Shown piece by piece: positions 1-64,000 of a stretch of DNA of 64,000 nucleotides. The translations under genes were made by a program, and so were the position numbers. The number at the start of each line of letters is the position of its first letter. Position 1 is the first letter of the stretch. Origin of the DNA: an uncultured Actinomycetes bacterium (GTDB lineage: Bacteria; Actinomycetota; Actinomycetes; Mycobacteriales; Jatrophihabitantaceae); contig CAVPUA010000003.1 in NCBI GenBank assembly GCA_963708805.1, positions 750,455 through 814,454 on the forward strand, written 5' to 3'. The notes beneath the pieces are model-generated. The model was not told the DNA's origin. It saw only the letters and a program-made list of their open reading frames with translations, and did not search any database.

Positions 1-72
1 ACGATCTCGACGGCTGGGCTCACCTACTCATTCTTCCAGCTCAGCTCTTCCCACCGGGCCAAGTGGATCAGG

Positions 73-603
73 TCACGCGCCCACGTCGTGGGCGTGATGC
101 TCCACGTCGTGCAGGAAGTACTTGCCCAGCGTCTCGACGGTGAACCTCGAACCGTTCGAGCGCCGGCCCGGCCGAGTCCACGCCTGGTCGGGCACGCTGC
201 TGAACACGGCCGCGACCGTGGCGGCGGCGCGGTCGAGCTCGTCGGCGACCAGCGTCGGGTCCTGCGTCCAGTACCGCTCCTCGAGGGCGGTCGCGTCCTG
301 ATCCCAGTTCGCGAACTGCGGGTCGTCCTCGGTGAGCATCAGCGACGCCCTGGTTGCGAAGATCCGGCAGACGTCACGGACGTGCGCGCCGTACTCGAGC
401 GCCGACCAGGTGACGTCATCCGGACGATTCGCCGAACCGTCGGCCCGGACAGCGCCGGCCAGCCGCCCGGCCGCGTCGAGGGCGCGGGCGGGGATTTCGG
501 CCCGATCGATCGCGGCCGCGTCGTAGCCGCATTCGGCACAGGGCGCGTCGAGAACCCACGTCCAGTCCTTCTCGTCCGGTATCGGTGTTGTCGGGTCAGT
601 CAT
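73..603 (-). CDS. DinB-family (DinB_2 / MDMPI-like fold) protein
   Basis: Intact 176-aa track ORF with high third-position GC. WSALEYGAHVRDV and C-terminal FLHDVEHHAHD His motifs resemble DinB_2 four-helix-bundle proteins. Confidence 0.6.
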   Translation of the reverse strand: MTDPTTPIPDEKDWTWVLDAPCAECGYDAAAIDRAEIPARALDAAGRLAGAVRADGSANRPDDVTWSALEYGAHVRDVCRIFATRASLMLTEDDPQFANWDQDATALEERYWTQDPTLVADELDRAAATVAAVFSSVPDQAWTRPGRRSNGSRFTVETLGKYFLHDVEHHAHDVGA

Positions 604-681
604 CGGGCGCTCCTGCGGTCGTCGGAACGCAACAAGATCACGGGCGTCAACCCGATTCGGACGGCCGCGCCGGGAGCGCCG

Positions 682-981
682 TCAGTCGAGGTCGAACGCG
701 GCGTGAATGGCCCGCGACAGCGCAGTCTCCTGCTCGGGCAACAGCCGGCCGAGCTGCCGGCCCAGGTCAGTGACGGAAATGGTCACGATGTTGTCGAGGT
801 TGACAACCCAGGCATGATCCAGCCCGTTCGCGGCACCGAGCGGAACCTCGACGGAAAGTCCGCGCACGGTACTCGTGATGGGTGCGACGGTGACGAGGTT
901 GCGCCGCGGTCGCACCTGATCTCGCGTCAGCACCACAACGGGGCGCGTCTTGTCGAGTCTGGCGAGGTGAATAGGGCGCAT
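682..981 (-). CDS. mazF: type II toxin, PemK/MazF family
   Basis: 99-aa ORF with PemK/MazF-like pattern (RPVVVLTRD, VTVAPITST). Its ATG overlaps the stop of the upstream small ORF (TGATG). Confidence 0.75.
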   Translation of the reverse strand: MRPIHLARLDKTRPVVVLTRDQVRPRRNLVTVAPITSTVRGLSVEVPLGAANGLDHAWVVNLDNIVTISVTDLGRQLGRLLPEQETALSRAIHAAFDLD

Positions 982-1220
982 CAGTCGAGTTCGGCCAGGG
1001 GCACCCTGGCCGCGAGCCCGGCCAGACCGGCGAACTCGTCGTCCGCTGTGCTGATGGACGCGTAGATCGCGGCATCGCGTTCAGCGGCAAGCCGTCGCTG
1101 CTCACGCGTGATGGCGTGCCAGATGAAGTCGGCCCGGCTACGGGCGGCCCCGCTCGATACCTGCGCGTCCACGAACCTCACGAGCTCGTCGGGAAGGCGA
1201 ATGGCGATCTGAGTGCTCAT
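981..1220 (-). CDS. type II antitoxin, ribbon-helix-helix type (MazE-like)
   Basis: 79-aa ORF immediately upstream of and overlapping the toxin gene. The N-terminal MSTQIAIRLPDELV is an RHH-type beta-strand motif. Confidence 0.65.
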   Translation of the reverse strand: MSTQIAIRLPDELVRFVDAQVSSGAARSRADFIWHAITREQRRLAAERDAAIYASISTADDEFAGLAGLAARVPLAELD

Positions 1221-1271
1221 ACCAAAACGGTACCAGGGTGGGATTCAAGCTGTGCTCAGCGGCGCGACGGC

Positions 1272-2090
1272 TCAGTGCGAGACCTGATCTGCGGGCGGGG
1301 CAGCGATGGACACCGGCTGGTCGTAGTTGCTGACAGTGATCTTGGTCGACGCGTCCTGACCGCCCACGGTCAGGTCTTCGGTGAGCTGGACGAGCCGGTT
1401 CTGGCTGTCCAGCCAGGCTTCGAGGGGTAGCGTCGCGATCCCCGCCGCGCCCAGTGTGGTCGAGGCCGGGTTTCCGGGCGGCAGCTTCGCGACGTCGACC
1501 ACGATCGAATAGTGCGTCGTGGCCTGGCCGTCGATCGTGGCCGGCCCGTCGTCGGTGACGGTGGTGGCGGCCTGGGCGAGGGCGCTGTAGGAGCTGAGCG
1601 AGGACTGCGACAACAGCGATCCGGTCGTCGTGCCGAGCGTGCGGGCGAGAGGATTGCTGCTGGTGGCGTCGGCGAGCAGCCAGGGCTTTCCGGATGACTC
1701 GATGCCCGGCAGCTTGGCGTAGACCTGGGTGCCGATGACCCTCAGTTCGACCGAGCCGAAGCCGGGCAGCGCCTCGGTCACGTCCATCGCCGTCAGCTTG
1801 CCGCCGGAGATCGACTCGTCGCCGCTGGCGGTGATCTGCTGGCCGGCCACGCTGACCGACAGATCGAGATGCAGCGAGCTGGTCTGAGCCAGGCTCTGGG
1901 ACAGTAGGGCGGCGAGGGTAGGCCCGTTCGTCGCACTGCTGCCGGAGACGGGGGCCCCGGTGGCGCCGCCGCCGGCGCCCGCCGCGCCGGCTGGTGCGCC
2001 GTGGCCAGGAGTCACGTTCGCGCAGGCGGTCAGCAACAACGCCGCGCCGACGAAGCCGGCCGCAGCGGCCGGATATCGGACGCGATTCAT
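1272..2090 (-). CDS. putative lipoprotein (LppX/LprAFG-like, tentative)
   Basis: 272-aa ORF with a signal peptide ending in lipobox LLTAC followed by an Ala/Gly-rich linker. Family assignment rests on overall resemblance only. Confidence 0.6.
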   Translation of the reverse strand: MNRVRYPAAAAGFVGAALLLTACANVTPGHGAPAGAAGAGGGATGAPVSGSSATNGPTLAALLSQSLAQTSSLHLDLSVSVAGQQITASGDESISGGKLTAMDVTEALPGFGSVELRVIGTQVYAKLPGIESSGKPWLLADATSSNPLARTLGTTTGSLLSQSSLSSYSALAQAATTVTDDGPATIDGQATTHYSIVVDVAKLPPGNPASTTLGAAGIATLPLEAWLDSQNRLVQLTEDLTVGGQDASTKITVSNYDQPVSIAAPPADQVSH

Positions 2091-2234
2091 GAGCGCTAAG
2101 TTACGGCATTGACGGTCTGCTGTACATGAATTTCACGCCCCCGATCACTGCTGTGCAGTCCACTCGCGGGGTGGACCGAAGGCGGTTCGGGCTGTTCAAG
2201 ATCTGACGACGCGAGCCGCGGTCGGCACCTCAGG

Positions 2235-3884
2235 TCAGAGGGGCCTCAACAGGTCGTCGGCGTCGACGATCGTGTACGCGTAACCCTGCTCGGCCAGGAA
2301 CCGCTGCCGGTGCGCGGCGTACTCGGCGTCCAGGGTGTCGCGCGCGATCACCGTGTAGAAGTGGGCCTGACGGCCGTCCTTCTTGGGCCGTAGCACGCGT
2401 CCGAGCCGCTGCGCCTCTTCCTGGCGCGACCCGAACGTCCCGCTGATCTGGATCGCGACCGCCGCCTCGGGCAGGTCGATCGAGAAGTTCGCGACCTTGC
2501 TCACGACCAGCACGCGTGATTCGCCGCGACGGAACTCGTCGTAGAGGCGCTCGCGCTCCTTGTTCGTCGTCGATCCCTGGATGATCGGGGCGCCGTCCAG
2601 TTCGGCCGAGACGTCGTCGAGTTGGTCGAGGTACGCCCCGATCACGAGCACCTGGTCGTCCGGATGCTGGTCGACGATCGTCTTGATCACCGGCAACTTC
2701 GTCCGGGCGGTGGCCGCGAGCTTGTAGCGGTCCTCGGGCTCGGCCGTCGCATAGCTCATACGTTCGGCGTCGGTGAGCGTCACGCGCACCTCGGTGCAGT
2801 CGGCCGGCGCGATCCAGCCCTGGTTCTCGATGTCCTTCCACGGCGCGTCGTAGCGCTTGGGGCCGATCAGGCTGAAGACATCGCCCTCGCGGCCGTCCTC
2901 GCGGATCAGCGTCGCCGTAAGGCCGAGCCGGCGCCGCGACTGCAGGTCGGCAGTGAGCCGGAAGATCGGGGCGGGCAACAGGTGTACCTCGTCGTAGATG
3001 ATCAAGCCCCAGTCGCGCGAGTCGAACAGCTCGAGGTGGCGGTATTCACCCTTCCGGCGGGTCGTCATCACCTGGTAGGTGGCGATGGTGACCGGGCGGA
3101 TCTCCTTCTTCTCACCGCTGTACTCGCCGATCTCGTCCTCGGTGAGCGACGTGCGTGCGAGCAGTTCCCGCTTCCATTGGCGACCGCTGACGGTGTTGGT
3201 GACCAGGATCAACGTGGTCGCCTTGGCGTGCGCCATCGCCGCCGCGCCGACGAGTGTCTTGCCCGCGCCGCAGGGCAGCACGACCACGCCCGAGCCGCCG
3301 GCCCAGAACATGTCGACGGCCTGTTGCTGGTAGTCGCGCAGCACCCAACCGTCCTGATTCAGATCGATCTGGTGCGCCTCGCCGTCGACGTAGCCGGCGA
3401 GGTCTTCGGCCGGCCAGCCGACCTTCAGCAGCGCCTGCTTGAGCCGACCGCGCTCGGACGGGTGGACGAGCACCGTGTCGTCGTCGACGCGGGTGCCCAG
3501 CATCGGGGCGATCTTCTTCTGCCGCAGGATCTCTTCGAGCACGGCGCGGTCGAGGCTGATCAGGGCCAGGCCGTGCACGGGGTGCTTGACCAGCTGCAGC
3601 CGTCCGTAGCGATCCATCGTGTCGGCGACATCGACCAGCAGCGCGTGCGGCACCGAGTAGCGGCTGTAGCGCACCAGCGCGTCGACGACCTGCTCGGCGT
3701 CGTGGCCGGCCGCCCGCGCGTTCCACAGGCCCAGCGGCGTCAAACGATAGGTGTGGACGTGCTCGGGCGAGCGCTCGAGCTCGGCGAAGGGCGCGATGGC
3801 GGCGCGGGCCTCTTGCGCCATGGGGTGGTCGACTTCGAGTAGCAGGGTCTTGTCGGACTGGACGATCAGGGGTCCCTCGGTCAC
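2235..3884 (-). CDS. XPB/Ercc3-type DNA helicase (superfamily 2)
   Basis: Track ORF 2235..4025 carries helicase motifs VLPCGAGKT, DEVH, GLTAT and QRLGRVLRP, plus the N-terminal GPLIVQSDKTLLLEVDHP seen in mycobacterial XPB. I prefer GTG at 3884 (549 aa) because ATG 4025 would overlap the divergent gene start (CATG 4023-4026). Confidence 0.85.
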   Translation of the reverse strand: MTEGPLIVQSDKTLLLEVDHPMAQEARAAIAPFAELERSPEHVHTYRLTPLGLWNARAAGHDAEQVVDALVRYSRYSVPHALLVDVADTMDRYGRLQLVKHPVHGLALISLDRAVLEEILRQKKIAPMLGTRVDDDTVLVHPSERGRLKQALLKVGWPAEDLAGYVDGEAHQIDLNQDGWVLRDYQQQAVDMFWAGGSGVVVLPCGAGKTLVGAAAMAHAKATTLILVTNTVSGRQWKRELLARTSLTEDEIGEYSGEKKEIRPVTIATYQVMTTRRKGEYRHLELFDSRDWGLIIYDEVHLLPAPIFRLTADLQSRRRLGLTATLIREDGREGDVFSLIGPKRYDAPWKDIENQGWIAPADCTEVRVTLTDAERMSYATAEPEDRYKLAATARTKLPVIKTIVDQHPDDQVLVIGAYLDQLDDVSAELDGAPIIQGSTTNKERERLYDEFRRGESRVLVVSKVANFSIDLPEAAVAIQISGTFGSRQEEAQRLGRVLRPKKDGRQAHFYTVIARDTLDAEYAAHRQRFLAEQGYAYTIVDADDLLRPL

Positions 3885-4023
3885 CTGACCATTGTTCCAG
3901 GTACGGACGACATCGGGTGTCGCTCCAGAGATCCACCCCGTCTCCACCCCCAGGTTGATTCGCCTGGAGGCGCCGGCGGCGAGTCTTGAACCAAGCGAAA
4001 CGCCACCTCCCGAAGGAAACGAC

Positions 4024-4554
4024 ATGAGCCTGTCCGACTACATCCTCGATTCAGTACTGGTCCTGCTGGTGCTGCGCCAGATCAGGGTCGCCCGCTTCGA
4101 CCGGAAGGCGATGCTGCTGCCACTGGTCATCGTCGGCGTGGTCGCCCACAGCTACCTGAACACGATCCCGACCGCCGGCAACGACCTGGTGCTGATCGCC
4201 GCGCTGACCGGCCTGGGCGTCCTGCTCGGAACGCTGAGCGGGGTGACCACGCGAGTGTGGTCCGACGGCGGCAAGTACGCGCTGGTGCAGGCGGGCCCAG
4301 CTGCCGCGGGGCTCTGGGTGCTCGGCATGGGCTCGCGGTTCGCGTTCATCTTCTACTACACGCACTTCGGCTCGAGCGCCGTCACGAACTTCAGCATCGC
4401 CCACGACATCACCGGATCGACCGCCTGGACCGCCGCCCTCGTCCTGATGGCGCTCGGCGAGGTCCTGTCCCGGACGGGTCTGCTCTATGTCCGCAGCCAC
4501 CGGGCGGTGACCGGGACGCCCACCCCGTCCCTGCAGTTCGCCGGCGCCCGCTGA
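4024..4554 (+). CDS. integral membrane protein (DUF1453-like, tentative)
   Basis: ATG at 4024 inside track ORF 3892..4554 gives 176 aa with 4-5 hydrophobic helices. An intrinsic terminator follows. Confidence 0.6.
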   Translation: MSLSDYILDSVLVLLVLRQIRVARFDRKAMLLPLVIVGVVAHSYLNTIPTAGNDLVLIAALTGLGVLLGTLSGVTTRVWSDGGKYALVQAGPAAAGLWVLGMGSRFAFIFYYTHFGSSAVTNFSIAHDITGSTAWTAALVLMALGEVLSRTGLLYVRSHRAVTGTPTPSLQFAGAR

Positions 4555-4586
4555 CGGGTCGACGCCGGGCCGAGTGGCCGATTCTG

Positions 4587-4626
4587 CCGCGAGTGGTCGC
4601 CTACGGGCGGCCACTCGCGGTTTTTT
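4587..4626 (+). terminator. rho-independent terminator
   Basis: Perfect 10-bp stem CCGCGAGTGG / CCACTCGCGG with a 14-nt loop, followed by TTTTTT, 33 nt after the stop of the membrane-protein gene. Confidence 0.75.
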
Positions 4627-4653
4627 CGGCCACTCACGGTGAACTAGATCGAT

Positions 4654-5350
4654 TCAGTCACCGAGACCGTTGCGCCAGGCCCAGGCGACCAGCCCCGGAC
4701 GGCCGTCGACATCGAGCTTGGACAGCACGTGGTTGAGGTGCGTCTTCACCGTGGCCTCGCTGACCACCAGCCGCCGGGCGATCTGCTGATTGGTCAGCCC
4801 CTCGGCGACCAGCCGGACGACCTCCACCTCGCGCCGGGTCAGCCCGTCGGGCTCGTCGCCGGACGGATCGTGGCCCAGCGAGCCCGGCGAGCCGGCGAGC
4901 GGAGCCCGGCGAGCCCGCTGAGCCCGCCGGGGATGCAGGGCCCTCCCGCAGGAGTTCGACCAACCGCCGCTGGACCGTCTCGTCGAGCACCGTCCGCCCG
5001 GCAGCCACCTCGCCGATCGCCGCGGCGAGCGCCTCGCTCGAGGCGTCCTTGGTGAGATACCCGGCCGCGCCCGCCCGCAGAGCAGGCAGGATCGCGTCGT
5101 CGTCGGCGAACGTCGTCAAGATCAGCACGCGCGTCTCGCCGCCGACGGCGGCCGCGACCTGTGCCCCGTCCAGGCCGGGCATCCGCAGGTCGCACAACAG
5201 CACGTCGGGTCGCAGCGACCGGGTCAGCCGCACGGCCTCGTCGCCGTCGACCGCGGCGCCGACGACCTCGAGGCCGTCATGCGCCGACAACAGCAGGACG
5301 AGCCCGTCGCGCACGACCGCCTGGTCGTCGGCGACGAGGACGCGGATCAC
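4654..5350 (-). pseudogene. NarL/LuxR-family response regulator, frame interrupted in linker
   Basis: The receiver domain (VIRVLVADDQ, DVLLCDLRMPGLDG) lies in track ORF 4658..6451. The LuxR HTH (LTRREVEVVRLVAEGLTNQQIARRLVVSEATVKTHLNHVLSKL, stop 4654-4656) is in another frame. The 697-nt length is not a multiple of 3, and the shift lies in the GC-rich imperfect repeat at about 4875-4930. Confidence 0.8.
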
Positions 5351-6486
5351 GGGGTCACCACCGGAAGCGTCAACTCGACGAGCCAGCCGCCGCCTTCCTG
5401 AGGACCGGTGCGCACCTGACCGCCGCAGTCGGCCACGCGCTTGGCCATCCCGGCCAGCCCCGTGCCGCTGCCCTGTCCGGTGACCGGCGAGTGGCCGGCG
5501 GCCGGCCCGAGGTCGCCGATCCGCACAACGAGGCCGTCCGTCCAGTCCAGCGCGACGACGACGGGGGAGCCGGGCGCGTACCGGGCCGCGTTGGTCAGCG
5601 ACTCCTGGACGGCGCGGTAGGCCGCCTCGCCGCCGGCGTCGGACACTGCGCCGGGCGTTCCCGACACCTCGAACCGGGCGTTGCCGGGGTAGCGCTCGAC
5701 CAGCGCCGGGATCGCGTCGACGCCGAGGCCGCCAGGATCGCGCAGTGCCCCGACCGCCGAGCGCGCCTCGATCAGCCCGTCCCGCGCGAGTTCGGCGGCG
5801 CGATCGAGCGGGGCCAGCACCTCGGGGCCGACGTCGGCCTTGGCGGCGACGGCCCGGATGGCCTGCAGCTGGAGCGACAAGCCAGCCAGGCTGTGGGCGA
5901 GCACGTCGTGCATGTCGCGCGCGATCCGGCCGCGCTCCTGGGCCGCGGCGGCCCGCGCCTCGGCCGCCCGGCTGGCCTCCAACTCGATCAGCAGCGCGCG
6001 CGCCCGGTCGCGTTCGACCACGAGCTGCTGGCGTTCGGCCACCCGTTGATAGAGCACAGGCACGGCGAGTCCGGCCAGCAGTCCGGCGATGCTGTGCGAC
6101 GCCCAGCCGACCGTCGCGCCGAACAGGATCGCTGCGCCGATCATCAGGGCCCGGCTCAGCTGCTTGGACGGAATCGAGGCCAGCCGGCCGACCGCAATGA
6201 CGAACGGGACGTAGCCCAGCCCGTTCGGTGCGGCCAGGATCGCGCCGAGACCCGCTGCGCAGACGACCACGATCGCGGTTGTGCGCAGGCGGTCGTCGTC
6301 GGCCGCGGTGCGCCACATCGCCACGGAGGCGATCACCATGAGCGCTCCGGCGGTGATCCGCTGCGCGACGCCCTCCGCCTGGTAGACGGTCGCGCCGTCG
6401 ACGGCCACCCACGCGATGATCGACCACCACCAAGGCAACGAGGTGAGCCATCGATCGAAGCCCGGCTGGGTCGTCTCAGTCGTCAT
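5347..6486 (-). CDS. sensor histidine kinase (HisKA_3 / NarX-DesK type)
   Basis: H-box MHDVLAHSLAGL, ATPase boxes ESLTNAARYA and GSGTGLAGM, and several N-terminal TM helices. I chose the start at MTTETTQ (ATG 6486). Its TGA overlaps the GTG of the response regulator. Confidence 0.85.
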   Translation of the reverse strand: MTTETTQPGFDRWLTSLPWWWSIIAWVAVDGATVYQAEGVAQRITAGALMVIASVAMWRTAADDDRLRTTAIVVVCAAGLGAILAAPNGLGYVPFVIAVGRLASIPSKQLSRALMIGAAILFGATVGWASHSIAGLLAGLAVPVLYQRVAERQQLVVERDRARALLIELEASRAAEARAAAAQERGRIARDMHDVLAHSLAGLSLQLQAIRAVAAKADVGPEVLAPLDRAAELARDGLIEARSAVGALRDPGGLGVDAIPALVERYPGNARFEVSGTPGAVSDAGGEAAYRAVQESLTNAARYAPGSPVVVALDWTDGLVVRIGDLGPAAGHSPVTGQGSGTGLAGMAKRVADCGGQVRTGPQEGGGWLVELTLPVVTP

Positions 6487-8863
6487 CGTCGAGCACGCTG
6501 ACCGCGGTGATCCGGTGCAGCGGGTAGGACTGCAGCCGCGCCGTCGACTCCTCGTGCCCGCGAAGCACTCCGCCGGCCATCGAGATCGGGACGATCGTGT
6601 GCTGCGACGCCGTGCCGTCCGCGTCGACGAAGCCGAGCCAGATCCGGCTGCCGGCGCGAATCGCATCGCGCAGCAGGCCGAGCGTGGTGGCCGACGTGAC
6701 GCCCGGGATCTGCTGGCCTATCGGCTGCACGCGGCGGGCGATCTCGGCCAGCGAGTCACCGGAGCGGATCCGGCGGACCACCTCGGCCAGCTGGACGTCG
6801 CTGTCGACCGCCGGGCGGGGGCGCACGATGCGTGAGGTCGGCCGCGCGGGTGCCCGGGGCGAGTCGGCGTTGACGTTCACGACCGCGCCGTCCGGGTTCT
6901 CGGCGGCGGGCGCGTAGCCGGCCTCACGCAGCACGTCCAGTACCTGCGCGACCGGCGACGCGCTGACGACGACGGTCGGGGCGAGGCGGCGCAGGCCGAG
7001 TGACTCGGCGTTGCGATCGCTCATCACCCGATCGAGCAAGCTCTCGTCGTCGCAGCGTAGGTACGCCGACGCGACCCCGGTTCGGAGCACGCCGTGGCGG
7101 CGGCCGATGTCGTCGATCAGGTACGAGAGCGCCTGCGGGATCGGAGTGGTCGAGCGTGAGGCGAAGAAGTCGGCCAGCTCGGCGGCGCTCTGCCCGGCGT
7201 CCAGTCCGCGGCGGATCGTGGCCTCGGTGATCCGGAAGACGCTGGCGCCACCCGAGGACTCGAGGTTGGCGACCAGCTCGAGTTCGGCCGCGAGATCACT
7301 GGCCGGGGGGCCGGGCACGACCACGGTGAGATCGGGCTGGACCAGGAACGTGGTGACCGGTGCCGGCAGCGCGATCGTCAGGGCGTCCTCGGTGGCCTTC
7401 ACCGATCCGGCCAGCAGCGCGCGGGTGTAGCCGGTCAGGCCGCCCGCCGCGGTGAGCCCGAGTTGGTCCGCCTCGAGCAGGATCTGCTCGGCCAGCACGC
7501 GCTGCGCGTTGGCCCGGCGGGGCGACTCCCACGCCAGCCGGTCGAGGACGGCCTGGGCGTCGCGCGGTCGCTCGCCGGGCGTCATGGTGGCCAGGATGCC
7601 GAGCACGCTGCGCCGCAGTGAGGCGATCGTGCCGCGCTCGGCGTCCGGACTGAGCGCGTTGATCACCTTGTCGCGCTCGCCGCGCTGCCCCACGAGCCCG
7701 GGCTGCCGCGACATCCCGAGCCAGGCGCTGGCGAGCGGCACCCACCGTTCGGCCGGCTCGTGCCGACGCCACAGGTCGAACTCCGACGTCGGCAGGAACG
7801 CCGGGTCGATGCCGTTGGTCGAGGCCAGCAGTCCGGCCGCCACGGCGACCTCGACGAGCAGCGCCGCCGTGGGTTCGCTGACGTCCAGGACCCGCGCCGA
7901 GCGGCGCAGCTCGCGGATGCCGATGCCACCACCGCGCAGGACCGGCGCCGGATGGCGCGCCCAGTCCTCGCCCAGTGCGTCGACCAGCCGCAACGTCTCG
8001 AGCACCGCGGTGGTGCCGGCGCGGTCGGCCTCGACCGGTGTGCGCTCGATGGCGACGACCGCCGGCGCCTGGAAACTGACGCCACCCAGCGGGCGGTCGC
8101 CGCGAACCGCAAGCCCGACCTCGCGCGGCAGCTCGACCGTGCGCGTGTCGATCGGCACCAGCAGCCCGCGGGCCACCAGCCGGACCGCCGGCGAGGAATC
8201 GTCCGGCGCGGCGGGATTCTGCGCGTCGCGGATCAGCCCGGCCGGCGGACCCGCGGCGAGGCGGTCCAGCACGTCGCGCTCGTCCGGGTCGACCTCGGCC
8301 ACCAGCTGGCCGACGCGCGGCAGGAGTTCGGCCAGGACGGCGCGAGCCGATGTCGGCTGCGTCATCGGCGGTAGCCCGAACGCCCGCAGCATCGGCGCCA
8401 GGACCACATCGGAACTCTGGCGCAGCAGCAGGGCGGCCGGGCGTCCGAGGCCGGCGGGGTAGGCGCCGACCGCGTCGGAGACGCCGGTGACCAGGTGCAG
8501 CGCGTCGTCCTCGCCCCAGACCAGCGCGCGGCGACGCAACCCGTCCAGTTCGCCGCGCCGGTCGATCGGCGGTAGCAGCGCCGACGCGGCATCCAGGTCC
8601 ACCCGGTTGTCGGCGGCGGTGATCACCAACGCCTCGAGGGTGCGCAGTTGCCCGGCGTCCAGGGCGTCGACGGCCCGCAGCAGCGAGCTCCGGACGCTGA
8701 TGCGACTGGCCAGCGTCGCGAAATCGCCGGGCGCCGGCAGCGCGAGGTCGGGCCGCAGCCGGAGCAGCGTCGTCAGCTCGTCGTCCGAGCGTCGACGTAG
8801 CCAGTCGGCGAGCGAGGCCGGCCGTCCCGTCGTCGAGGCCGCGCGCGCCGCGGGTTGGGACAT
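6476..8863 (-). CDS. helicase-associated protein (Helicase_C_3-type, Rv0862c-like XPB partner)
   Basis: Intact 795-aa ORF. The region DLTVVVPGP...FRITEATIRRGLDAGQSAAELADFF...IPQALSYLIDD matches the family that accompanies XPB in actinobacteria. Confidence 0.7.
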   Translation of the reverse strand: MSQPAARAASTTGRPASLADWLRRRSDDELTTLLRLRPDLALPAPGDFATLASRISVRSSLLRAVDALDAGQLRTLEALVITAADNRVDLDAASALLPPIDRRGELDGLRRRALVWGEDDALHLVTGVSDAVGAYPAGLGRPAALLLRQSSDVVLAPMLRAFGLPPMTQPTSARAVLAELLPRVGQLVAEVDPDERDVLDRLAAGPPAGLIRDAQNPAAPDDSSPAVRLVARGLLVPIDTRTVELPREVGLAVRGDRPLGGVSFQAPAVVAIERTPVEADRAGTTAVLETLRLVDALGEDWARHPAPVLRGGGIGIRELRRSARVLDVSEPTAALLVEVAVAAGLLASTNGIDPAFLPTSEFDLWRRHEPAERWVPLASAWLGMSRQPGLVGQRGERDKVINALSPDAERGTIASLRRSVLGILATMTPGERPRDAQAVLDRLAWESPRRANAQRVLAEQILLEADQLGLTAAGGLTGYTRALLAGSVKATEDALTIALPAPVTTFLVQPDLTVVVPGPPASDLAAELELVANLESSGGASVFRITEATIRRGLDAGQSAAELADFFASRSTTPIPQALSYLIDDIGRRHGVLRTGVASAYLRCDDESLLDRVMSDRNAESLGLRRLAPTVVVSASPVAQVLDVLREAGYAPAAENPDGAVVNVNADSPRAPARPTSRIVRPRPAVDSDVQLAEVVRRIRSGDSLAEIARRVQPIGQQIPGVTSATTLGLLRDAIRAGSRIWLGFVDADGTASQHTIVPISMAGGVLRGHEESTARLQSYPLHRITAVSVLDDDD

Positions 8864-8870
8864 CAGGTGG

Positions 8871-9080
8871 CTAGTCGCCAGCGAGGTGCGGGCGGTCCTC
8901 GGGGCCGGGGTGTACGTAGCCCAATGACTCGACCGGCAGCGGGAACTCGATGTCGTCGCCGAACGGGGACATCGACCCGGCGTTCTCGGCCGCGAGTTCG
9001 GAGACGTGGAACTCCTCGGCGACGGGCCGGGTGCGGACGGGCGGAAGATACGGCTCGGGAAGGTTCGACTGGCCGGTCAT
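8871..9080 (-). CDS. small conserved hypothetical protein
   Basis: MTGQSNLPEPYLPP... (69 aa) preceded by the SD-like GAAGGGG. High GC3, in contrast with the low-GC3 stretch upstream in the same 235-aa track ORF. Ends 8 nt before the helicase-associated gene. Confidence 0.5.
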   Translation of the reverse strand: MTGQSNLPEPYLPPVRTRPVAEEFHVSELAAENAGSMSPFGDDIEFPLPVESLGYVHPGPEDRPHLAGD

Positions 9081-9157
9081 CGAGATGCCCCTTCGGTGAT
9101 CTGTGCGAACGACCAGTGTCCCACGTTGCTCATAGCGGGCCCAGACGAGGCGTGACG

Positions 9158-9392
9158 CTAGTGCGCTTCCAGATCGCGCAGCGCCTGCGCGCTGGGCCTC
9201 GCGCCCGTGGTGGAGGGCGGCCCACACGGCGATCGCGAATCCGATCGGAGCGGCCAGGCAGGCCAGGTTCAGCCACAGCGGGGAGTTGTGGTGGCCGTCG
9301 AAGAACGGCAGCACGTCGATGACGATGAAGACCAAACCGACGACGAAGAGGATGAGTCCCGACTCGCACCATGCGCATCCGACGAGTATCAC
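9158..9392 (-). pseudogene. small two-TM membrane protein, probable 1-nt frame break near 9195
   Basis: GTG 9392 (VILVGCAWCESGLILFVVGLVFIVIDVLPFF...) gives two TM helices. After HHGREAQR a shifted frame reads AQALRDLEAH-stop (TAG 9158-9160), whereas the in-frame continuation has non-coding-like GC3. An alternative start is ATG 9479. Confidence 0.35.
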
Positions 9393-9441
9393 CGAATCAT
9401 GGGTGCGTTGGTTGCCGTGGGTGAGTAGCCTTACACGGGTA

Positions 9442-9466
9442 GCACCGCGGTGTGCGGTGCTTTTTT
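9442..9466 (+). promoter_or_regulatory. terminator-like hairpin in the csp leader
   Basis: GCACCGC-GGTGT-GCGGTGC followed by TTTTTT, ending 25 nt upstream of the csp start codon. Confidence 0.5.
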
Positions 9467-9491
9467 CGTGTTCTGACATCAAGGAGTCTCG

Positions 9492-9869
9492 GTGCCCAGC
9501 GGCAAGGTGAAGTGGTTCAACGCGGAAAAGGGCTTCGGATTCCTGGCCGACGATGACGGCACCGACGTGTTCGTTCACAAGGACGCGCTGCCCAGCGGCG
9601 TCGAGGAACTCAAGCCCGGACAGCGCGTCGAGTTCGGGATCGTCCAGGGTCGCAAAGGCAGTCAGGCGCTGTCGGTGCGCGTGCTCGATCCGGTGCCGTC
9701 GGTGGCCCGGGCCGTCCGCAAGCCGGCCGACGAGATGGCGCCGCTGGTCGAGGACTTGATCAAGCTGCTCGACAACGCGTCGAACTCGCTGCGCCGTGGT
9801 CGCTACCCGGACGACTCACGCAAGATCGCCGGGCTGCTGCGCGCGTTCGCCGACAACCTGGACGCCTGA
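9492..9869 (+). CDS. cold-shock protein with C-terminal extension (CspB-like)
   Basis: GTG start 5 nt after AAGGAG. KVKWFNAEKGFGFL and DVFVH are the RNP1/RNP2 motifs, and a ~60-aa C-terminal tail resembles the 135-aa mycobacterial CspB. Confidence 0.9.
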   Translation: MPSGKVKWFNAEKGFGFLADDDGTDVFVHKDALPSGVEELKPGQRVEFGIVQGRKGSQALSVRVLDPVPSVARAVRKPADEMAPLVEDLIKLLDNASNSLRRGRYPDDSRKIAGLLRAFADNLDA

Positions 9870-9877
9870 CCGTCGCC

Positions 9878-10453
9878 TTACGCGAACGGCACCTGCTCGA
9901 CGATCGCGCTGTGCGTGCCGTCGGAGCTGTTGTAGGCCTCGACGAGGTAGTAGTCGTAGTCCTGGGCGCAGGCGAAGGGCACCGTCACCGATCCGCTCTT
10001 GGCCAGTGGACCCTTGCCGCCGCCTGACTTCGCGTCGGCTCCGACCAGGGCGCTCGCGACCTGGCCCTCGAGCACGTACACGCTGGTCGAGCCCTTGCTC
10101 GTCCAGCTGAGCTTGGCCGTGCCGGACGGGTCGGTGTGCGAGGTGCAGCTCACCGAGTAGGTGACGCTCAGCATCTGGGCCGGTCCGGCGACCGTGGCCG
10201 GCGACGACGACGCGGGCGCCGCCGTGGTGTGGTGCGTCGTCGCGACCGTGGTGTCGACGCGGGCCGCTTCGCTGCTCGACGGGGTGAGGGCCGGCGCCAC
10301 CGACGTCGACGAGTCGCTGGCCACGGCCGTCGAGCTGCTCGGGGTCGATACGGCGGAGGAGGAATGGCCGGCGGCGGCGCCCTTGGACGTGCAGGCGGCG
10401 AGGACGGGAAGCAGGACGGCGGTCAGCAGTCCGACGGCGGAGTTTCGTTTCAT
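9878..10453 (-). CDS. lipoprotein, Ser/Thr-rich linker
   Basis: Within track ORF 9878..10816 the ATG at 10453 gives MKRNSAVGLLTAVLLPVLAAC (lipobox LAAC), 191 aa. Confidence 0.65.
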   Translation of the reverse strand: MKRNSAVGLLTAVLLPVLAACTSKGAAAGHSSSAVSTPSSSTAVASDSSTSVAPALTPSSSEAARVDTTVATTHHTTAAPASSSPATVAGPAQMLSVTYSVSCTSHTDPSGTAKLSWTSKGSTSVYVLEGQVASALVGADAKSGGGKGPLAKSGSVTVPFACAQDYDYYLVEAYNSSDGTHSAIVEQVPFA

Positions 10454-10503
10454 ACCCCGCAGGAGCAGCACGGGGCCGGATAAGTACCCCGGCCGGGCGG
10501 GGG

Positions 10504-11322
10504 TCAACGCAGCTCGGGCGAGGACGGGGTGAGTCCTGCCTTGTAGGCGCGATCGAGCAGGGCCGAGGCCGCGGCGAATCCCTCGTCCCCCAGGTCGCGG
10601 GTGAACTCGTTGACGTAGAGCGCGATGTGCTGCGCCTGGACCTCGGGCGACATCTCGTCGGCGTGCGCGGCCACGTAGTCGCGGGAGTCGTCCGGGTGCG
10701 CCCAGGCGTGCTCGACCGAGGCGCGGATGGTCGCGGACAGCGCGTCGGCGTCGAGCGTGCGCCGGGCCAGGATCGCCCCGAGCGGGATCGGCAGTCCGGT
10801 GTCGGATTCCCACCACTCGCCGAGGTCGGCCAGCGCGTCCAGCCCGTAGGACGGGTAGGTGAAGCGCGCCTCGTGGATCACCAGCCCGGCGTCGTAACGG
10901 CCGTCACGGACAGCGGGCATGATCTCGGCGAACGGCACGACGTCGATGCGCGCGGGCCGCTGACCCTCGGACCAGAGCCGCATCAGCAGGTAGGCGGTCG
11001 AGCGCTCGCTCGGCACCGCCACGGTCATGCCGTCCAGTGAGTCGACGCCACCAGCGGTGAGGACGAGCGGGCCGCACCCGCGCCCGAGCGCACCGCCGCA
11101 GGGCAGCAGCCGGTAGTCCTCGAGCAGCCACGGCAGCGCCGCGTAGGACACCTTGGCGATGTCGTACGCGCCCCGCTCGGTGGCGCTGTTGGTGACGTCG
11201 ACGTCGGCGAACGTGACGTCGACGGCCGGCCCGTCGACCAGTCCGTGCGTCCAGGCGTGGAAGACGAACGTGTCGTTCGGGCAGGGCGAGAACGCAAGCG
11301 ACAGAGATCGGGTGTCAGTCAT
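10504..11322 (-). CDS. mqnD: 1,4-dihydroxy-6-naphthoate synthase (futalosine pathway)
   Basis: Intact 272 aa. The N-terminal LAFSPCPNDTFVFHAW motif is characteristic of MqnD rather than MqnA. Confidence 0.8.
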   Translation of the reverse strand: MTDTRSLSLAFSPCPNDTFVFHAWTHGLVDGPAVDVTFADVDVTNSATERGAYDIAKVSYAALPWLLEDYRLLPCGGALGRGCGPLVLTAGGVDSLDGMTVAVPSERSTAYLLMRLWSEGQRPARIDVVPFAEIMPAVRDGRYDAGLVIHEARFTYPSYGLDALADLGEWWESDTGLPIPLGAILARRTLDADALSATIRASVEHAWAHPDDSRDYVAAHADEMSPEVQAQHIALYVNEFTRDLGDEGFAAASALLDRAYKAGLTPSSPELR

Positions 11323-11920
11323 CGACGTCCATTCAACGCCACGAAAGTCGAGCTCAGGGCAGCCAGCGCCTGCGGGATGCGCCAGGCGTCGCGATCGCGC
11401 GGGCCGACGATGTTGCTGATCGCGCGCACCTCGCCGAACTGGACACCGGCCCCGCTGGCGGCCGCGGCCACTCCCGCGCCCTCCATCGCCTCGGCCACGG
11501 CGTCCGGGAACCGTTCGAGCAGGGCCTGGGCGGTGGACGCCCGGCCGGTGACCGTGCTCACGGTCAGGATCGTCCCGAGGCGCAGCCCGAACGCGGTTCC
11601 CAGCGTCGGCTCGTAGGCCGAGCGCGGCCGAAGCCGAGGGCCTCGAGCGGGACGAATCGATCGCCGTCCGCGGCTCCGAGGTCGGCGAACACGATCGAGG
11701 ACGCGGCGACGACCGACCCGATCTCGACGCCGGGGAACCCGCCGCCGATGCCGGCGCTGAGGACCCGGTCGTACGAGCCGGTGGACAGGGCCCGGGCGGT
11801 GGACGCGGCGGACTCGGCCGGTCCGACGCCGCCGATGATCACGTCGGCGTCGTTGCCGAGCGATGGCCCGATCGCGTCGCGTTCGGCCGCGACCGCGGTG
11901 ACGACCAGCAGCCGGCTCAC
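11319..11920 (-). pseudogene. mqnB: futalosine hydrolase MqnB, one frame break near 11616-11620
   Basis: The N-terminal part (LLVVTAVAAERDAI...SAGIGGGF) lies in ORF 11564..12385. The C-terminal part (TVTGRASTAQ...EAMEGAGVAAAA...GEVRAISNIVG) lies in ORF 11319..11561. The 602-nt length is not a multiple of 3. Confidence 0.75.
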
Positions 11921-12385
11921 GCGCGTAGACGGACGACCTTGGCGATCCAGGTCGCGGTGTCCTTGCCGCCCGACTCCTGGCGAACGATCAAGTAGTACTG
12001 AGCCGCTGGCGTAGGGCACGACGACCCGCGTGCTGTGCTCGTTGCTGATCGAGCCCGACGACGCGCCGTCGACCTGCAACTGGGTGAACTTCTGGTCGGT
12101 GTCCTTCGGTGGCGGCGACCACCGACCACGTCTCGGCCGCGACCTGGCGCGGGACGTCGACCAGCATGCTGGTGCCGGGCCTGGCCTTGATCGAGGACAC
12201 CGGGCTCGAGGTGTCGACGCGGCAGTGCTGGACGTCGAAGCAGTACGTCTGCGGGCGGACGACCGACGGTGGTGCTGCCGGACAGGAACGTGATGCTCGG
12301 GGGTCGGCTTGTCGCACGCGGTCAGGACGGTGGCGATCGCGGCGACGCCGAGGGCGGCTGCGGCCAGACGGACGGGGCGCGGCAT
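11917..12385 (-). pseudogene. exported lipoprotein (Rv0875c/DUF2771-like), at least 3 frame breaks
   Basis: The signal peptide with lipobox LTAC, the middle (PQTYCFDVQHCRVDTSSPVSSIKARPGTSMLVDVPRQVAAETW) and the C-terminus (YYLIVRQESGGKDTATWIAKVVRLRA) lie in three different frames. The stop overlaps the mqnB GTG (GTGA). Confidence 0.55.
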
Positions 12386-12421
12386 GAGGTTCCTTCGCTG
12401 TCGAGAACGGGCCGGAACTGT

Positions 12422-14169
12422 CTAGAACGGTGAGGGGCCGCTGGCGAGGTTACCGGGCGTATCGGGCCACTGCGGCGCCGATGTGGCACGGCTCATCGCG
12501 CGGTTGCGCAGGACCAGGAAGACCGCGACCGCGGCCCCGACGGCCCCACTGATCCAGAAGCCGAGGCTGCCGTTGTCGCGCCGGCAGCAGGCAGCCGATC
12601 GCCGCGCCCAGGACCCAGGCCAGCTGCAGGAACGTCTCGGACCGGGCGAACGCGCTCGAGCGCAGTGTCTCGGCGACGTCGCGCTGGATCACCGCGTCGA
12701 GAGCGATCTTGCCCAGCGCGTTGGCGGCGGCGACGAGCAGCATGCCGACGACCGCGAAGTCGATGCTGAAGACCAGACCGGTCAGCAGGGCGGCAACGCC
12801 GGCGATGCCGATCGAGAGACTGATCACCCGTTCGGGCCGCGAGAGTTTGAGGCGGGCGCCGATGGCGGTGCCGAGGAAGTTGCCGACGCCGGCCGCGCCG
12901 ACCACCGCGCCCGAGGGCCACCGCCGCCTCGACATCCGTGCCGGGTGGACTCGACCCAGAACGCCATGAAGATCGTCAGGAACCCGGACATGAACCGCAG
13001 CGCCGATTCGCCCTGCAGCGAGATGATCACCGGCGGCAGGTAGCCGCGCTGCGCCCAGGCCATGATCCGCGAGAACGGTGGGACCTTCTCCTGGACGCGT
13101 GGCCGGGCGGGTTCCTCGGGATGTCGCTCGGCCGGCTGGGCCGAGTCGACCTGCGCCGGCAGCTTGATCGCGAAGAATCCGCACGCCGCGAACGCGATGG
13201 CGGTGACCCACAGACCGGCTGGCGTCCGAACCGGTGAGCTTGATGACGATGCCGACGAAGCCGCCGCCGATCAGCGCGGCGCCGAGCCCGAAGATCGACA
13301 GTCGCGCGTTGGCCTCGACGAGCGTCATCCCGGGAGGCACCAGCCGAGGACCGGCCGCACTGCGCACCACGCTGTAGGCCTTGGAGAAGACGAGCGACCC
13401 GAGCGCGCACGGATACAGCACCAGCAGGTCGGTCGAGTGCCCGGCCATGATGACCGCCAGGACGGCGCGCCCGGCGGCCGAGCCCGCCATCGCCCACCGC
13501 CGGCCGTGCTGCACCCGATCGAGCGCGGGGCCGATGAACGGGGCGACGACCGCGAACGGGGCCATCGTCACCAGCAGGTAGAGCAGGACATTGCCGCGTT
13601 GGGCGTGCGTCGACGCGCCGAAGAAGACCGTGCTGGCCAGCGCGACGGTGATCATGGCGTCGGTGCCGTAGGACAGCACCTGGTTCCAGATCAGCGCCGT
13701 GAGCCCCGATTCGTGCGCGCCGTTGGCCTTGCTCGCCGCGATCACCTTGCGGGTGACGAGCTTGGCCGCTTTGCCCGTGCCGACCGCGGTCGCCTTGGCC
13801 GCGTGGGTCACGCGATGGGTCTCGCCGGCGGCGGGGGCGGTCGGCGGGGCAGACGTCCCCGCGTGATAGGTCGGCGCACCGAAGCCGTCGTCGGGGCGGG
13901 CCGGCGGGTAGCGGGGCTGGGCGTACTGCGGGGGCGGTGCGTAGGTCCCGGCCGGAGGGTAGGCGGCCGGAGCGGTAGGCAGTCGGCGGGACGTAGGCGG
14001 GTGGGATGTAGGGCGGCGGCGCCGCGTACCCCGGCGGTGGGGGTGCCTGGTACGGCGGCGGGACAGGTGGAGGGGGCGGCGGGACGGCCGGCTGAGCGGT
14101 CTGATGGCTGGTGTGGCCGGACTTGGAGAACCGCCTGCGCGGCGGTCCCTCCCGCTCGTCTCGTGCCAT
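12422..14169 (-). pseudogene. MFS-type membrane protein (Rv0876c-like) with Pro-rich N-terminus, at least 4 frame breaks
   Basis: Start MARDEREGPP (ATG 14169). TM-rich segments are readable in three frames, with switches near 14000, 13235, 12940 and 12570. The reconstructed C-terminus ...GNLASGPSPF ends at TAG 12422-12424. Confidence 0.65.
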
Positions 14170-14219
14170 GAAACCAATCCTGCCGTACGCGAGCCGGAAA
14201 GGTCCGTCACAATGGAAGG

Positions 14220-15115
14220 ATGAGTGCCTCCGATCTCGCGGTTTCCGTACCGATTGCGACCGACGACGTGGTGGCCGCCGCGATCGAGCTCGCCCGGGCG
14301 GCCGCCGTCGAGGTCGGGGGCGACACCGTGGGCGAGCATCTCGGCGTGACCGCCGAGGCCGAGCACCTGATGACCCACGCGTTCGCGACATCGCTCACCG
14401 GCTACCGAGGCTGGCACTGGGCGGTGACGCTGGTCCGGGCGAGCGAGTCCGACGAGGTGACCGTCGACGAGGTTGTGCTGCTGCCGGGTGCTTCCGCGCT
14501 GCTCGCGCCGCCGTGGGTCCCCTGGAACGAGCGGATGCGCCCCGGCGATCTGAGCCCGGGCGACCTCGTGCCGACCGCTCCCGACGACGTACGGCTCGCT
14601 CCCGCTTACCGCTGTCCGACGACCCGGCGGTCGAGGAGGTCGCCTTCGAACTCGGAATCGGTCGGGTACGGGTGCTGTCACGCGATGGCCGCCTCGACGC
14701 CGCCGACCGTTGGTACGCCGGCGAGGGCGGCCCCGACACCGCGATGGCCCGGCAAGCTCCGGCGCACTGTGGCACGTGCGGTTTCTACCTGCCGCTGGCC
14801 GGCTCGCTCCAGGCCGGCTTCGGCGCGTGTGGCAACGAACTGTCGAACTCCGACGGGCGCGTGGTCAGCGTCGAGCACGGCTGCGGGGCGCACTCCGAGG
14901 CGGTCGTCGAGGCGCCGTCGCTGGCCGAACTGGTCGGCGACGTCTACGACGACGGCGAGATCATCGAGCTGGCCGAGGTCCCGGACCTGGCCGAGCTGCC
15001 CGAGGTCGTCCAGCCGGACGTGGAACTTCACGTCGAACCAGAGGTCGAGCCGGCCGCCGAGCTGCCTCAGGCCGCAGATTCGGTCGAGGTCACCGAGGTA
15101 TCGGACGCTCCCTGA
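14220..15115 (+). pseudogene. DUF3027 protein (Rv0877-like), one frame break near 14600
   Basis: The N-terminal part is in ORF 14220..15335. The Cys-rich core CGTCGFYLPLAG...FGACGNE...EHGCGAHSE is in ORF 14111..15115. The 896-nt length is not a multiple of 3. Confidence 0.7.
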
Positions 15116-15166
15116 AGCAGGGGCCCTACCACCGAGGCAATCGTCGCTGAGGCACCAGTCAAGGGG

Positions 15167-15559
15167 TCAGGGAGTACCGCTGACGTGCTCGGCGTCGATC
15201 TTGACGATCAGCCGCACTTGTTCGCGGCCGCCGTACCACGCGTACGGTTCGCCGGTGTACTTCTGGGCCAACGCATTGATCGAGTCCACTCCACCCTCGC
15301 TGGTCAGCTCGACCACCCGACCGCGCACTTGGTAGAACTGCCCGGGGGTCGACGGATCCGAGATGGCCACGGCTACGCGTGGATCGCGCTCGAGATTTCG
15401 TGCCTTCTGCATGCCCTGCACGATGTTGACCACGACGTGCTCGCCGTCGGTGTCGACCCAGGTCTGGGTGATCTGCGGTGAACCGTCCGGCATCGTCGTC
15501 GCGACGTAGCACAACGCGGGACTGCGCAGCAGCGTGACGAGCTCCTCGGAAAGCGCCAT
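15167..15559 (-). CDS. PPOX-class (pyridoxamine 5'-phosphate oxidase fold) probable F420-dependent enzyme
   Basis: Intact 130 aa. CYVATTMPDGSPQITQTWV and NLERDPRVAVAI are typical of the PPOX split-barrel family. Confidence 0.7.
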   Translation of the reverse strand: MALSEELVTLLRSPALCYVATTMPDGSPQITQTWVDTDGEHVVVNIVQGMQKARNLERDPRVAVAISDPSTPGQFYQVRGRVVELTSEGGVDSINALAQKYTGEPYAWYGGREQVRLIVKIDAEHVSGTP

Positions 15560-15687
15560 GACTCCTCCGGCTACGAGTCGGTTGGGACCTCTGCCGGCAT
15601 CCTCGCCGGCATCGTCGACCCTACCGACGCAGAGTCAAGCGGGTGGTGGACCGTTCACGGTCGACCAGGAACTCGACGGCCGTGTCG

Positions 15688-15924
15688 TTAGATGGTGCGG
15701 CCCATCCGCCGGTGTCGGCGCATGAGCGAGTAACCGACGATCCCGAGGATCCAGCCACACAGACAGGTCCAGAGCCAGATGCGGTGATGATGCTCGCCCA
15801 GCCAGGTGTAGAAGGGCAGCATCACCACGAACAACACGAAGAAGATCGCGGTGCCCGTCGCGATGATCGGCACCGAGTTGATCTGGACCGGCGCCGGTGG
15901 CTCGCTGAGCTTGCCGTCGGCCAT
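15688..15924 (-). CDS. DUF2530-like small membrane protein
   Basis: ATG 15924 inside track ORF 15688..16218 gives 78 aa with two TM helices and the basic tail RRHRRMGRTI. Confidence 0.6.
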   Translation of the reverse strand: MADGKLSEPPAPVQINSVPIIATGTAIFFVLFVVMLPFYTWLGEHHHRIWLWTCLCGWILGIVGYSLMRRHRRMGRTI

Positions 15925-15957
15925 GATGCGCACGTTACCCGCGGATCGGAGGGAATC

Positions 15958-17876
15958 GTGGCGACCTCGCCAGCGCCGAGCGTGATCGAAATCGACGGCG
16001 TCGCGTCGCCCGGGGCGGTCCTGCGAGCGCTGGCCGGCGAACCCGGGCTGATCTGCTTCTGGGGCGACGGCTGGGGATCGGACGGCGGGGCGTCGGCGGT
16101 GATCACGAGCCGGCCGGCTGAGGTATCGGCGACACCCGATCGGCTGGGTGGGACCGGCGCGCCGTGGTTCGGCTGGCTCGGCTACGACCGGCCCCATCGC
16201 TTGGCCCGCCATGATCATCTGCTGCGCTACGCGGACGGCGGCTGGCGCATCGAGATGTGGCCGACCCCCGCGCGTGAGGCCGAACTGACCGCCGCGCGAG
16301 CACCGCTACCGTTCGGCGCTGCGAACCGCGGATCGAACCCGTCCGGCTGACTGGCAGGTCGGGCTGTTCGACGGTCCAGAACGCGACGAGCACCTACGCG
16401 CCGTCGAGGCGGCCGTCGGGCTGATCCGCGACGGGGAGCTCTACCAGGTGAACGTCTGCACGCGCCTGTCGGCGGCGTTCACCGGTGACCCAGTGTCGAT
16501 GTTCGTCCAGGCCGTCGAGGAGTTGCGTCCCGCGTTCGCGGCCTGCGTCGTCGACGGCGCGGACGCGGTCGTCAGCCTGAGTCCCGAGCTGTTCCTGCGC
16601 CGATCCGGTCGTGACGTGATCAGCTCGCCCATCAAGGGAACCCGGCCCCGTACGGAGATCGGACTCGGCCAACTGCGCGGGTCGGCCAAGGACGTCGCCG
16701 AGAACGTCATGATCGTCGACCTCGTGCGCAACGATCTTGGGCGGGTGGGCGAACCGGGCACGGTCGCCGCCCGAGAATTGCTTGAAATACAGGCACATCC
16801 GGGCGTCTGGCACCTCGCGTCGACGGTCGGTGCGACGTTGCGGCCCGACGTCTCGGACCGGAGCTGATCGCCGCGACGTTTCCGCCCGGTTCGGTGACCG
16901 GCGCGCCGAAGCTGCGGGCGATGCGCGCGATCAGCGAGCTCGAACCGTCCGCGCGCGGCGTCTACACCGGCGCGATCGGCTACTCGACGCCCGACGCGGC
17001 GGTCTTCAACGTTGCCATCCGGACGTTCGAGATCAGCCGTGGCCGCATCGAACTCGGCGTCGGCGGCGGCGTGACCGTCGACAGCGTGCCGATGCTCGAA
17101 TGGCACGAGACGAGACACAAGGCCGCTCCGTTGATCACCGCGATCGGGGGCTCGCTGGCTGCCTCCACCGAGGTCCGGCCAACCGATGATCAACTGGCCG
17201 GCGGTCTGCTCGAGACGATGTTGTCGGTCGACGGCGAGCTACGGCGATCGGCCGATCACCTGGCTCGGATCGACCTCTCGTGCCGCGAGCTCTACGGTGT
17301 TCCCGCTGCCGGGAGACGCCGCCGCACGGGTGCTGAGGGTGGCCGCCGCCGCGCCCGGACACACGACCGTGCGCCTCACCGTGATGCCGAACGCGGCCGT
17401 CTCGGTGACGGCGTCACCCGTCTCGCCGCCCCGGCCGGCGTTGGCGCTGACGACGTCGGTCCGGGCGGCCGGCTGCTGGCGCCACAAGTGGGCCGACCGA
17501 TCCTGGGCCACTGACCCTGACGCGATCTTCGCCGACGAGGACGGGACGTTGCTCGAGACGAGCTGGGGCAACGTATTCCTGTCTGGCTCGCGACGGCGGG
17601 ATCGTCACGCCGCCGTTGCGCGACGACCTGCTGCCGGGCGTCACCCGGCGCGCCGTTCTCGATCTGGCTCGCGACGACGGCCGGCGGGTCGAGTTGCGCG
17701 GCTTCGGGACGGACGAGGCTCGGACGGCGCGGGCGATGTTCAGTTCGAGCAGCATTTCGGGCCTGGTGCCGATCGCGTCGATCGACGGGGAGCGCCTGCC
17801 GCGCGGCGACGCTACTGTTCGTGCTCTGAGCGAACGCCTCGGTTTGGCTATGGCTCCGAGCGAGACCGTTAGCTAG
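15958..17876 (+). pseudogene. pabB: aminodeoxychorismate synthase component I fused to ADC-lyase-like (class IV aminotransferase) domain, at least 4 frame breaks
   Basis: GTG 15958 follows GGAGGG. Chorismate-binding motifs (GELYQVNVC, SPIKGTRPR, AENVMIVDLVRND, PGSVTGAPK, GVYTGAIGY) are followed by GLLETM, SWGNVFL, LLPGVTRRAV and SSSISGLVPIASIDG. The pieces are spread over ORFs 15643.., 16448.., 16894.., 17186.. and 17616... Confidence 0.75.
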
Positions 17877-17885
17877 GCTAAGGAG

Positions 17886-18321
17886 ATGGTATCCGTGTCG
17901 ACCGCCGATATCGAACTTGCCGCTGCGCTGCGGCCTTCACTGCTGCGGCTCGTGCGGCTGATCCGTCAGCAGCGGGCCGACATGTCCGTCACGCTCGGGC
18001 AGCTCTCGGCCCTGGCGACGCTGGAGAAGAGCGGCCCGATGAGTGCCGGCGAGCTGGCGTCCTGCGAGCGGGTTCAGCCGCCGACGATGTCGAAGGTGCT
18101 GGCCAGCCTCGAGGAGTCGGGCTACCTGCGGCGCGAGGCGCACCCCACCGACGGCCGGCAGGCGATCATCGTGTTGACCGACGTCCGGGCGCGAGTTGAT
18201 CGAGTCGGAGCGGCGAATCCGGGACGCGTGGTTCAACCAGCAGATCGCCAAGCTCGACACGGACGAGCGCGAGCTGCTGGCCAACGTCGTGCCGATCATC
18301 GACAAGCTGGCGGACCTGTAA
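17886..18321 (+). pseudogene. MarR-family transcriptional regulator, one frame break near 18185
   Basis: Winged-HTH LGQLSALATLEKSGPMSAGELASCERVQPPTMSKVLASLEESGYLRR is in frame 1. The C-terminus GRELIESERRIRDAWFNQQIAKL...IDKLADL ends at TAA 18319-18321 in another frame. Confidence 0.75.
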
Positions 18322-18336
18322 CGGCAGAATGGCCGG

Positions 18337-19115
18337 ATGCGCCTGGTCGAGATAGCTGATCCGGACGACCCGCGCCTCGACGACTTCCGCGGCCTCACCG
18401 ACTCCGACGTTCGGCCTGATCGCCGCGGCGTGGTGATCGCCGAGGGTGTGAACGTCGTCGAACGACTGGCGGCCTCGCCGTACCCGATCCGCGCCGTGGC
18501 GGCCGTGCCCGGTCGTGTGGACGCGCTCCGCTCCGCTCTCGAACCGCACGACGTGGACGTCTTCGTCCTCGACAAGTGGACGCTGTCCGAGGTGGCCGGC
18601 TTCCGGATCACCCGCGGCGTGCTGGCCTCGGCCGACCGTCCGCCGCCACCCGACGTCGACGAACTGCTGCAGCGGCGCCAGTCGGCTGGCGGTCCTCGAA
18701 GGGCTGAACGACTTCGAGAACCTCGGCGCCCTGTTTCGCAACGCGGCGGCCTTCGGCGTCGACGCGGTGCTGCTCGATCCGCAGACGGCCGACCCGCTGT
18801 ATCGGCGCAGCGTCCGGGTGTCGATGGGTCACGTGCTGCGCGTGCCGTTCGCGGTGCTGCCCGGCGCGTGGCCGGACTCGCTCGACGCGCTGGCCGGCTT
18901 CGAGTTGCTCGGCGCTGACCCCGCGGCATACGGCCGTCGATCTGCGGGCGATCGAACGCCCGGCGCGGTGGGCGGTGCTGCTGGGCGCCGAAGGGCCGGG
19001 GCTCACCGATGCCGCTCTGGCGCGGGCTCGGCCGGTGCGCATCCCGATGGCCGTGGGCGTCGACTCGCTCAACGTGGCGACGGCGGCCGCGGTGGCCTTC
19101 GCGCACCTCACCTGA
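18337..19115 (+). pseudogene. TrmH/SpoU-family RNA 2'-O-methyltransferase, 2 frame breaks
   Basis: LEGLNDFENLGALFRNAAAFG, YRRSVRVSMG and LLGAEGPGLT...VRIPMAVGVDSLNVATAAAVA are SpoU motifs distributed over three frames. The 779-nt length is not a multiple of 3. Confidence 0.75.
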
Positions 19116-19939
19116 GCTGACCGGATGTGGTGGCCAGCAACGTCACGTCGATCGCCGCCAGCCCCAAGATCAGGATGAACGACGACCGCGCGGCCGGTCG
19201 CCGCAGCCGAAACGGCAGGGCCCCGAGCACGACCGCCGCGACGACGCCCAGAGCCACGAAGTCGAACGGCCGTCGTGACGTCAGCGTGATCAAGGCAGTG
19301 GCCGCGACGAGCAGACCGGCCGCCAGGACCAGCGACGGACGGGCTCCCAGGCGATGCGGCAGTCCTCGCACGCCCGTGCGCAGGTCGTCGCCGATGTCGG
19401 GCAGCACGTTGGCCAGGTGCGCCGCGACGCCGAGGCAGGCGCCCCCGGCGAGCGCCCACCATCCCGCGATCCGGGGCGAGGGCAGGGCCAGGGTCGCGAT
19501 GGCCGGCAACGATCCGAAGGCGAGGGCGTACGGCAGCCACGACAAGATCGTCGCCTTGACGCCCAGGTTGTACGCCCACCCGCACGCGACAGCCGCCAGA
19601 TGGAGCAGACCGGCCCGCCAGCCGAGGGCCAGCGACAGACCGATCGTCGAGCAGCAGGGACGCGGCTATCGCGGCGTCGGTCACCCGCGGTGGTACCGCT
19701 CCGGCCGCCAGCGGCTTGTCGGTGCGACCGACGAGCGCGTCCCGGGCGGCGTCGATGCGGTCGTTCGACCAGCCGATGGAGAGCTGGCCGGTGAGCACGG
19801 CCGCGGCAAGCAGAACGCACGTCCCGGGCGAGTTGCCGGCAACCGCGCCGAGCACCGTCACGAACACGGTGACGGCGACGCACGGCGCCGGGTGGCACGA
19901 ACCGAGCAGCGCGATCGACTGACGCGCGACCCGGTTCAC
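19108..19939 (-). pseudogene. UbiA-family prenyltransferase, at least 2 frame breaks
   Basis: The N-terminal part with GQLSIGWSNDRIDAARD (NDxxD-type motif) is in ORF 18608..19939. The C-terminal TM part with ANVLPDIGDDLRTGVRGLP is in ORF 19108..19545. The substrate is unknown (MqnP-like is only a possibility). Confidence 0.65.
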
Positions 19940-19949
19940 CTCGCCGAGG

Positions 19950-21005
19950 CTACGGTCGAATGCTGACCGCCGCGGTCATCGCGGCCAGCCGTTCGCGCGG
20001 GCCGCACAGGATCACGTGTTCGGTGTTGCGGGTGTGGCTGACCGCCCCGACCTTCTCACCGGACGGATTGAAGATCCCGATCAGCGCGCCGACGTAGCGC
20101 TTCGAGTCGAACGACAACACCTCGACCGTCTCGCCCCGGGCCAGGCACATCTCGACGAGGGCGTCGAGTCCGACGAACCCCTCGTTCGAGAAGCTGACCA
20201 CCAGCACGTCGGCGTCCACGGTCTTGATCACCCGCGCCAGGGCGTCGGGCATCTCGCGGGTGGCGTTGAAGACGCTCTTGGTCTCGGCCTCGCGGCTGTC
20301 GGCCCGCTTGCAGGCGATGCCGTAGTACTCGGGCTCGTCCCAGCGGATCAGCGTCTCCCACACGTGGTAGTTCGTGAAGTACCGGTGCTGGTTGTACGGC
20401 GGGTCGAGATAGGCCAACCCGACGTGCGGCAACCGGTCGACGAGCGCGAGGGCATCCCCGCGGATGGCCGTGCCCGCCCCCGGCGTCAACACGGGGGACT
20501 TGAGGCGCAGTTCGCGGTTCGCCCGCGGCGCCCATTGCTTGAGGTAGGCCATCTGCAGCCCGACCGTCGAGTCGACGGCGTCGGCGGCCTCCATCAGCGA
20601 GGTCAGCAGCACCGGGCGCAGCCAGCTGTCGCCGTACAGCTCGTCGATGCCGTTGCGGATCGCGTCGACCCGCATGCCGTTCTTGGGCTGGAAGTAGCGG
20701 GCCTGCTCGCAGAACGTCCGGGTGAAGTAGCCCCGGACAGGTGGCAGCGCCTCGAGCCGCGCAAGGGCATCGTCGATCTCGCCGACATCGACAGTGTCGG
20801 CGTCCAGTTCGACGTAGCACTGGGCCAGCACCTCGCTGTACGTGGCGAGGTCGGTCGCGGTGACCTCGCCACCCTGCCGGCAGAACTCCTGCGCCACCCG
20901 CGTCGTGCCGGTGAACAGGTCGAGTGCGGTGGTGGCCCCGCTGGCCCGGAACAGCGCGCCGAGGGTGGGCACGAGCACGCGCTTGCTGCCGAGGTACTTG
21001 ATCAC
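19950..21005 (-). CDS. D12-class (Dam-like) N6-adenine DNA methyltransferase, solitary
   Basis: Intact 351 aa with N-terminal IKYLGSKR, SAM-binding DLFTGTTRV and catalytic LDPPY. No endonuclease-like ORF is adjacent. Confidence 0.8.
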   Translation of the reverse strand: MIKYLGSKRVLVPTLGALFRASGATTALDLFTGTTRVAQEFCRQGGEVTATDLATYSEVLAQCYVELDADTVDVGEIDDALARLEALPPVRGYFTRTFCEQARYFQPKNGMRVDAIRNGIDELYGDSWLRPVLLTSLMEAADAVDSTVGLQMAYLKQWAPRANRELRLKSPVLTPGAGTAIRGDALALVDRLPHVGLAYLDPPYNQHRYFTNYHVWETLIRWDEPEYYGIACKRADSREAETKSVFNATREMPDALARVIKTVDADVLVVSFSNEGFVGLDALVEMCLARGETVEVLSFDSKRYVGALIGIFNPSGEKVGAVSHTRNTEHVILCGPRERLAAMTAAVSIRP

Positions 21006-21051
21006 CGCCGACCACCCATCGCCCCATCATCGACCGCTCCGCTGCCCGGGG

Positions 21052-21080
21052 TTGACAGCACGCGCCCGAGCCGTCATATT
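21052..21080 (+). promoter_or_regulatory. candidate sigma70-type promoter of the arsR operon
   Basis: TTGACA (21052-21057), a 17-nt spacer, then CATATT (21075-21080), located 37 nt upstream of the arsR ATG. Confidence 0.45.
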
Positions 21081-21113
21081 TAACCCATCAGCTAAATAAC
21101 CAAGAGGTTAAAT
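21078..21113. promoter_or_regulatory. inverted repeat, candidate ArsR operator
   Basis: ATTTAACC (21078-21085) and GGTTAAAT (21106-21113) are perfect 8-bp inverted arms overlapping the -10 element and the RBS region in an AT-rich patch. Confidence 0.35.
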
Positions 21114-21116
21114 GCG

Positions 21117-21458
21117 ATGGCAGAAGATCGGCTCAGCGTCATCTTCGCGGCGTTGGCGGACCCCACCCGCCGGGCGATCCTGGCCCGGCTCTCCGAGGGC
21201 GACGCCACCGTCACCGAACTGGCCGAGCCGTTCTCGATCAGCCTGCCGGCGATCTCGCGGCACCTGAAGGTGCTCGAGCACGCGGGGCTGATCTCGCGCA
21301 GCCGCTCGGCCCAGTGGCGTTCGAGCCGGCTCGAGGCGGGGCCGTTGCGCGAGGCCGTCGGCTGGATGGAGCACTACCGGCAGTTCTGGGACACCAATCT
21401 CGACCGGCTCGACGCACATCTGCGCCGGCTCACCAACTCCGAAGGGACGACGAAATGA
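21117..21458 (+). CDS. ArsR/SmtB-family transcriptional regulator
   Basis: Intact 113 aa. FAALADPTRRAILARL...VTELAEPFSISLPAISRHLKVLEHAGLI is the canonical ArsR wHTH. Confidence 0.85.
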   Translation: MAEDRLSVIFAALADPTRRAILARLSEGDATVTELAEPFSISLPAISRHLKVLEHAGLISRSRSAQWRSSRLEAGPLREAVGWMEHYRQFWDTNLDRLDAHLRRLTNSEGTTK

Positions 21459-21906
21459 GCGATCAGGAACTGGTCATGACCCGCGTCTTCGACGCGCCGC
21501 GCGAACTCGTCTATCGCGCGTTCACCGACGAGGACCAGCTGGCCCAGTGGTTCGGTCCGGTCGGGTGGTCGGTGCCGCGCGACTCCGTGTCGGTCGACGC
21601 TCGCGTCGGGGGGCCTACAACTTCACGATGGTCAACGACTCTGATCCGTCGCAGGCCTCACCGGTCACCTCCACGTTCACCGAGGTGATCGAGAACGAGT
21701 TGCTGGTCGGGCGGGAGAACGTCGAAGGTATCCCCGGCTTCGAGGGCGTCGTCGAGATGTATCTGCGGCTGGAGTTTCACGACGAGGACGACGGCAAGAC
21801 CCGCCTCGAACTGCGTCAGGGCCCGTACTCGGCCGAGATGGAAGGCAACGCCCGTGAGGGTTGGGGCAGCTCGTTCACCAAGCTCGACGCGCTGCTGGCG
21901 GGCTGA
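21455..21906 (+). pseudogene. SRPBCC / AHSA1-domain protein, one frame break near 21610
   Basis: The ATG overlaps the arsR stop (ATGA). MTRVFDAPRELVYRAFTDEDQLAQWFGP is in one frame, and the rest (ORF 21547..21906) is in another. Confidence 0.7.
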
Positions 21907-21947
21907 GCGATGGCCAGGCGCGCCTGCCGTCCGCCTAAGGTGAGCGC

Positions 21948-22358
21948 ATGTTCAACGCCGCCGCGCGCGCTCTGCTCGAGTCGAGTGCCCTCGCCCAGCT
22001 GATCACGATCAACGCCGATGGCAGCCCGCAGGTCAGCGGTGTCTGGATCGGACTCGACGGTGACGAGCTGCTCGTCGGGTCACTGCCCAAGCGGGTCAAG
22101 GTCACCAATGTCGAGCGTGATCCGCGGGTGGTGGTCGTCGTCCAGTCGCCGACCAAGAGTGCCCGCAACCTGGACGAGTACCTGGTGGTTCACGGGCAGG
22201 CCCGCATCACCGAGGGGGGCGCCCCCGAACTCCTGCAAGAGCTGGCCCACGTCTACCTCGGTCCGGACGCCGTGTTCCCGGGCCCGGACGCGCCGCCCGG
22301 CTACATCTTCCGCATCACGCCCGAGAAGGTCCTCGGCGAAGGCGCCTGGACGAGCTAG
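21948..22358 (+). CDS. PPOX-class probable F420-dependent enzyme
   Basis: Intact 136 aa. LITINADGSPQVSGVWIG and VERDPRVVVVV are typical of the family. Confidence 0.7.
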   Translation: MFNAAARALLESSALAQLITINADGSPQVSGVWIGLDGDELLVGSLPKRVKVTNVERDPRVVVVVQSPTKSARNLDEYLVVHGQARITEGGAPELLQELAHVYLGPDAVFPGPDAPPGYIFRITPEKVLGEGAWTS

Positions 22359-22365
22359 GCCGGGG

Positions 22366-23184
22366 CTAGTCGGTCTTGCGGCGCACACCGAGCAGGATGT
22401 CGTCCCACGCCGGGATCTGCTGACGACCCGAGCGCTTCGCCGGCTCGGCCAGCCGCAACGGCAGCGGGGGCGCGTCGGTGAGCGAGTCGGCCTCCTGGTC
22501 GAAGACCTCCTCGACGACCGGATCGGGCAGCGGACCGGTGTCGCCCTCGCTCGTCGGCTCGATGGCCGGCACGGCGTGCACCACCGGCCGGATGGGACGG
22601 TCGGAGAGCAGGTCGCCCGCGGTCTCGTCCAGCGGGGTGACGAGGCGGTGGGTCAGCGAGACGGCCCAGCGGGCGATGCGTTCGGAGTCGCCGCCGAGCC
22701 AGCCGGCCGAGACGACCCACACCGAGTCCTCGCGGCGGTAGGAGTCCCACGTCACGGACTCCGGGTCGATGCCGTGGGCAAGGAACCGGCTGTCGACGGA
22801 CTCACCGAACGGGACGAGCTGACCTTCGGCGGTGCTGCGCCGGGCGCGGGCGCGCCGGGCCTCGACGGTGATGCGAGCGCGCTCGTCGATCACCGGACGG
22901 GCGAAGCGCATGACCTTGTCCAGCGCCATGCCGGAGCTCTCGGCGATCGACTCGGCGCTCTCGCCTCGCCGCGCACGAACCTGGATCTCGCGCGGCGGCA
23001 GCGAGGGCACCGACACGACCGGAACGGGCGGGACGGTGTCGGGGGTGGGATCGTCCGAGTCGCTGCCGTCCACCGCCCTCAACTCCTCCCCGATCTCCAG
23101 GCTGAACTGCTCGTCACCGTCGACGGTCTCGACTACGACGTGATCTGCATCGGCTCCCGGGCCGACGAAGCGCAGTTCTCGCAT
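22366..23184 (-). CDS. sepH: septation protein SepH (DUF3071, Rv0883c-like)
   Basis: I chose the start at MRELRFVG (ATG 23184). LPPREIQVRARRGESAESIAESSGMALDKVMRFARPV is the DUF3071 HTH region, and the C-terminus ends with the basic IPAWDDILLGVRR. Confidence 0.75.
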   Translation of the reverse strand: MRELRFVGPGADADHVVVETVDGDEQFSLEIGEELRAVDGSDSDDPTPDTVPPVPVVSVPSLPPREIQVRARRGESAESIAESSGMALDKVMRFARPVIDERARITVEARRARARRSTAEGQLVPFGESVDSRFLAHGIDPESVTWDSYRREDSVWVVSAGWLGGDSERIARWAVSLTHRLVTPLDETAGDLLSDRPIRPVVHAVPAIEPTSEGDTGPLPDPVVEEVFDQEADSLTDAPPLPLRLAEPAKRSGRQQIPAWDDILLGVRRKTD

Positions 23185-23252
23185 GTGCGAACGATAGGAG
23201 CCAGAACGTCTGATTCCGTGGAGCACACGCCGTCCGCGGCCGGGAGGAGCAG

Positions 23253-24364
<1,112 letters not shown>

Positions 24365-24396
24365 CCGCGGATTGTTTCACCCGCGGGCGAGGGAGT

Positions 24397-24678
24397 TCAG
24401 GCAGCGCTGCGCTTGCGGCCCTTCGGCGCGGTCGGGGCCGCTGGCTCGTCCGCGACGGCCACCATCGGCTTGGCCGCGCGGATGTCGTCCAGGCCGAGGC
24501 CGAGCATGTCGAGCAGGGTGCGCGCGTCCGAGGTGTCGCGCGCGGCGCCCGCGATCACCAGGACCGCGGCCCGGCGCTGGTCGGCATGCTGCTCCGCCTC
24601 GAGCTGCGCGCGGGCGGTCTCGTGCTCCGAGACCGAGGGCTCGGACCAGGGGCTGGAAAGTGTGGTGGCTGCTGTCAT
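24397..24678 (-). CDS. hypothetical small protein
   Basis: Intact 93-aa ORF with high GC3. No motif recognised. Confidence 0.4.
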   Translation of the reverse strand: MTAATTLSSPWSEPSVSEHETARAQLEAEQHADQRRAAVLVIAGAARDTSDARTLLDMLGLGLDDIRAAKPMVAVADEPAAPTAPKGRKRSAA

Positions 24679-24806
24679 GTCGCACCGTCTACCCAGTGGT
24701 TTCGGCGTTCAAACACGACACAGCGAAAACTTTCTTGATCCCAAGTTTTGCCTCGATGCGACGCCGTGGTCACGGGGCCGAAATGTGGTGGCGTCAGGGT
24801 GGCGTT

Positions 24807-25473
24807 ATGAAGTCATCTTCCGCGGCGTTCGCCGCCTGCCTGCCCTCGGTTCGGCCTCTGCCGGCGATCGTGTCGTCCGTTACCCGTGCGCCGAGCGAGG
24901 GCGGCTCGCGCCATCGCGCCCTGGCCGGTGCCGCCCAGCAGTCGTGGCGGCTGCGCGCCGGCGGCCGGTCGCTGCTCGTCCGCCAGGCGACGTCGCGCGA
25001 CCTCGAAGGGGTGGCCGGCCTGCACCGGCGGTCGTCGGCGGGCAGCCTGCTCGAGCGTTACCGCCTCGGCGGACGCGCGCCCTCGGTGATCGCGGTCGCA
25101 CAGTTGCTGCGCAGCCCGCTGGCGTTCGTCGCGGTCGAGCGTTCGCGGCGCCGTGATCGCGTTGGCGGTCGCGCAGGGCGACGCGCACCACGGGCCGAAC
25201 TCCGCCCAGGTCGGTGTGCTGGTCGAGGACGCCCACCAGGGACTCGGCATCGGCCGCGAGATGCTGGCGCAGGTGTCGGGTGCCGCGCTGGTGGCCGGCT
25301 ACGACGAACTGATCGCCTATCCGGGCGAGTCGGTGATCCCGGCGGCGGCGTTCATGGCCAAGACCGGCTCGACGCGCATCGTGTCCGACCCCGAGGTCGC
25401 CCACCTGCACACGCTCATCCCCGCGGTCGCCGCCCTGGGTATCGGCGCGGTTCGCGAGCGGCTGGCCGGCTGA
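24807..25473 (+). pseudogene. GNAT-family N-acetyltransferase, one frame break near 25145; start uncertain
   Basis: LLVRQATSRDLEGVAGLH is in the frame of ORF 23730..25484. VLVEDAHQGLGIGREML (the acetyl-CoA Q/RxxGxG motif) is in ORF 25153..25473. Confidence 0.55.
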
Positions 25474-25485
25474 TCACCGCGTAGG

Positions 25486-26302
25486 TCAGCTCGGCCGGAC
25501 GGCGTCCCAGTCGACGGTGAGTTCGCCGAGCCGCCATCGGGAGCGGCCACCGCGCACCGGCCAATCGGTTCGAAGGCGCTCGCACGTCGCGATCCAGCGT
25601 TGCCGCGGGCCGAACGGGCTCAGCGGGGCCGCGGCGTCCCAGGCGGCGTCGAGGTCGCGCAGCAGCCGGTTGACGGGCTGGCCGGCGACGTTGTGGTGGA
25701 TCAGCGCCTTCGGCAGTCGTTCGGCCAGCGCGCTCGGACGGGGCAGGTCGGTCAGCCGCGCGGCCAGGGTGACCGTGCGCGGGCCGGTCTCGTCCAACAG
25801 CACCCAGGCCGCCCGCCGGCCGATCTCGTCGCAGGTCCCCTCGACGAGCAGTCCGCCCGGCGCGAGGTGGCTGCACATCGTCACCCAGGCGTCGGCCGCG
25901 GCCGCCTCGTCGTACTGCCGCAGCACGTTGGCGGCCCGGACCAGGGCGGGCCGGTGCCCGGCGAACTCGAAGCCGCCATGGGCGAAGTTCAGCCTCGGCG
26001 GATCGGCACGGGGGCGGGCAGCCGCCACCCGGTCCGGATCGATCTCCAGGCCGAGCACCCGGACGTCCGGGCGAACCCGGCTCAACCGCTGCAGGAGCTC
26101 GACCGTCGTCACGGCCGACGCGCCGAAGCCGAGGTCGACGACCAGCGCGGCTGGCGGGCAGCGTCGGGCCGAGGGTGGCCGCGATCCAGCGATCCATGCG
26201 CCGCAGCCGGTTGGGGTTGGTCGTGCCGCGCGTCGCCACGCCGAGCGCGCGCGCCCGGCCGGCGGCCAGCCGCGGCGGGCGCGAACGCGACGGCTCGGGC
26301 AC
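25486..26302 (-). pseudogene. class I SAM-dependent methyltransferase, one frame break near 26170; start uncertain
   Basis: VVDLGFGASAVTT (motif I) and later motifs are in ORF 25486..27303. The N-terminal TRGTTNPNRLRRMDRWI is in ORF 25415..26557. Confidence 0.6.
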
Positions 26303-26326
26303 CGTCGAACGGTAGCCTCGCCCGTC

Positions 26327-27366
26327 ATGGACCTGCGGCTCTCCGACGTCACGACGCTGCGGCTGGGTGGCCCCGCCGCGCGCGTCGTCGAGGCCGCGTC
26401 CACCGACGAACTCGTCGATGCCGTCCGCACCGCCGATTCGCGCGCTGAACCGGCACTGATCGTCAGCGGCGGCAGCAACCTGCTGGTGGCCGACGACGGG
26501 TGGCCGGGCGTCGTCATCCTCGTCCGCACGCGAGGGGTCGAGGTGGCCGGAAGGCACGGGTGACGGCGGCGGCGGGCGAACCGTGGGACGAGCTGGTGGC
26601 GACCACCGTCGAGCGGGGCTGGTCCGGGCTGGCCGCGATGAGCGGCATCCCGGGGCTGACCGGTGCCACGCCGATCCAGAACGTCGGCGCCTACGGCAGC
26701 GAGGTCTCGGACTCGATCACCTCGCTCACCGTCCTCGACCGCGCGAGCGGGTCGGTCGAGACGTGGGATCCGGCCCGCTTCGGCTTCGGCTTCCGGACCA
26801 GCGCCTTCAAGCACACCGACCGGTTCGTGGTGCTGGACGTCAGCTTCGCGCTCGATCACTCCGAGCTCTCGGTGCCCGTCCGCTATCTCGAACTCGCGCG
26901 GCGGCTGGGCATCGGGCCGGGCGAACGAGCCCCGTCGGCCCGGGTGCGCGAGGTCGTCCTGGAGCTGCGGCGAAGCAAGGGCATGCTGCTCGACGCGTCC
27001 GATCACGACACCTGGAGCGTCGGGTCGTTCTTCGTCAACCCGTTCGTCGAGCCGGACCTCGTGCCTGCCGACAGCCCGCACTGGGAGGTCGACGGCCAGA
27101 TGAAGCTCTCGGCCGCCTGGCTCATCGAGCAGGCCGGCTTCACCCGGGGCTACGGCAACGACCGCGTGCGGGTGTCGACCAAGCACACCCTGGCGCTGAC
27201 GAACCGCGGGACGGCGACGACGGCCGATCTGCTGGAGCTGGCCGCCGAGATCCGCGCCGGGGTCGAGGCCCGCTTCGGCATCCGGCTGCGCCCCGAGGCG
27301 CACCTCGCCGGCGTCGACCTTCTGATGACGCTGATTTCGTTGCGCAACGCCGCAGATTCTTCGTAA
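26327..27366 (+). pseudogene. murB: UDP-N-acetylenolpyruvoylglucosamine reductase MurB, one frame break near 26555
   Basis: MDLRLSDVTTLRLGGPA...IVSGGSNLLVAD is in ORF 25517..26563. GIPGLTGATPIQNVGAYG...SVGSFFVNP...KLSAAWLIEQAGF is in ORF 26500..27366. Confidence 0.85.
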
Positions 27367-27441
27367 TCCGTTGTAGATGGACTAGTTTGCTGCGTGTAGC
27401 GTCTTCCTCAGATCAGCTGGTGACCAGACTTCGGCAGGAGC

Positions 27442-28882
27442 GTGCTCACGGTGCGGACGGTTCAGAACTTCATCAACGGCGAACTGGTCGACTCGGCCAG
27501 CGGCAGGCGCGCCGACCTCATCGACCCGTCCACGGGCGAGATCTTCGGATCGGCGCCGGTATCGGACGAGCACGACGTCGACCGTCGCCTACCGGGCCGC
27601 GTCCACTGCGTTCGAGGACTGGCGCGACACCACGCCCAGCGACCGTCAGCGGGCGCTGCTGAAGTTCGCCGACGCGCTCGAGGCCCGCAGCGAGGAGATC
27701 GTGGCGGCCGAGTGCGAGAACACCGGCAAGCCGATCGCGATGACGACGACGCGAGGAGATGCCGCCCGCGCTCGACCAGATCCGCTTCTTCGCCGGGCGC
27801 CGCTCGGCTGCTCGAAGGCCGCAGCGCCGGCGAGTACATGGCCGGCCACACGTCCTACGTCCGCCGCGAGCCGGTCGGTGTCGTCGGGCAGGTCGCGCCC
27901 TGGAACTACCCGATGATGATGGCGGTCTGGAAGTTCGCCCCGGCGCTCGCGGCCGGCAACTGCGTCGTGCTCAAGCCGTCGGACACCACGCCGGTGTCGA
28001 GCTCGCTGATGGCCGAGATCGCCGGCGAGTTCTTCCCGCCCGGCGTCTTCAACGTCGTCTGCGGCGACCGCGACACCGGCCGGGCCGTGGTCTCGCACCC
28101 GACGCCGGCGATGGTGTCGATCACCGGCTCGACGCGGGCCGGCTACGAGGTGGCGGCGGCCGCGGCCAAGGACCTCAAGCGCACCCACCTCGAACTGGGC
28201 GGCAAGGCGCCGGTGATCGTCTTCGACGACGCCGACATCGAGAACGCGGCCGAGAACATCGCCGTCGCCGGCTACTTCAACGCCGGGCAGGACTGCACCG
28301 CCGCCACCCGCGTGCTGGTCGCGCCGCGCATCGCGGCCGACTTCGCCGACGCGCTGGCCGACCAGGCCCGCAACACCAAGATCGGCGCCCCGGACGAGGA
28401 CGACATCCTCTACGGGCCGCTGAACAACGCCAGCCAGCTCGAGCGGGTCGGCGGCATGATCAGCCGACTGCCCGATCACGCCCGGGTGCTGGCCGGCGGC
28501 GCCCGCAAGGGCGACGCGCGGCTACTTCTGGGAGCCGACGGTCGTCTCGGACCTGCGCCAGGACGACGAGGTGATCCAGGACGAGATCTTCGGCCCGGTG
28601 ATCACGATCCAGCAGTTCACCGACGAGGACGAGGCGGTGGCCTGGGCCAACGGCGTCGAGTACGGCCTGGCGTCCAGCGTCTGGACGAAGGACCACGGCC
28701 GGGCGATGCGGGTGTCGCGGCGCCTGGACTTCGGCTGCGTCTGGGTCAACTGCCACATCCCGATCGTGGCCGAGATGCCGCACGGCGGGTTCAAGCACTC
28801 GGGCTACGGCAAGGACCTCTCGATCTACGGGCTCGAGGACTACACCCGGATCAAGCACGTCATGCACAACATCGACTTCTGA
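27442..28882 (+). pseudogene. NAD-dependent aldehyde dehydrogenase (aminobutyraldehyde / succinate-semialdehyde type), 4 frame breaks
   Basis: VAPWNYP, ELGGKAP and the catalytic FNAGQDCTAATR are in the main frame. Segments near 27590-27800 and the C-terminus (EIFGPV...[14 protein letters not shown] 28571..28882) are in other frames. Confidence 0.8.
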
Positions 28883-28923
28883 GCGACCCGATTCGGCCAC
28901 CGCCTACGAATAGCATTCGGCCC

Positions 28924-29163
28924 ATGAGTCACACCGTTGCCGCCGAGTTGGTCGCCAGCGTCTTCCAGGTCGTCGCGGCGGTCGGCCAGCGGGTCGAGCC
29001 GACCGACACGCTGGTGATCCTGGAGTCGATGAAGATGGAGATCCCGGTGCTGGCCGAGGTGTCCGGGCTGGTCGTCGAGATCGCCGTGCAGCAGGGCGAC
29101 AACATCAGCGAAGGCGACGTCATCGCGGTCATCGAACCCGGCGTGAGAAGAGGAGCAGCATGA
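28924..29163 (+). CDS. free-standing biotin/lipoyl-attachment domain protein (TB7.3-like)
   Basis: ATG 28924 gives 79 aa with LESMKMEIPV (the biotinyl-lysine MKM motif). Its TGA overlaps the gabT ATG (ATGA). Confidence 0.7.
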   Translation: MSHTVAAELVASVFQVVAAVGQRVEPTDTLVILESMKMEIPVLAEVSGLVVEIAVQQGDNISEGDVIAVIEPGVRRGAA

Positions 29164-30500
29164 CCGTTGAGCAGAAGCGCGTCCTGGCCACCGAGATCCC
29201 CGGCCCGCGCTCGAAGGAGCTGCACGCCGCGAAAGCTAGGTGCAGTAGCCAGCGGCGTCGGCACGACGCTGCCGATCTACGTCGAGCGGGCCGGCGGCGG
29301 CATCGTCGTCGACGTCGACGGCAACCAGCTGATCGACTTCGGCTCGGGCATCGCCGTCACCGGCGGTCGGCAACGCCGCGCCGCGGGTCGTCGAGCGCGT
29401 GCGCGAGCAGGTCGCCGACTTCACCCACACCTGCTTCATGGTCACGCCCTACGAGGAGTACGTCGCGGTCGCCGAGAAGCTCAACGAGCTGACGCCCGGG
29501 ACGCACGAGAAGCGTTCGGCCCTGTTCAACTCCGGCGCCGAGGCGGTCGAGAACGCGATCAAGATCGCCCGCCACCACACCGGACGCGCAGGCCGTGGTC
29601 GCGTTCGATCACGCCTACCACGGGCGCACCAACCTGACGATGGCACTGACCGCGAAGAACATGCCCTACAAGGACGGCTTCGGGCCGTTCGCGGGCGAGA
29701 TCTACCGCGTCCGATGGCCTACCCCTACCGCTGGCCGACCGGCCCGAGAACTGCGCGGACGAGGCCTTCGCGGCGTTCACGTCGCTGGTGCATGCGCAGG
29801 TCGGCGAGACGAACACGGCTGCGGTGATCATCGAGCCGATCCAGGGCGAGGGCGGGTTCATCGTGCCGCCGCCCGGCTTCCTGCGCCCGCGTGGCCGAGT
29901 GGTGCACCGAGAACGGCATCGTGTTCATCGCCGACGAGATCCAGACCGGGTTCTGCCGGACGGGCGACTGGTTCGCCTGCGATCACGAGGGGTTCGCCCC
30001 CGACCTGATCACCACCGCCAAGGGCATCGCCGGTGGCCTGCCGTTGGCCGGGGTCACCGGCCGGGCCGAGATGATGGACGCCGTCCACGTCGGGGGGCTC
30101 GGCGGCACGTACGGCGGCAACCCGGTGGCCTGCGCCGCCGCGCTCGGCTCGATCGAGACGATGCAGGAACTGACGACCTGCCCGCGGCGGCCCGGCGGAT
30201 CGAGTCGATCATGGTGCCGCGGCTGACGGCGCTGGCCGAGAAGTACGACGCCATCGGCGACATCCGCGGGCCGGGGCGCCATGATCGCCGTCGAGCTGGT
30301 GTCCGACCGGGCGACCAAGACGCCCGACGCCGTGCTCACCGGCGCTGGTGTCGTCGGCCTGCCACCGCGAAGGACTGATCACGCTGACCGCGGGCACGTT
30401 CGGCAACGTGCTGCGGTTCCTGCCGCCGCTGGTGATCGGCGAGGACTTGCTCAACGAGGGTCTCGACATCCTGGAAGACGCCTTCGCCGCTAACGTCTAG
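29160..30500 (+). pseudogene. gabT: 4-aminobutyrate aminotransferase GabT (class III PLP), about 9 frame breaks
   Basis: Conserved blocks (LIDFGSGIAV, FNSGAEAVENAIKIAR, AFDHAYHGRT, IIEPIQGEGGF, FIADEIQTGFCRTG, TTAKGIAGGLP, GGTYGGNP, GNVLRFLPPL) are readable only by hopping among about 8 track ORFs. The total of 1341 nt equals 447 codons, so the shifts cancel out. Confidence 0.85.
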
Positions 30501-30504
30501 TACT

Positions 30505-30747
30505 ATGGTTCGTGATCTCGCGGCGGTCGGCTGCCTCGGCGTGCTGACCGTCGCCACCCGCGGCGCGGACGGCCCGGGCGAGGTGCAGGTGACCATCCGG
30601 GGCGCCACCGAGATCCTGATCGCCTAGTCCGACCACCCCCTGGCGAAGGGTGCTCGCGTACTCATCGTCGACGTACGTAGCTCGCGGACGGTTGACGTCG
30701 TACCGTCGGACACGCTGTTCTCGTCAGAACCGCGCAGTTTGGACTGA
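30505..30747 (+). pseudogene. NfeD-like OB-fold protein with in-frame TAG at 30625-30627
   Basis: ATG 30505 gives GVLTVATRGADGPGEVQVTIRGATEILIA-stop-SDHPLAKGARVLIVDVRSSRTVDVVP, which is the NfeD C-terminal pattern. It lies immediately upstream of the flotillin gene. Confidence 0.5.
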
Positions 30748-30769
30748 TTGATCTAGCGGAAGGCGCGCC

Positions 30770-31923
30770 ATGTTCGGTTATCACGTCCCGGCCCCGGATG
30801 AGGCGATGCTGATCTCGGGCGGCAAGAGTGCGAAGAACTCGGCCGACACCCCGTTCCGCGTCGTCACCGGGCACGGCGCCTTCGTCCTGCCGTTCTTCCG
30901 CAAGGTGCGGTTCCTGACCCTGTCGATGGCCGAGGCCGAGGTCGAGGAGCGCTGCGTCACCAAGCAGGGCATCACCCTGAACGTCCGGGCCGTCATCGCC
31001 TTCAAGGTCGGCAACGACGCCGAGAGCATCGTCAACGCCGGCCAGCGCTTCCTGTCCGACCAGAACCAGATGTCGGTGCTGACCGGCCGGATCTTCGCCG
31101 GCCACCTGCGCTCGATCATCGGCTCGATGACGGTCGAAGAGATCGTCACCGAGCGGCAGAAGCTGGCCACCGAGGTCCTCGACGGTTCGAAGGAGGAGAT
31201 GGTCAAGATCGGCCTGATCGTCGACGCTCTGCAGATCCAGTCGATCGACGACGGCGACCTCGGCTACATCGCCAACATGGCCGCTGCCGCACAACGCCGC
31301 GATCCAGCGCCAGGCTCAGATCTCGCAGTCGCAGGCCCGCCAGCAGTCGGCCGAGGCCGAGCAGGAGTCCTTGCGCAAGCAGGCCGAGTACGCCCGGCGA
31401 GACGGCGATCGTCCAGGCGCAGTACAAGGCCGAGGTCGACCAGGCCCAGGCAGACGGCGGCCCAGGCCGGCCCGCTCGCCGCCGCCCAGGCCCAGCAGGC
31501 GGTGCTGGCCGAGCAGGCGCTCGTCGCCCAGAAGAACGCCGACCTGCGCCAGCAGCAGCTGGTCGCCGAGGTCATCAAGCCGGCCGAGGCCGAGGCCGAG
31601 CGGGTCCGCGTGCTGGCCAAGGCCGACGCCGAGCGCATCCGGATCCAGGCCGAGGCGGCCGCGTCGCACAACCGGGTGGCGCTCGACCGGATGCTCATCG
31701 ACCAGCTGCCGCAGATCGTGCGCGAGGCCTCGGCCGGGCTGCAGGGCGCGAACGTCAACATCCTCAACGGCGCTACCGGACTCGGCGAGATGGCGGCCAG
31801 CCTGGTCGGGCAGGGGCTGACGATCTTCGAGTCGATCCGCGGCAACCTGGGCCAGCCGGACGAGGACATCCCCGACGAGCCCGAGCACCCCGCGCTGGGC
31901 AGCGGCGCCCGGCGGAGGCCTGA
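30770..31923 (+). pseudogene. flotillin / SPFH (band 7) family protein, at least 3-4 frame breaks; 3' end approximate
   Basis: The N-terminal SPFH domain ([18 protein letters not shown]...) is followed by an Ala/Gln-rich coiled coil readable in three frames between 31285 and 31455. The probable end is AEA-TGA (31921-31923), out of frame with the N-terminus. Confidence 0.7.
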
Positions 31924-31996
31924 GCGGGTCGGCATATCGGCTCGTCCGGGCCGGTATCCTGGAGCCTCCGCGTTGGTTGGTGAAGGGATCAGGTCA

Positions 31997-34272
<2,276 letters not shown>

Positions 34273-34377
34273 GCTGGTCCGTGGACGGATGTGGCCACCA
34301 TCTGGCCATATCCGTCCAAGCGCGTCGCTGTGGACAACTCTCGGCATGGCTGGGCGCACTTCCGGCAGCCTTCGTGA

Positions 34378-35262
34378 ATGACCTGGCGCGAGATCTCAGC
34401 CGCGCAAGGGGGCGTGATCACCCGCCGGCAGTTGCGCGATTCGACCTGCAGCGACCGGACGATCTCGCGCATGATCCAGCGGGGTGCGCTGCAACGGATC
34501 ACTCGCGGCGGCGTCTACCTGGTCGGCGGAACGCCGTGGTCGGCCGCGGCCCGAACCTGGGCCGGTGTGCTGATGACGGACGGCGTCCTCGGCTTCACAT
34601 CGGCCGCTGTGCTCTGGGGCATGGAGGTGGAGGCGCCGCCGTTCGTGCAGGTGATCGTGCCTACTTCTCGCCGACCGCGGCCCCCGGATTGGGTGCGCGT
34701 TCACCGGTCGTTCGTGCCCTCGTCCGAGGTCGTGCGGCGCGATGGATTGCCGGTCACTTCGCGCGCCCGTACCGCGATCGATCTCATCGGTCATCTGCCA
34801 CGTCGCGACGCGATCCGCTTTGCTGATCGGGCGTTGCAGCGGTCGTGGGTCACCCGAAACCAGCTCGAGCGCCGGTTGGTCGACGAGTCCTTCAAACCGG
34901 GAAACCGCAACCTCCGGACCGTCCTGCATGCGTCGTCGGCCGCGGCGGCCTCCGAGGCGGAGCGGCGCCTACATCAGCTGCTCAGGCGTGCGCGTCTGGT
35001 CGGCTGGGCGGCCAATCACCCAGTGCGAGACGGCTCGCGCGTCGTCGCCGTCATCGACGTGGCGTTCGAGCAGTTGCGGCTGGCCATCGAGGTCGACGGC
35101 TGGGCGTTTCACAGTGACGTGGATCGATTCCGGCGCGACCGACAGCGCCAGAACGATCTCGTCGCGCTGGGCTGGACCGTCCTGCGCTTCACGTGGGCCG
35201 ACCTGAGTGAGCGCCCCGACTATGTGATCGCGCAGATCCGCCACGCGCTTGGACGAACGTAG
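34378..35262 (+). CDS. DUF559 (endonuclease-like) domain protein
   Basis: Intact 294 aa. The C-terminal IEVDGWAFHSD...DRQRQNDLVALGWTVLRFTW is the DUF559/Vsr-like fold signature common in actinobacteria. Confidence 0.65.
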   Translation: MTWREISAAQGGVITRRQLRDSTCSDRTISRMIQRGALQRITRGGVYLVGGTPWSAAARTWAGVLMTDGVLGFTSAAVLWGMEVEAPPFVQVIVPTSRRPRPPDWVRVHRSFVPSSEVVRRDGLPVTSRARTAIDLIGHLPRRDAIRFADRALQRSWVTRNQLERRLVDESFKPGNRNLRTVLHASSAAAASEAERRLHQLLRRARLVGWAANHPVRDGSRVVAVIDVAFEQLRLAIEVDGWAFHSDVDRFRRDRQRQNDLVALGWTVLRFTWADLSERPDYVIAQIRHALGRT

Positions 35263-35290
35263 CCACGGTGTGGCCAGATTCGTCCAGCAG

Positions 35291-35824
35291 CTAGGGGACG
35301 GGAGCGTTCCACTCGAACGGAACCATGTCGCGCAGCACTCGGCGGCGCTGGTTGCGGGGCAGGTGGTCGATGTAGAGGATGCCCTGCAGATGTTCGGTCT
35401 CGTGCACCAGGCAGCGGGCGAAGAATCCGGTTCCGGTGACCTCGATCGCCCGCCCGGTCTTGTCGACGCCGCGGACGGTCACCACCGACGGTCGCGACAG
35501 GGAGTGGTAGGGCCCCGGCACCGACAGGCAGCCCTCGTCGCCGGCGTCGACGGTGCCTCCGGTGGCCACGATCTGCGGATTGACGACGTGCCCGACGTGT
35601 TTGCGACCCGCGGCGTCGAAGCAGTCGTAGACGAACACGGCCCGGTCGTCGCCGACCTGCGTCGCGGCGAGCCCGACACCTTCGGCCACGTACATCGAGG
35701 CGAACATGTCGTCGATCAGCGTCGCGAGCTCGTCATCGAACGCCTCGACCGGGCGGGTCTTCGCGTGCAGCACGGGATCGCCGACGACGCGGATCTTGCG
35801 GGGAGTTCCTGCCACGGCGGGCAA
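35291..35824 (-). CDS. def: peptide deformylase
   Basis: Intact 177 aa with GVGLAATQVG, EGCLSVPG and HETEHLQG metal-site motifs. Confidence 0.9.
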   Translation of the reverse strand: MPAVAGTPRKIRVVGDPVLHAKTRPVEAFDDELATLIDDMFASMYVAEGVGLAATQVGDDRAVFVYDCFDAAGRKHVGHVVNPQIVATGGTVDAGDEGCLSVPGPYHSLSRPSVVTVRGVDKTGRAIEVTGTGFFARCLVHETEHLQGILYIDHLPRNQRRRVLRDMVPFEWNAPVP

Positions 35825-35867
35825 GTTTACCGGCGCCGCCGCCGGCCTCTCGACTCGTCACGACTCA

Positions 35868-37739
35868 GCCGCGTTCAGCACCGGTCGCAGCGCGTCGAGC
35901 ACAGCCGGGTCCTCGATCGTCGACGGGACGGTCGGCTCACGTCCATCGGCGATCTCGCGCATGGTCTTGCGCAGGATCTTGCCCGAGCGGGTCTTGGGCA
36001 GCCCGTTCACGATCGAGACGTCGCGAAACGCCGCGACCGGGCCGATCTCGCGGCGGACGGCGGCGACCAGCTCGCTCTGCAGGGTCGATCTCGTCGATGT
36101 CGGCGCCGAGCTTGAGCACCACGAGCGCGCGGGGCAGCTGTCCCTTGAGCGGGTCGGCGACGCCGATCACCGCGCACTCGGCTACCGCGGGATGGGCGGC
36201 GACGACCGCCTCGATCGAGCCGGTCGACAGGCGGTGTCCGGCCACGTTGATCACGTCGTCGGTGCGTCCCATGACGAACAGGTAGCCGTCCTCGTCGAAG
36301 TAGCCGCCGTCGCCGCTGAGGTAGAAGCCGGGGTATCGGTGCAGGTACGAGCTCTCGAACCACTCGTCGTCGCCCCACAGGGTGAGCAGCGTTCCGGGCG
36401 GCAGCGGCAGCTGTGATCGCGATCGCGCCGTCGGCACCCGGCGGCCGAGGTGCCGCCGGCGTCGTCGAGCACCTGGACGTCGTAGCCGGGCATCGGCACG
36501 GTCGGCGAGCCGGCCTTGATCGGCAGTGACTCGAGTCCGCGCGGGTTGGCGCAGATCGCCCAGCCGGTCTCGGTCTGCCACCAGTGATCGACGACCGGCA
36601 CGTCGCAGCAGGTCCGACGCCCAGTGGAACGTCTCGGGGTCGAGGCGCTCACCGGCCAGGAACAGCGTCCGCAGGCTCGAGGTCGGTCGACGACCAGCTC
36701 GCCCTGCGGGTCGAGCCGCTTGATCGCGCGCAGCGCGGTGGGAGCGGTGAACAGCGCCTTGACCCCGTGCTCGGCGACCACCCGCCAGAACGCACCCGCG
36801 TCGGGCGTGCCGACCGGCTTGCCCTCGTAGAGGACCGTCGTCGCGCCGGCGAGCAGCGGCGCGTAGACGATGTAGGAGTGCCCGACGACCCAGCCGATGT
36901 CCGAGGCCGTCCAGAACACGTCGTCGGGGCCGATGTCGTAGATGTTGCGCAGCGACCACAGCAGCGCCACCGCGTGCCCACCGTTGTCGCGCACGACGCC
37001 CTTCGGACGGCCGGTCGTCCCGGACGTGTAGAGGATGTAGAGCGGATCGGTCGCCGCGACCGGCAACGCAGTCGGCCGGTTCGGCGGCGGCCATCGCATC
37101 GCGCCAGTCGAGATCGCGCGGGCCCAGCTCGGCGGTCAGCTCCGGCCGCTGGAAGACGATCACCCGCCGCGGCTGATGCGTCGGTGATCGCCAGCGCCTC
37201 GTCGACGATCGGCTTGTAGGCGATCACCCGGCCCGGTTCGATGCCGCACGACGCGATCACCAGCACGGCCGGCCGGGCGTCCTCGATGCGGCTGGCCAGC
37301 TCCGGCGCGGCGAACCCACCGAACACGACCGAGTGGATCGCGCCGAGACGGGCACAGGCGAGCATCGCGATGATCGCCTCGGGAATCATCGGCATGTAGA
37401 TGATCACGCGGTCGCCGGGCTCGACGCCCTCGTTGCGCAGGGCACCGGCGAAGCGCTCGACCGCGGCCAGCAGCTCGGCGTAGGTCAGTGTGCGTGACGC
37501 CGGTGTAAGCGCTGTGATGGATCAACGCCCGATGATCACCGCGTCCGGCCTCGACGTGCCGGTCGAGTGCGTTGTAGGCGGTGTTCAGCCGGCCGTCCGG
37601 GAACCAGCGGTACAGCGGCGCGCGCGAGGGGTCCAGTGCGCGCGTCGGCTTGCGTCTCCCAATCGACCAGTTCGGCCGCCTCGAGCCAGAAGCCCTCGGG
37701 GTCGTCGAGGCTGCGCCGGAACGCCTCGCGATAGGTCAC
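35868..37739 (-). pseudogene. propionyl/acetyl-CoA synthetase-like (PrpE/Acs family) AMP-forming ligase, about 9 frame breaks
   Basis: Starts VTYREAFRRSLDDPEGFW (its GTG overlaps the upstream stop). YILYTSGTTGRPKG, WQTETG, YLSGDGGYFDEDGYLFVMGRTDDVINVAGHRLS and LPKTRSGKILR are readable only across ORFs 37536.., 37160.., 36649.., 36251.. and 35937... The stop is TGA 35868-35870. Confidence 0.8.
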
Positions 37740-39413
37740 GTCACGACCTCGGCGAAGTGCTCGGCGAACTGCTCCCGCAGCTTGAACTTCAGCACCTTGC
37801 CGCCCACGGTCTCGGGCAGGTTGTCGACGAACACGACGTCCTTCGGGCGTCTCGTAGCCGGCCAGTGACGCGCGGCAGTACGCGATCAGGTCGGCGGCGC
37901 TGGTCTCGTCGCCGTCGCGGCGGATCACGACCGCGGTCACGGCTTCGCCCCAGTACGAGTGCGGCAGGCCGATCACCACGGCCTTCTCGACGGCGGGGTG
38001 CAGGCCGAGCACGGCCTCGACGCGCAGGCTCGACACGTTCTCGCCGCCGGTCTTCACGATGTCCTTGTACCGATCGAGCATCACCCGCAGCCCGTCGTCG
38101 TCGTAGGCGCAGCTGTCGCCGGAGTGGAACCAGCCGAAGCGGAAGGCCTGTCGCGTCGCTGGTTCGTCGCGGTAGTAGCCCGACATCATCGACGGCGAGC
38201 GGTAGACGGCCTCACCGGCGACCCCCGGCGAGTCGATCAGGTCCTCGCCGAACGGATCGAGCACGGTCGAGGCGAGCAGCGGGCTCGGCACGCCGACGTA
38301 GTTCTGCTTGGGTGCGGTGCGCGCGTACAACTCGGGCCACCTGTCGGGCCAGAAGCGGTGGCAGGCGATCGACTCGGTCTGCCCGAAGATCTCGAACACC
38401 AAGAGATCCTCGCCGCAGTGCTGCTTCATCGAGGCCAGCACGGGCGGCGGCAGCGCGGCCCAGCCGTAGACGATCACCCCGAGACTGTGGGCGTCGAGTT
38501 CGGCCCGTTGGGTGAGGACGGCGTCGACGCCGGCCACCATTGCCGGCGCGCCCGCCCACCAGGCCGTGACCTTCTCGGCGTCGATCATCTCCGCGATGCC
38601 GGTGGCGTCGGGGCGGCGGCCGAGCACCAGCGTCCCGCCCGACAGGAACACCGAGTAGGTGAACGGCTGGTCGCCGACGTGATAGATCATCGGCAGGAAG
38701 GTGCCGACCCGCAGGTCGGCCTCGAGCTTCAGACCCCGCGTCAAGGACAGGGCGAAGCCGTACGCCGCCATGTAGCTGCAGGTGTGCGAGATCATCACGC
38801 CCTTGGGCATGGCGGTGGTGCCGGACGTGAAGAGGATCTCCCAGATGTCGTCGCCGTGGATCTCGACGTCGGGCTCGGTCGTCGGCTGATCGCGGACGAA
38901 GTCGGTGAACGAGGCGCTGCCGGGCACCGGGCCGCCACCGATCGTGATCGTCACCGCCACCTCGAGCCCGGTCGTGCCGAACGGACCTTCGGCGCGCGGC
39001 CACAGCTCGGCGTCGACGACGGCCAGCTTGGGCTCGACGAGTTCGATCATGGCCTGGACGAGGTCAGGCGCCATCATCGGATTGATCGGCGCGCAGACGA
39101 GCCCCGCCTTGGCCGCCCCCAGCTTGGTCAGGAATCCCTCGACCGAGTTCTCGCAGAACAGGAGCACCACGTCGCCGTGCTGCAGGCCGCGGGCGAGCAA
39201 CGCGTGTGCGATCTGGTTCGCGAGGTGGTCGGCTTCGCGGTAGGTCAGCCGGCGAAAACGCGGATCCCCGTACGCACCCTCGCGGGCCACGAACGCCTCT
39301 TTGTCGGGGAAGCTCCACGTCATCCGCTCGAGCAGGTCGCCGACGCTGGTGCGCTCCCACCGGTGGACGGCTCGGCGGTGGTGCAAGCTGGTGACATCGA
39401 GTTCGGCGTCCAT
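37736..39413 (-). pseudogene. fatty-acyl-CoA synthetase (FadD-like AMP-binding enzyme), one frame break near 37850
   Basis: I chose the start at MDAELDV (ATG 39413). ILFTSGTTAMPKG, GQTES and GWFHSGDSCAYDDDG are present. The C-terminus KDVVFVDNLPETVGGKVLKFKLRE...EVVT is in another frame with its stop at 37736-37738. Confidence 0.8.
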
Positions 39414-39458
39414 GGGCCTCGCACGTCCTCTCTGACAGTGCCGGCGGTCCGGCCGAAC

Positions 39459-39478
39459 TAGTGACCGGCCATTCACTA
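39459..39478. promoter_or_regulatory. inverted repeat TAGTGA-N8-TCACTA in divergent intergenic region (candidate operator)
   Basis: Perfect 6-bp arms sit in the 188-bp gap between the divergent fadD-like and carboxyltransferase genes. A TetR gene lies in the same cluster. Confidence 0.25.
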
Positions 39479-39601
39479 TGCCGCACACTTTAGGCACCAG
39501 GGAGCCCGCTGGAAAGGGCTGAGGCCGATGAGTAGCCAAAGAAGTGAATAGCGGTTAACGTCTGGACGTCGAGTGAGTCAACGCCACCCGAGGAGGCGCG
39601 C

Positions 39602-41200
39602 GTGTCCGTCCTGCGATCGTCGGTGGACACCTCCAGCGAGACCTACCGGGCCAACCGCGCCGGCCAGCTGGCCGCCATCGCCGCCCTCGACGAGCAACTG
39701 GAACTGGCCCGGGCCGGCGGCGGCGCTCAGTACGCCCAGCGCCACCGGGATCGCGGGAAGCTCTTGGCCCGTGAGCGGATCGAGCTACTCGTCGATCGCG
39801 ACTCGCCGCTGCTGGAGTTGTCGACGCTGGCCGCCTGGGGCACGGAGTTCACGGTCGGCGCGAGCATCGTCACCTGCATCGGAGTCGTGTCCGGCGTCGA
39901 GTGTGTGCTGGTCGCCCACGACCCGACGGTGCGGGGCGGCGCGATGAATCCCTACACGCTGCGCAAGTCGCTGCGCGCGCTCGAGATCGCGCGGCGCAAC
40001 CGGCTGCCGGTGATCAACCTCGTCGAGTCGGGCGGCGCCGATCTGCCGACGCAGTCGGATCTCTTCGTCCCGGCCGGCAAGATCTTTCACGACTTGACCG
40101 AGCTGTCGGCGATGGGCATCCCGACCATCGCGCTCGTGTTCGGCAACTCGACCGCGGGCGGGGCGTACGTCCCTGGCATGTGCGACTACTCGGTGCTCGT
40201 CGACCGGCAGGCCAAGGTCTTCCTCGGCGGCCCGCCGCTGGTGAAGATGGCCACCGGCGAGGAGTCCGACGACGAGTCGTTGGGCGGTGCTGACATGCAC
40301 TCGCGGATCTCGGGGGTGTCGGACTACTTCGCGGTCGACGAGCTCGACTGCATCCGCATCGGGCGCGAGATCCTCGAGACGGTCCGCTGGCGCAAGCTCG
40401 GGCCGGCGCCGAGCCTGCCCGCCGACGAGCCGCTCTACGACCCGGACGAGCTGCTCGGCATCACCTCGGCCGACTTCCGCGTGCCCTTCGATCCGCACGA
40501 GGTCCTGGCCCGGGTCGTGGACGGTTCGCGCTTCTCGGAATACAAGACGCGCTACGGCACGAGCCTGGTGACGGGGTGGGCATCGATCCACGGGTTCCCG
40601 GTCGGCGTGCTCGCCAACGCGCGCGGCGTCCTGTTCAGCGAGGAGGCGAAGAAGGCCAGCGAGTTCATCCTGCTGGCCAACCAGAGCGACACGCCGTTGG
40701 TCTTCCTGCAGAACACCACGGGCTACATGGTCGGCGCCGAATACGAACAGGGCGGCATCATCAAGGACGGCGCGAAGATGATCAACGCCGTGACCAACTC
40801 GGCCGTCCCGCACATCACCATGAACCTGGCCGCCTCCTTCGGCGCGGGTAACTACGGCATGTCCGGCCGTGCGTACGACCCTCGGTTCATGTTCGCCTGG
40901 GCCAACGCGAAGCTGGCGGTCATGGGAGCGGCCCAGCTGGCCGGCGTGATGTCGATCGTCGCCAAGCAATCGGCCGAGTCGAGCGGTCGCCCCTTCGACG
41001 CCGACGCCGACGAGCAGCGACGCCAGGCGATCCAGGCCCAGATCGAGCGGGAGTCGGACTCGTTCTTCGTGAGTGCCCGTCTCTACGACGACGGCGTGAT
41101 CGATCCTCGCGACACCCGTTCGGTGCTGGGGATGTCGTTGTCGGCCGCGCATTCCGCACCGGTCGAGGGGCGCCGCGGCTTCGGCGTCTTCCGGATGTAG
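39602..41200 (+). CDS. acyl-CoA carboxylase carboxyltransferase (beta) subunit, MccB/AtuC/AccD1-like
   Basis: Intact 532 aa. VAHDPTVRGGAM, NLVESGGADLPTQ, GNSTAGGAYVPGM and FLGGPPLVKMATGE match the methylcrotonyl/geranyl-CoA carboxylase beta pattern. Confidence 0.85.
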   Translation: MSVLRSSVDTSSETYRANRAGQLAAIAALDEQLELARAGGGAQYAQRHRDRGKLLARERIELLVDRDSPLLELSTLAAWGTEFTVGASIVTCIGVVSGVECVLVAHDPTVRGGAMNPYTLRKSLRALEIARRNRLPVINLVESGGADLPTQSDLFVPAGKIFHDLTELSAMGIPTIALVFGNSTAGGAYVPGMCDYSVLVDRQAKVFLGGPPLVKMATGEESDDESLGGADMHSRISGVSDYFAVDELDCIRIGREILETVRWRKLGPAPSLPADEPLYDPDELLGITSADFRVPFDPHEVLARVVDGSRFSEYKTRYGTSLVTGWASIHGFPVGVLANARGVLFSEEAKKASEFILLANQSDTPLVFLQNTTGYMVGAEYEQGGIIKDGAKMINAVTNSAVPHITMNLAASFGAGNYGMSGRAYDPRFMFAWANAKLAVMGAAQLAGVMSIVAKQSAESSGRPFDADADEQRRQAIQAQIERESDSFFVSARLYDDGVIDPRDTRSVLGMSLSAAHSAPVEGRRGFGVFRM

Positions 41201-41208
41201 GGGACGCG

Positions 41209-43191
41209 ATGACCGAGTTCACCACGCAGATCACCAAGCTGCTCGTCGCCAACCGCGGCGAGATCGCCTCGCGGGTCTTCCGCACGGCCCGGGCGATGGA
41301 CATCGCGACCGTCGCCGTGTTCTCCGACCCCGACGCGGGGCTGCCGTTCGTGACCGATGCCGACGAGGCGGTCCGGCTGCCGGGCTCGACGCCGGCCGAG
41401 ACCTACCTGCGCATCGACGCGATCCTGGCCGCCGCGGCGGCAACCGGCGCGGACGCGGTCCATCCCGGTTACGGCTTCCTGTCCGAGAACGCCGAGTTCG
41501 CCCGCGCCTGCGCCAAGGCCGGATTGATCTTCGTCGGCCCGACGCCGGAGGCGATCGAGGCGATGGGCTCGAAGATCGCCGCCAAGCGGCTGATGGCCGA
41601 GGCCGGCGTCCCCGTGCTCCCGGGGGCCGTCTTCGAGGACGAGCCCGACGCGGACGCGTTGGTCGAGGCGGCCGATGCCGTCGGGTACCCCGCGCTCGTC
41701 AAGGCGGCCTTCGGCGGTGGTGGTCGCGGGATGCGCATCGTCGCCGGTCCCGAAGCGATCGTCGAAGCGGTGGCCGGAGCCCGGCGCGAGGCCGCGTCGG
41801 CGTTCGGCAACGGCACGGTCTTCCTCGAACGGTTCGTCGAGTCCCCGCGGCACATCGAGGTGCAGATCATGGGCGACCAGCACGGGACGGTCGTCCACCT
41901 CTTCGAGCGTGAGTGCTCGATCCAGCGGCGCTACCAGAAGATCATCGAGGAGGCGCCGTCGCCGGCCGTCGATGATCGGCTCCGCGCCGAGCTGTGCCAG
42001 GCGGCCGTGGCGGCGGGCCGGGCCATCGGCTACGTCGGTGCCGGAACGGTCGAGTTCGTCCTCGACGCGTCGGGCCGGTTCTACTTCCTCGAGGTCAACA
42101 CCCGACTGCAGGTCGAGCACCCGGTCACCGAACTGATCACCGGGCTCGACCTGGTACGGCTGCAGCTCGACGTCGCCTCGGGCCGCCCGCTACCGCCCGA
42201 GGTCACCGGCGCGACGTTCTCGGGGCACGCGATCGAGGCGCGGCTCTACGCCGAGGACGTCCCCGGTGGCTACCTGCCGACCAGCGGCGACGTGATCACC
42301 TTCGACATCGAGGCCGCCGACGGCCTGCGCGTCGACGCCGGCTTCGCGTCGGGAACCCGGGTGAGCACGTTCTATGACTCGATGCTGGCCAAGGTCATCG
42401 GCTTCGGCCCCACCCGCGACGACGCCCGGCGCGTCCTGGCCGGGGCGCTGGACCGGGCTCGCCTGCACGGCGTGGTGACCAACCGCGACCTGCTCGTCGA
42501 GGTGCTGCGCGAGGCCGAGTTCGGTGAGGGACGCATCGACACCGGCTATCTCGAACGACATCCGTTCGCCGGTGGCGGCGACGCGAACGACGTTCACGTG
42601 CTGGCCGTCGCCCTGTCCGGCCAGGCCGAACGGCGACTGGTCGCGCCGGTGCTCTCGACGCTGCCCTCGGGGTGGCGCAACAACCCGAGCGGCCCGCAGC
42701 GCGCGAGCTACGACATCGCGGGCCGGACGGTCGAGGCGAGCTACCGGCTGATCGGCGACCGGGTCTCGGCCGCGGTCGACGGGCGTGAGCTCGAGGCGAC
42801 CGTACGGGCCGCGGCGGCCGATCGAGTCGATCTCGAGGTCGACGGGGTGCGCCGCGTGATCGAGGTGCGCCACGTGGGCAGCACGTTCTACGTCGACAGC
42901 TCGCTCGGGCACGACACCCTCGTCGAGGCCGAGCGCTTCCCCGACCCGTCGGCCGTGGCCCATGCCGGGTCGCTGCTGGCGCCGATGCCCGGGACCGTCG
43001 TCCGCGTCGACGTCGCGGTCGGCGACCACGTCGAGGCGGGTGCGGCTCTCCTGGCCATCGAGGCGATGAAGATGGAGCACTCGATCTTCGCGCCGACCCG
43101 GGGCATCGTCACCGAACTGCCGATCGCCGTCGGCGCCCAGGTCGACAGCGGCTCGGTGCTCGCGGTGCTCGAAGAGGAGGAGTCGCAATGA
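41209..43191 (+). CDS. acyl-CoA carboxylase alpha subunit (biotin carboxylase + BCCP domain)
   Basis: Intact 660 aa with an ATP-grasp biotin carboxylase (HPGYGFLSEN, EVNTRLQVEHPVTE) and a C-terminal LAIEAMKMEH biotinylation motif. Confidence 0.9.
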   Translation: MTEFTTQITKLLVANRGEIASRVFRTARAMDIATVAVFSDPDAGLPFVTDADEAVRLPGSTPAETYLRIDAILAAAAATGADAVHPGYGFLSENAEFARACAKAGLIFVGPTPEAIEAMGSKIAAKRLMAEAGVPVLPGAVFEDEPDADALVEAADAVGYPALVKAAFGGGGRGMRIVAGPEAIVEAVAGARREAASAFGNGTVFLERFVESPRHIEVQIMGDQHGTVVHLFERECSIQRRYQKIIEEAPSPAVDDRLRAELCQAAVAAGRAIGYVGAGTVEFVLDASGRFYFLEVNTRLQVEHPVTELITGLDLVRLQLDVASGRPLPPEVTGATFSGHAIEARLYAEDVPGGYLPTSGDVITFDIEAADGLRVDAGFASGTRVSTFYDSMLAKVIGFGPTRDDARRVLAGALDRARLHGVVTNRDLLVEVLREAEFGEGRIDTGYLERHPFAGGGDANDVHVLAVALSGQAERRLVAPVLSTLPSGWRNNPSGPQRASYDIAGRTVEASYRLIGDRVSAAVDGRELEATVRAAAADRVDLEVDGVRRVIEVRHVGSTFYVDSSLGHDTLVEAERFPDPSAVAHAGSLLAPMPGTVVRVDVAVGDHVEAGAALLAIEAMKMEHSIFAPTRGIVTELPIAVGAQVDSGSVLAVLEEEESQ

Positions 43192-43952
43192 CCGAACCCG
43201 TCCAGTACGACGTGGTCAACGGGGTCGCGTGGTTGACGATCAACCGCCCTGAGGCCCGCAACGCGCTCAGCCTGGCCGTCCGGGACGGCCTGTTCACCGG
43301 GGTGCGCCGCTTCAACGCCGACGACGAGGCGAAGGTGCTGGTACTGACCGGGGCCGGAGACCGGGCCTTCTGTGCCGGTGGTGACCTGAAGGAGATGGCC
43401 GACACCACGTTGCGGGTGCCGCCGATCGACTTCGTCCCGCAGTTCGGCCGCAACATCGAGGTCGAGAAGCCGACGATCGCCGCTGTCAACGGGATCGCCT
43501 ACGGCGGCGGGTTCCTGCTCGCCCAGGACTGCGATCTGTGCGTGGCCGGCGAATCGGCCCGTTTCGCGATCAGCGAGGTCAAGGTCGGGCGGGGTTCGCC
43601 GTGGGCGGCTCCGCTCTCGTGGCTGGTGCCGCCCCGCATCGCCATGGAGATCCTGCTGACCGGAGACCCGCTCACCGCCCAGCGGGCGTACGAGGTCGGC
43701 CTCGTCAACCGGGTGGTGCCCGACGCCGATCTGCGCGACACCGTCCAGGCGCTGGCCGAACGGATCGCCACCAACGCGCCGTTGTCGGTCCGCGCCGCCA
43801 AGCGGACGGCCTACCTGTCGGCCCACTTCGAGCTGACCGACGCCTACGACGAGGCCGAACGGATCTGGGAGCCGGTGTATCTCAGCGCCGACGCCCAGGA
43901 GGGCCCGGCCGCGTTCCGCGACAAACGCACGCCCGTCTGGACGGGCCGCTGA
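43188..43952 (+). CDS. enoyl-CoA hydratase/isomerase family protein
   Basis: Intact 254 aa with the crotonase signature FCAGGDLKE. Overlaps the upstream stop by 4 nt. Confidence 0.85.
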   Translation: MTEPVQYDVVNGVAWLTINRPEARNALSLAVRDGLFTGVRRFNADDEAKVLVLTGAGDRAFCAGGDLKEMADTTLRVPPIDFVPQFGRNIEVEKPTIAAVNGIAYGGGFLLAQDCDLCVAGESARFAISEVKVGRGSPWAAPLSWLVPPRIAMEILLTGDPLTAQRAYEVGLVNRVVPDADLRDTVQALAERIATNAPLSVRAAKRTAYLSAHFELTDAYDEAERIWEPVYLSADAQEGPAAFRDKRTPVWTGR

Positions 43953-44750
43953 TGGCCGCCGACCTGACCGCGCTGATCGACGACCTGGTCGCCGAGAGCG
44001 TCGTGATCGACGAGATCATCACACCGCTGAGCCCCGAGCAGTGGACGCTGGCCCACGCCGGCCGAGGGCTGGACGATCGCCGACCAGGTCAGCCACCTCG
44101 CCTTCTTCGACGAGACCACGCTGCTGTCGCTGACCGACCCGGACCGCTTCCGCATCGAGGCCGACGAGCTGATCGCCGGCGGCATGGACTTTCCCGACCG
44201 CGTCGCCGCCCAGCACCACGACCGGCCTGGCGCCGAGTTGCTGGCCTGGTTCGTCCGCGCGCGCCGCGAACTGATCGAGGGCTACCGGGCCGTCGATCCG
44301 GACGTCCGGCTGCCCTGGTACGGCCCGGGCATGGGGCCGGCCTCGTCGGTCACCGCGCGGATCATGGAGACGTGGGCGCACGGCCAGGACATCGCCGATG
44401 CGCTCGGGGTGACCCGGCCGGTGACGAACCGGCTGCGGCACGTCGCTCACCTCGGGGTGCGCAGCCTGCCCTACAGCTACCGCGTGAACGGGCTGGACGT
44501 GCCGTCCGAGCCGATCCGCGTCGAGGTGGCCGCACCCGACGGCGACACCTGGACGTGGGGTCCGGACGCCGCCGCCGATCGAGTGACGGGGGACGCCCTG
44601 GAGTTCTGCCTCGTCGTCACCCAACGGCGCCACCTCAGCGACACCGCGCTCGCGGTCAGCGGTCCGGTGGCCGAGCAGTGGATCGGCATCGCCCAGGCCT
44701 TCGCCGGCGCGGCCGGTACGGGCCGCAAGCCGAGGGGAGACGCGGGATGA
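43952..44750 (+). pseudogene. DinB/MDMPI-fold protein (TIGR03084-like, tentative), one frame break near 44048
   Basis: MAADLTALIDDLVAES...EQWTL is followed in another frame by PTPAEGWTIADQVSHLAFFDE...METWAHGQDIADALG (ORF 44184..44750). Confidence 0.6.
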
Positions 44751-46155
44751 GATCGGTGCGGATCGGCAACTCCTCCGGTTTCTACGGCGACCGCAACGCG
44801 GCCTCGCTCGAGATGGTCGAGGGTGGCCCGATCGACTTCCTGACCGGCGACTATCTGGCCGAGCTGACGATGTTGATCTTGTGGAAGGCCAGACAGAAGG
44901 ATCCATCGGCCGGCTACGCGCGCTCGGTGCTCGGTCAGCTCGAACAGGTGCTGGGCACCTGCCTCGATCGCGGGATCAAGATCGTCAACAACGCGGGTGG
45001 ACTCAATCCGGCCGGCCTGGCCGAGGAGCTGACCGCCCTGGCCGAACGGCTGGGTCTGCACCCCAAGATCGCCTACCTGACCGGTGACGACCTGCTGCCC
45101 GACCTCGACGCGCTCATCGCCGCCGGCCACGACCTGGCCCATCTCGACACCGGGCGGCCCCTCGCCGAGGCGGGCGGCAAGCCGGTGACGGCCAACGCGT
45201 ATCTGGGCGCGTGGGGCATCGTCGACGCGCTGGGCTCGGGAGCCGACATCGTCGATCTGCCCGCGGGTCACCGACGCCTCGCTCGTCGTCGGGCCGGCCG
45301 CCTGGTGGCACGGCTGGGCCCGCGACGACTTCGACCAGCTGGCCGGCGCCGTGCTGGCCGGCCACGTGATCGAGTGCGGACCGCAGGCCACCGGCGGCAA
45401 CTACTCCTACATCGACGAGATCGTCGATCGTCGCTATCCGGGCTTCCCGATCGCCGAGGTGGCCGGCGACGGCAGCTTCGTGATCACCAAGCACGACGAA
45501 CACCGGCGGTCTGGTCTCGGTCGGCACCGTCACCGCTCAACTGATGTACGAGATCGCCGAGCCGGCGTACGCGAACCCGGACGTCATCGCCCACTTCGAC
45601 ACCGCCCAGCTCGATCAGGTCGGCCCGGACCGCGTGCGGTGCTCGGCCACCATGGGCAGCCCGCCACCGGCCACCACCAAGGTCGCGATCAACTTCGTCG
45701 GCGGCTACCGCAACACGATGACGCTCGTCCTGACCGGTCTCGACATCGAGAAGAAGGCGGCGTGGGCGACCGAGGAACTGTTCGGCATCCTCGGTGGGCG
45801 CGACCAGTTCGGCGAGGTCGACGTGCGGCTGATCCGCTTCGACCGTCCGGACGCGCCGACCAACGAGCAGGCCACCGCGCATCTGCGGATCACGGTCAAG
45901 GACGCCGATCCGCGCAAGGTCGGACGGCGGTTCTCGAACGCGACGATGGAGCTCGCGCTCGGCGGCTACGCCGGGTTCCACACCACGACGCCGCCGTGCG
46001 GCGAGAGCGCGTACGGCGTCTACTGGCCGGCCCTCGTCCCCGCCGACGCGCCCCGGCACACGGTCGTGCGGCCGGACGGCAGCACGAAGTTGATCGCGCC
46101 GACGCCGTCCGGTCCGGTGCGGTACTCGGCGATCGTCCGGCCCGATCGACTATGA
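44747..46155 (+). pseudogene. AtuA-family (DUF1446) acyclic-terpene-utilisation-like protein, 2 frame breaks (about 45255 and about 45505)
   Basis: MRSVRIGNSSGFYGDR...DFLTGDYLAELTM is followed by LAGHVIECGPQATGGNY (ORF 45351..) and then LMYEIAEPAYANPDV... (ORF 45544..46155). The start overlaps the upstream stop (ATGA). Confidence 0.7.
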
Positions 46156-46156
46156 C

Positions 46157-46504
46157 TTGACGATCGAGACACAGCGACTCCCGCTCGGGTCGGTCTGCGC
46201 CGCCCGGTCGGGCGACAAGGGCGGCAACGCCAACATCGGGGTCTGGACGCGAGATGCGGCCGGCTACGAGTGGTTGCGTACGTACCTCACCGTCGATCGC
46301 CTGCGCGAGCTGATCCCCGAGGCGGCCGATCGTCCAGTGCGTCGGTACGAACTGGCGAACCTGAACGCGCTCAACTTCGTCATCGTCGGGCTGCTCGGCG
46401 AGGGGGTCGCCGCCTCGACCCGCTCCGACCCGCAGGCCAAGGGGCTGGGCGAGTACCTGCGGTCGCGACTGGTCGACATCCCCGCGGTACTGGTCAGAGG
46501 CTGA
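46157..46504 (+). CDS. AtuA-associated small protein (DUF4387-like, tentative)
   Basis: Intact 115 aa from TTG 46157, 1 nt after the DUF1446 stop. Carries an AARSGDKGGNANIGVW motif. Confidence 0.55.
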   Translation: MTIETQRLPLGSVCAARSGDKGGNANIGVWTRDAAGYEWLRTYLTVDRLRELIPEAADRPVRRYELANLNALNFVIVGLLGEGVAASTRSDPQAKGLGEYLRSRLVDIPAVLVRG

Positions 46505-46506
46505 AC

Positions 46507-47107
46507 GTGGTCACCCCGACCGAACCGGCGCGCCGGCGCGACCCCGAGCGCCGCCAGCGAATACTGACCGCCGCGGCCGATCTGGTCGCCGAGCGGGGCT
46601 ACCACGACGTCGGCATGATCGAGATCGGCGCCGCGGCGGGCATCACCGGCTCGGCGATCTACCGGCACTTCGGCGGCAAGTCGGCCGTCCTCGTCGCGAT
46701 GTTCGACCGGGTCATCGACAATCTCGGGCGCGAGGCCGAGGAGATCGTGGCGGCCGAGACCGAACCCCGCGAGACACTGCGCCGGCTCGTACAGACGCAG
46801 GTGCAGTTCGTCCTGGACGAACGGACGCTGGCGCAGGTCTATCACCACGAGATCGCCAACCTGCCCGAGGAAGACCGCCACCGGTTGCGACGCAAGCAGC
46901 GGCTCTACATCGAGGAGTGGGTGCACGTCCTCGCCGTGCTGCGCCCGGACGTCAACGACGGGCAGCTTGCGCGCGCTCGTGCACGCATCGATCGGCGCGA
47001 TCCAGTCGCAGTTGTTCTACGAGAGCGGCTTGCCCCGAGGGCAACTCGAGCGGCTCATGTCGTCGGTGGCCGAAGAGGCACTGTTCGTACCGGCGGACGA
47101 AGCGTGA
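46507..47107 (+). pseudogene. TetR/AcrR-family regulator, one frame break near 46970
   Basis: HTH ILTAAADLVAERGYHDVGMIEIGAAAGITGSAIYRHFGGK is in the main frame. The C-terminus ALVHASIGAIQSQLFYESGLPRGQLERLMSSVAEEALFVPADEA is in another frame, and its TGA overlaps the next GTG. Confidence 0.75.
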
Positions 47108-48093
47108 CCGCGCGCCTGGACTTCTACACCGGCAACGGGCTGCGTCTGGCCGACGCCGTGACGGTCGCGTCGATCACCGAGGCGGCCGGGCTCGGCGGGT
47201 TGTGGACGCTCGAGGCCCACACCGAGCCGTTCCTGCCGCTCGCTCTGGCCGCCGAGCACACCTCGCGCATCCGGCTCGGCACGTCCGTGGCCGTCGCGCT
47301 GGCCCGCAACCCGATGGTCGTCGCCCATCTGGCCCACGAACTCAATCGATTCGCCGCGGGCCGCTTCGAACTCGGGCTGGGGCCGCAGGTGGGCGCGCAC
47401 ATCGTGCGTCGATACGGCGAGAAGTTCGATCACCCGGCCGAACGGATGGCCGAGTTCGTCGAGGCGCTGCGAGCGATCTGGAGCACCTGGAACGACGGAT
47501 CGCCACTGCGGTTCGAGGGGCGGTTCTACCGGCACACGCTGATGACACCCGCCTTCGATCCCGGGCCGTCGGGCTTCGGCTCGCCGCGGGTGCACCTCGC
47601 CGCCGTCGGCCCGCGCATGGTCGACGTCGCGTGCCGGCTGGCCGACGGCCTCATCGCCCATCCGTTGTCGTCGCCGCGGGTGATCACCGAGCGGCTGCGT
47701 CCGGCCGTCGCCGATGCCGCCCGGCCGGACTTCCAGCTCTCGTGTCCGGTGCTCGTGATCACTGGACGCACCGACGACGAGATCGCCTCGGCCCGGCGGC
47801 AGGTGCGCAAGCAGCTGGCCTTCTACGCCTCGACGCCGTCGTATCGCTCAGTGCTCGAGCTCCACGGGGCGGGCGATGTCGCCGATCGCCTGCGCGAGTT
47901 GTCGAGGACCGGCCAATGGGACGCGATGACCGAGTTGATCAGCGACGAGTTGCTGGCCGAGTTCAGCGTCGAAGCGCCGATCGCGTCACTGGTCGCCCGT
48001 CTGCACGAGCGCTTCGACGACCTGCTCGACGTCGTCCTGATCTATGCGCCGTACGAAGTCGATCATGAGCTCTGGCTCGATCTGAACGTCTAG
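47104..48093 (+). CDS. LLM-class (luciferase-like) probable F420-dependent oxidoreductase
   Basis: 329 aa from GTG 47104 within track ORF 46270..48093. TIM-barrel LLM pattern (GRFELGLGPQVGAHIVRRYG, FEGRFYRH). The stop TAG lies inside the IS481 target duplication. Confidence 0.7.
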   Translation: MTARLDFYTGNGLRLADAVTVASITEAAGLGGLWTLEAHTEPFLPLALAAEHTSRIRLGTSVAVALARNPMVVAHLAHELNRFAAGRFELGLGPQVGAHIVRRYGEKFDHPAERMAEFVEALRAIWSTWNDGSPLRFEGRFYRHTLMTPAFDPGPSGFGSPRVHLAAVGPRMVDVACRLADGLIAHPLSSPRVITERLRPAVADAARPDFQLSCPVLVITGRTDDEIASARRQVRKQLAFYASTPSYRSVLELHGAGDVADRLRELSRTGQWDAMTELISDELLAEFSVEAPIASLVARLHERFDDLLDVVLIYAPYEVDHELWLDLNV

Positions 48094-48094
48094 C
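48089..48094. repeat. target-site duplication TCTAGC (left copy)
   Basis: Identical hexamer at 49189-49194. Contains the TAG stop of the LLM gene. Confidence 0.8.
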
Positions 48095-48115
48095 TGTTGT
48101 GACCTGACACGTTGT
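48095..48115. repeat. IS481 terminal inverted repeat (left)
   Basis: TGTTGTGACCTGACACGTTGT matches the reverse complement of 49168-49188. Confidence 0.8.
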
Positions 48116-48116
48116 G

Positions 48117-49088
48117 TCAGGTTGCGAGCCGGCTGGTGGGTGGGTGTCCGCCGAGGGCGGAGTGGCCGCGTCGAGTGTTGTAGTAGTGCAGGAAGCGGTC
48201 AAGGCCTTGGCGGCGGAGGTTGTTGCTGGTCCAGGGTCGGGCGTAGGCCCATTCGGTGAGCAGGGTGCGGTTGAATCGTTCGGCTTTGCCGTTGGTCCAG
48301 GGGCAGCCGGGTTTGGTGAAGCGGCGTTTGATTTGCCAGGCCGAGCAGACCCAACCCCAGTCGGTGCCGTGGCGATAGACCAGGGCGTTGTCGGTCAGAA
48401 CACGGCGCACGCGGATGCCGTGGCTGGCGAACCAGGCCAGGGCGCGGTGCAGGAACCCGGCGCTGGTCGGGTCTTTCTCGTCGGCCAGCACTTCGGAGTA
48501 GGCCAGGCGGGTGTGGTCGTCGATGGCGGTGTGGACGTAGTCGTAGCCGATCTTCGTTTTCTTGTGCCGGTTCGTGACCGACACTGCGGCGTCACGGCCG
48601 TGCAGGCGCCACCCGCCGCCGGTGGGGATCTTGCCCAGCTTCTTGACGTCGACGTGGATCATCGCGCCGGGACTGGGATGCTCGTAGCGGTTTTCGCTGC
48701 GCCGGGAGGCCCGGACCCGCTCGCCGGTGATCGGGTCGATCGCCGCCAGATGCGGTACCTGGTGGCGGGCCAGGATCCGGCCGACCGTCGAGGCGTTCAG
48801 GCCGAGCTCGGCCGCGAGCACGACCGCTCCTCGCTTGCGTCGCCGCCGCGCGCTCAGAACACGCTGCTCGATCCGTTTTGGGGTACGAGCCGGCATCCGC
48901 CGCGGCCGCGAAGAACGATCGCGCAGCCCACCATCACCGCCCTCAGCGAAGCGACGAACCCACTTGTTCACGGTGGCGCGTGAGACGCCCAGTTGCTCGG
49001 CGACATGAGCTGGCGGCCAACCCGCCGCCACACGATCGACCATCAACCTGCGCGAGAACGGCGTCGTACGAGCGTTAGCGTGAGCCAT
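48117..49088 (-). CDS. IS481-family transposase (HTH + rve/DDE integrase core)
   Basis: Intact 323 aa with an N-terminal HTH (VAEQLGVSRATVNKWVRRF) and an integrase core (IHVDVKKLG...VLTDNA...PWTNGKAERFNRTL). Confidence 0.9.
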   Translation of the reverse strand: MAHANARTTPFSRRLMVDRVAAGWPPAHVAEQLGVSRATVNKWVRRFAEGGDGGLRDRSSRPRRMPARTPKRIEQRVLSARRRRKRGAVVLAAELGLNASTVGRILARHQVPHLAAIDPITGERVRASRRSENRYEHPSPGAMIHVDVKKLGKIPTGGGWRLHGRDAAVSVTNRHKKTKIGYDYVHTAIDDHTRLAYSEVLADEKDPTSAGFLHRALAWFASHGIRVRRVLTDNALVYRHGTDWGWVCSAWQIKRRFTKPGCPWTNGKAERFNRTLLTEWAYARPWTSNNLRRQGLDRFLHYYNTRRGHSALGGHPPTSRLAT

Positions 49089-49167
49089 AGAGGACCTCCT
49101 GCGGGTGAATGCCTAGACACATCCACTCCGTCAGGAGGTCCTCCCACGATCAAGCAGGCTCGCCGTA

Positions 49168-49188
49168 ACAACCTCTCGGGTCACGACA
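49168..49188. repeat. IS481 terminal inverted repeat (right)
   Basis: The reverse complement is TGTCGTGACCCGAGAGGTTGT. Confidence 0.8.
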
Positions 49189-49194
49189 TCTAGC
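49189..49194. repeat. target-site duplication TCTAGC (right copy)
   Basis: Identical hexamer at 48089-48094. Contains the stop (CTA on the + strand) of the WhiB-like gene. Confidence 0.8.
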
Positions 49195-49960
49195 CCCGCC
49201 ACTTCGGGCCGCGTCCGAGCCGGATCGGTCCGGTCGCGGCGGCGAGTTCGATCGGCTGGCCGCGCTGGGTGATGCGCAGGACGCCCGCGACCCGCAGCGC
49301 TTCGGCGACCGAGCGCGACTGCTCCATCGCCTCGCGCCCCGACACTCCGAAGACGACGCGGGCGGCGTCACTCGGGCAGATCGTCGCCTCGGCCGGTCGG
49401 TGGCGCAGCAGAGCGCGCATGGCTGCCGCCAGGCGAGTTCGCCGCCCGTCGGCCGTCGACGGTTCCCACCACGGTTCGCCCCGTTCTCCGAGAGCGGTTG
49501 CCGCGTCGTCCACGCGCGTCGTCGCGCTGAGGTCCCCGTGGTCGATCGCGCGCCGCGCGCTGGCCAGCTCCGCGAGCAACTCCCCGCGCAGTTGCTTGGG
49601 GATGCCGGGATCGCCACCGGCGTCGGGGGGTTCGAGTGGGCCGACGTCCACGCACGGCTCCGCGGTGGCCCGGCTCGCATCGATCACCGGTCGGCGCAGT
49701 CGGCGACGCTCGTCGTCGTCGAGTCCGCCCCAGACGCCTTCGTAGCCGTTGGCGAGCGCGCTCTCCCGGCAGCGATCGATCACCGGGCAGCGCGCGCAGA
49801 TCGCCTTGGCGGCCGCGACCTGAGCCAGCGCCAGCCGACCCGACCCGACGGGGAAGAACAGCTCGGGGTCCTCGTCGAGACAAGCGGCCCGCCCACGCCA
49901 GTTGCCGCGCAGTTCGTCGACATCGCGAGAGCGGGCCCGAGTGCCCAGTGGTCGGGTCAT
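49190..49960 (-). CDS. WhiB-like Fe-S transcription factor fused to a DUF3253-like C-terminal domain
   Basis: ATG 49960 inside track ORF 49190..50287 gives 256 aa. Four-Cys pattern AAC...CARCPVIDRC plus GVWGG and an ERRRL basic patch. The C-terminal ICPSDAARVV...GVLRITQRGQPIE...GPIRLGRG resembles DUF3253. Confidence 0.7.
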   Translation of the reverse strand: MTRPLGTRARSRDVDELRGNWRGRAACLDEDPELFFPVGSGRLALAQVAAAKAICARCPVIDRCRESALANGYEGVWGGLDDDERRRLRRPVIDASRATAEPCVDVGPLEPPDAGGDPGIPKQLRGELLAELASARRAIDHGDLSATTRVDDAATALGERGEPWWEPSTADGRRTRLAAAMRALLRHRPAEATICPSDAARVVFGVSGREAMEQSRSVAEALRVAGVLRITQRGQPIELAAATGPIRLGRGPKWRG

Positions 49961-50412
49961 GGCTCGAGCGCCCGCGCCCGGAGACGACGGACTCCGACCA
50001 GGACTAGCACCGCCGACCCGACGCCCAGGAGCAGGCGGCGAGGCAGCGAGGTGAGCACGGCCGACCCGATTGCGATCGGGTGGCCGAACTCGACGTGGGG
50101 GCTGCCGGTGGCGATCCGCCCGCTGGTGGAGCCGCGACCGCGTCCGAGCTGAACGACGGTCCCGCGTGAGCCGGTGACCTCGACGGACAAGCCGGCGCCA
50201 TCGAGCGCGGTGGCGGCCTGGGTGATCACGGTCCGGGCCGACGCCCGGGACCCGACGGACCGCACCGCTCGCGCGGTCTCCGCCCACAGCGCCGACGCGT
50301 CGTCGGTGACGAGCCGCAGGTGGGTGCCGTCGGCGAGCAGGCGGGCATGGTGCGCGCCCACCTGGATGTCCAGGTCTGAGCTCACCTCGAACTCGCCGCC
50401 GGTGTCGCTCAC
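49957..50412 (-). CDS. hypothetical protein with C-terminal TM anchor
   Basis: GTG 50412 (VSDTGGEFEV...) gives 151 aa. Its start overlaps the upstream stop (GTGA) and its stop overlaps the WhiB-like ATG (ATGA). C-terminal hydrophobic LLLGVGSAVLVLVGV. Confidence 0.5.
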   Translation of the reverse strand: MSDTGGEFEVSSDLDIQVGAHHARLLADGTHLRLVTDDASALWAETARAVRSVGSRASARTVITQAATALDGAGLSVEVTGSRGTVVQLGRGRGSTSGRIATGSPHVEFGHPIAIGSAVLTSLPRRLLLGVGSAVLVLVGVRRLRARALEP

Positions 50413-50645
50413 CCTCGGGCTGCGCCTTCGGACGTGGTGATGCGGAGCGTGCCGTTGAGCTTCCAGGTGGCGCGGGGCGAGTCCGGGCCGGTTTCGCGCG
50501 GCACCTCGACCGACATGTCGACGAACTGGTAGTCGATGGCGGCGCCCTTTCCGGTCAGGTAGGCCCACATCTCCTTGCCAAAGTCGGCGAAGCTGCTGCT
50601 GTCGTGGTTCTTGACGTCGCGGGCACCGGTTGCGGTGTCGGTCAT
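50409..50645 (-). CDS. hypothetical small protein (first gene of a 3-gene overlapping operon)
   Basis: ATG 50645 (MTDTATGARDVKNHD...) gives 78 aa with high GC3. No motif recognised. Confidence 0.5.
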   Translation of the reverse strand: MTDTATGARDVKNHDSSSFADFGKEMWAYLTGKGAAIDYQFVDMSVEVPRETGPDSPRATWKLNGTLRITTSEGAARG

Positions 50646-50756
50646 GATTGATCTCCTTCTCCTGGGTGGTTCGGCGGCCGCCAGCCGGATGGTCGGCGGC
50701 CGCCGACACACCCTTGCTACCCATGATGAATCAGAATCAAGCATGAACGCGCTAAT

Positions 50757-51572
50757 GTGAGCAAAAATGAGCAGGAGCGAGCGTTGTTGATCCCGGACCG
50801 GCACCGACTGCTGCTCGATCAGTTGCGCGCGACCGGATCGGGCGAGGTGAGCGAGCTGGCCGTCCGGCTGGGCGTCAGCCCGTCGACGGTGCGGCGCGAC
50901 CTGACCGAGCTGGAAGCCGAGGGCCGGCTCAAGCGGACGCAAGGCGGCGCGTATCTGGACGATCGCGAACCGGGCCGGCCATCCAGCGACGCCAACGCCA
51001 ACTCCAACTCCAACGCCAACGCGGACGCCAATGCCAACGCGGACGCCAAGCTACGCATCGGCGCCGCCGCGTCCGCCCTCATCGGTGACGGCGCGACGGT
51101 GATGATCTTGGCGGGCTCGACGACGGCAGCGATGTTGCCCCACCTGGCCGACCGATCCATCACCGTCGTCACCAACGGACTGGACATCGCATATGCCCTG
51201 GCCGCCTATCCGCGTATCTCCTTGGTGATGCTGGGCGGCGTGCTCCACCGCGAGCAGATGACGTTGCTCGGTGCGATGACCGAGCAGAACATGGCCGACT
51301 TCCAGGTCGACCTGATGTTCGCCGGCGCCTACGGGGTGCACCCCCGGGCCGGTGTGACCGGAAGCAAGCCGATCGCCGCCTCGTATCACCATTCGATGCT
51401 CGAGCACACCGAGAAGCTGGTCGTACTGGCCGATTCGAGCAAGTTGGGACGACGCGGCCCGACCCGGCTGGCCACGGTCGACCAGGTCGATCGGTTGATC
51501 ACCGACGCGGCCGCCCCGGCGGCCCTGATCGAGCGGTTGCGGGACGCCGGCGCTCGCGTCGAGGTCTGCTGA
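50757..51572 (+). CDS. DeoR/GlpR-family transcriptional regulator
   Basis: Intact 271 aa with HTH VSELAVRLGVSPSTVRRDLTELE and a C-terminal sugar-phosphate-sensor domain. The linker carries an Asn/Ala/Asp repeat. Confidence 0.85.
   Translation: MSKNEQERALLIPDRHRLLLDQLRATGSGEVSELAVRLGVSPSTVRRDLTELEAEGRLKRTQGGAYLDDREPGRPSSDANANSNSNANADANANADAKLRIGAAASALIGDGATVMILAGSTTAAMLPHLADRSITVVTNGLDIAYALAAYPRISLVMLGGVLHREQMTLLGAMTEQNMADFQVDLMFAGAYGVHPRAGVTGSKPIAASYHHSMLEHTEKLVVLADSSKLGRRGPTRLATVDQVDRLITDAAAPAALIERLRDAGARVEVC
50988..51050 (+). repeat. imperfect hexanucleotide tandem repeat (GCCAAC-like, about 10 units) inside the DeoR linker
   Basis: gac gcc aac gcc aac tcc aac tcc aac gcc aac gcg gac gcc aat gcc aac gcg gac gcc aag encodes DANANSNSNANADANANADAK. 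Confidence 0.8.
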
Positions 51573-51584
51573 GCCGATCGGGCG

Positions 51585-51863
51585 TTACTTCGTCAGACGC
51601 AGTTTGGGGCACACCTCGCGGCCGCACGTCCGGCAGTGCGATCCGCGGCCGTAGTGCTCGTGGGTGCGCCGTCGGCAGCCACACGTGCACCGGCCCTCGT
51701 CGGACTGGTCCGTTTCGCGATTCGGCGTGCGCGAGGGGGCCGAGCGACCGTCGGTGGAGACTTCGAGCACTACCAGTGAGCAGAACAGCCACAGCACCGT
51801 AAAAACGGCAAACGACATCCAACCTACTTCCGCGATGTCCGGAAGGACGGAGAATGTGTGCAT
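51585..51863 (-). CDS. small membrane protein with Cys/His-rich C-terminus
   Basis: 92-aa ORF with an N-terminal TM (WMSFAVFTVLWLFCSLVVL) and a C-terminal CTCGC...H.H.....HCRTCG...C, possibly metal binding. Followed upstream by a 50%-GC region. Confidence 0.45.
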   Translation of the reverse strand: MHTFSVLPDIAEVGWMSFAVFTVLWLFCSLVVLEVSTDGRSAPSRTPNRETDQSDEGRCTCGCRRRTHEHYGRGSHCRTCGREVCPKLRLTK

Positions 51864-52061
51864 GGCGGTTCCCCTCTGTTACTTCACGTGTGCTATGTGT
51901 TAAGATATGCTAGACAGACACAGCAAGGCAATACAGCAATAAGCCTGAAGTCCGACGTGAAATACGTGCTAGAAAATTTCCACAAAGACGTTCAGTCGGC
52001 GTCAGATGTGGGAAGACCGCTTCGTGGAGGGACGGCGGCCTGAATCCGGGTCGCTACCACC

Positions 52062-52523
52062 GTGACCGGCAGCCATGGCGCCGCCGGGTCGCAGCCATCC
52101 AGCTGGAGGTCGATCGTGCCCGTGTCATGCCCCCCGTCACGCCCGGCCAGCCGCCTGGCGGTCGGCGATCGCGTGATCATCGGCGATGGCCCCGCCTCGG
52201 GGATGGTCGGTGAGCTCGCGGGCGTCGACTTCGACACCGACTTCGCCCAGGTCCGCGTGATGATCCCCGTTCCCTGGGGTCTGCGACCGGGCACGGCCGT
52301 CGTCACGGCCGGCGCACTGCGTCCAGCCCGTCCTCGGCTCGACGAGCTGATCGAGCCGGTTGCCATGCCCCGGCGGGGACGCCCGCGGGTCATCAGCGAG
52401 GAGACCGTCGAGAAGATCGAGCGGCTGTACGAGACCGGGATCTACTCGCACGCCGACATCGCCGGCATCGTCGGCGTCAGCAAGAGCAGCGTGACGTCCT
52501 ACCTCAAGCGGCGCAGCGACTGA
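52062..52523 (+). CDS. hypothetical protein with C-terminal helix-turn-helix; start uncertain
   Basis: 153-aa ORF. The C-terminal GRPRVISEETVEKIERLYETGIYSHADIAGIVGVSKSSVTSYLKRR resembles resolvase/Hin-type HTH. Confidence 0.5.
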   Translation: MTGSHGAAGSQPSSWRSIVPVSCPPSRPASRLAVGDRVIIGDGPASGMVGELAGVDFDTDFAQVRVMIPVPWGLRPGTAVVTAGALRPARPRLDELIEPVAMPRRGRPRVISEETVEKIERLYETGIYSHADIAGIVGVSKSSVTSYLKRRSD

Positions 52524-52547
52524 TCTCGAGGCGTTCCGGGCGTCCGC

Positions 52548-52985
52548 TCACCGAGGCGGTTCGCCGACGCTCCGGCCGCCCCACTCCTCGGGAGCGATGT
52601 CGGCCAGTGTCTCGGAGAACGTCCACCGATGGCCGGCGAGATCGAGCGCGCCGTACTGGCGCTCGCCGTAGGGAAAATCGGTCGGCTCCATGACGATGCG
52701 CGCGCCGAAGTCCTGGGCCCGCCGGTAGTGGGAGGCGACATCGGCGACCCGCACCATGACCGACGCCGACACGTCGCCCGCAGACGGCGCCACGCGTTCG
52801 CCGCCGACATCCGCCACGATGATCGCCCCGTCGGCGAACGACAACTGGGCCCGGTGATCGTCGCCGATGCGCACCCGTTCGGTGAACCCGAACGCACCCT
52901 CGAGCCACCTGACCGCGGCACGGACGTCCGGATAGGTCAGCACCGGGATCACCGTCGCTGACGGGATCGAGCGATTGCTCTTCAC
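52548..52985 (-). CDS. VOC-family (glyoxalase/bleomycin-resistance fold) protein
   Basis: Intact 145 aa. IPVLTYPDVRAAVRWLEGAFGF and DLAGHRWTF are typical VOC patterns. Confidence 0.7.
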   Translation of the reverse strand: MKSNRSIPSATVIPVLTYPDVRAAVRWLEGAFGFTERVRIGDDHRAQLSFADGAIIVADVGGERVAPSAGDVSASVMVRVADVASHYRRAQDFGARIVMEPTDFPYGERQYGALDLAGHRWTFSETLADIAPEEWGGRSVGEPPR

Positions 52986-53036
52986 GACTCCACCCTCTTC
53001 ACGGCTCCAACCTAGGCCGAGCGGACGGCGGCCACA

Positions 53037-53291
53037 TCACTTCCAGCGGAAGTGGACGAAGACCCGTCCGAAGTTGTCCGAGTCCTTCTCGACGCGGTGA
53101 TAGAGGGCCTTCACCTCTTTACGATCGAGGAAGCGGAGAACGCGCTTCTTCAACTGGCCCGAGCCCTTGCCGGGGATGATCTCGACCAGCGGGGCCTTCT
53201 TGGCCACCGCTTCGTCGATGATCGACTTCAGTGCGCGCTCGATGTCGTCACCGCGGTTGTAGATGTCGTGCAGGTCCAGCTTGAGCTTCAC
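53037..53291 (-). CDS. stand-alone Smr-domain protein; start uncertain
   Basis: GTG 53291 gives VKLKLDLHDIYNRGDDIERAL...PLVEIIPGKGSGQLKKRVLRFL, the Smr LDLHG-type and GKG signatures. GC is lower than in the neighbours. Confidence 0.6.
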   Translation of the reverse strand: MKLKLDLHDIYNRGDDIERALKSIIDEAVAKKAPLVEIIPGKGSGQLKKRVLRFLDRKEVKALYHRVEKDSDNFGRVFVHFRWK

Positions 53292-53339
53292 GCCGTCATC
53301 GTCCTCCGGGGCCGCGACGGCGCTCGCGGCAGGAGCAAG

Positions 53340-54038
53340 ATGATCGAGTCGGCCCGGCTCGAGAGGATCAGGCGCGTGGAGATGTTGGCGATGACCGACA
53401 GCGTGTGCGGGGATTTCTTGCGACTCGCTCTGGACGCCGACTCGGGCAAGCTCCGGCACACGGGAGTATTGGCCGAGGCGATGCGCGGCGCGCTGCTCAT
53501 CGACCTCGCTCGAGCGGGGCGGCTGAACGAGAACGGCCCCGGCGCCCAGGTCGACACCACGCCCACTGGGTTCGGCCTGGCCGACGAGCTGATCCGTGCC
53601 GTCGAGGAGCACCCGACTCGCAACCTGCGGATCTGGATGCAGCGCGGGGTGCCGCACCTGCACGAGTTCATCGCCGAGCTCGTGGCCGACGGCTTCTGGA
53701 CGGTCGAGCGGCGAGATCTGACGCTGGCCGCCCACTACCGCGACAGCAGCGCGGCGCGGTACCAAGCGCTCTTCGAGGCGATCGCCGCGGTCGTCCGCGG
53801 TGAGCACGCGCCGGCCGACCCACGGCAGGCGGCGCTGGCCGCACTCGCCACCGTCACCAGCCTCGTCGATCCCGGTCCGAGCCTGCAGCATCCGAGCCCA
53901 GCACTGCTCGAAGCCAGCGGTGACCTGCGCTGGATCACCACCCAGGTCACCGACTTCCTGCTCGACGCCCAGGCCGAGGACGGCGCGGCGGGAGCCGCGA
54001 ACACGATCACGACGGGGATTCAGCTCGGCTCGATCTGA
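53340..54038 (+). CDS. GPP34/GOLPH3-family protein
   Basis: ATG 53340 lies 4 nt after AGGAGC. GDFLRLALDADSGKL...MRGALLIDLARAGRL is the GPP34 pattern seen in actinobacteria. Confidence 0.6.
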   Translation: MIESARLERIRRVEMLAMTDSVCGDFLRLALDADSGKLRHTGVLAEAMRGALLIDLARAGRLNENGPGAQVDTTPTGFGLADELIRAVEEHPTRNLRIWMQRGVPHLHEFIAELVADGFWTVERRDLTLAAHYRDSSAARYQALFEAIAAVVRGEHAPADPRQAALAALATVTSLVDPGPSLQHPSPALLEASGDLRWITTQVTDFLLDAQAEDGAAGAANTITTGIQLGSI

Positions 54039-54247
54039 CTCGTTCCCCGGTGTTCATCCAGTCGTTCGAGGGTCAGCGCCATGGGCGACGACCCGTTTGC
54101 GGGGCTGTTGCGCGATCCCGACCTCGGAGTGCTGAAGGCGATGCCCGTGCAGGAATCCGGTCCGCCGCGCCGGGCGCTGCGCGGGATGGGCCGCTGACGG
54201 GACGACGTCCTGACCGATCTCGTCGGCGGCACGGCATAGTTGGGGTC

Positions 54248-55651
54248 ATGGCTCTTCGTGGTGGTGCCGTCCCTTCTCGTTCGCCCCGAGCTCCACGGGA
54301 GACCGACCCGTTCGCGGGCATGGCCAACCCGGCGCTCGAACGCGAGATCAATCCGCCGATGCGTGCTCTGGCCCACGATGCCGTGCCGCCCGACGTGGCC
54401 TACCAGTTGGTGCACGACGAACTCCTGCTCGACGGCAGCGCCCGGCTGAACCTCGCGACCTTCGTCACCACGTGGATGGAGCCGCAGGCGGCCCAGTTGA
54501 TGGCCGAGTCGCTCGACAAGAACATGATCGACAAGGACGAGTACCCGCAGACGGCGGCGATCGAGAACCGGTGCGTGGCGATCCTGTCGAACCTGTGGCA
54601 CGCGCCTGACCCCGAGGTCGCGACCGGTTGTTCGACGACCGGGTCCAGCGAAGCCTGCATGCTGGCCGGCATGGCCCTCAAGCACCGCTGGGCCGCTCGG
54701 GTCGGCGCCGACTCGGGCCGCAAGCCCAACCTGGTGATGGGTGCGAACGTCCAGGTCTGCTGGGAGAAGTTCTGCCGATACTGGGACGTCGAACCGCGTC
54801 TGGTACCCGTCGAGGGCGATCGGCTGCACCTGGGCGCCGAGCAGGCAGTGGCCCGGTGCGACGAGAACACCATCGGCGTCGTCGCCATCCTCGGCTCGAC
54901 CTTCGACGGTAGTTACGAGCCGGTCGCCGAGATCTCGGCCGCTCTGGACGAGCTGGTCGCGCGGGGCGGACCCGACATCCCGATCCATGTCGACGCGGCA
55001 TCGGGCGGCATGATCGCCCCGTTCCTCGACCCCGATCTCGTGTGGGACTTCCGGCTGCCGCGTGTCGCGTCGATCAACACGTCCGGACACAAGTACGGAC
55101 TGGTCTACCCGGGCGTCGGCTGGGCCGTCTGGCGTGACGCCGAGGCGCTGCCGCAGGAGCTCGTGTTCGACGTCAACTACCTGGGCGGCAACATGCCGAC
55201 GTTCGCGTTGAACTTCTCGCGTCCGGGCTCCGAGATCATCGCGCAGTACTACACGTTCTTCCGCCTCGGCCGCGCCGGCTATGTCGCTGTCCAACAGGCG
55301 TGCCGGGACGTGGCGACCTCACTGGCCGAGCAGATCGCGAACCTCGGCCCGTACCGGTTGATCACCCGCGGCGACCAGTTGCCGGTCTTCGCGTTCACCA
55401 CCGATCCGGACGTGCAGGCCTGGGACGTCTTCGCGGTGTCGCGGGGGTTGCGCGAGCACGGGTGGCAGGTCCCGGCCTACACGTTCCCCGCCGAGCGAAC
55501 CGATCTCGCCGTGCTGCGAATAGTGTGCCGCAACGGCTTCTCGCGCGACCTGGCCGACCTCTTCCTGCGTGACCTGATCGCCGTCACCGACACGTTGCAG
55601 ACCGACGTCGCCAAGGTCGGGAGCAGCGGCCCGCCGTCGTTTCATCACTGA
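54248..55651 (+). CDS. gadB: glutamate decarboxylase
   Basis: ATG 54248 within track ORF 54050..55651 gives 467 aa. LLLDGSARLNLATFVTTWME and the PLP-lysine motif SINTSGHKYGLVYPGVGW are present. Confidence 0.9.
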   Translation: MALRGGAVPSRSPRAPRETDPFAGMANPALEREINPPMRALAHDAVPPDVAYQLVHDELLLDGSARLNLATFVTTWMEPQAAQLMAESLDKNMIDKDEYPQTAAIENRCVAILSNLWHAPDPEVATGCSTTGSSEACMLAGMALKHRWAARVGADSGRKPNLVMGANVQVCWEKFCRYWDVEPRLVPVEGDRLHLGAEQAVARCDENTIGVVAILGSTFDGSYEPVAEISAALDELVARGGPDIPIHVDAASGGMIAPFLDPDLVWDFRLPRVASINTSGHKYGLVYPGVGWAVWRDAEALPQELVFDVNYLGGNMPTFALNFSRPGSEIIAQYYTFFRLGRAGYVAVQQACRDVATSLAEQIANLGPYRLITRGDQLPVFAFTTDPDVQAWDVFAVSRGLREHGWQVPAYTFPAERTDLAVLRIVCRNGFSRDLADLFLRDLIAVTDTLQTDVAKVGSSGPPSFHH

Positions 55652-55667
55652 CCAGTCAGTGACCCCA

Positions 55668-55922
55668 TCAGCGGATGAGCTGCGCTCGGTGCTCGACCTG
55701 CGGGAAGCCCGGCGCCCAGGCCAGGTTCACGAGCCACTTGGTGACCGAGTGGCTCCGCGGCCAGCGGTGGACCTCGGTGTCGTCCCACAGCAGCACCGCG
55801 TCTTCGACCTGGGCGGCGTGCCGTCCCGGGTGCCGTTCCAGCAGCTGGCAGCGACCGCCGTCCACGTCGATGTCCGCGCATCGGCGGCGCGGTCCTGGCG
55901 GTGTGAGTTGGGGAATGCCCAT
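55668..55922 (-). CDS. hypothetical small protein
   Basis: 84-aa ORF with reasonable GC3. No motif recognised. Confidence 0.35.
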   Translation of the reverse strand: MGIPQLTPPGPRRRCADIDVDGGRCQLLERHPGRHAAQVEDAVLLWDDTEVHRWPRSHSVTKWLVNLAWAPGFPQVEHRAQLIR

Positions 55923-56157
55923 GGCGAGAACACTGCCCGCGCGGCGTTAACGGCCGGCGAAGCTGCGGTTGTCGGTCAACGGCGGGGATCGGACGAGGTG
56001 GCGTCGCGCCGGATTGTCCGCCCACGATGAACGGCGCCTCAACTACGTCTTAAGGACGCACGCAATCACCATCATCGATAGCCGCCGGAGTCGATCGCCT
56101 TCTACGCTTATCGGACTCGGCCGGGGGGGCCGCGCCGGCTGAGCGAGTGGGATCGAC

Positions 56158-57258
56158 GTGGACTGTACGAGGGCGCTCGCGCAGACGGGCGTGGCTGTGT
56201 CGGGCATCGCCCTGGCCGGTCTGGTCGTGCTCGTGGTCGGCGTCGCCCTGACCGTTGCCGCTCGCCACCGAACCACCGGGCGAGCACACCATGCGCTGGT
56301 GATCGGGATCATCCTCGTGCTGTTGCTGGCCCTCGACCCGCGATCCAGCGGCGCGGCGACATCCGCGTCCTGTGCCCAGTCTCCGGCGTCCCCGCCCGCG
56401 TACGCGGTGACCCGGCCGGTGTCGAGCTGTGACCGTGTCACGCTCAGCGCCGACCGCGCCAGTGCCGAACTGGGCTCGCCGATCACGTTCGTCGCCTCGG
56501 CGCCGACCGGTCTGGCGCCCGGCGTGGTGACGTTCTGGGACGGGACCCGGACGCTGGGGACGGTCGGCGTCCAGGCGGGGTCGGCCGTCCTGTCGATCGA
56601 TGGCCTCGGTGTCGGCGCGCACCGCGTGTTCGCGACGTTCACTCCGGTGGTCACGGCCAGCTGCGTACCCGATGGCTCGGTCGCGCTGATCGTGATCGTC
56701 AATGGCACCACGGCGGGCTCGGGCGGTAGCTCCGACGGCGGAGACGTACAAGCGATCCAGGCCAGGATCGGCGCGGGGATTCTTCTCCTGCGCAGTCCCT
56801 ATGACGCCGAGCATCCGCTGGACCTCGGTGTCTTGCGATTGGCCGGATCGGCTGATCAGTACGTCGGGAGGGCTCAGTTCGGAGACGGCTCCGTCTCCGG
56901 CAGTCTCTCGATCATCGACACCCGCGGTGGTGACGCCGGGTGGACGGTGTGCGTCCAGGGCGGCGACCTCGGCGATCCAGCCGGCGACCTCGTGTCCGGA
57001 TCCAACTTCGGCTTCATCAACGTCGCAGCCATCAGTTGGCCCGGTGGTCCTCGGGTGACAGTGGGTGACCGGGCAGGGCCGACGACGGCTGTGGCACCGG
57101 GTACCGCCATCGGCCTCGGTGCCGGCCCGCAGGTGATCGCGCGCTCGGTCGGCTCGGGGGCGGGCACGGTCGGGCTGAGCGGTCTTGTCACCCTGGTCGC
57201 CCCGCTTAGCAGCGCGCCCGGGACGTACTCGGGAACGCTCACGTTCACCGTCGGATGA
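56158..57258 (+). CDS. secreted/surface protein with Ig-like domain and WxL-like C-terminal domain (tentative)
   Basis: 366 aa with N-terminal hydrophobic segments. VVTFWDGTRTLGTVGVQAGSAVLSIDGLGVGAHRVFATFT resembles a bacterial Ig-like repeat. IIDTRGGDAGWTV and the terminal GTYSGTLTFTVG resemble the WxL domain. Confidence 0.45.
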   Translation: MDCTRALAQTGVAVSGIALAGLVVLVVGVALTVAARHRTTGRAHHALVIGIILVLLLALDPRSSGAATSASCAQSPASPPAYAVTRPVSSCDRVTLSADRASAELGSPITFVASAPTGLAPGVVTFWDGTRTLGTVGVQAGSAVLSIDGLGVGAHRVFATFTPVVTASCVPDGSVALIVIVNGTTAGSGGSSDGGDVQAIQARIGAGILLLRSPYDAEHPLDLGVLRLAGSADQYVGRAQFGDGSVSGSLSIIDTRGGDAGWTVCVQGGDLGDPAGDLVSGSNFGFINVAAISWPGGPRVTVGDRAGPTTAVAPGTAIGLGAGPQVIARSVGSGAGTVGLSGLVTLVAPLSSAPGTYSGTLTFTVG

Positions 57259-57319
57259 CCGAACGTGTAGCTTGATCATCAAGACGCCTGGTCATGTTTG
57301 ACGAGCCGCTTGGCTGCTT

Positions 57320-58453
57320 TCAGCCGCGCCGGATCGCGGCCTGCTCGGGCGTGCGGGCGACGAACTGTGGGCCGGTGACCTCGGTGTCGTAGTAGCGGTG
57401 GAACACCGGCGTCAGCGCGCCGCTGATCGGCGGGACGATCCAGCTCCAGTCCGCGGGGCACCGCCGACCGGCCCGCTCCTCCTTCTCGACGTGGGTCAGG
57501 AAGCGGCGCGACTCGGTGTGGTGATCGGCGATCGTCACCCCGGCCTGCGCGAACGAGTGCAGTACGGCCCGGTTGAGCTCGATCACCGCGCGGTCACGCC
57601 ACAAGGTCTGCTCGGATGACGTGTCGAGGTGCAGCCGCTCGGCGATCGTCGCCGTCAGGTTGTAGCGGTCGTGGTCGGCCAGATTGCGGGCGCCGATCTC
57701 GGTGCCCATGTACCAGCCGTTGAACGGCGCCGAGGAATAGGTGACGCCCCCGATGCGCAGCGCCATGTTGCTGATGGCGGGCACGGCGTGCCACTTGAGT
57801 CCCAGTTCGGCGAACCACGCGTGATCGGGGTGCGACAGGTGCACCTCGAGGATGTCGGCGTCCGACAGCTCGAACAACGTCGGCGGTTCGTCGCCCGTCT
57901 CGATGACGAGGGGCAGCACGTCGAAGGCCGAGCGGACCTCGGGGGCCCGCCACCCCAGTTGCTGCACCCGCTCGGTGAACCGCGCATACCGGGGATCGCC
58001 CAGCGGGCCGGCGTCCTCGGTGGGGTAGCCCGCATAGCGGATCAGCTGCTCGTTCCAGATCGTCGGTCCGGGCTGCCCCGGTTCGTCCGGCGCGAAGACG
58101 CTGACCACCGGTCGGATCCGGCCGCCGTTGGCCGCGATCCGCAGGTGGGCCCGGCAGTGATCGGCGATGCCTTCCGCGCTTGTGACATTGCGCAGGTCGC
58201 GCACGTACAGGCTGTTCCAGTAGAGCCGGCCGATGCAGCGCGCGCTGTTGCGCCAGGCCACCCGGCAACCCCAGATCAGTTCGGAGTTGGTGTGCCGGTA
58301 GGTACCGGTCTCGAGGATGGACGTGGCCACCTCGGCGGTGCGCACGACCCGGTCTCCGGCGGTCGGGTTCTCGGCATGGAACTGGTCGACGAACTCGAGC
58401 GCTTCGTGGAGGTCGACCCCGGACGATCGTTCGGTTGCTGCCTCTGCGTGCAC
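57320..58453 (-). CDS. nos: nitric-oxide synthase oxygenase (bacterial NOS)
   Basis: Haem-thiolate motif WRNSARCIGRLYW, plus GWYMGTEIG, ADHHT and WIVPPISG blocks. GTG 58453 (377 aa) lies 2 nt after the upstream stop. The track ORF extends to 58846 over the upstream gene. Confidence 0.9.
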   Translation of the reverse strand: MHAEAATERSSGVDLHEALEFVDQFHAENPTAGDRVVRTAEVATSILETGTYRHTNSELIWGCRVAWRNSARCIGRLYWNSLYVRDLRNVTSAEGIADHCRAHLRIAANGGRIRPVVSVFAPDEPGQPGPTIWNEQLIRYAGYPTEDAGPLGDPRYARFTERVQQLGWRAPEVRSAFDVLPLVIETGDEPPTLFELSDADILEVHLSHPDHAWFAELGLKWHAVPAISNMALRIGGVTYSSAPFNGWYMGTEIGARNLADHDRYNLTATIAERLHLDTSSEQTLWRDRAVIELNRAVLHSFAQAGVTIADHHTESRRFLTHVEKEERAGRRCPADWSWIVPPISGALTPVFHRYYDTEVTGPQFVARTPEQAAIRRG

Positions 58454-58455
58454 GA

Positions 58456-60045
58456 TCAGCCGACCATCTCGAATTTGTCGAAGTGGATCTTGGCACGCGG
58501 AACGCCGCTGTGGACCAGCTTGCTGACCGTCGTCGAGATCATCGGATCCGGCCCCGAGACGAGCACATCGACCCCCATCGTCGCCCAGTCCCGCAGTCCG
58601 GGCACGATCTCCTCGACCCGTCCGTGATAGCCCTCGTAGGCCGGATCGTCGGACAGCACGGCGTGCACTTCGGCGTTCAACCAGTAACCCCCGGCGTGGA
58701 TCAGCTTGGCCAGCTTGTCGACGGAATAGGTGTCGTCTCGAGATCGGCCCCCGACGAACGTGTACAGCTGCGGTGCGTCGGGCCAGCCGAGGATCGACTC
58801 GACGACGGCCGTGATCGGTGCGGCCCCGGTGCCCGACGCGACGCACAACAGGCCGCCCGGAACGGTGCCGGGTTCGACCACGAGATCGTTGCCCCTCGGC
58901 GGCCCGAGCGTGAGACGGTCACCCGGCTGGGTGTGGGCGACCAGCGCCGACGAGACGCCGGACCCACCGAGCGCGCGGACTTGGATGTCGAAGGTGTTGT
59001 CGGCGCGCGGCGCGCTCGCGATCGACATCGAGCGCCACTCCCGGCGGAACGCGGGCACCTCGAGCGTGAGGTACTGGCCGGCCTTGTACGGGTACGGCGC
59101 GTCGGGCTGGATGCGAAGGACGGCGAAATCGCGCGAGAGTCGCTGATGATCGAGGACCTGCGCGCCCCACGACGTGGGCTCGCCCGCGTGCTGCATGGCG
59201 CCGTCGATCATGATCGTGGCGAGCCGCGTGTAGCTGCCGACGATGGCCGCCTCGTGTTCATCGGTCCACTTGTTGCCGGCCAGCCGCTTCCAGGCGCTGA
59301 TCATGGCGGCGCCCGCGACCTCGTAGTGCCGGGGTTCGACGTCGAACTTCCGGTGATCGGCCCCGAGCTGTTCCAGGTGCGCGGTCAGGCCCTGAGGATC
59401 GTCGGCGACCACCCACTGGACGACGGCCCGGCCGAACTCCTGACGCTGCCGGGTCATGCTCGACGGGAACATGAACGGAGCCTCGGGCACGCGCAGGAAC
59501 AGCTCGGCGTAGAAGTCCGAGATCAGCCGGTCGGCCCGGTCGCTGACGAACGAGAACGCTTCGCGCACCAGCGCCGGATCGAAGTCGCGCTGGTTGGCCG
59601 GGAAGACGGGCTTGGGCGGGGGCGGCGGTGTCTGGGCGACATAGAACTCGGGCAGGTTCGGAGGCGGAAGGCGTCGTTGCGCATTGCCGACGACCAGCTC
59701 GCCCGGGGCGGCGATCGGCGGGGCCGGGGCAGCCGGTACCGGCGCCGGTGCGACGGCGGCGGGCGGTGCAGGTAGCTCGGTGTCCGCGTGGGGTGGGCCG
59801 GGCACCTCGGCTTCGAACGACTCCGGCCTCGGGTGCGCGCTAAGCGACGTCGTCCAGCTCGTCGACCCGTCCGGCGACGGTGAATCGGTGGGCGGTTGGC
59901 CCGCCCCGCGTTCGTGTCCGTGCTGCGGCGCCGAGTAGTCGTCGTCGAGGAGCCATCGCCGTAGTGCACCGCGCAATCCCACCGGACACCCCCTGTTCAG
60001 GACCGCGCGCAACGCACTTGGCCTCATACCACGCGTGTCGGCCAC
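58456..60045 (-). CDS. globin-domain / FNR-type FAD-NAD(P)H oxidoreductase fusion (flavohaemoglobin-like) with Pro-rich N-terminal extension; start uncertain
   Basis: Globin-like FYAELFLRVPEAPFMFP and LGADHRKFDVEPRHYEVAGAAMISAW. FNR motifs RSMSIAS (RxYS-type), GGSGVSSAL, the NAD(P)H loop ASGTGAAP, and SGPDPM. The first ~170 aa are Pro/Ala rich. Confidence 0.75.
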   Translation of the reverse strand: MADTRGMRPSALRAVLNRGCPVGLRGALRRWLLDDDYSAPQHGHERGAGQPPTDSPSPDGSTSWTTSLSAHPRPESFEAEVPGPPHADTELPAPPAAVAPAPVPAAPAPPIAAPGELVVGNAQRRLPPPNLPEFYVAQTPPPPPKPVFPANQRDFDPALVREAFSFVSDRADRLISDFYAELFLRVPEAPFMFPSSMTRQRQEFGRAVVQWVVADDPQGLTAHLEQLGADHRKFDVEPRHYEVAGAAMISAWKRLAGNKWTDEHEAAIVGSYTRLATIMIDGAMQHAGEPTSWGAQVLDHQRLSRDFAVLRIQPDAPYPYKAGQYLTLEVPAFRREWRSMSIASAPRADNTFDIQVRALGGSGVSSALVAHTQPGDRLTLGPPRGNDLVVEPGTVPGGLLCVASGTGAAPITAVVESILGWPDAPQLYTFVGGRSRDDTYSVDKLAKLIHAGGYWLNAEVHAVLSDDPAYEGYHGRVEEIVPGLRDWATMGVDVLVSGPDPMISTTVSKLVHSGVPRAKIHFDKFEMVG

Positions 60046-60225
60046 AGACGGTAAGACACGCGCACCAGTGAGTAACAGGTTACAGGCGAATAACGAGAAG
60101 AAGGAAGATCAACAGCTGAACTGTGCGGACCGGACCAAGATCAACTCTCCGGAGCGGTCCGCGCTGCCAGTTTCCGACATGTTAGATTCGAGTTAAGTCG
60201 GGGGCCGTCGACCGAACGGACTTCC

Positions 60226-60771
60226 ATGCGCTCGACCACCCTGCGCGCCTTGCTCGCTCTGAGCGTGACGGCTGGCGTCGTCGCCATCGGCTTCGTCGCG
60301 AACGGCTTCGTCGCGAACGGCGTCGTCGCCCGCTCACCGCACTCCGCTCCCGCGAACGCCCCCGCCGCTGTCGCGACGCCGGTCAACGGCGAGACGGTGG
60401 GCGTGGATCCGCTCGTGAGCGAGGGCCAACTGATCGCGTTCAGCGTGGACGGGTTCGCACCCGGGGCGGTGGCGACACTGACGCTGGAATGCCAACCGCT
60501 CGCCGCGACCTCCATTCGGGTCGACGCCGCCGGTACGGTGCGAGTCAGCTTCACGGTGCCGGCGCTGGCGCCCGCCGGATATCTCCTCGCGGTCACTGGG
60601 CCGTCCGCCGCGGTGCCGGGCGGCACGTCGGCGGGCGTGGTCGACGCGACGATCCCCCGTGCGGCGTTCTATCCGTTCGAGGTCACCGCGACCTCGACCC
60701 GCGGCTCGTCCGCCGGTCACCAGAACGGTTCATCAGTTCACGGCCGTTGCACCGGTGTCGTTCTAAAGTAG
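60226..60771 (+). CDS. secreted hypothetical protein
   Basis: 181 aa with a signal-peptide-like N-terminus carrying the short repeat GFVANGFVANGVVA and a beta-rich body. Confidence 0.45.
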   Translation: MRSTTLRALLALSVTAGVVAIGFVANGFVANGVVARSPHSAPANAPAAVATPVNGETVGVDPLVSEGQLIAFSVDGFAPGAVATLTLECQPLAATSIRVDAAGTVRVSFTVPALAPAGYLLAVTGPSAAVPGGTSAGVVDATIPRAAFYPFEVTATSTRGSSAGHQNGSSVHGRCTGVVLK

Positions 60772-60929
60772 GCGCCGTCACCGCGGCCACCTCCTCCGAA
60801 ACTGTCCGGTGATTCCCCCAGCGGCGCGTTCCCGTTCACCTGCGGGGGTTGGCGGGGACGCGCTGTGGTGGGTTCCGCGAAGAGGGTGTCGCCGGGCGGC
60901 ACCCGGCATCGGGCCGCGTCGGCCGAGCG

Positions 60930-62243
60930 TCAGGCCGCGTCGGCCGACGCGGTTGCGATCCGGTTGCGGCCGTCGCTCTTGGCTCGATACAGCGCGGCGT
61001 CGGCTGCGTGCATCAGCTCGGTCACCGTCCCGCCGCCATGCGGGTAGGTGGCGATGCCGATCGAGACCGAGAGATCGTTGATCAACCGCGGTCCGTCCGG
61101 GTGCTCGGCGTAGGTGTCGAGCACGGTCACGCCGTGTCGGATCCGCTCGGCGACCGTGTGCGCCTCGGACTCGCGGGCGCGCGAGAGGAGCACCACGAAC
61201 TCCTCGCCGCCGAACCGCCCGACGGCGTCGTTGTCGCGGACTTCGCCGGTGATGCAGTTGGCCACCGCGCGCAGCACTTCGTCGCCGTTGAGGTGACCGT
61301 GCTGGTCGTTGATCCGCTTGAAGTGGTCGAGGTCGATCATCAGCACGCTCAGGGTCGCGTCGGCGCGGTTGGCAGCTTTGGCCAGCTCGCGACTCGCGCG
61401 ATAGTGCCAGCTCGCCGCGTTGAGGACGCCCGTCTTGTGGTCGAGGATCGCGGTCGTCTCGAGCTCCCGGTTGAGCAGGCCGCGGTGCAAGATCATCAGC
61501 GGCGGGAGGATCGCGATCGACACCGCGGGCAGGGTCACCATGACGAGCGCGACGATCACCGCGAGGCAGAGGGTCGCGACCTCGAGGAAGTTGTCCGGCC
61601 AGCTGCCGATCACCTCGTGCACCGAATGCGTACGGGCCCAGATGGTGGGGACGACGAGTACGGCACCGATGAGGAAGTAGACCGCCAGCGAGGCGGACAG
61701 GGCCAGTATCCCGTCGGTTCCGCGGTCGGTCGCCTGCTTGATGCCGCTGACGCCGAACAGGTTCAGGACGGCTCGCGCGAGATAACACGTCAGGATCACG
61801 AAGCAGGTGTTCATGATCGAGCGGTACAGCGTGATCTCGCGCAATCGGTACCAGCTGCGCACACTCAACTGCAGGTACAGGAGGACGACCAGAGCGGCGA
61901 CGAGGATCGGCGGCAGCAGCAGTACGCCGGCGAATGTCCAGACCGACGTCAAGTTGATGTGTGCGGTGTCGGTGAGTTGTCGCCGCATGCGTTCGGTCTG
62001 TCGACCGATCTCGGCCTGGGCGATGCCCAGCGCCGTCAGGCCGGCGAGCACCACGAGATCGTGCCATTGGACTGTGGTGTCCCTCGCAATGACCAAAGTC
62101 GACGCGACAACGGTGGCTTCGACCAGAAGAATATAAGCGACTATCGACCGCGGTTGCGCCCATAACGCCCACGAAAATCGTCGGCGCACCACAGAAGAGG
62201 GCCAAGGGCCCTCGCTCGCGGAACTTAAATCAGTAATACTCAT
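60930..62243 (-). CDS. membrane-bound diguanylate cyclase (GGDEF domain)
   Basis: Intact 437 aa with about 7 N-terminal TM helices. The GGDEF domain has DHFKRIND and the active site RFGGEEF. Confidence 0.9.
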   Translation of the reverse strand: MSITDLSSASEGPWPSSVVRRRFSWALWAQPRSIVAYILLVEATVVASTLVIARDTTVQWHDLVVLAGLTALGIAQAEIGRQTERMRRQLTDTAHINLTSVWTFAGVLLLPPILVAALVVLLYLQLSVRSWYRLREITLYRSIMNTCFVILTCYLARAVLNLFGVSGIKQATDRGTDGILALSASLAVYFLIGAVLVVPTIWARTHSVHEVIGSWPDNFLEVATLCLAVIVALVMVTLPAVSIAILPPLMILHRGLLNRELETTAILDHKTGVLNAASWHYRASRELAKAANRADATLSVLMIDLDHFKRINDQHGHLNGDEVLRAVANCITGEVRDNDAVGRFGGEEFVVLLSRARESEAHTVAERIRHGVTVLDTYAEHPDGPRLINDLSVSIGIATYPHGGGTVTELMHAADAALYRAKSDGRNRIATASADAA

Positions 62244-62346
62244 AGGGTCTCACCGAACGGGCGAGATCGAAATAGGCGCGCGCCCACATTGCGCCACATT
62301 GCTCGCGATCCTGACCGACCGCGAATTACCCCCGAAAGGGTGCAAC

Positions 62347-62367
62347 ATGTCCAACCGCGAAGGCTGA
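62347..62367 (+). CDS. candidate mini-ORF 1 (MSNREG)
   Basis: ATG TCC AAC CGC GAA GGC TGA, with GAAAGGG ending 6 nt upstream. Confidence 0.35.
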   Translation: MSNREG

Positions 62368-62408
62368 CCCTCGCACTCGTCACGTCCCACCTACTTGAAG
62401 GAGCAGTT

Positions 62409-62426
62409 GTGAACCGCGAAGGCTGA
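62409..62426 (+). CDS. candidate mini-ORF 2 (fM-NREG)
   Basis: GTG AAC CGC GAA GGC TGA, with GAAGGAG (62397-62403) 5 nt upstream. Confidence 0.4.
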   Translation: MNREG

Positions 62427-62466
62427 TCGTCCCTCAGTTCCGTCCCGGCTACCCGAAGGAGCAGTT

Positions 62467-62484
62467 GTGAACCGCGAAGGCTGA
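62467..62484 (+). CDS. candidate mini-ORF 3 (fM-NREG)
   Basis: GTG AAC CGC GAA GGC TGA, with GAAGGAG (62455-62461) 5 nt upstream. Confidence 0.4.
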   Translation: MNREG

Positions 62485-62539
62485 ACCAAACCACGCAGTA
62501 CCGCTAGACCGTGCTACACCACCCCCGCTAGGAGTAATC

Positions 62540-62560
62540 ATGTCCAACCGCGAAGGCTGA
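62540..62560 (+). CDS. candidate mini-ORF 4 (MSNREG)
   Basis: ATG TCC AAC CGC GAA GGC TGA, with AGGAG (62530-62534) 5 nt upstream. Confidence 0.4.
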   Translation: MSNREG

Positions 62561-62702
62561 ACTCACGCTAGCTTAACACCTAACTGGTCGATGCGACACC
62601 TGGGATTTGCGTCGGTCGAGTTCGGTGCGGTCGAACCCCTATCCCGCGCCGTTTCGACACGATCCAGATGTCGGTCGGCCCGAGGCCCAGTTGCCTCCAC
62701 GA

Positions 62703-63980
62703 TCAATCGCCGGCGCCGTGCCTGGCGTTCGTGCGCGGACTGCTGAGCGCGATCCAAATCGCGATCACGGCGCCTGCTGCCCCGGCGAGCGCGACCGTGT
62801 TGCGGGTGCCGATCTGATCGGCCAGCAAGCCGGCGGCGAGTGCCCCGATGCCTTGAACGGCGACGAGCCCGGAAGTCAGCAATCCGGATCCCTGCGCCCG
62901 CATCGAGTTGGGTAGCCGGCGTACATACGCGGCCGTGCTCTGGATGTTGTACCCGGTGGCGACCAGGCCCGACATCGCGAACAGGGCCATCGAGACGACC
63001 AGGTTCGGGTGCATGACGCAGACGGTCAGTGGCAGGCCGGCGACCACGCCCAGCAGGGCGAGCGTGCGGATCGGCAACGACGCCGGCACCCACTTGCCGA
63101 ACACGATCCCGCCGAGCACGCTCCCGGCGGGATCGCTCGCCATCAACAGCCCGACGGCGCCGGCGCCCGCCCCCAGCGCGGCCGCGTACGGGGCCGCCAG
63201 CGCTTCGGGGACCACGTAGAACCCGGCCAGCCACGACAGGCACAGCAGCGAACGAAGGGTGGGGTCTCGCCAGACCAGCTGCGCGCCGGCGGATGTGGAC
63301 GCGAAGAACGACAGGCGCTCGGTCGGTTGCACGGTGTGCGGGTGCACGCCGATCCGCAGGATCAGCGCTGAAGCGAGGAACGTCGCCGCGTCGAGGGCCA
63401 GACCGGTCGAGGAATCCAACCCGGCGACGATGGCCCCGCCGCCGGCGAAACCGACCAGCTGGGCACCCTGGATCGTGATGTTGCGGACCGCCATTCCAGC
63501 GGTGTAGGTGTCGCCTTCGAGGACGTCGGGAAGAACCGCCTGCTGAGCCCCACGAAACGGCCCGCCCAGCAGCGCCATCAACGCCACCAGCAATCCGACG
63601 AGCCACAACGGACAGCCGTGGATCGCCGCTGCGCCGATGAAGGCGGCCCGAGCCAGGTCGAGTGCCACCATCACCCCGCGACGTGGGTAGCGATCACCCA
63701 GACCGCCGAGCAGCGTCCCGCCGATGAAGGCGGGTACGAACGTGAGGGCGTACGCCAGGCCCGTCCATGCCGCCGACCGAGTGTGGTCGAACACGAGGAC
63801 CGCGAGCGCCACCCGAGCCAGCTGATCGCCGGCGATCGAGAGCGTCTCGGCCGACCACAGAGCACGGAACTCGGCGATGGCGAACGGAGCGAGCAGGCCG
63901 CCTCTTGTCGGCCGCTCGGCACTCGAGTGCCTGCCTTGCTCTAGCCGAAGATCCCGGTCGTCGCGACGAGGCACCGACAT
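62703..63980 (-). CDS. MFS transporter (EntS/MFS_3-like)
   Basis: Intact 425 aa with 12 predicted TM helices and the loop motif GGLGDRYPRRGVM between TM2 and TM3. Confidence 0.8.
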   Translation of the reverse strand: MSVPRRDDRDLRLEQGRHSSAERPTRGGLLAPFAIAEFRALWSAETLSIAGDQLARVALAVLVFDHTRSAAWTGLAYALTFVPAFIGGTLLGGLGDRYPRRGVMVALDLARAAFIGAAAIHGCPLWLVGLLVALMALLGGPFRGAQQAVLPDVLEGDTYTAGMAVRNITIQGAQLVGFAGGGAIVAGLDSSTGLALDAATFLASALILRIGVHPHTVQPTERLSFFASTSAGAQLVWRDPTLRSLLCLSWLAGFYVVPEALAAPYAAALGAGAGAVGLLMASDPAGSVLGGIVFGKWVPASLPIRTLALLGVVAGLPLTVCVMHPNLVVSMALFAMSGLVATGYNIQSTAAYVRRLPNSMRAQGSGLLTSGLVAVQGIGALAAGLLADQIGTRNTVALAGAAGAVIAIWIALSSPRTNARHGAGD

Positions 63981-64000
63981 GCCTTCGTCACCTCCGAGAT

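What the first reader, a model, noticed from the sequence alone, without database searches (positions are those of the whole stretch)
62334..62560. Array of four Shine-Dalgarno-driven 5-6-codon mini-ORFs, all encoding (S)NREG
Four tiny ORFs lie on the + strand. ATG TCC AAC CGC GAA GGC TGA is at 62347-62367. GTG AAC CGC GAA GGC TGA is at 62409-62426 and again at 62467-62484. ATG TCC AAC CGC GAA GGC TGA recurs at 62540-62560. Each is preceded at 5-6 nt by an SD element (GAAAGGG, GAAGGAG, GAAGGAG, AGGAG). The 15-nt core AACCGCGAAGGCTGA is identical in all four copies while the spacers differ, which suggests selection on the core. The exception is a 58-nt tandem unit shared by copies 2 and 3 that also conserves GTCCCnnCTACnn. 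The array is divergent from the GGDEF gene (start 62243) and runs toward the 3' end of the convergent MFS gene (stop 62703). It is therefore not a conventional leader peptide for a co-directional downstream gene. I know of no described element with this organisation. Possible readings are as follows. (a) Translated minigenes acting through ribosome or peptidyl-tRNA load, like the phage lambda bar minigenes. (b) Multicopy precursors of a tiny peptide. (c) A purine/GGA-rich sponge RNA, with 8 GAAGG/AGGAG-like sites in 230 nt and C-rich GTCCC spacers, titrating ribosomes, an RNA-binding protein or a C-rich sRNA. (d) On the opposite strand, a repetitive structured 5' UTR of the cyclase gene.
Basis: seen in the sequence. 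Interest (0 to 1): 0.85.

Follow-up and report, generated by a model that had tools for sequence, protein, structure and literature searches.

The report
Tandem hexapeptide minigenes beside a diguanylate cyclase
Four 5-6-codon genes, each with its own ribosome-binding site, belong to a previously undescribed family of tiny peptide genes that sits, in one to seven copies, head-to-head with one family of membrane c-di-GMP synthases in actinobacteria, and their evolution shows selection on the peptide, not on the RNA.

Summary
Four exact copies of AACCGCGAAGGCTGA lie at the stated coordinates, each inside a Shine-Dalgarno-led ORF of 5-6 codons.

Comparative data make it much stronger. I recovered 12 loci holding homologues of the neighbouring membrane diguanylate cyclase (31-70% identical). 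Ten carry 1-7 such mini-ORFs on the strand opposite the cyclase, starting about 100-300 nt from its start codon. An eleventh (L034) has one doubtful candidate and L031 has none.

- **What is conserved:** the start codon, the stop codon, the SD spacing and the peptide.
- **What is not conserved:** the nucleotides and the spacers.
- **Coding signature:** Ser is written TCC/TCG/AGC, Arg is written CGC/CGT/CGA/AGG, and all three stop codons occur.
- **Peptide pattern:** the peptide is nearly identical within an array (only residue 2 varies in L032) and differs between lineages (MSNREG, MSNRDT, MRNRDS, MRNRDN, MxSRDN, MRNHNW, MRDRDM).
- **RNA structure:** no conserved structure exists on either strand and Rfam gives no hit.
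- **3' end:** a GC-rich hairpin follows the last copy in several loci.

These are translated genes. The most likely reading is multicopy genes for a free hexapeptide that partners the cyclase and the often-adjacent MFS transporter. That function is inferred, not shown. I found no description in the literature.

The parts
62334..62340 (+). Shine-Dalgarno 1 (GAAAGGG), 6 nt before the ATG
   Evidence: Duplex with the 16S 3' end is -8.8 kcal/mol, against -3.8+-2.6 for all ATG/GTG in the window.
62347..62367 (+). Mini-ORF 1, ATG TCC AAC CGC GAA GGC TGA = MSNREG*
   Evidence: Orthologous to L001 2491..2471 and L002 163..143.
62397..62403 (+). Shine-Dalgarno 2 (GAAGGAG), 5 nt before the GTG
   Evidence: -8.7 kcal/mol
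62409..62426 (+). Mini-ORF 2, GTG AAC CGC GAA GGC TGA = (f)MNREG*. One codon shorter, with SD spacing kept.
   Evidence: The 3-nt difference from L001 copy b keeps the frame and the SD-start distance.
62455..62461 (+). Shine-Dalgarno 3 (GAAGGAG)
   Evidence: -8.8 kcal/mol
62467..62484 (+). Mini-ORF 3 = (f)MNREG*, a recent 58-nt tandem duplicate of copy 2
62530..62534 (+). Shine-Dalgarno 4 (AGGAG), 5 nt before the ATG
   Evidence: -7.1 kcal/mol, the weakest of the family
62540..62560 (+). Mini-ORF 4 = MSNREG*
   Evidence: Orthologous to L001 2345..2325 (same downstream TAGCTTAACAC).
62244..62333 (.). Divergent control region between the cyclase start and the first SD. It presumably holds both promoters. 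It contains the direct repeat CCACATTGCG x1.9 at 62284-62302.
   Evidence: A spacing of 103-121 nt between the cyclase start and the first mini-ORF is conserved in 8 of the 9 loci of the core family (not measured in L030). No consensus promoter was found.
62569..62579 (.). TAGCTTAACAC, conserved with L001 just after the last mini-ORF. On the minus strand it reads TGnTAAGCT, which is extended -10-like.
   Evidence: Its function is inferred only.
62586..62680 (+). Long imperfect hairpin downstream of the array. It is a candidate terminator or 3' stabiliser of the mini-ORF transcript.
   Evidence: (z = -2.26 on +, 7/200 shuffles) against z = -0.49 on the minus strand. Comparable hairpins follow the arrays in L001, L029, L032 and L033.
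60930..62243 (-). Partner gene: a membrane diguanylate cyclase with about 7 N-terminal helices plus GGDEF. It carries GGEEF and an RxxD I-site.
62703..63980 (-). An EntS/MFS_3-like transporter (MFS_1 significant; the MFS_3 score is just below Pfam's cut-off), often linked to the module
   Evidence: MFS is adjacent in window, L001, L026, L027, L030 and L032, and nearby in L029.

Best explanation
**What it is.** The four mini-ORFs are real, translated genes of 5-6 codons. They belong to an undescribed family of SD-led 'minigenes' that accompanies one family of membrane diguanylate cyclases in high-GC actinobacteria: the Jatrophihabitantaceae-like clade of this window, Amycolatopsis, Kutzneria, Actinokineospora and Pseudonocardia.

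**Proposed working.**
1. A short, unstructured, polycistronic mRNA starts in the roughly 100-nt region shared head-to-head with the cyclase gene.
2. It carries 1-7 independently initiated copies of the same tiny ORF.
3. It ends at a GC-rich hairpin.
4. Its product is a free hexapeptide, here (f)M-S-N-R-E-G and (f)M-N-R-E-G. Copy number sets the dose.
5. The peptide acts together with the divergently expressed cyclase, as ligand or modulator of its 7-helix membrane domain. The frequently adjacent MFS transporter is the likely exporter.

**Shown by comparative sequence evidence:**
- conservation of the ORF, SD, start and stop;
- purifying selection on the peptide;
- linkage to the cyclase;
- absence of RNA structure;
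- lineage-specific peptide variants.

**Inferred:**
- that one transcript covers the array;
- that the peptide rather than the act of translation is the effector;
- that the cyclase is its target;
- that the MFS is its transporter.

I put about 0.9 on 'translated, peptide-selected minigenes' and about 0.45-0.5 on the peptide-partner mechanism.
For: **(1) Orthologous and homologous loci all carry the element on the strand opposite the cyclase.**
- L001: 3 copies (MSNREG). L002: 2 copies plus 1 cut by the contig end.
- L026: MRNRDT. L027: MSNRDT.
- L028: MRNRDS. L029: MSNRDS.
- L030: MRNRDN x3.
- L032: M[R/C/G]SRDN x7.
- L033: MRNHNW x4. L035: MRRDRDM and MRDRDM.

**(2) Coding signature.**
- Variation in codons 3-5 is almost entirely at third positions: AAC/AAT, CGC/CGT/CGA, GAC/GAT, with GAA giving D to E. 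The exceptions are the Arg family switch to AGG and Asn to Ser (AGC) in L032.
- Codon-family switches occur for Ser (TCC/TCG/AGC at two positions) and for Arg (CGN/AGG).
- The stop codon is TGA 21 times, TAG once and TAA once.
- The one indel removes exactly one codon and keeps the SD spacing.

**(3) Within arrays the ORFs are 85-100% identical while the flanks are at 17-61%, mostly 20-40%**. Each copy is therefore kept individually.

**(4) SD strength.** The 23 copies average -12.6 kcal/mol against -3.8+-2.6 for all ATG/GTG in the window. The median copy falls in the top 0.2% of that background.

**(5) No structured RNA.** There are 0 consensus base pairs on either strand over 23 units. Array z-scores on the mini-ORF strand are +2.83, +1.25, +1.05 and +2.77. 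Rfam gives no significant hit.

**(6) Stand-alone unit.**
- GC-rich hairpins follow the last copy in the window and in L001, L029, L032 and L033.
- The downstream neighbour on that strand is not conserved. It is the MFS 3' end, an integrase, a HAD hydrolase, or nothing.

**(7) The peptide is the same within an array (apart from residue 2 in L032 and one extra Arg in L035) but changes between lineages, while length and layout stay constant.** This is expected for a ligand co-evolving with a partner. It is not expected for a motif read by the invariant ribosome.

**(8) The element is locus-specific.** There is no other copy in the 64-kb window. The family regex gives no extra hit in 23 unrelated loci beyond the one pattern match that selected each of them.
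Against: - There are no expression, ribosome-profiling or peptide data. All evidence for translation is evolutionary.
- No promoter could be assigned.
- A hydrophilic, unprocessed hexapeptide acting as a signal or effector has no direct precedent.
- No modifying enzyme is linked.
- The MFS is missing next to the cyclase in L028, L033 and L035.
- One homologue (L031) has no mini-ORF, and L034 has only a doubtful one.
- In the window clade all 9 complete copies keep AAC CGC GAA GGC TGA without a single synonymous change, including the non-preferred GAA. Some nucleotide-level constraint or gene conversion therefore acts there too.
- In loci with the order MFS->cyclase, the array is antisense to any read-through transcript. 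An RNA-level contribution cannot be excluded.
- The sample is 12 loci chosen by cyclase homology. The closest relatives are MAG or metagenome contigs.
Confidence: 0.5

Rival explanations
1. Cis-acting regulatory mini-ORFs. The act of translating them, or a nascent-peptide-dependent pause at the stop codon, controls the life of a transcript that is divergent from or antisense to the cyclase gene. This would tie cyclase expression to translation status or to a small molecule. The peptide itself would have no function after release.
For: - Arrest and leader peptides are also conserved at the amino-acid level, and some are only 5-8 residues (from memory: Cat86 MVKTD, MsrDL MYLIFM, minimal ErmDL MRLR).
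- The array shares a short control region with the cyclase gene.
- In the MFS->cyclase loci it is antisense to any read-through mRNA.
- TAGCTTAACAC reads as an extended -10 on the cyclase strand upstream of the whole array.
Against: - No conserved co-directional downstream gene and no alternative RNA structures exist.
- In L028, L029, L032, L033 and L035 no gene lies upstream on the cyclase strand, so antisense overlap is not a conserved feature.
- Multiplying an attenuator 3-7 times, each copy kept by selection, is not expected.
- The peptide diverges strongly between lineages (NREG, SRDN, NHNW, DRDM), although the ribosome that would read it does not.
Confidence: 0.25
2. Minimal RiPP precursors. 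The hexapeptides are substrates of modifying enzymes encoded elsewhere, and the mature product is a modified small peptide, as with biarylitide BytA or microcin C MccA.
For: - Tiny SD-led precursor genes exist in actinobacteria: bycA/bytA at 18 bp, with mccA at 21 bp cited there.
- An MFS exporter is often adjacent, as MccC is in mcc operons (from memory).
- MRNHNW has aromatic residues at positions i and i+2.
- An S9 peptidase neighbours L033.
Against: - No P450, MccB/ThiF-like or other tailoring gene is conserved next to the arrays.
- No residue typical of known minimal RiPPs is conserved. There is no Tyr/His pair, and a C-terminal Asn occurs in only two lineages.
- The conserved partner is a signalling enzyme.
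Confidence: 0.1
3. bar-type minigenes. Translation of very short ORFs with strong SDs causes peptidyl-tRNA drop-off and loads ribosomes, Pth or one tRNA. The array would act as a growth or translation brake regardless of the peptide made.
For: The layout is a strong SD plus a 5-7-codon ORF, repeated. An acidic penultimate residue is known to weaken termination (from memory).
Against: - The peptide sequence is under purifying selection, while the last sense codon, which defines the sequestered tRNA, differs between lineages: GGC, ACC/ACG, TCC/AGC, AAC, TGG, ATG.
- Strict linkage to one cyclase family is unexplained by this reading.
Confidence: 0.05
4. Non-coding RNA element. This would be either a purine/GGA-rich sponge on the + strand or a repetitive structured 5' UTR or riboswitch of the cyclase on the minus strand.
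For: Several GAAGG/AGGAG sites lie in 230 nt. The window's minus strand folds slightly better than shuffles (z = -1.55).
Against: - No Rfam family reaches significance.
- There are 0 consensus pairs on either strand.
- z-scores are >= +0.7 on both strands in L001, L030 and L032.
- Conservation follows codons, start, stop and SD spacing, not nucleotides.
- The internal GAAGG is absent from all other lineages.
- CsrA-type partners are not known in actinobacteria (from memory).
Confidence: 0.03
5. A functionless tandem or mobile repeat whose ORF-like look is accidental.
For: Copies 2 and 3 are a recent 58-nt duplication.
Against: - The element is found at the same place relative to the cyclase in 10 of 12 loci, with cyclases as low as 31-50% identical.
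- The spacers are unalignable while the ORFs are kept.
- It is not dispersed.
Confidence: 0.02

Closest known systems
bytA/bycA, the 18-bp biarylitide precursor gene (MRYYH) of actinobacteria
   Same: A Shine-Dalgarno-led ORF of 5-6 codons in high-GC actinobacteria whose product is the peptide itself. It was recognised only by linkage to a partner gene.
   Different: bytA is single-copy, co-directional with and immediately upstream of its P450, and is defined by MxYx[Y/H]. Here there is no P450, no aromatic pair (except the MRNHNW variant), tandem copies, divergent orientation, and a diguanylate cyclase as the conserved partner.
mccA, the 21-bp microcin C heptapeptide gene
   Same: A tiny translated gene (cited). 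From memory: it is followed by a hairpin that yields an abundant short transcript, an MFS exporter (MccC) sits in the cluster, and the peptides are hydrophilic and begin with MR.
   Different: MccA needs a C-terminal Asn and an adjacent MccB adenylyltransferase. Neither is conserved here. It is single-copy and co-directional with its operon.
Phage lambda bar minigenes and other toxic minigenes
   Same: A strong SD plus an ORF of a few codons. They are possible sources of peptidyl-tRNA.
   Different: bar function does not depend on the peptide sequence but on the last codon and tRNA. Here the peptide is conserved and the last codon is not.
Short regulatory leader or arrest peptides (Cat86 MVKTD, CmlA MSTSKNAD, MsrDL MYLIFM, ErmDL)
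   Same: The length (5-8 residues), SD-led translation and amino-acid-level conservation.
   Different: Those lie upstream of, and co-directional with, the regulated gene, and they work through alternative mRNA structures. Here no conserved downstream gene exists, no structure exists, and 3-7 copies occur.
Peptide pheromone systems with adjacent receptor and lineage-specific variants (Phr/RRNPP, Agr, ComX)
   Same: A peptide gene lies next to a sensor gene, often with a transporter. The peptide varies between lineages ('pherotypes').
   Different: Known pheromones are cut from longer exported precursors. Here there is no leader, no signal peptide and no processing gene. The adjacent sensor is a c-di-GMP synthase, not a kinase or RRNPP regulator. 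Signalling itself is not shown.
CsrB/RsmZ-type protein-sponge RNAs
   Same: Repeated GGA-containing purine motifs in a short intergenic transcript.
   Different: Sponges present GGA in hairpin loops and are non-coding. Here the motifs are SDs at fixed distance from start codons, no hairpins are conserved, and the repeats carry a coding signature.

Membership tests
Minimal RiPP precursor of the biarylitide type (BytA) | SD-led ORF of about 5 codons | tested here: met
Minimal RiPP precursor of the biarylitide type (BytA) | Adjacent co-directional cytochrome P450 (BytO) | tested here: not met
   No P450 appears among the called or annotated neighbours in any locus.
Minimal RiPP precursor of the biarylitide type (BytA) | Peptide motif MxYx[Y/H] | tested here: not met
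   The peptides are M-x-[N/S]-R-[D/E]-x, MRNHNW and MR(R)DRDM.
Microcin C-like MccA | C-terminal Asn in every member and an adjacent MccB (ThiF/E1-like) gene | tested here: not met
   The C-terminal residue is G, T, S, N, W or M. No ThiF-like neighbour was found.
bar-type toxic minigene | Strong SD plus an ORF of 2-7 codons | tested here: met
bar-type toxic minigene | Effect depends on the last sense codon and tRNA, not on the peptide sequence | tested here: not met
   The peptide is conserved and the last codon is variable.
bar-type toxic minigene | Peptidyl-tRNA accumulation and toxicity when Pth is limiting | not testable with these tools
   Needs experiment.
Leader-peptide attenuator or arrest peptide | Regulated gene immediately downstream on the same strand | tested here: not met
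   Downstream neighbours differ (MFS 3' end convergent, integrase, HAD, none).
Leader-peptide attenuator or arrest peptide | Alternative or conserved mRNA secondary structures coupled to the ORF | tested here: not met
   There are 0 consensus pairs. The arrays fold worse than shuffles.
Leader-peptide attenuator or arrest peptide | Ribosome stalling on the ORF | not testable with these tools
   Needs toeprinting or ribosome profiling.
Any Rfam RNA family (riboswitch, sRNA, cis-regulatory element) | Covariance-model match at or near the gathering score | tested here: not met
   The best hits are rmf at 19.1 bits against 45 (E = 0.59) and a miRNA at E = 7.
CsrB/RsmZ-like sponge RNA | GGA motifs displayed in conserved hairpin loops | tested here: not met
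Dispersed repeat (MIRU/REP/MITE-like) | Many copies at unrelated loci, with the whole unit including spacers conserved | tested here: not met
   There are only 4 copies in the window, all here. Spacers sit at random-level identity. Genome and metagenome scans found no other array.
Peptide pheromone / quorum-sensing cassette | Peptide gene adjacent to its sensor, with lineage-specific peptide variants | tested here: met
Peptide pheromone / quorum-sensing cassette | Precursor with export or processing signal, and a demonstrated extracellular signal | tested here: not met
   The ORFs are 5-7 codons, so they have no leader. Signalling is not testable here.

The most novel reading that the evidence does not exclude
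Unprocessed ribosomal hexapeptides are encoded by tandem 18-21-nt genes, which are among the smallest genes known. They are autoinducer-like signals exported by the neighbouring MFS pump and sensed by the 7-helix membrane domain of the divergently encoded diguanylate cyclase. This would give actinobacteria a direct peptide-to-c-di-GMP signalling pathway with lineage-specific 'pherotypes' (NREG, NRDT, NRDS, NRDN, SRDN, NHNW, DRDM).
Probability: 0.25. Interest if true: 0.92.

Novelty: categorically new. Interest (0 to 1): 0.86.

Why it matters
ORFs this short are discarded by every gene caller, so whole classes of products may be invisible. This case can be argued from sequence alone, because up to seven independently maintained copies per genome and a dozen diverged loci supply the replication that a 6-codon ORF normally lacks.

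If the peptide is the product, these are among the smallest bacterial genes. They would also be the first arranged as SD-led tandem arrays, and they would link a new kind of ribosomal micro-peptide to c-di-GMP signalling. In actinobacteria c-di-GMP governs development and antibiotic production.

If instead translation itself is the signal, it would be a new way of coupling a second-messenger enzyme to ribosome activity.

Either way the question is directly testable in cultivable strains. The search recipe (SD-led ORFs of 8 codons or fewer, repeated, next to a conserved partner) can be applied genome-wide.

Tried and rejected
- **Rfam.** A permissive search of 62000-62900 gave only chance-level hits.
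- **Genome scan.** ATGNNNAACCGCGAAGGCTGA against genome contigs gave 23 single hits and no array. Fourteen are the C-terminus (...MRNREG*) of group-II truncated haemoglobins. Three are one Streptomyces locus without an SD. The remaining six, including an Amycolatopsis MANREG and a Fibrobacteria MSNREG, are scattered single hits; the two I checked lie in unrelated contexts. I judged all of these to be chance.
- **Metagenome scans.** Two scans (two cores with a gap; ATGWSN + core) found nothing.
- **Promoters and terminators.** The consensus scan found none. A TANNNT search upstream of the first mini-ORF in 9 loci gave no consistent -10.
- **Array folding.** Tests for stable structure on both strands were negative, apart from a weak z = -1.55 on the window's minus strand.
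- **Consensus folding.** RNAalifold on 23 units gave 0 pairs on each strand.
- **Cyclase structure.** AF2 gave pLDDT 86. A PDB Foldseek search matched only the GGDEF domain, so the membrane domain gave no clue to a ligand.
- **More loci.** Further plasmid tblastn searches with the L033 and L035 cyclases gave no new loci.
- **Organism.** The cluster look-up returned no name for the window's organism. Two encoding-contig look-ups returned nothing, as did the look-up of the window's own protein.
- **Literature.** Searches for the peptide strings and for tandem minigenes, hexapeptides or sORFs with diguanylate cyclases found no description.
- **Ideas considered and dropped:**
  - Selenocysteine or read-through joining the copies. 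They are in different frames, and TAG and TAA are also used as stops.
  - A macrolide '+x+' arrest motif (R-N-R). It is absent from the Ser2 variants.
  - An RxxD c-di-GMP-binding mimic. It is present only in the Arg2 variants.
  - Derivation from a truncated-haemoglobin 3' end. There is no supporting synteny.
Full report
**1. The observation.**

The four mini-ORFs are:
- MSNREG* at 62347-62367 and 62540-62560 (ATG TCC AAC CGC GAA GGC TGA);
- VNREG* at 62409-62426 and 62467-62484 (GTG AAC CGC GAA GGC TGA), presumably made as fMet-NREG.

Each is preceded at 5-6 nt by GAAAGGG, GAAGGAG, GAAGGAG or AGGAG. The 15-mer AACCGCGAAGGCTGA occurs four times in the window and nowhere else, even with two mismatches allowed. 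The expectation is 0.18, and none of 100 shuffles reached four. Copies 2 and 3 are a recent 58-nt tandem duplication.

Both flanking genes are on the minus strand:
- a 437-aa protein with a long helical N-terminal half and a GGDEF domain (60930-62243);
- an EntS/MFS_3-like transporter (62703-63980).

The array therefore points away from the cyclase start and towards the 3' end of the transporter gene. G+C is about 70% in the genes and about 59% in the spacer. The closest relatives of the cyclase are from a Jatrophihabitantaceae MAG and from Pseudonocardiales.

**2. Related loci.**

I used the cyclase as an anchor and fetched homologous loci. The mini-ORFs are always on the strand opposite the cyclase.

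| Locus | Source | Cyclase identity | Mini-ORFs |
|---|---|---|---|
| L001 | Jatrophihabitantaceae MAG | 70% | MSNREG x3; MFS-cyclase synteny kept |
| L002 | metagenome contig | 63% | MSNREG x2, plus a third cut by the contig end |
| L026 | metagenome-assembled contig (Logan) | 50% | MRNRDT x1 (ATG CGT AAT CGC GAC ACG TGA); intergenic spacer only about 130 nt |
| L027 | metagenome-assembled contig (Logan) | 53% | MSNRDT x1 (ATG TCG AAC CGC GAC ACC TGA); intergenic spacer only about 85 nt |
| L028 | Amycolatopsis | about 51% | MRNRDS x1 |
| L029 | Kutzneria | about 51% | MSNRDS x1 |
| L030 | Actinokineospora sp. G85 | about 51% | MRNRDN x3, 100 nt apart, differing only by CGC/CGA and AAC/AAT |
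| L032 | assembly GCA_000504245.1 | 48% | seven copies (below); gene order is cyclase->MFS |
| L033 | Pseudonocardia plasmid | 43% | MRNHNW x4 |
| L035 | Amycolatopsis sp. AA4 plasmid | 31% | MRRDRDM and MRDRDM |
| L031 | metagenome contig | 45% | none |
| L034 | Nonomuraea | 35% | one doubtful candidate (MVRGVTWT*) |

The seven L032 copies encode MRSRDN, MCSRDN, MRSRDN, MCSRDN, MGSRDN, MCSRDN and MRSRDN. Their stops are TAG, TGA, TAA and TGA x4, and Arg4 is written CGA, AGG, CGT or CGC.

The first mini-ORF starts 103-121 nt from the cyclase start codon in 8 of the 9 loci of the core family (I did not measure it in L030). It lies farther away in L033 and L035.

**3. Why these are coding.**

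- *Only the ORF is conserved.* Alignment of the cyclase-proximal regions shows a single conserved island: SD, ATG, xxx AAY CGN GAN xxx, TGA.
- *Variation falls mostly where a coding sequence allows it.* Over the 23 complete copies of the core family:
  - Asn is AAC 14 times and AAT twice, with Ser AGC in the 7 copies of L032;
  - Arg4 is CGC 17, CGT 4, CGA 1 and AGG 1;
  - residue 5 is GAC 12, GAT 2 and GAA 9 (Asp or Glu);
  - Ser at positions 2 and 6 uses both codon families (TCC/TCG and AGC);
  - Thr is ACG or ACC;
  - the stop is TGA 21 times, TAG once and TAA once.
- *Frame is respected.* The only length change, in window copies 2 and 3, removes exactly one codon and keeps the SD-start distance.
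- *Each copy is kept by selection.* Within arrays the ORFs are 85-100% identical while sequences 20-40 nt upstream and 30 nt downstream are at 23-40%, which is random level. Each copy is therefore maintained individually, and in L030, L032 and L033 the synonymous differences show this is not gene conversion.
- *The SDs are strong.* SD pairing with the 16S 3' end averages -12.6 kcal/mol, against -3.8+-2.6 for all 3195 ATG/GTG of the window. The median copy is in the top 0.2%. The window's own SDs are the weakest of the family at -7.1 to -8.8.
- *No longer reading is consistent.* In 13 of 29 copies no longer ORF is possible, and elsewhere the alternative upstream starts are not conserved.
- *The element is locus-specific.* The family pattern does not occur on the opposite strands, elsewhere in the window, or in 23 unrelated loci beyond the single match that selected each.

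**4. What it is not.**

- *Not a known RNA family.* No Rfam family matches.
- *Not a conserved structure.* RNAalifold finds no consensus pair in 23 aligned units on either strand.
- *Not a stable fold.* On the mini-ORF strand the arrays fold worse than their dinucleotide shuffles: z = +2.83 in the window, +1.25 in L030, +1.05 in L001 and +2.77 in L032. The opposite strand gives -1.55, +1.11, +0.73 and +3.60. A structured 5' UTR, riboswitch or hairpin-loop sponge is therefore not supported. An open, accessible mRNA is.
- *Not a dispersed repeat.* An exact-pattern scan of 185,579 species genomes found no other array. Most of its 23 single hits are the C-terminus (...MRNREG*) of truncated haemoglobins, which I regard as a coincidence. 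Two metagenome scans found nothing.

**5. Anatomy of the unit.**

Downstream of the last mini-ORF there is a stable hairpin wherever that stretch is intergenic (the downstream stretches in L028 and L035 gave only weak or no signal, z about 0 and -1.06):
- window 62586-62680: z = -2.26 on the + strand against -0.49 on the minus strand;
- L001: z = -2.85;
- L029: a stem of about 20 bp, nearly perfect, z = -2.84;
- L033: z = -2.72;
- L032: an 8-bp perfect G+C stem (about 10 bp in the predicted fold), 8 nt after the seventh stop.

The gene that follows on that strand is never the same. It is the transporter 3' end, an integrase, a HAD hydrolase, or nothing. The unit therefore looks self-contained: a control region shared with the cyclase, 1-7 SD-led mini-ORFs, and a hairpin.

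I could not assign promoters. The 11-mer TAGCTTAACAC (62569-62579), shared with L001, would read as an extended -10 on the cyclase strand. That is only a lead.

**6. How it most likely works.**

The robust conclusion is that these are translated genes under purifying selection for a hexapeptide and are tied to one cyclase family. I give this about 0.9.

For function I favour the peptide as the product, for five reasons:
- Each of up to seven copies is kept intact, which points to dosage of a product.
- The peptide is uniform within a genome (apart from residue 2 in L032) but differs between lineages (NREG, NRDT, NRDS, NRDN, SRDN, NHNW, DRDM), while length and layout stay fixed. That is the behaviour of a ligand co-evolving with a partner, not of a motif read by the invariant ribosome.
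- The conserved partner is a membrane sensor-type enzyme expressed from the same control region.
- A transporter of the EntS/MFS_3 kind is adjacent in six loci and nearby in a seventh.
- The unit has its own 3' hairpin.

Whether the peptide acts inside the cell or after export, and whether it is modified, is unknown.

The main rival is a cis-acting role of translation or of the nascent peptide on a divergent or antisense transcript. It remains plausible at about 0.25, and it cannot be excluded for the MFS->cyclase loci, where the array is antisense to any read-through mRNA. It does not explain the copy multiplication or the peptide divergence, and antisense overlap is not a conserved feature of the family.

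A bar-like tRNA or Pth load is unlikely, because the peptide is conserved and the last codon is not.

**7. Comparison with what is known.**

The nearest precedents for genes this small are bycA/bytA (18 bp, MRYYH) and mccA (21 bp). Both are single-copy, co-directional with a dedicated modifying enzyme, and defined by residues that are absent here. Short arrest and leader peptides share the size but not the context. Pheromone cassettes share the logic of peptide next to sensor with lineage-specific variants, but their peptides are cut from exported precursors.

None of the membership tests is passed in full. Nine full-text searches, including all the peptide strings, found no description. I therefore rate it as a new kind of element. 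The library lacks most subscription-journal papers.

**8. Caveats and open points.**

- All evidence for expression is evolutionary.
- The closest relatives are MAG or metagenome contigs.
- The sample is 12 loci chosen through the cyclase.
- In the window clade the nine complete copies show no synonymous change at all, including the non-preferred GAA. This hints at an extra nucleotide-level constraint (an internal GAAGG?) or at conversion there.
- It is unknown why copy number ranges from 1 to 7, or why L031 lacks the element.

Noticed in passing
window 62284-62302: The direct repeat CCACATTGCG x1.9 lies in the divergent control region between the cyclase start and mini-ORF 1. It is a possible regulator binding site. 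It is not conserved in L001.
   Followed up: partly
window 62569-62579 (and L001 ~2306-2316): TAGCTTAACAC is conserved right after the last mini-ORF in two genomes whose spacers are otherwise unalignable. On the cyclase strand it reads TG-n-TAAGCT, like an extended -10 placed upstream of the whole array.
   Followed up: partly
L004-L006, L008-L012, L014-L017, L019, L022 (genome-contig hits): Group-II truncated haemoglobins of many proteobacteria, a Verrucomicrobiaceae MAG and a Gemmatimonadota MAG end in ...AD[W/F/H]MRNREG*. This is the same hexapeptide as the mini-ORF consensus, and here it is written with the identical 15 nt. I judged it a coincidence created by the search pattern.
   Followed up: partly
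window 58456-60045 (-): A flavohaemoglobin-like gene (Globin + FAD_binding_6 + NAD_binding_1) lies two genes downstream of the cyclase.
   Followed up: no
L029 ~5795-5878 (+): A second, paralogous MFS_3->GGDEF pair in Kutzneria has, at the equivalent antisense position, an SD-led 26-aa sORF: MIKRSESPRTGRPTEWRRVGRPTEWR*. It carries an internal repeat of GRPTEWR. The 'small ORF opposite a cyclase' theme may be wider than this peptide family.
   Followed up: no
L028 2859-2848 (-): The stop codon of the single Amycolatopsis mini-ORF (MRNRDS*) is followed in frame by AAC CGC GAA GAT (N-R-E-D). This looks like the relic of a second copy without an SD or start.
   Followed up: no
window 62229-62243 and the equivalent sites in L001, L002, L026, L028, L030: The cyclase gene begins with rare A/T-ending codons (ATG AGT ATT ACT GAT) in a 70% G+C genome. 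AGTAT is invariant across these loci while the start codon itself varies between ATG, GTG and TTG. This suggests a nucleotide-level signal at the start, either low structure or a promoter element of the opposite strand.
   Followed up: partly
L033 53-1966 (+): On the Pseudonocardia plasmid the array faces an S9 prolyl-oligopeptidase-family gene instead of an MFS transporter.
   Followed up: no
L013, L018, L020 (Streptomyces): ATG GGG AAC CGC GAA GGC TGA (MGNREG*) is conserved in three Streptomyces species, 13 nt upstream of a GTG-started gene. It has no convincing SD. It is probably chance plus close relatedness.
   Followed up: partly
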